From: Campylobacter sp. RM16704
GTDB lineage: Bacteria; Campylobacterota; Campylobacteria; Campylobacterales; Campylobacteraceae
Assembly (NCBI RefSeq): GCF_000816245.1
Contig: NZ_CP007769.1
Location: 124,464 to 156,463 of the forward strand
Reading direction: 5' to 3'
DNA: 32,000 nt
A program made the translations under genes and the position numbers. Positions 1-32,000 of the stretch are shown here, one piece after another. The notes beneath the pieces are model-generated. The model did not search any database. It saw only the letters and a program-made list of their open reading frames with translations, and was not told the origin of the DNA. Position 1 is the first letter of the stretch, and each line of letters begins with the position of its first letter.

Positions 1-11463: not shown

Positions 11464-13547
11464 TAAATTTCCTTTTTGATTTTACATTTTAAGCACTCTA
11501 AAAATGTGCCTTTTTTAAGCTCTTTGACAATCAAAGTTTCGCCACATTCGCTGCATTTTTCTTCACTTGGCTTGTATTTGCTTATATAGTTGCATTTTGG
11601 ATAAGCACTACACCCATAAAATTTACCACGCTTAGAAAAACGCTCTACAATCTCACCTTCTTGACAGCTTTGGCATTTTACGCCTATGGTGTTGAGTTTT
11701 TTCTCGCTTTTTTCTTTATTTTGTGTTTCTTGTTTTAAATTTCTTGAGTATTTGCATTTTGGAAAATTTAAACAAGCCACAAATTCCCCATATCTTCCTT
11801 TTCTTATGGCAAGTTCGCCTCCACAATCAGGGCAAGTTTCATCTAATTTTGTGAAAGTTTTTTGGCTTTTTATATTTTTTTTACCCTCATCAATTTTTCT
11901 CATAAAAGGAAAATAAAATTCCCTTAAAACTTCTTGCCAGTCCATCTTACCTTCTGCGATGATGTCAAGTTTATCTTCCATTTTAGAAGTAAAATCGCTA
12001 TCTACTATATCACTAAAATTTTGCTCTAAAACTTCTGTTACAACAAAGGCTATTTCGTTAGGTATGATTTGCTTTTTATCTATATATACATATTCTCTTG
12101 CACTAAGTAAAGAGATAGTTGGAGCATAAGTTGATGGGCGTCCTATGCCAAGATTTTCTAATCTTTTAACAAGTCCAGCTTCTGAATATCTTGAAGGTGG
12201 CTCAGTAAAATGTGAGTTTAATTCTATATTTTGGATAAGAAGTGTATCTTCTATTTTTAAATTAGGCAAAATTTTATCCTTATCCATATCCCCATATACT
12301 TTATAATGCCCATCAAATAAAATTTTTCTACCACTTATTTTAAAATTTGCATCATTAGAATTTACAAAAACATTTTGAGTTTGAGATATAGCAGGATTCA
12401 TCTGTGAAGCTAGGAAACGATTATAAATTAGCGTATAAAGCTTTGCTTCATCTTTTTCTAAAAACTCATTTGCAAGTTTTGGGGTAAAGCTAAGATTAGT
12501 CGGTCTTATAGCTTCATGTGCTTCTTGAGCACCTTTACTTTTAGTGGTATAAATGTTTGCTTTGCTTGGTAAGTATTCTTTACCAAATTCTTTTTTTATA
12601 AGTTTTCTCACTTCTTCTAGTGCTTCTTTTGCTATGTTTAAGCTATCTGTTCTCATATAAGTGATTATACCCATAGTGCCTTGATGGGTTTTTACACCCT
12701 CATAAAGCTTTTGAGCTATCATCATAGTTTTTTTAGGGTTAAAGCCTAAGCGATTACTCGCACTTTGTTGTAAGGTTGAGGTCATAAAAGGAGCTTGTGG
12801 GGCTATTTTTCTATCTTTACTTTCTATATCTTTGACTTTAAAATTAGCATTTTTACAAGCTTTAAAGATAAGCTTAGCTCTATCTTCATTTGTTAAACTT
12901 AGTTTTTCTATCTTTTGATTTTGAAATTCAACCAATTCAGCTTGTAAGTCTTTTTCAAAAACCATATCGATGCTAAAGTATTTTAAAGGTACAAAAGCTT
13001 TGATTTCTCTTTCTCTATCGACTATGATTTTTAAAGCTGCACTTTGCACACGCCCTGCACTTAAACCTTTTTGAATTTTTTGATTTAGCAAAGGACTTAG
13101 TTTATAACCTACTATGCGATCAAGTAAGCGTCTAGTTTGCTGGGCATTGACACTATTTACATTTAAAGATCTTGGATTTTTTAAAGCATTTTCTATGGCA
13201 TTTTTAGTGATTTCATGAAAAACTATGCGTGGTAAGGAATTTTCATCTTTGTTAATAGCCTTAGCTATATGATAAGCTATGGCTTCACCTTCTCTATCTT
13301 CATCGGTTGCAAGGTAGATGGTTTTAGCCTTTTTAGCCTTTTCTTTGATCTCTTTTACTAAGTTTGAATGGTCATTTGAAATTCTATATTCGGGTTTAAA
13401 ATTTTCATCTTCTATTTTTATACCAAAGCTAGTTTTAGGCAAATCTCTAATGTGTCCTTTAGAAGCGATTACTTCATAATCTTTTCCTAAAAAATTGCCT
13501 ATGGTTTTGGCTTTAGCAGGTGATTCTACTATGATTAAATTTTTCAT
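11463..13547 (-). CDS. topA: DNA topoisomerase I
   Basis: 694 aa with a Toprim N-terminus (LIIVESPAKAKTI, ATDEDREGEAI), the catalytic YMRTDS region and several C-terminal C4 zinc ribbons. Confidence 0.97.
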   Translation of the reverse strand: MKNLIIVESPAKAKTIGNFLGKDYEVIASKGHIRDLPKTSFGIKIEDENFKPEYRISNDHSNLVKEIKEKAKKAKTIYLATDEDREGEAIAYHIAKAINKDENSLPRIVFHEITKNAIENALKNPRSLNVNSVNAQQTRRLLDRIVGYKLSPLLNQKIQKGLSAGRVQSAALKIIVDREREIKAFVPLKYFSIDMVFEKDLQAELVEFQNQKIEKLSLTNEDRAKLIFKACKNANFKVKDIESKDRKIAPQAPFMTSTLQQSASNRLGFNPKKTMMIAQKLYEGVKTHQGTMGIITYMRTDSLNIAKEALEEVRKLIKKEFGKEYLPSKANIYTTKSKGAQEAHEAIRPTNLSFTPKLANEFLEKDEAKLYTLIYNRFLASQMNPAISQTQNVFVNSNDANFKISGRKILFDGHYKVYGDMDKDKILPNLKIEDTLLIQNIELNSHFTEPPSRYSEAGLVKRLENLGIGRPSTYAPTISLLSAREYVYIDKKQIIPNEIAFVVTEVLEQNFSDIVDSDFTSKMEDKLDIIAEGKMDWQEVLREFYFPFMRKIDEGKKNIKSQKTFTKLDETCPDCGGELAIRKGRYGEFVACLNFPKCKYSRNLKQETQNKEKSEKKLNTIGVKCQSCQEGEIVERFSKRGKFYGCSAYPKCNYISKYKPSEEKCSECGETLIVKELKKGTFLECLKCKIKKEI

Positions 13548-13560
13548 TATTTTCCTTGTA

Positions 13561-13641
13561 AGGATTAAAATTAATGAAAGTGTATAAAAAAAAATTAAAT
13601 TTTTTGCTTAGAGAGAAAAAAGCCTACCAAAAGGTGAGCTT
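13561..13641 (-). repeat. Copy 1 of a duplicated ~80-bp flagellin-3'/topA-5' intergenic segment (degenerate terminator plus probable topA promoter)
   Basis: AGGATTAAAATTAATGAAAGTGTAT-A9-TTAAATTTTTTGCTTAGAGAGAAAAAAGCCTACCAAAAGGTGAGCTT. It recurs at 14413-14491 with A7 instead of A9 and two substitutions. The hairpin arm here (GGTAGGC) carries a mismatch relative to copy 2. Confidence 0.9.
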
Positions 13642-14410
13642 GTTTGCTCTAATGGTATCAAGATTTGCTATAGCAGTATCAGCTATATCCATAACAGCCA
13701 TAGCACCTCTTAAAGTAGTAACACCAGCTGATTGTTTGCTTCCAGCTAATGGCGCAGTTGTCATAGCATTAAAGCCCATAGCTGAAGCTATATCTGCACT
13801 AATTTCACCTTTGATACTTTCAAGATTAACTGTGCTTTGTGCTATTTGAGCTGATCCAATACCAGCGTTTGAAATATTAGTTCCACTTAAAAAAATATCA
13901 GAACCATCATTTTTAACTAAAGTTAGCCTACCATAGTTTTCTTCTTTTATTTGGCCATCTAAACCACCTGTTGAACCACTAATCTTAATACCTCTACCAT
14001 CTGCTGAATTTAACACTAATCTTCCATCTACTATAGAAGCTTCAACACCAGTAGTGTCTTTTTTAGCATTGATAGCAGCTACTAAAGCTCCATCTTTATC
14101 ATTTGCTTTAAATGTAACCTTACCTATAACAACACCGTTTATAGCAAAGGTTTGTCCTGTAGAACCAGCAGTTATTGCAGCACTTGATATAGTTTGAACC
14201 ACAGCAGTTGCTCTAACTCCTGTTTTATCAGAAGCTTTGTTAATCTCAGCTGCTAAAGCTCCAAGTCCTGTTCCAACACTATATGAAATATCTACGCCTT
14301 GAACTGTATAATCATTAATACCATCATATTTTTTGATGACAAGGTTTTGATTTGCCACCGCACCTGTAATATTTTTACCTGTTTCAAAGCGAGTTTGACC
14401 GATTTTTGCT
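13641..14410 (-). pseudogene. Promoterless internal flagellin fragment (codons ~167-422 of the adjacent flaA-like gene): a silent cassette or duplication remnant
   Basis: The 770 bp at 13641-14410 are identical base for base (checked line by line, constant offset 1080) to 14721-15490 inside the full-length flagellin gene. The fragment lacks the N-terminal 166 codons and the C-terminal ~70 codons. An in-frame stop lies upstream and there is no ATG or RBS. The ORF-track entry 13624-14358 begins at an internal GTG and ends in junction-derived ...RANKLTFW. Confidence 0.9.
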
Positions 14411-14412
14411 AG

Positions 14413-14491
14413 AGGATTAAAATTAATGAAAGTGTATAAAAAAATTAAATTTTTTGCTTAGAAAGAAAAAAGCCCACCAAAAGGTGAGCTT
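14413..14491 (-). repeat. Copy 2 of the duplicated ~80-bp intergenic segment (contains the functional-looking flagellin terminator)
   Basis: Same sequence as 13561-13641 apart from A7 versus A9, G/A and T/C differences. It lies between the full-length flagellin stop and the flagellin fragment. Confidence 0.9.
14466..14489 (-). terminator. Rho-independent terminator of the flaA-like gene
   Basis: On the minus strand: GCUCACC-UUUU-GGUGGGC followed by UUUUUU (7-bp stem with one G-U pair), 20 nt after the TAG stop. Confidence 0.7.
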
Positions 14492-14508
14492 AGGAGTTCG
14501 TAAATAAA

Positions 14509-15987
14509 CTACTGAAGTAATCTTAATACATTTTGAGAAGCTGCATTTGCTTGAGCCATAGCATAAGACCCACTTTGAGCTAAGATATTAGCTTTAGAGT
14601 AGTTTGCACTCTCACTTGCAAAGTCAACATCTCTAATTTGAGATTCAGCAGCTTTAACATTAACTTGAGTTACGCTAATGTTGTTAATAGTTGAGGTGAC
14701 TTGATTCATCGTAGCACCGATGTTTGCTCTAATGGTATCAAGATTTGCTATAGCAGTATCAGCTATATCCATAACAGCCATAGCACCTCTTAAAGTAGTA
14801 ACACCAGCTGATTGTTTGCTTCCAGCTAATGGCGCAGTTGTCATAGCATTAAAGCCCATAGCTGAAGCTATATCTGCACTAATTTCACCTTTGATACTTT
14901 CAAGATTAACTGTGCTTTGTGCTATTTGAGCTGATCCAATACCAGCGTTTGAAATATTAGTTCCACTTAAAAAAATATCAGAACCATCATTTTTAACTAA
15001 AGTTAGCCTACCATAGTTTTCTTCTTTTATTTGGCCATCTAAACCACCTGTTGAACCACTAATCTTAATACCTCTACCATCTGCTGAATTTAACACTAAT
15101 CTTCCATCTACTATAGAAGCTTCAACACCAGTAGTGTCTTTTTTAGCATTGATAGCAGCTACTAAAGCTCCATCTTTATCATTTGCTTTAAATGTAACCT
15201 TACCTATAACAACACCGTTTATAGCAAAGGTTTGTCCTGTAGAACCAGCAGTTATTGCAGCACTTGATATAGTTTGAACCACAGCAGTTGCTCTAACTCC
15301 TGTTTTATCAGAAGCTTTGTTAATCTCAGCTGCTAAAGCTCCAAGTCCTGTTCCAACACTATATGAAATATCTACGCCTTGAACTGTATAATCATTAATA
15401 CCATCATATTTTTTGATGACAAGGTTTTGATTTGCCACCGCACCTGTAATATTTTTACCTGTTTCAAAGCGAGTTTGACCGATTTTTGCTGAGTTAGTTG
15501 AACCTATAGTAGCATTTACAGTTTGGTTTGATTTGTCCCCGATCTGGAATTTTGCATTTGCAAAAGAACCACTTAAAAGTTGCTTACCATTGAAAGTTGT
15601 AGTATTTGCTATGTTTTCAAGTTCTTCCATAAGTTTTACGATTTCACCTTGAATCATCGCTCTAGTTTTAGCTGTTTGACCATCTTGAGCTGCTTGAGTA
15701 GCTTTAACTTTAATGGTATCTAGTATTTTTAATTGCTCATCCATAGCTTTATCAGCAATTTGAAGTATACCATTTGCATCGTTTGCATTGTTAATAGCTT
15801 GGCCTAAAGAATTAGCTTGAGTTCTTAAACTATCAGCAATCGCTAAACCAGAAGCATCATCTGCAGCAGAATTTATTCTCAAACCTGAACTAAGTCTTCC
15901 TAAAGAAGTATCTAAAGCTCTTGAGTTCAAAGTAGAGTTTACATGAGCATTTAAAGCTGCAGTATTTGTGTTAATACGAAATCCCAT
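14509..15987 (-). CDS. flaA: Flagellin, sigma28-promoter type (FlaA-like), 492 aa
   Basis: Canonical flagellin N-terminus (MGFRINTN...[16 protein letters not shown]) and C-terminus ([25 protein letters not shown]) around a Ser/Thr/Gly-rich central domain. A sigma28-like promoter lies upstream. Confidence 0.95.
15676..15757. repeat. 82-bp block identical, in inverted orientation, to 16378-16459 (codons 77-104 of both flagellin genes)
   Basis: The reverse complement of 15676-15757 equals 16378-16459 (TGCTGATAAAGCTATGGATGAGCAATTAAAAATACTAGATACCATTAAAGTTAAAGCTACTCAAGCAGCTCAAGATGGTCAA). A second block, 15847-15902, is the inverted copy of 16233-16288 (56 bp). Sequence between the blocks differs at many synonymous sites. 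Confidence 0.9.
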
Positions 15988-16037
15988 TTTAAATCCTTTT
16001 AAATATATTCAACAACGTCATGCTGTCGTTAAAAACT

Positions 16038-16064
16038 ATATCGGAAGTATTTTTTTTTTTTTTA
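16038..16064 (-). promoter_or_regulatory. Sigma28 (FliA)-type promoter for the flaA-like gene
   Basis: The minus strand reads TAAA (complement of 16061-16064), a ~16-nt spacer, then CCGATAT (complement of 16038-16044), about 50 nt upstream of the ATG. This matches the TAAA-N15/16-CCGATAT class used by Campylobacter flaA. Confidence 0.65.
16050..16063. repeat. Homopolymeric T14 (A14 on the flaA sense strand)
   Basis: Fourteen consecutive T read directly from the sequence. The tract occupies most of the spacer of the sigma28-type promoter and sits between the two divergent flagellin promoters. Confidence 0.95.
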
Positions 16065-16094
16065 ATATTTTTGCAATATTTTTTTATATTTTTT

Positions 16095-16110
16095 TGGAAC
16101 ACTTATTGCT
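16095..16110 (+). promoter_or_regulatory. Sigma54 (RpoN)-type promoter for the flaB-like gene
   Basis: TGGAAC-ACTTA-TTGCT, with GG (16096-16097) and GC (16108-16109) separated by exactly 10 nt. This matches the TGGCAC-N5-TTGCW -24/-12 consensus, about 40 nt upstream of the ATG at 16148. Confidence 0.7.
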
Positions 16111-16147
16111 TTAAGCCTAACTAAGCAATATTTTGAAAGGATTTAAA

Positions 16148-17626
16148 ATGGGTTTTAGAATAAACACCAACATAGGTGCAATGAATGCACACGCAAATTC
16201 AGTAATCACAGCTAGAGAATTAGATAAATCTCTAGGAAGACTTAGTTCAGGTTTGAGAATAAATTCTGCTGCAGATGATGCTTCTGGTATGGCAATAGCT
16301 GATTCACTTAGAAATCAAGCAGCATCTTTAGGTCAGGCTATTAACAATGGTAATGATGCTATAGGTATTTTACAAACTGCTGATAAAGCTATGGATGAGC
16401 AATTAAAAATACTAGATACCATTAAAGTTAAAGCTACTCAAGCAGCTCAAGATGGTCAATCAGCTAAAACTAGGGTTATGATACAAAATGAAATCAATCG
16501 TTTGATGGAAGAGCTTGATAACATAGCAAATACTACAGCTTTCAATGGTAAGCAACTTTTAAGTGGAAATTTTGTTAATCAAGAATTTCAAATTGGAGCT
16601 CAATCAAATCAAACCGTGCATGCAACCATAGGGCCAACTCAATCAGCAAAAATCGGTCATACTCGTTTTGAAACAGGTGCTAGAGTTACTGGTAGTACTA
16701 CTGCGAATTTAATATTAAAATCATATGATGGTATTAATGATTATACATTCCAACCTATTCCTATTTCATATAGTGTTGGAACAGGACTTGGAGCTTTAGC
16801 AGCTGAGATAAATAAAGTAGCTGATAAAACAGGAGTTAGAGCAACTGCTGTGGTTCAAACTATATCAAGTGGTGCATTAGCTGCTGGTTCTACAGGATCA
16901 AGTTTTGCTATAAATGGTGTTGTTATAGGTAAGGTTGCTTATGAGGCTGGAGATAAAAATGGAGCTTTGGCAGCTGCTATCAATGCTAAAAAAGACACTA
17001 CTGGGGTTGAAGCATCTGTAGTAGATGGAAAACTCATATTAAATTCAGCAGATGGTAGAGGTATTAAGATTAGTGGTTCAATGGGAAGTTTAGCTAATCA
17101 GGTTGTAGATGAAAATTACGGAAGACTTTCTTTGGTTAAAAATGATGGTAGAGATATATTATTAGGAGGAAGTAATATTTCTGCAGTCGGTCTTGGTTCA
17201 AATGCAGCTATGGCAGAAGTAACTGCAAATTTACAAGATATCAAAGGCAGAATTACACCTGATATAGCTTCAGCTATGGGCTTTAATGCTATGAGTACTG
17301 CTGAAAATATTACTAGTCCAAAAAGTGCTGGTGTAAGCACGCTAAGAGGTGCTATGGCTGTTATGGATTTAGCTGATAGTGCTATTATCACACTTGATAC
17401 TATTAGAGCAGATATTGGTGCAGTGCAAAATCAAATCACAGCTACTATTAATAATATCAGTGTAACTCAAGTAAATATTAAATCAGCTGAATCAACTATT
17501 AGAGATGTGGATTTTGCAGCTGAGAGTGCAAACTTTTCTAAATACAACATTCTAGCTCAAAGTGGTTCTTATGCTATGAGCCAAGCAAACGCTGTCCAAC
17601 AAAATGTATTAAAACTTTTACAATAA
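16148..17626 (+). CDS. flaB: Flagellin, sigma54-promoter type (FlaB-like), 492 aa
   Basis: Canonical flagellin termini, roughly 80% identical by eye to the divergent flaA-like protein. The ORF track starts at TTG 16133 (MKGFK...). The ATG at 16148 gives the conserved MGFRINTN start, is preceded by AAAGGA (16136-16141) and yields the same 492-aa length as its paralog. Confidence 0.95.
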
Positions 17627-17629
17627 GCC

Positions 17630-17650
17630 AAAGCCCTTTTAAAGGGCTTT
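17630..17650. terminator. Bidirectional hairpin between convergent flaB-like and the last maf gene
   Basis: AAAGCCC-TTTTAAA-GGGCTTT begins 4 nt after the flaB-like TAA and contains the stop codon of the maf ORF (complement of 17639-17641). Confidence 0.55.
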
Positions 17651-19477
17651 AAAATCGATTTTTTTCAATGCTTCATTTTGAATGGTTAAAAAGCTAATAA
17701 AATTTTCAAGCCATTCTTTGTTTGCTTCTAACCATTGTATGTTTTTTAACATTTTTTCTTCATCTGTGTTGATTGGTTTTACAAAAATAGTTGCTAGATT
17801 ACTTTCAAGATGAAAAAATAAAGGTTCAAATAATTCACTTTTTATAAAAGGATTATCATAAACTTTTATTTTAAAAGAATCAATTTTTTTAATCAATGCA
17901 GTAATGTTTTTTTGTGAATTTTCTTCTAGAATTTTATTTGTTTGGTTAAAAAGATTTTTTCCCTGTTGTAAGTATTTTTCCAAAATATTTAATTGTTTTT
18001 CTATAATTAAATGTATTTTTGTGGTATTTTTTTGGTGATTTTTATTTGGAAAAGCAAAATAAGGTTTATCTTCTTTTAATAACTCTTCACAAAGCTCTTT
18101 AAATGGTTTTTCTATAGCACCTTCTATCCTAGCTCCACCTTCAGTGGCGTTATAGGTTGTGATGTTTATTTTTTTATAAAGTTCAATATCTCTTTGAAAG
18201 GTTTTTCTAAAAATATCCCAGCACATATTCGTTTCTACCTTACCATTACCACCATAAGCAGTAACAAATAAACCTTCTTTTCTGTCATTTTCACTTTCTT
18301 GGGTATGTAGATATTCTTTAGGATGAGAATTTCCATCTTCTCCATAGGCTAAATCTTGTCCTATTAAGATGATATTTTTATGCCCTAATTTTTCAGCTAA
18401 ATCATAAGCCATATTAGCTACGCTTAAACCTGTACCTAAATAACCATAATCATTCATATTTAAAGCTTTAGAAAAAGGTAGTGGTCTATGTACTAATATA
18501 TATGGTTTTTTTGTTTTTTCTAAAGTATCTATAACACTTTTATGTGCTACACTAGCTACAATAAATAATATATCTTTATCAAATTCTTGATTATCTTTTT
18601 CAAAACACTGATAAACAAGGTTATGTCTTTCTAAAGCTAAAACATAATCAGGTTTTATATTATGTTTTGCAAGTATTGGATATGCCGTATCAGCACATAT
18701 AATAGTTGCCTTATTAACATATTCTTTTAACAAAGGTAATTGTTTTATCAAAGATGGACCAGTAGAAACTATAATAGCATTTTCTATTTTATCTTTTCTT
18801 TGTTGGATTAAGTCTTTTAAGCTAGGATTGGCTAGTTGATAAGGTAAATTATGTAAAAGTTGGGTGATGCCTTCAAAAGAATCTAGTGGAGAGTTTCCTT
18901 TAGCATCTGTGATATATTTAATAGCTTTTAATGTGATAGAATTGGTATTTAAAATATTTTCTTCATAGTATTTTTCATAATAATTAATTGTAATGTGAAG
19001 ATTATAGAGTTTTAAAAGAGTGTTTATACCTTTGTTTTCTAAAAAATTAACTAATATATTAAAATTTACTTTATAAAACAAAATCACTTTTTCACTTCTT
19101 AGCTCTTCGCTTAAATCTAAATAATGAAAAACCAAATAAATAATCTCTAATTCTTCTTCAAATATAACTAAATGATTTCTTAAAGGATTAGAAAGTAAAG
19201 CTTTGTATAAAATTCCATTACCCAAACCATAAAAAAATAAAACAGGATATCTTAAAAATTCTCCATTAAATAGTTTTAAACTTTCATCTAATTCTTTTAA
19301 AGGATCTTTATATACAAATTCTTTTCTTTTTTTATCTAGTATATTTATATCTAAATTATCATTACTTCCTTGAAAAAGTTCAAATCGTTCACACTCTTTA
19401 AGCTCTCTTAATTTTAAAGCTAAAGGCTGGTCTTTTTCAAATAAAGCTTGAGTGTTTTTTAAAAAAAGTTCATTCAT
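17639..19477 (-). CDS. maf: Motility accessory factor (Maf; DUF115/MAF_flag10 putative flagellin nonulosonic-acid glycosyltransferase), paralog 6 in transcription order
   Basis: 612 aa with Maf family motifs NAIIVSTGPSLIKQLPLLKE, IILIGQDLAYGEDGNSHPKE and TYNATEGGARIEGAIEKPF. Its N-terminal 135 aa are identical to the next paralog, and its catalytic core is identical to two others. Confidence 0.9.
   Translation of the reverse strand: MNELFLKNTQALFEKDQPLALKLRELKECERFELFQGSNDNLDINILDKKRKEFVYKDPLKELDESLKLFNGEFLRYPVLFFYGLGNGILYKALLSNPLRNHLVIFEEELEIIYLVFHYLDLSEELRSEKVILFYKVNFNILVNFLENKGINTLLKLYNLHITINYYEKYYEENILNTNSITLKAIKYITDAKGNSPLDSFEGITQLLHNLPYQLANPSLKDLIQQRKDKIENAIIVSTGPSLIKQLPLLKEYVNKATIICADTAYPILAKHNIKPDYVLALERHNLVYQCFEKDNQEFDKDILFIVASVAHKSVIDTLEKTKKPYILVHRPLPFSKALNMNDYGYLGTGLSVANMAYDLAEKLGHKNIILIGQDLAYGEDGNSHPKEYLHTQESENDRKEGLFVTAYGGNGKVETNMCWDIFRKTFQRDIELYKKINITTYNATEGGARIEGAIEKPFKELCEELLKEDKPYFAFPNKNHQKNTTKIHLIIEKQLNILEKYLQQGKNLFNQTNKILEENSQKNITALIKKIDSFKIKVYDNPFIKSELFEPLFFHLESNLATIFVKPINTDEEKMLKNIQWLEANKEWLENFISFLTIQNEALKKIDFKAL
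18240..18873 (-). repeat. maf catalytic-core module, copy 1 of 3 (634 bp)
   Basis: Near-identical (about three single-base differences seen by eye) to 23738-24371 and 27491-28124, at constant offsets of 5498 and 9251. Confidence 0.9.
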
Positions 19478-19488
19478 GTTTTTACCTT
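19074..19488 (-). repeat. maf N-terminal module type I, copy 1 of 2 (415 bp including RBS)
   Basis: Identical by eye to 20929-21343 (offset 1855). It covers codons 1-135 plus 11 nt upstream of the ATG. Confidence 0.9.
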
Positions 19489-21332
19489 GTAAGTTGAAAA
19501 AGCTCTATAGTATCATCTTTTATTGTGATATCAAATACATATAAAAGATGTAAAAGAGTTTTAAATGTTTCTTCGTATTCATTTAAAAGTTCTTCTAAAA
19601 TTTGTTTTTGTTCGTTTTCATCTTTTGGATTTTTACACAATATCGCATTCACTCTTAGCTCATGATGATATAAAATATGTGGGTAAAGCTCATAAGCTCC
19701 ATTTGATTTCTTACAAAGTTGATTTTTAAAAGCATCAATTTGTGAAAAAAGTTTTTTTACTTTTAAAGTCTTTTTGCATATTAGAATTTTTTCTAAAATA
19801 TTTTTTAATGTTTCAATGTTTTTTTGATTAAGCAAAAGCATTTTTTTTATATTTTTTGCTGCTCTTTGTAGATTTTTTCCTATTTTTGTTTGAGTGATTT
19901 TAAGAGGCTTTAGATAAGGTTTTTGGGTGAGTAATAACTCTTCACACACTTGCTTAAATGGTTTTTCTATAGCACATTCTATCCTAGCTCCACCTTCAGT
20001 GGCGTTATAAGTTTTTATACCTAGTGGATTCATCAAGGCTATGTCCTTTTCAAAAATATCTTTAAACATTTTCCATAAATAATTCGTTTCTACCTTACCA
20101 TTACCACCATAAGCTGTTATAAATAAATCTTGTTTTCTATCTCCTTCGAAGTCTTCTTCAAAATAATGATATTCTTTAGGATGAGAATTTCCATCTTCTC
20201 CATAGGCTAAATCTTGTCCTATTAAGATGATATTTTTATGTCCTAGTTTTATGGCTAATTCATAAGCCATATTAGCTACACTCATGCCACTCCCTAAATA
20301 ACCATAATCATTCATGTTTAAGCTTTGTGCAAATGGTAGTGGTCTATGTACTAACATAAAGTTTCTATTGTTTTTCTTAAGATAGTCTATTGTGTTTTTA
20401 TAGATTAAACTTACAACTATAAATAATATATCTTTATCAAAATCTTTAAAATCATTATTAAAAAATTCAGAAGTTAGTTCTATTCTTTCTAGAGATAATA
20501 CATAATCAGGTTTTATATTATGTTTTGCAAGTATTGGATAAGCACTATCAGCACATATAATAGTTGCCTTATTAACATATTCTTTTAATAAAGGTAATTG
20601 TTTTATCAAAGATGGACCAGTAGAAACTATAATAGCATTTTCTATTTTGTCTTTTCTTTGTTTGAGTAAATCTTTTAAGCTAGGGTTATTTAAAAGTGGG
20701 AGTAAATTCCTAGTTAGTTGGGTAATGCCTTGTAGAGAATCACTAGGAGCGTTTCCATTTTTCATATGATTTAATTTAATGGCTTGAATAATATTAGTAT
20801 TTATTGAACTTATATTGTAAGAATTATAAAAATCACAATGTGTAAAAAGATTATAAATTTTATAATAATTTTTTATAGTAGAATAAGTCATCAAAACATC
20901 AAGTTGGGTAAATGTTACTAATGGCGTGTAAAACAAAATCACTTTTTCACTTCTTAGCTCTTCGCTTAAATCTAAATAATGAAAAACCAAATAAATAATC
21001 TCTAATTCTTCTTCAAATATAACTAAATGATTTCTTAAAGGATTAGAAAGTAAAGCTTTGTATAAAATTCCATTACCCAAACCATAAAAAAATAAAACAG
21101 GATATCTTAAAAATTCTCCATTAAATAGTTTTAAACTTTCATCTAATTCTTTTAAAGGATCTTTATATACAAATTCTTTTCTTTTTTTATCTAGTATATT
21201 TATATCTAAATTATCATTACTTCCTTGAAAAAGTTCAAATCGTTCACACTCTTTAAGCTCTCTTAATTTTAAAGCTAAAGGCTGGTCTTTTTCAAATAAA
21301 GCTTGAGTGTTTTTTAAAAAAAGTTCATTCAT
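19482..21332 (-). CDS. maf: Motility accessory factor (Maf) paralog 5
   Basis: 616 aa with the Maf motifs. It has the type I N-terminal module, its own diverged core (…CADSAYPILAKHNIKPDYVLSLERIELTSEFF…) and a unique C-terminal tail. Confidence 0.9.
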   Translation of the reverse strand: MNELFLKNTQALFEKDQPLALKLRELKECERFELFQGSNDNLDINILDKKRKEFVYKDPLKELDESLKLFNGEFLRYPVLFFYGLGNGILYKALLSNPLRNHLVIFEEELEIIYLVFHYLDLSEELRSEKVILFYTPLVTFTQLDVLMTYSTIKNYYKIYNLFTHCDFYNSYNISSINTNIIQAIKLNHMKNGNAPSDSLQGITQLTRNLLPLLNNPSLKDLLKQRKDKIENAIIVSTGPSLIKQLPLLKEYVNKATIICADSAYPILAKHNIKPDYVLSLERIELTSEFFNNDFKDFDKDILFIVVSLIYKNTIDYLKKNNRNFMLVHRPLPFAQSLNMNDYGYLGSGMSVANMAYELAIKLGHKNIILIGQDLAYGEDGNSHPKEYHYFEEDFEGDRKQDLFITAYGGNGKVETNYLWKMFKDIFEKDIALMNPLGIKTYNATEGGARIECAIEKPFKQVCEELLLTQKPYLKPLKITQTKIGKNLQRAAKNIKKMLLLNQKNIETLKNILEKILICKKTLKVKKLFSQIDAFKNQLCKKSNGAYELYPHILYHHELRVNAILCKNPKDENEQKQILEELLNEYEETFKTLLHLLYVFDITIKDDTIELFQLTR

Positions 21333-21343
21333 GTTTTTACCTT
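20929..21343 (-). repeat. maf N-terminal module type I, copy 2 of 2
   Basis: See 19074-19488. Confidence 0.9.
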
Positions 21344-23125
21344 TGATTTATTTTTTATATCGGATAAAGCATTTTGTAAAATTATCCTTTGTTGATGTAA
21401 AAGATCGATAATTTCTTTTATGTATCTTTGATGATTAATAATGTATGATAATGTATTTATGAGCTGTTCTTGTTCATTTTGTGTTTTTAGACTTTGCAAT
21501 TTTATAAAATTTGGCTCATTTGCAAAAAGTAAAGTAAAAAGTATATCACTCATACTTTCCCAATTTTGTTGTGAAAATAATAAAGATTTAAAAGTTTTTA
21601 TATATTCTTGCGCCAAAATTATTTCATTATAATCTAAATTTTTAAGTGCATCTTCTAAAGTATAATTTTGAGCAATAAGATTGATTTTTTCTATAATAGG
21701 TTCTATTTTTTTTAATATTAAATCACACGAAGATGTAAAAATTATATTGGTTTTTATATGTTTTTCTAAAGTGGCAATCGAAGATAAAATGTAGTTTCTA
21801 GAATCATCATAAATTTCTAATTTTGGAAAAAATTTATTCTTGCCTTGTTTTAACTCTTCACAAAGCTCTTTAAATGGTTTTTCTATAGCACCTTCTATCC
21901 TAGCTCCACCTTCAGTGGCGTTATAAGTTGTGATAAGATGCTTGTTATTTTGTATATCTTCTTCATAAGCCTTCTTATAAAGCTCCCAAACACAATGAGT
22001 ATAAACCTCTCCTTTGCCACCATAAGCTAGTGTTTTTATAGGTTCATAACGATTTGTATCTAAGTTGCTTCCATGTAAAAATTCTTTAGGATGAGAATTT
22101 AAATTTTCATCATAGGCTAAATCTTGTCCTATTAAGATGATATTTGTATATCCTAAACCTATAGCAAAATGATACAAATAATTAGCCACACTTGAAAATT
22201 TTGTATCACTATAACCATAATCATCAAGTTTAAAAGTATGATTAAAATTGCTAGAAGTTAAAGTGATTATAATATTTTTTTTGTGATTTTGCAGAGTTTG
22301 AATAACATTGGGATTTGTGGTGCTTGAAAGAAGAAAAATAGCATTGTTGTCTTCAAAATATTTTTTAAAAAAAATATTTGGCAAGGTGCTTATTTCAATA
22401 TTTCCGATATAGTCAGGTTTTATACCATACTCATGTAAAATATTATAAGAACCATCAGCACAAAAAATACTCACCTTATTTTGAATTTCTTTTAACAAAG
22501 GAAGCTGTTTGATAAGACTAGGTCCACTTGCTACTATAATAGCATTTTTATTTTTTGCTTTATGTTTTAAAAGTAATTCTTTAGTACTTGGGTTTTTCAA
22601 GCATGTATAAAGATTTTTAGTAAAAATTTCCAAACCCTCTAAGCAGTGTTCACTTGAATGCATAGCGTTTTTTATATTTTCAAGTGTTTCAAGACATATT
22701 TTTTCTACAAAATCTTTGAGATTATGATTTTTAAATGGAAGTAATGTAAAAATCTCATGATAAAATAAAATATTCTGATTTAAAAACATTAATTTAGCTG
22801 TTTGGGTGTTAAAATCTAGTGAATTATAAATTTTTAATTTACCGTTTTTTAGAAAATCACTAAGATCATAGTTTTTAAAGATAAAATAAATCACTTCCAA
22901 GTCATCTTCAAAAATGATAAGATGTTTTAGTTTGTCGTTTTTGAAAAGTTCTAAGATATACTCTCCTATACCATAAATAAAAAGTGCAGGATAATTTGAA
23001 TAATTATCTGTAATTTTTTTTAAAAATAATTCATTCTTAATAGGTTTTTTATGTTTTTTACAAGTTAGAATTTTTGTTGCTAAATTTGATTCGATACTTA
23101 AAATGTTTTTTTGTAAAAAATTCAT
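21329..23125 (-). CDS. maf: Motility accessory factor (Maf) paralog 4, the most divergent member
   Basis: 598 aa with the Maf motifs (NAIIVASGPSLIKQLPLLKE, IILIGQDLAYDENLNSHPKE, TYNATEGGARIEGAIEKPF). It has a distinct, shorter N-terminus. ATGA overlaps on both sides. Confidence 0.88.
   Translation of the reverse strand: MNFLQKNILSIESNLATKILTCKKHKKPIKNELFLKKITDNYSNYPALFIYGIGEYILELFKNDKLKHLIIFEDDLEVIYFIFKNYDLSDFLKNGKLKIYNSLDFNTQTAKLMFLNQNILFYHEIFTLLPFKNHNLKDFVEKICLETLENIKNAMHSSEHCLEGLEIFTKNLYTCLKNPSTKELLLKHKAKNKNAIIVASGPSLIKQLPLLKEIQNKVSIFCADGSYNILHEYGIKPDYIGNIEISTLPNIFFKKYFEDNNAIFLLSSTTNPNVIQTLQNHKKNIIITLTSSNFNHTFKLDDYGYSDTKFSSVANYLYHFAIGLGYTNIILIGQDLAYDENLNSHPKEFLHGSNLDTNRYEPIKTLAYGGKGEVYTHCVWELYKKAYEEDIQNNKHLITTYNATEGGARIEGAIEKPFKELCEELKQGKNKFFPKLEIYDDSRNYILSSIATLEKHIKTNIIFTSSCDLILKKIEPIIEKINLIAQNYTLEDALKNLDYNEIILAQEYIKTFKSLLFSQQNWESMSDILFTLLFANEPNFIKLQSLKTQNEQEQLINTLSYIINHQRYIKEIIDLLHQQRIILQNALSDIKNKSKVKT
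21995..22145 (-). repeat. 151-bp maf sub-module shared only by paralogs 4 and 2
   Basis: 21995-22145 equals 25626-25776 (offset 3631). It encodes ...IILIGQDLAYDENLNSHPKEFLHGSNLDTNRYEPIKTLAYGGKGEVYTH. Confidence 0.85.
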
Positions 23126-24975
23126 TTATCTTCCTTTGAAATAGCACTATAAAACTCTTTTAGTGTTGATTGAAGAATTTTTAGCCATTCTTCTTGTTTT
23201 AAAACCCATAGTATCATCCTTGTTTTTTTATCTTCTTGGTTTATTGCCGGTATTAAATAAATTTTTGCAAGTTCTAGTTCAACATCTTTTAATGCAGGAA
23301 CTAAAATTTCACCCAATAAAGCAAAATCTTTTTCAAATGTAATTTTAAAATTATGAATTTGATTATTGATGTTTAAAATTTGTGAAAAATCTAATTTTGC
23401 AATATCTGTGGTTGATTTTATATAGGTTATAATGCTTTGTAAACTTATGCTAAGTTTTTGAATTTGATTTAGTATATTTACATTGAAGATTTTTTCTATA
23501 CCCTTATCAATTTCATCTTTTTTGATTTTTAATTCTTTTTCATTTAAACCTTGTAATTTTTCAAAATAAGGTTTATCTTTTTTTAATAACTCTTCACAAA
23601 GCTCTTTAAATGGTTTTTCTATAGCACCTTCTATCCTAGCTCCACCTTCAGTGGCATTATAGGTTGTGATGTTATTGGTATCTATAGAATATTCTAAACT
23701 TTCCTTGAATAAAATCCACCATTGATTAGTCTCAACTTTACCATTACCACCATAAGCAGTAACAAATAAACCTTCTTTTCTATCATTTTCACTTTCTTGG
23801 GTATGTAGATATTCTTTAGGATGAGAATTTCCATCTTCTCCATAGGCTAAATCTTGTCCTATTAAGATGATATTTTTATGCCCTAATTTTTCAGCTAAAT
23901 CATAAGCCATATTAGCTACGCTTAAACCTGTACCTAAATAACCATAATCATTCATATTTAAAGCTTTAGAAAAAGGTAGTGGTCTATGTACTAATATATA
24001 TGGTTTTTTTGTTTTTTCTAAAGTATCTATAACACTTTTATGTGCTACACTAGCTACAATAAATAATATATCTTTATCAAATTCTTGATTATCTTTTTCA
24101 AAACACTGATAAACAAGGTTATGTCTTTCTAAAGCTAAAACATAATCAGGTTTTATATTATGTTTTGCAAGTATTGGATATGCCGTATCAGCACATATAA
24201 TAGTTGCCTTATTAACATATTCTTTTAACAAAGGTAATTGTTTTATCAAAGATGGACCAGTAGAAACTATAATAGCATTTTCTATTTTATCTTTTCTTTG
24301 TTGGATTAAGTCTTTTAAGCTAGGGTTGGCTAGTTGATAAGGTAAATTATGTAAGAGTTGGGTGATGCCTTGGATGGAACTTTTAGGGGAGTTTCCTTGA
24401 TCATTAACTAAGTAAAAACATAAATTTTTAACTTGCGAAGAAAGATTGTCATAATAATCATCTTTATAATAATTATTATGTGATAAAAGCTCACTATTTT
24501 GAAGGTAGTTTTTTACATTAAGATCTTCTCTGAGTAGTTTTTTTAAATTTTGTTTGTGAAAATTTTCTACCACATACAATCTTTTCTCTTTTAATTCTTC
24601 ACTTAAATCTATTAGATGAAAAACTATATAAAGTATTTCAATATTAGGTTCAAAAACAACTATACTTTTATGATTTTCATTTTTTAACAAAGCTTTATAC
24701 AATAAACCATTACCCAAACCATAAAAAAATAAAACAGGATATCTTTCATATTTAGTATAAATTTCATTGTATTTTTCATCAAAGAATTTTTCAGGATTAT
24801 CATAGAAGCTTTGTTTTAATTCGTGATCGTATATATTTATATCAAAAGTACTTTTTCCTGCAAATACTTCAAAACGCTCATTTGATTTTATACCTTCTAT
24901 TTTATCAGCCAAGATAGCATTATACTCTTCTAATGCTTCTAGGTTTTTAGTAAAATTTGCTTCATAGGCGTTCAT
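23122..24975 (-). CDS. maf: Motility accessory factor (Maf) paralog 3
   Basis: 617 aa. It combines the type II N-terminal module (shared with paralog 2) with the core and post-core module shared with paralog 1, plus a unique tail. Confidence 0.9.
   Translation of the reverse strand: MNAYEANFTKNLEALEEYNAILADKIEGIKSNERFEVFAGKSTFDINIYDHELKQSFYDNPEKFFDEKYNEIYTKYERYPVLFFYGLGNGLLYKALLKNENHKSIVVFEPNIEILYIVFHLIDLSEELKEKRLYVVENFHKQNLKKLLREDLNVKNYLQNSELLSHNNYYKDDYYDNLSSQVKNLCFYLVNDQGNSPKSSIQGITQLLHNLPYQLANPSLKDLIQQRKDKIENAIIVSTGPSLIKQLPLLKEYVNKATIICADTAYPILAKHNIKPDYVLALERHNLVYQCFEKDNQEFDKDILFIVASVAHKSVIDTLEKTKKPYILVHRPLPFSKALNMNDYGYLGTGLSVANMAYDLAEKLGHKNIILIGQDLAYGEDGNSHPKEYLHTQESENDRKEGLFVTAYGGNGKVETNQWWILFKESLEYSIDTNNITTYNATEGGARIEGAIEKPFKELCEELLKKDKPYFEKLQGLNEKELKIKKDEIDKGIEKIFNVNILNQIQKLSISLQSIITYIKSTTDIAKLDFSQILNINNQIHNFKITFEKDFALLGEILVPALKDVELELAKIYLIPAINQEDKKTRMILWVLKQEEWLKILQSTLKEFYSAISKEDK
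23491..24371 (-). repeat. 881-bp maf core plus post-core module, copy 1 of 2
   Basis: Near-identical to 27244-28124 (offset 3753; two single-base differences noticed). It includes the 634-bp core shared with 18240-18873. Confidence 0.9.
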
Positions 24976-24976
24976 G
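24569..24976 (-). repeat. maf N-terminal module type II, copy 1 of 2 (408 bp)
   Basis: Equals 26482-26889 (offset 1913) with one mismatch noticed (Leu/Phe codon). Identity stops right at the ATG. Confidence 0.9.
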
Positions 24977-26888
24977 AGTTTTCCTCTATGAAATTTTTTA
25001 GGTTTGTTAAAGAATTTTTTATAGTGCTAATTTGTTTTTTTAAAGTATCAATAACTATTTTTAGCCATTCCTCATGAGCTATGACCCACATGATCATACG
25101 AATTTTTTTATCTTCTTGAGTGTGTGCACTCATCATTGAAATTTTAGCTAGTGTTGTTTCTTTAGAGGCTAAAGCGGTTGTTAGTGCTTCGCTAAAAAAA
25201 CCCATATTTTCATCTTCCAAAAATTCTTTAATCTTATGTAATTTTTCATTTATATCTAAAAGTTTTACAAAATCTATTTTTTCAAGATCGATTTGATAGC
25301 TTGTTTGGTTTATAAGATTTAAGATTGGTATTAAAATTTCTTCACATTGAGTTGTTTTTTTTTCTGCTAATGGTATGATTTTGACTAATGAATCATAAGC
25401 ATTTTTTGCAAGTTCGAGTTGTTTTTTTGTATCTATATAATACAATGGTTCAAAAATTATTTGTTTTTCCTTAAGAAGTAAATTTTGACAAATAGCTTCA
25501 AAAGATTCTTCTTTGGCATGGTTGATTCTTGAGCCTCCTTCAGTTGCGTTATAGGTTGTTATACCTTTTTTTAAGGCATCTTGTATAGAAAATTCGAAAT
25601 TTTGTCTATAAGTATTCCAAGCTCCATGAGTATAAACCTCTCCTTTGCCACCATAAGCTAGTGTTTTTATAGGTTCATAACGATTTGTATCTAAGTTGCT
25701 TCCATGTAAAAATTCTTTAGGATGAGAATTTAAATTTTCATCATAGGCTAAATCTTGTCCTATTAAGATGATATTTTTATGTTCAAGTTTTAATGCTAAA
25801 CTATAAGCCATAGTCGATACATTTAATCCTCCAAGAGTTCCAAAATCTTGCAAATGTAAAAAATTTTTATGTAAAAGAGTGTTTTTTGAAATAAGCATAT
25901 AATTTCTATTATTAGACTCAAGATATTCTAAAGTTTTACTATGTGCGGAGTCTGAAATTACAAATAAAATATTTTTATCAAAATCTCCAAAATCATTATT
26001 AAAAAATTCACTTGATAAATCATTTTGCTCTAAACATACAACATAATCAGGTTTTATATTATGCTTTGCAAGTATTGGATAGCTTCCATCAACACATATA
26101 ATAGTTGCCTTGTTAGCGTATTCTTTTAATAAAGGTAATTGTTTTATCAAAGATGGACCAGTAGAAACTATAATAGCATTTTCTATTTTATCTTTTCTTT
26201 GTTGGATTAAATCTTTTAAGGGAGGATGAGAAATCATTTTAGGAATATTGCAAATGTATTTTTGCATATCATCTAAATATCTTTCAACATTAAAACCTAA
26301 GGCACTATATAAAAAATTTAAATTCTGCTCTAAATTATGATTTATTTCATCTATACTAGATTGAAAATAATCATAGTAGTTGCAATGACTAAAAATTTTA
26401 CTATCATATAAATAACTTCTTAAGCCTAAAGTTCCACTAAAATAAGCAATAATATCCATCATATCAAAATCATTTGCATCCACCACATACAATCTTTTCT
26501 CTTTTAATTCTTCACTAAAATCTATTAGATGAAAAACTATATAAAGTATTTCAATATTAGGTTCAAAAACAACTATACTTTTATGATTTTCATTTTTTAA
26601 CAAAGCTTTATACAATAAACCATTACCCAAACCATAAAAAAATAAAACAGGATATCTTTCATATTTAGTATAAATTTCATTGTATTTTTCATCAAAGAAT
26701 TTTTCAGGATTATCATAGAAGCTTTGTTTTAATTCGTGATCGTATATATTTATATCAAAAGTACTTTTTCCTGCAAATACTTCAAAACGCTCATTTGATT
26801 TTATACCTTCTATTTTATCAGCCAAGATAGCATTATACTCTTCTAATGCTTCTAGGTTTTTAGTAAAATTTGCTTCATAGGCGTTCAT
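24972..26888 (-). CDS. maf: Motility accessory factor (Maf) paralog 2
   Basis: 638 aa with the Maf motifs. It has the type II N-terminal module, its own core (…CVDGSYPILAKHNIKPDYVVCLEQNDLSSEFF…) and a terminal NATEGGSRINHAKEESF variant. Confidence 0.9.
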   Translation of the reverse strand: MNAYEANFTKNLEALEEYNAILADKIEGIKSNERFEVFAGKSTFDINIYDHELKQSFYDNPEKFFDEKYNEIYTKYERYPVLFFYGLGNGLLYKALLKNENHKSIVVFEPNIEILYIVFHLIDFSEELKEKRLYVVDANDFDMMDIIAYFSGTLGLRSYLYDSKIFSHCNYYDYFQSSIDEINHNLEQNLNFLYSALGFNVERYLDDMQKYICNIPKMISHPPLKDLIQQRKDKIENAIIVSTGPSLIKQLPLLKEYANKATIICVDGSYPILAKHNIKPDYVVCLEQNDLSSEFFNNDFGDFDKNILFVISDSAHSKTLEYLESNNRNYMLISKNTLLHKNFLHLQDFGTLGGLNVSTMAYSLALKLEHKNIILIGQDLAYDENLNSHPKEFLHGSNLDTNRYEPIKTLAYGGKGEVYTHGAWNTYRQNFEFSIQDALKKGITTYNATEGGSRINHAKEESFEAICQNLLLKEKQIIFEPLYYIDTKKQLELAKNAYDSLVKIIPLAEKKTTQCEEILIPILNLINQTSYQIDLEKIDFVKLLDINEKLHKIKEFLEDENMGFFSEALTTALASKETTLAKISMMSAHTQEDKKIRMIMWVIAHEEWLKIVIDTLKKQISTIKNSLTNLKNFIEENS

Positions 26889-26889
26889 A
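26482..26889 (-). repeat. maf N-terminal module type II, copy 2 of 2
   Basis: See 24569-24976. Confidence 0.9.
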
Positions 26890-28710
26890 TAGACCTTCTT
26901 CCATGGTTTTTACTTGTAATTTTATATGGGGAATGATAAAATCAATCCAGTTTTTATGTATATCTAAATATTCTTGTCTTTTGGCGTATTCTTCTTCTAT
27001 ATTATTAGGATTTTTTATATAATTTTGTGCAATTATATATTCAAAATGAAAAAATATTGAGCGAATTAAATCTAAAAAATAATTTTTAAATTCTTCCTCT
27101 TCAAATTTGGACTTCATTTGATAAATTCTTTGACTTAATGGTTTAAAATTTTCATCATTAAATTTTAAATTTTCTAAGCAATCAATTAAATCTAGCTTTA
27201 AAAGTTCACATTCGCTGATATAAGTTTTTGCTAAAATGAGATTTTTTTCTATACCCTCATCAATTTCATCTTTTTTGATTTTTAATTCTTTTTCATTTAA
27301 ACCTTGTAATTTTTCAAAATAAGGTTTATCTTTTTTTAATAACTCTTCACAAAGCTCTTTAAATGGTTTTTCTATAGCACCTTCTATCCTAGCTCCACCT
27401 TCAGTGGCATTATAGGTTGTGATGTTATTGGTATCTATAGAATATTCTAAACTTTCCTTGAATAAAATCCACCATTGATTAGTCTCAACTTTACCATTAC
27501 CACCATAAGCAGTAACAAATAAACCTTCTTTTCTATCATTTTCACTTTCTTGGGTATGTAGATATTCTTTAGGATGAGAATTTCCATCTTCTCCATAGGC
27601 TAAATCTTGTCCTATTAAGATGATATTTTTATGCCCTAATTTTTCAGCTAAATCATAAGCCATATTAGCTACGCTTAAACCTGTACCTAAATAACCATAA
27701 TCATTCATATTTAAAGCTTTAGAAAAAGGTAGTGGTCTATGTACTAATATATATGGTTTTTTTGTTTTTTCTAAAGTATCTATAACACTTTTATGTGCTA
27801 CACTAGCTACAATAAATAATATATCTTTATCAAATTCTTGATTATCTTTTTCAAAACACTGATAAACAAGGTTATGTCTTTCTAAAGCTAAAACATAATC
27901 AGGTTTTATATTATGTTTTGCAAGTATTGGATATGCCGTATCAGCACATATAATAGTTGCCTTATTAACATATTCTTTTAACAAAGGTAATTGTTTTATC
28001 AAAGATGGACCAGTAGAAACTATAATAGCATTTTCTATTTTATCTTTTCTTTGTTGGATTAAGTCTTTTAAGCTAGGGTTGGCTAGTTGATAAGGTAAAT
28101 TATGTAAAAGTTGGGTGATGCCTTCAAAAGAATCCTCTGAAGAATTTCCTTGCCTAAGTACTAGTGATTTTATGCTTTCAATACATAAAGAATTTATTTT
28201 ATTGATTTTTTCTCCGTAGTTTTCGTAAAAATTTGATACAAAAAGCAAATCATAAGTTTTTACATAAAAATGAATTTTCTCTTGCTCAAAAAATCGATAA
28301 AAAGTTAAAAAATTAACATCTTCATATAAATAAATTTGTAATCTTTTATTTTGTAAATCTTGACTAAAATCATTCAAATGTAAAGCAATGTATAAAAGTT
28401 CTATTTCAGGTTCTATAATGCAAATATAGTCTTTCAAAGGGTTTTTTAAAAGATTGTGTATTAATACTCCATTACCAATCCCAAAAAAAATCAAAAAAGG
28501 ATGTCTTTTATAATTTTGCTCATAAAAAGATAAATTGTTTAATGTATTTTGTACGCAAAATTGCTTCGTTATATGATCGTATATATCATAGTTTTTCTCA
28601 AAAAGCTCGAATCTTTCGTTACTTTTGATTTGTAAAATTTTTTCTGCTAAAATTGGATTTGCACTTTTTAGAGTTTGTAAATTTTTAGAAAAATTTAGCT
28701 CAAGTTGCAT
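26875..28710 (-). CDS. maf: Motility accessory factor (Maf) paralog 1 (first after pseI)
   Basis: 611 aa. It has a unique N-terminal module (MQLELNFSKNLQTLK...), the shared core plus post-core module and a unique tail. Overlaps the next maf by 14 nt. Confidence 0.9.
   Translation of the reverse strand: MQLELNFSKNLQTLKSANPILAEKILQIKSNERFELFEKNYDIYDHITKQFCVQNTLNNLSFYEQNYKRHPFLIFFGIGNGVLIHNLLKNPLKDYICIIEPEIELLYIALHLNDFSQDLQNKRLQIYLYEDVNFLTFYRFFEQEKIHFYVKTYDLLFVSNFYENYGEKINKINSLCIESIKSLVLRQGNSSEDSFEGITQLLHNLPYQLANPSLKDLIQQRKDKIENAIIVSTGPSLIKQLPLLKEYVNKATIICADTAYPILAKHNIKPDYVLALERHNLVYQCFEKDNQEFDKDILFIVASVAHKSVIDTLEKTKKPYILVHRPLPFSKALNMNDYGYLGTGLSVANMAYDLAEKLGHKNIILIGQDLAYGEDGNSHPKEYLHTQESENDRKEGLFVTAYGGNGKVETNQWWILFKESLEYSIDTNNITTYNATEGGARIEGAIEKPFKELCEELLKKDKPYFEKLQGLNEKELKIKKDEIDEGIEKNLILAKTYISECELLKLDLIDCLENLKFNDENFKPLSQRIYQMKSKFEEEEFKNYFLDLIRSIFFHFEYIIAQNYIKNPNNIEEEYAKRQEYLDIHKNWIDFIIPHIKLQVKTMEEGLYERL
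27244..28124 (-). repeat. 881-bp maf core plus post-core module, copy 2 of 2
   Basis: See 23491-24371. Positions 27491-28124 are also the third copy of the 634-bp core. Confidence 0.9.
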
Positions 28711-28749
28711 TATAGTCCTTTATTAATATTTGTTTAAGAAAAGCATTAA

Positions 28750-32000: not shown

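Follow-up and report, generated by a model that had tools for sequence, protein, structure and literature searches.

A partial flagellin copy between flaA and topA of Campylobacter sp. RM16704 as a probable remnant of local rearrangement

In the genome of Campylobacter sp. RM16704, the flagellin gene flaA and the topoisomerase gene topA are separated by a segment of DNA that repeats the central part of flaA itself. The question raised by this locus is whether the repeated segment serves as a silent store of flagellin sequence or is simply the trace of an accident. The initial annotation leaned toward the first answer, by analogy with the pilS/pilE system, and kept an inert remnant of duplication and deletion as a fallback. 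The follow-up described here covers the whole stretch of DNA that was analysed, a window of 32,000 nucleotides whose numbering is used throughout, together with the corresponding loci of related genomes. It indicates that the fragment is not a purpose-built element but probably non-coding DNA left behind when the locus was rearranged in the RM16704 lineage.

The intact gene next to the fragment occupies positions 14509-15987 of the minus strand and encodes a flagellin of 492 aa, retrieved by exact look-up as AJC85672/WP_039666461. Pfam recognizes in this protein Flagellin_N (residues 5-142), Flagellin_IN and Flagellin_C (residues 406-491), and its identity to the topA-adjacent flagellins of C. 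lari is 83-87%. A sigma-28-like promoter, TAAA-N-CCGATAT, was found upstream by pattern matching (16040-16064, minus strand) and identifies this gene as flaA. The divergent gene located head-to-head with it (16148-17626, plus strand) also encodes an intact flagellin of 492 aa according to Pfam (AJC85673). It is assigned to flaB on the basis of the sigma-54-like motif TGGAAC-N5-TTGC matched upstream of it (16095-16109, plus strand). In Campylobacter, flaA is under sigma-28 and flaB under sigma-54 control (PMC5126078). The two genes are about 77% identical at the nucleotide level, with exact runs of at most 82 nt.

For the description of the locus, flaA is divided into an N-terminal part (15491-15987), a central segment X (14721-15490), which is the source or the partner of the fragment, and a single-copy C-terminal coding part Y (14509-14720), all on the minus strand. 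According to sequence and alignment, the flaA stop codon is separated from the terminator by a single-copy spacer of 17 nt (14492-14508). This spacer is followed in gene orientation by a first copy of the flaA 3' flank, F2 (14412-14491; terminator scan and alignments), by a single extra base at the junction (14411, a T in gene orientation, seen in alignments with relatives), by the fragment X' (13641-14410), and by the topA-proximal copy of the flank, F1 (13561-13641; repeat families D2 and D3, alignments with relatives). Downstream of this duplicated region, 13 nt carrying a ribosome-binding site lead to topA (11463-13547), which encodes a type I DNA topoisomerase of 694 aa. The order is thus flaA[N-X-Y]-F2-T-X'-F1-topA, and flaA, X', both flanks and topA are all carried by the minus strand.

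The organism is a separate taxon of the C. lari group represented by one public genome. Both TopA (694/694 residues) and FlaB (492/492 residues) encoded in the window are 100% identical to the RM16704 proteins. Its housekeeping genes are about 92% identical to those of C. lari at the DNA level, and the next-best match of its TopA, in a search of 5.8 billion proteins, is a 97% identical protein of C. armoricus. A TopA scan of genome contigs yielded 76 loci, none of which belongs to a second genome of the RM16704 taxon, and no further members of the 90%-identity flagellin cluster were found.

Positions 13641-14410 reproduce positions 14721-15490 base for base over exactly 770 nt, and the identity ends at both edges. 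A repeat of this length cannot be attributed to chance. By TBLASTN, X' corresponds to residues 167-422 of FlaA at 100% identity, in keeping with the codons given by the initial annotation. The fragment comprises the variable D2/D3 part and extends ~17 residues into the C-terminal helical region. Pfam detects in it only Flagellin_IN, with Flagellin_C covered for about 17 of its 86 positions and Flagellin_N absent, which bears out the earlier remark that the start of the conserved C-terminal region is included. The flagellin frame of X' is preceded by a stop located 16 codons upstream, inside the flank copy; it begins without an ATG or a ribosome-binding site of its own and runs out after ...DTIRAN into KLTFW-stop. 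Both termini of flagellin are required for its export and assembly. Since Flagellin_N is missing and Flagellin_C almost entirely so, X' cannot yield a functional flagellin, as had been concluded initially from the same lack of termini and start signals.

The fragment is already present in the public finished genome, where RefSeq annotates it as a protein. This entry, WP_052244946, is an ORF of 244 aa (13624-14358) that uses an internal GTG start and bears the name 'flagellin hook IN motif-containing protein'; it would be better treated as a pseudogene fragment than as a protein. A TBLASTN search with FlaA reveals no partial flagellin copy in the 32-kb window besides X'. The proteins retrieved with the fragment as query are for the most part 'partial' flagellins cut off where a draft contig ends. 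One candidate of 381 aa (P0243) appeared to be an internal partial flagellin within a 1.5-Mb scaffold, and was rejected as a scaffold-join artefact, as it starts directly after an N run.

The duplication is not limited to coding sequence. About 80 nt of the flaA 3' flank are duplicated as well, a feature on which the text of the initial annotation is silent and which is an addition of the present analysis. Each copy of the flank consists of the flaA terminator followed by a conserved element found upstream of topA. In F2, the terminator is intact and rho-independent (scan match 14491-14470, a 9-bp stem followed by a T-run), while the stem of F1 contains one mismatch of derived character; the hairpin energies are -14.8 kcal/mol for F2 and -13.3 kcal/mol for F1. 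Compared with F2 and with all relatives, F1 carries three derived substitutions, a G to A in the terminator stem, a T to C downstream of the stem, and a change of AATCCTC to AATCCTT. The T-run is T7 in F2 and T9 in F1, the shorter run being the derived state in F2.

The element of about 65 nt upstream of topA, which reads TAAGCAAAAAATTTAA, a T8-10 run, and ATACAC...AATCCTCACAAGGAAAATAATG, is conserved in every C. lari-group locus aligned, and was seen in C. lari, C. armoricus, C. volucris and a related MAG (MAG073). It is kept no matter whether flaA, a maf gene or a flagellin promoter precedes it. As its conservation holds whatever gene precedes it, the element presumably represents the promoter and leader of topA itself. 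The copy in F2 extends to position -13 of the would-be topA ATG, without the ribosome-binding site, and X' begins at this point.

Comparison with related genomes shows which arrangement came first. Ten related loci carry flaA followed by topA, nine from C. lari (L001, L077-L081, L090-L092) and one from C. peloridis (L089). In all of them, the distance from the flaA stop to the topA start is 110-113 nt, against 961 nt in RM16704. C. lari and C. peloridis have thus retained the ancestral order of flaA, a 17-nt spacer, a flank of about 85 nt, and topA. Among the 93 loci fetched, a TBLASTN search with FlaA finds an internal partial flagellin copy only in the present window. Loci with another organization around topA are likewise free of the fragment. 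In C. armoricus, a maf gene stands between topA and the flagellin genes; C. lari NCTC 11845 carries a tandem pair of flagellin genes, each of which diverges from topA; and in C. volucris and the related MAG the tandem flagellin genes lie about 1.9 kb from topA. As the ten related loci are devoid of the fragment, the extra 852 bp represent a gain specific to the RM16704 lineage.

The two flank copies lead to the same lineage. Both show TTTCATTAA where C. lari has TTTTACTAA, and both have a 2-nt deletion after the hairpin. Since they share these RM16704-specific states, F1 and F2 are paralogues that arose within this lineage. The junctions can be read against the relatives, where the flank ends with AATCCTCACAAGG and AATCCTC is followed by ACAAGG. 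The end of F2, AATCCTC, matches the flank end that precedes ACAAGGAAAATAATG in these genomes, and the flaA sequence directly 5' of X is AACTCAGCAAAA. The F2/X' joint, AATCCTC-T-AGCAAAA, thus combines a CTC(A) microhomology with one inserted T. At the other joint, ...GCAAAC/AAGCTCACC, a single A is common to both sides; it corresponds to base 13641, by which F1 and X' overlap. A relic of an ancestral third tandem flagellin gene was also considered. It is ruled out by the end of F2, located exactly where the topA leader of the relatives enters the ribosome-binding site, and it is further contradicted by the lineage-specific states common to F1 and F2. For these two reasons, F2 is a copy of the topA-proximal flank and not an old intergenic region.

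The extra DNA is thus made up entirely of neighbouring local segments present a second time, with the order X then F and the orientation kept. The simplest history compatible with these junctions would be a duplication followed by a deletion. In a first step, a segment of 1,078 nt comprising X, Y plus the spacer, and the flank would have been duplicated in tandem by illegitimate recombination, at a joint formed by the CTC(A) microhomology and one extra T. In a second step, the copy nearer topA would have lost the 229 nt of Y and the spacer, the joint showing 1-nt microhomology. A single replication event with two template switches could have produced both joints at once and would give an equal product.

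Among known categories, X' fits best with the gene-fragment pseudogenes that partial tandem duplications leave behind. All four of the features listed for such remnants are found in this region, namely local copies only, joints of low homology, a single-copy state in relatives, and no functional protein encoded. More generally, X' resembles them as a second copy of contiguous local segments in direct orientation, with 0-4 nt of microhomology at the joints, devoid of expression signals of its own and absent from close relatives. It differs from ordinary duplication remnants in two respects. A second event has removed the 229-nt C-terminal segment, and identity has stayed at 100% over the long repeat despite the divergence of the co-duplicated flank, which suggests a later homogenisation. 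The fallback of the initial annotation is the reading favored by the anatomy of the locus and by the relatives, with a single flank and no fragment in the latter, and with second copies of two local segments joined through short or no microhomology in RM16704.

Could the structure nevertheless be an artefact, either an assembly or finishing error or a subpopulation that arose in culture? Such an origin is considered improbable. A 770-nt repeat at 100% identity would indeed fit a spurious or very recent duplication, and an exact repeat of this size exceeds the short reads of that sequencing era. The fragment is moreover known from one genome only, and scans of metagenomes with the X'/F1 junction (the flagellin part being degenerate) and with the RM16704-specific flank allele returned no match. 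Misassembly of repeats, however, joins sequences within the repeats, whereas two new joints between unrelated sequences are observed here, one of them with an extra T. The copies of the flank differ by three substitutions and a 2-nt indel that misassembly would not create, and the three substitutions of F1 would be hard to obtain by laboratory passage. The genome record is finished and the fragment ORF is kept in its RefSeq annotation. Given joints between sequences without relationship and two flank copies that differ, the structure is with high probability real and not a repeat misassembly, as far as can be judged from the assembled sequence.

The most informative property of the duplication is the unequal fate of its two parts. 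X and X' show no difference over 770 nt, whereas F1 and F2 are distinguished by three substitutions and one 2-nt indel in the T-run over about 81 nt. The contrast between the two pairs would be very unlikely under a shared history of both parts (Fisher's test, p = 8e-4 for substitutions only, 8e-5 with the indel). The neighbouring maf genes provide a parallel. These six paralogues are 69-83% identical overall and share exact tracts of 371, 404, 542 and 849 nt; such long exact tracts in otherwise diverged genes argue that gene conversion is active in the locus. Given an identical long repeat beside a diverged short one, X' has probably been exchanging sequence with flaA and has probably been kept identical to it by gene conversion. 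RecA-type conversion with flaA would hold X' identical to X, for which the 770-nt pair has sufficient length, while the 80-nt flanks would escape conversion and drift, as they are too short and one of them has Y between itself and X. A fragment that really undergoes such conversion would not be inert in the strict sense. With X and X' identical, transfer could have run in either direction.

Two other explanations of the contrast deserve mention. It could result from a very recent duplication followed by the import, through transformation, of a divergent topA-F1 allele. None of the three derived bases of F1 occurs in any relative, which speaks against an import from a sequenced species; the donor may be an unsampled one. 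The differences could also be mutations made by the rearrangement itself. The exchange with flaA that the initial annotation had envisaged thus receives indirect support from the identity of X and X' beside diverged flanks.

Gene conversion brings back the reading by which X' is a silent donor, a promoterless partial copy that is converted unidirectionally into flaA in the manner of pilS/pilE and serves antigenic variation, phage-receptor variation or the repair of flaA. Several observations are in its favor. X' is a partial copy of a surface-exposed variable region, lies beside the expressed gene in direct orientation and lacks flagellin expression signals; its identity with X despite the diverged flanks suggests an exchange between fragment and gene; and conversion tracts are common in the adjoining maf genes. 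Intragenomic recombination between flaA and flaB is also documented in Campylobacter, in the passages of PMC5126078 that cite Wassenaar 1995 and Harrington 1997. Against these points, the fragment exists as a single copy without any difference from flaA, and consequently has nothing to donate, since it carries no alternative information at present. A full-length and diverged donor, flaB, is already on hand. The boundaries of X' are illegitimate joints, and the terminator and topA leader have been duplicated along with it, which resembles an accident more than a designed cassette.

Systems of the Neisseria pilE/pilS type, to which vls, MgPar and tprK may be added, use promoterless donors, and they do resemble X', itself perhaps transcribed, in that the variable part of a surface-filament subunit gene is present as an incomplete copy near the expression locus. 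They rely however on several to many donors that differ from the expressed gene and are conserved across strains, whereas the 32-kb window holds one copy, with 0/770 differences, that is absent from the ten flaA-topA loci, from C. armoricus and C. volucris, from NCTC 11845 and from the related MAG. In Neisseria, recombination is initiated at a G4-forming sequence with a cis sRNA. The RM16704 window has no G4 motif on either strand, and no Rfam family was detected in the flank or anywhere in the window. The analogy therefore holds only for the partial and probably untranslated nature of X'. Taken together, the single identical copy, the lack of a G4 motif and the absence of the fragment from every related locus examined run counter to the donor role first proposed, which is very unlikely. 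No literature specific to silent flagellin cassettes or to flaA pseudogenes of C. lari was found.

A related reading would have X' maintained for recombination with flaA, as an archive in which the variable domain is stored in one cassette and which is kept in register with flaA or periodically donates to it by conversion. This reading is likewise very unlikely. If it were true, the surface-exposed and glycosylated part of FlaA could be repaired or reshuffled independently of flaB, and Campylobacter would have its first described case of a silent flagellin cassette that is only partial.

The recombination of flaA with flaB offers another comparison. For this recombination and the concerted evolution of the two genes in Campylobacter, PMC5126078 cites Alm 1993, Wassenaar 1995, Harrington 1997, and Meinersmann and Hiett 2000. 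As with X', flagellin homologues lie side by side and may exchange tracts in a RecA-dependent manner, including the variable and glycosylated middle domain. The gene flaB is nevertheless complete, expressed and conserved in the genus, whereas X' is incomplete, probably untranslated and found in one genome; flaA and flaB stand head-to-head at their ~77% identity, whereas X' is an identical direct repeat. The maf array of the same locus leaves a footprint similar to that of X and X', with exact tracts of 371-849 nt between neighbours, but the maf genes are intact ORFs and the flagellin fragment is not.

Does the fragment act through transcription rather than through its sequence? The initial annotation had called it promoterless. 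A pattern search indeed finds no sigma-28 or sigma-54 motif upstream of X'. As the topA upstream element is however present in F2, directly before X', the absence of any promoter is not established. X' may be transcribed from F2 as an untranslated sense RNA ending at the F1 terminator. From this arrangement, one could imagine that the inserted unit of terminator, promoter, fragment and terminator alters the read-through from the strongly expressed flaA into topA, or that a sense RNA driven by F2 across X' affects the mRNA or protein of flaA. The full copy of the ~65-nt element inside F2 is in line with such a regulatory by-product, as is the position of topA, now behind two terminators, the hairpin of F1 being the weaker one with its derived mismatch. 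A sense RNA has however no obvious base-pairing target, and the relatives live without this arrangement, one flank being sufficient for them. A scan for sigma-70 promoters flagged none on the minus strand of F1 or F2, although the E. coli-type consensus used is uninformative here. Overall, a regulatory effect of this kind is regarded as highly unlikely.

Whatever its history, the rearrangement has predictable consequences for the locus. A crossover between X and X' would delete 1,080 bp and leave a FlaA of 427 aa ending in ...IRANKLTFW and deprived of the C-terminus. Such a mutation would switch flaA off irreversibly and is predicted to be counter-selected where motility matters. As this crossover truncates flaA, the fragment cannot be purged by means of its long repeat. 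A crossover between F2 and F1 is predicted to delete 852 bp and to restore the ancestral layout, with only 80 nt of imperfect homology available to it. In the present state, two terminators precede topA, whose own upstream element is moreover present twice. None of these predicted effects on recombination or transcription is expected to be a selected function, and no sign of a dedicated function of the fragment was found in the analyses described above.

In practical terms, the fragment can confound flaA typing, PCR and short-read assembly. Its general significance is small, as it adds one more gene fragment, derived from illegitimate duplication and deletion, to a recombination-prone locus encoding surface structures. 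A bearing on the antigenic variation of flagellin would require that other isolates of the taxon carry the fragment as well, and in a diverged form. The coexistence of an identical 770-nt repeat and a diverged 80-nt flank provides a small natural illustration of length-dependent gene conversion. For the organism itself, the direct repeat of 770 nt predicts a frequent and one-way loss of the FlaA C-terminus, giving rise to non-motile or poorly motile variants.

In other C. lari genomes, in C. peloridis and in the window, the two flagellin genes lie head-to-head, with flaA pointing towards topA. The locus of C. lari NCTC 11845 (L088, CP007775; 1168-6488) departs from this layout, both flagellin genes being arranged there in tandem and each divergent from topA. 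Such a departure would be accounted for by an inversion, had the two oppositely oriented flagellin genes recombined with each other. Tandem flagellin genes are also found in C. armoricus, where the gap separating them measures 788-942 nt and is of unequal length in the two strains (L082, 3528-4314; L083, 3374-4314). No flagellin-like sequence was detected in this gap in either strain with the window FlaA as query (E<1e-6).

Four records titled 'Campylobacter jejuni' (L001, NFOE01000114.1; L004; L005; L014) carry topA and flagellin loci resembling those of the C. lari group. The TopA of L001 is 96% identical to that of the window and its flagellin is short and of the C. lari type. The species labels of the four records look wrong. 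Protein P0243, a 381-aa 'flagellin' encoded within a 1.5-Mb scaffold (L093, NFNE01000005.1; 5985-7146), was considered as a further truncated flagellin copy and rejected: it is an artefact of scaffold joining, since its start lies directly behind a run of N and unrelated genes adjoin it.

An element of about 65 nt located upstream of topA is present twice in the window (13548-13612 and 14412-14462) and also 5' of topA in five related loci (L002, L003, L082, L084 and L088). It is composed of TAAGCAAAAAATTTAA, a run of 8-10 T, and ATACAC...AATCCTCACAAGGAAAATAATG. The element is kept across C. lari-group species regardless of the gene found upstream, and presumably corresponds to the promoter and leader of topA. 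A 91-aa ORF preceded by AAGGA starts on the plus strand in F1, one of the two copies of the flaA 3' flank, and crosses the partial flaA copy in antisense (13574-13849). Its ATG is owed solely to the TTTCATTAA variant of RM16704 and C. peloridis, its length hinges on an A9 run, and it is considered spurious.

Six tandem maf (motility accessory factor) paralogues, MptE-like (PF01973), occupy the minus strand at 17639-28710. Phase-variable poly-G tracts are often present in the maf genes of C. jejuni; in the window (1-32000), maf genes included, no G or C homopolymer of at least 7 nt was found. Comparison of the six sequences with one another revealed mosaics, in which exact runs of 404 nt (19074 and 20929), 849 nt (23506 and 27259) and 371 nt (24605 and 26518) are each common to two places and one of 542 nt to three (18285, 23783 and 27536). 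Outside these runs the maf genes are only 69-83% identical, and the exact runs are a clear footprint of gene conversion.
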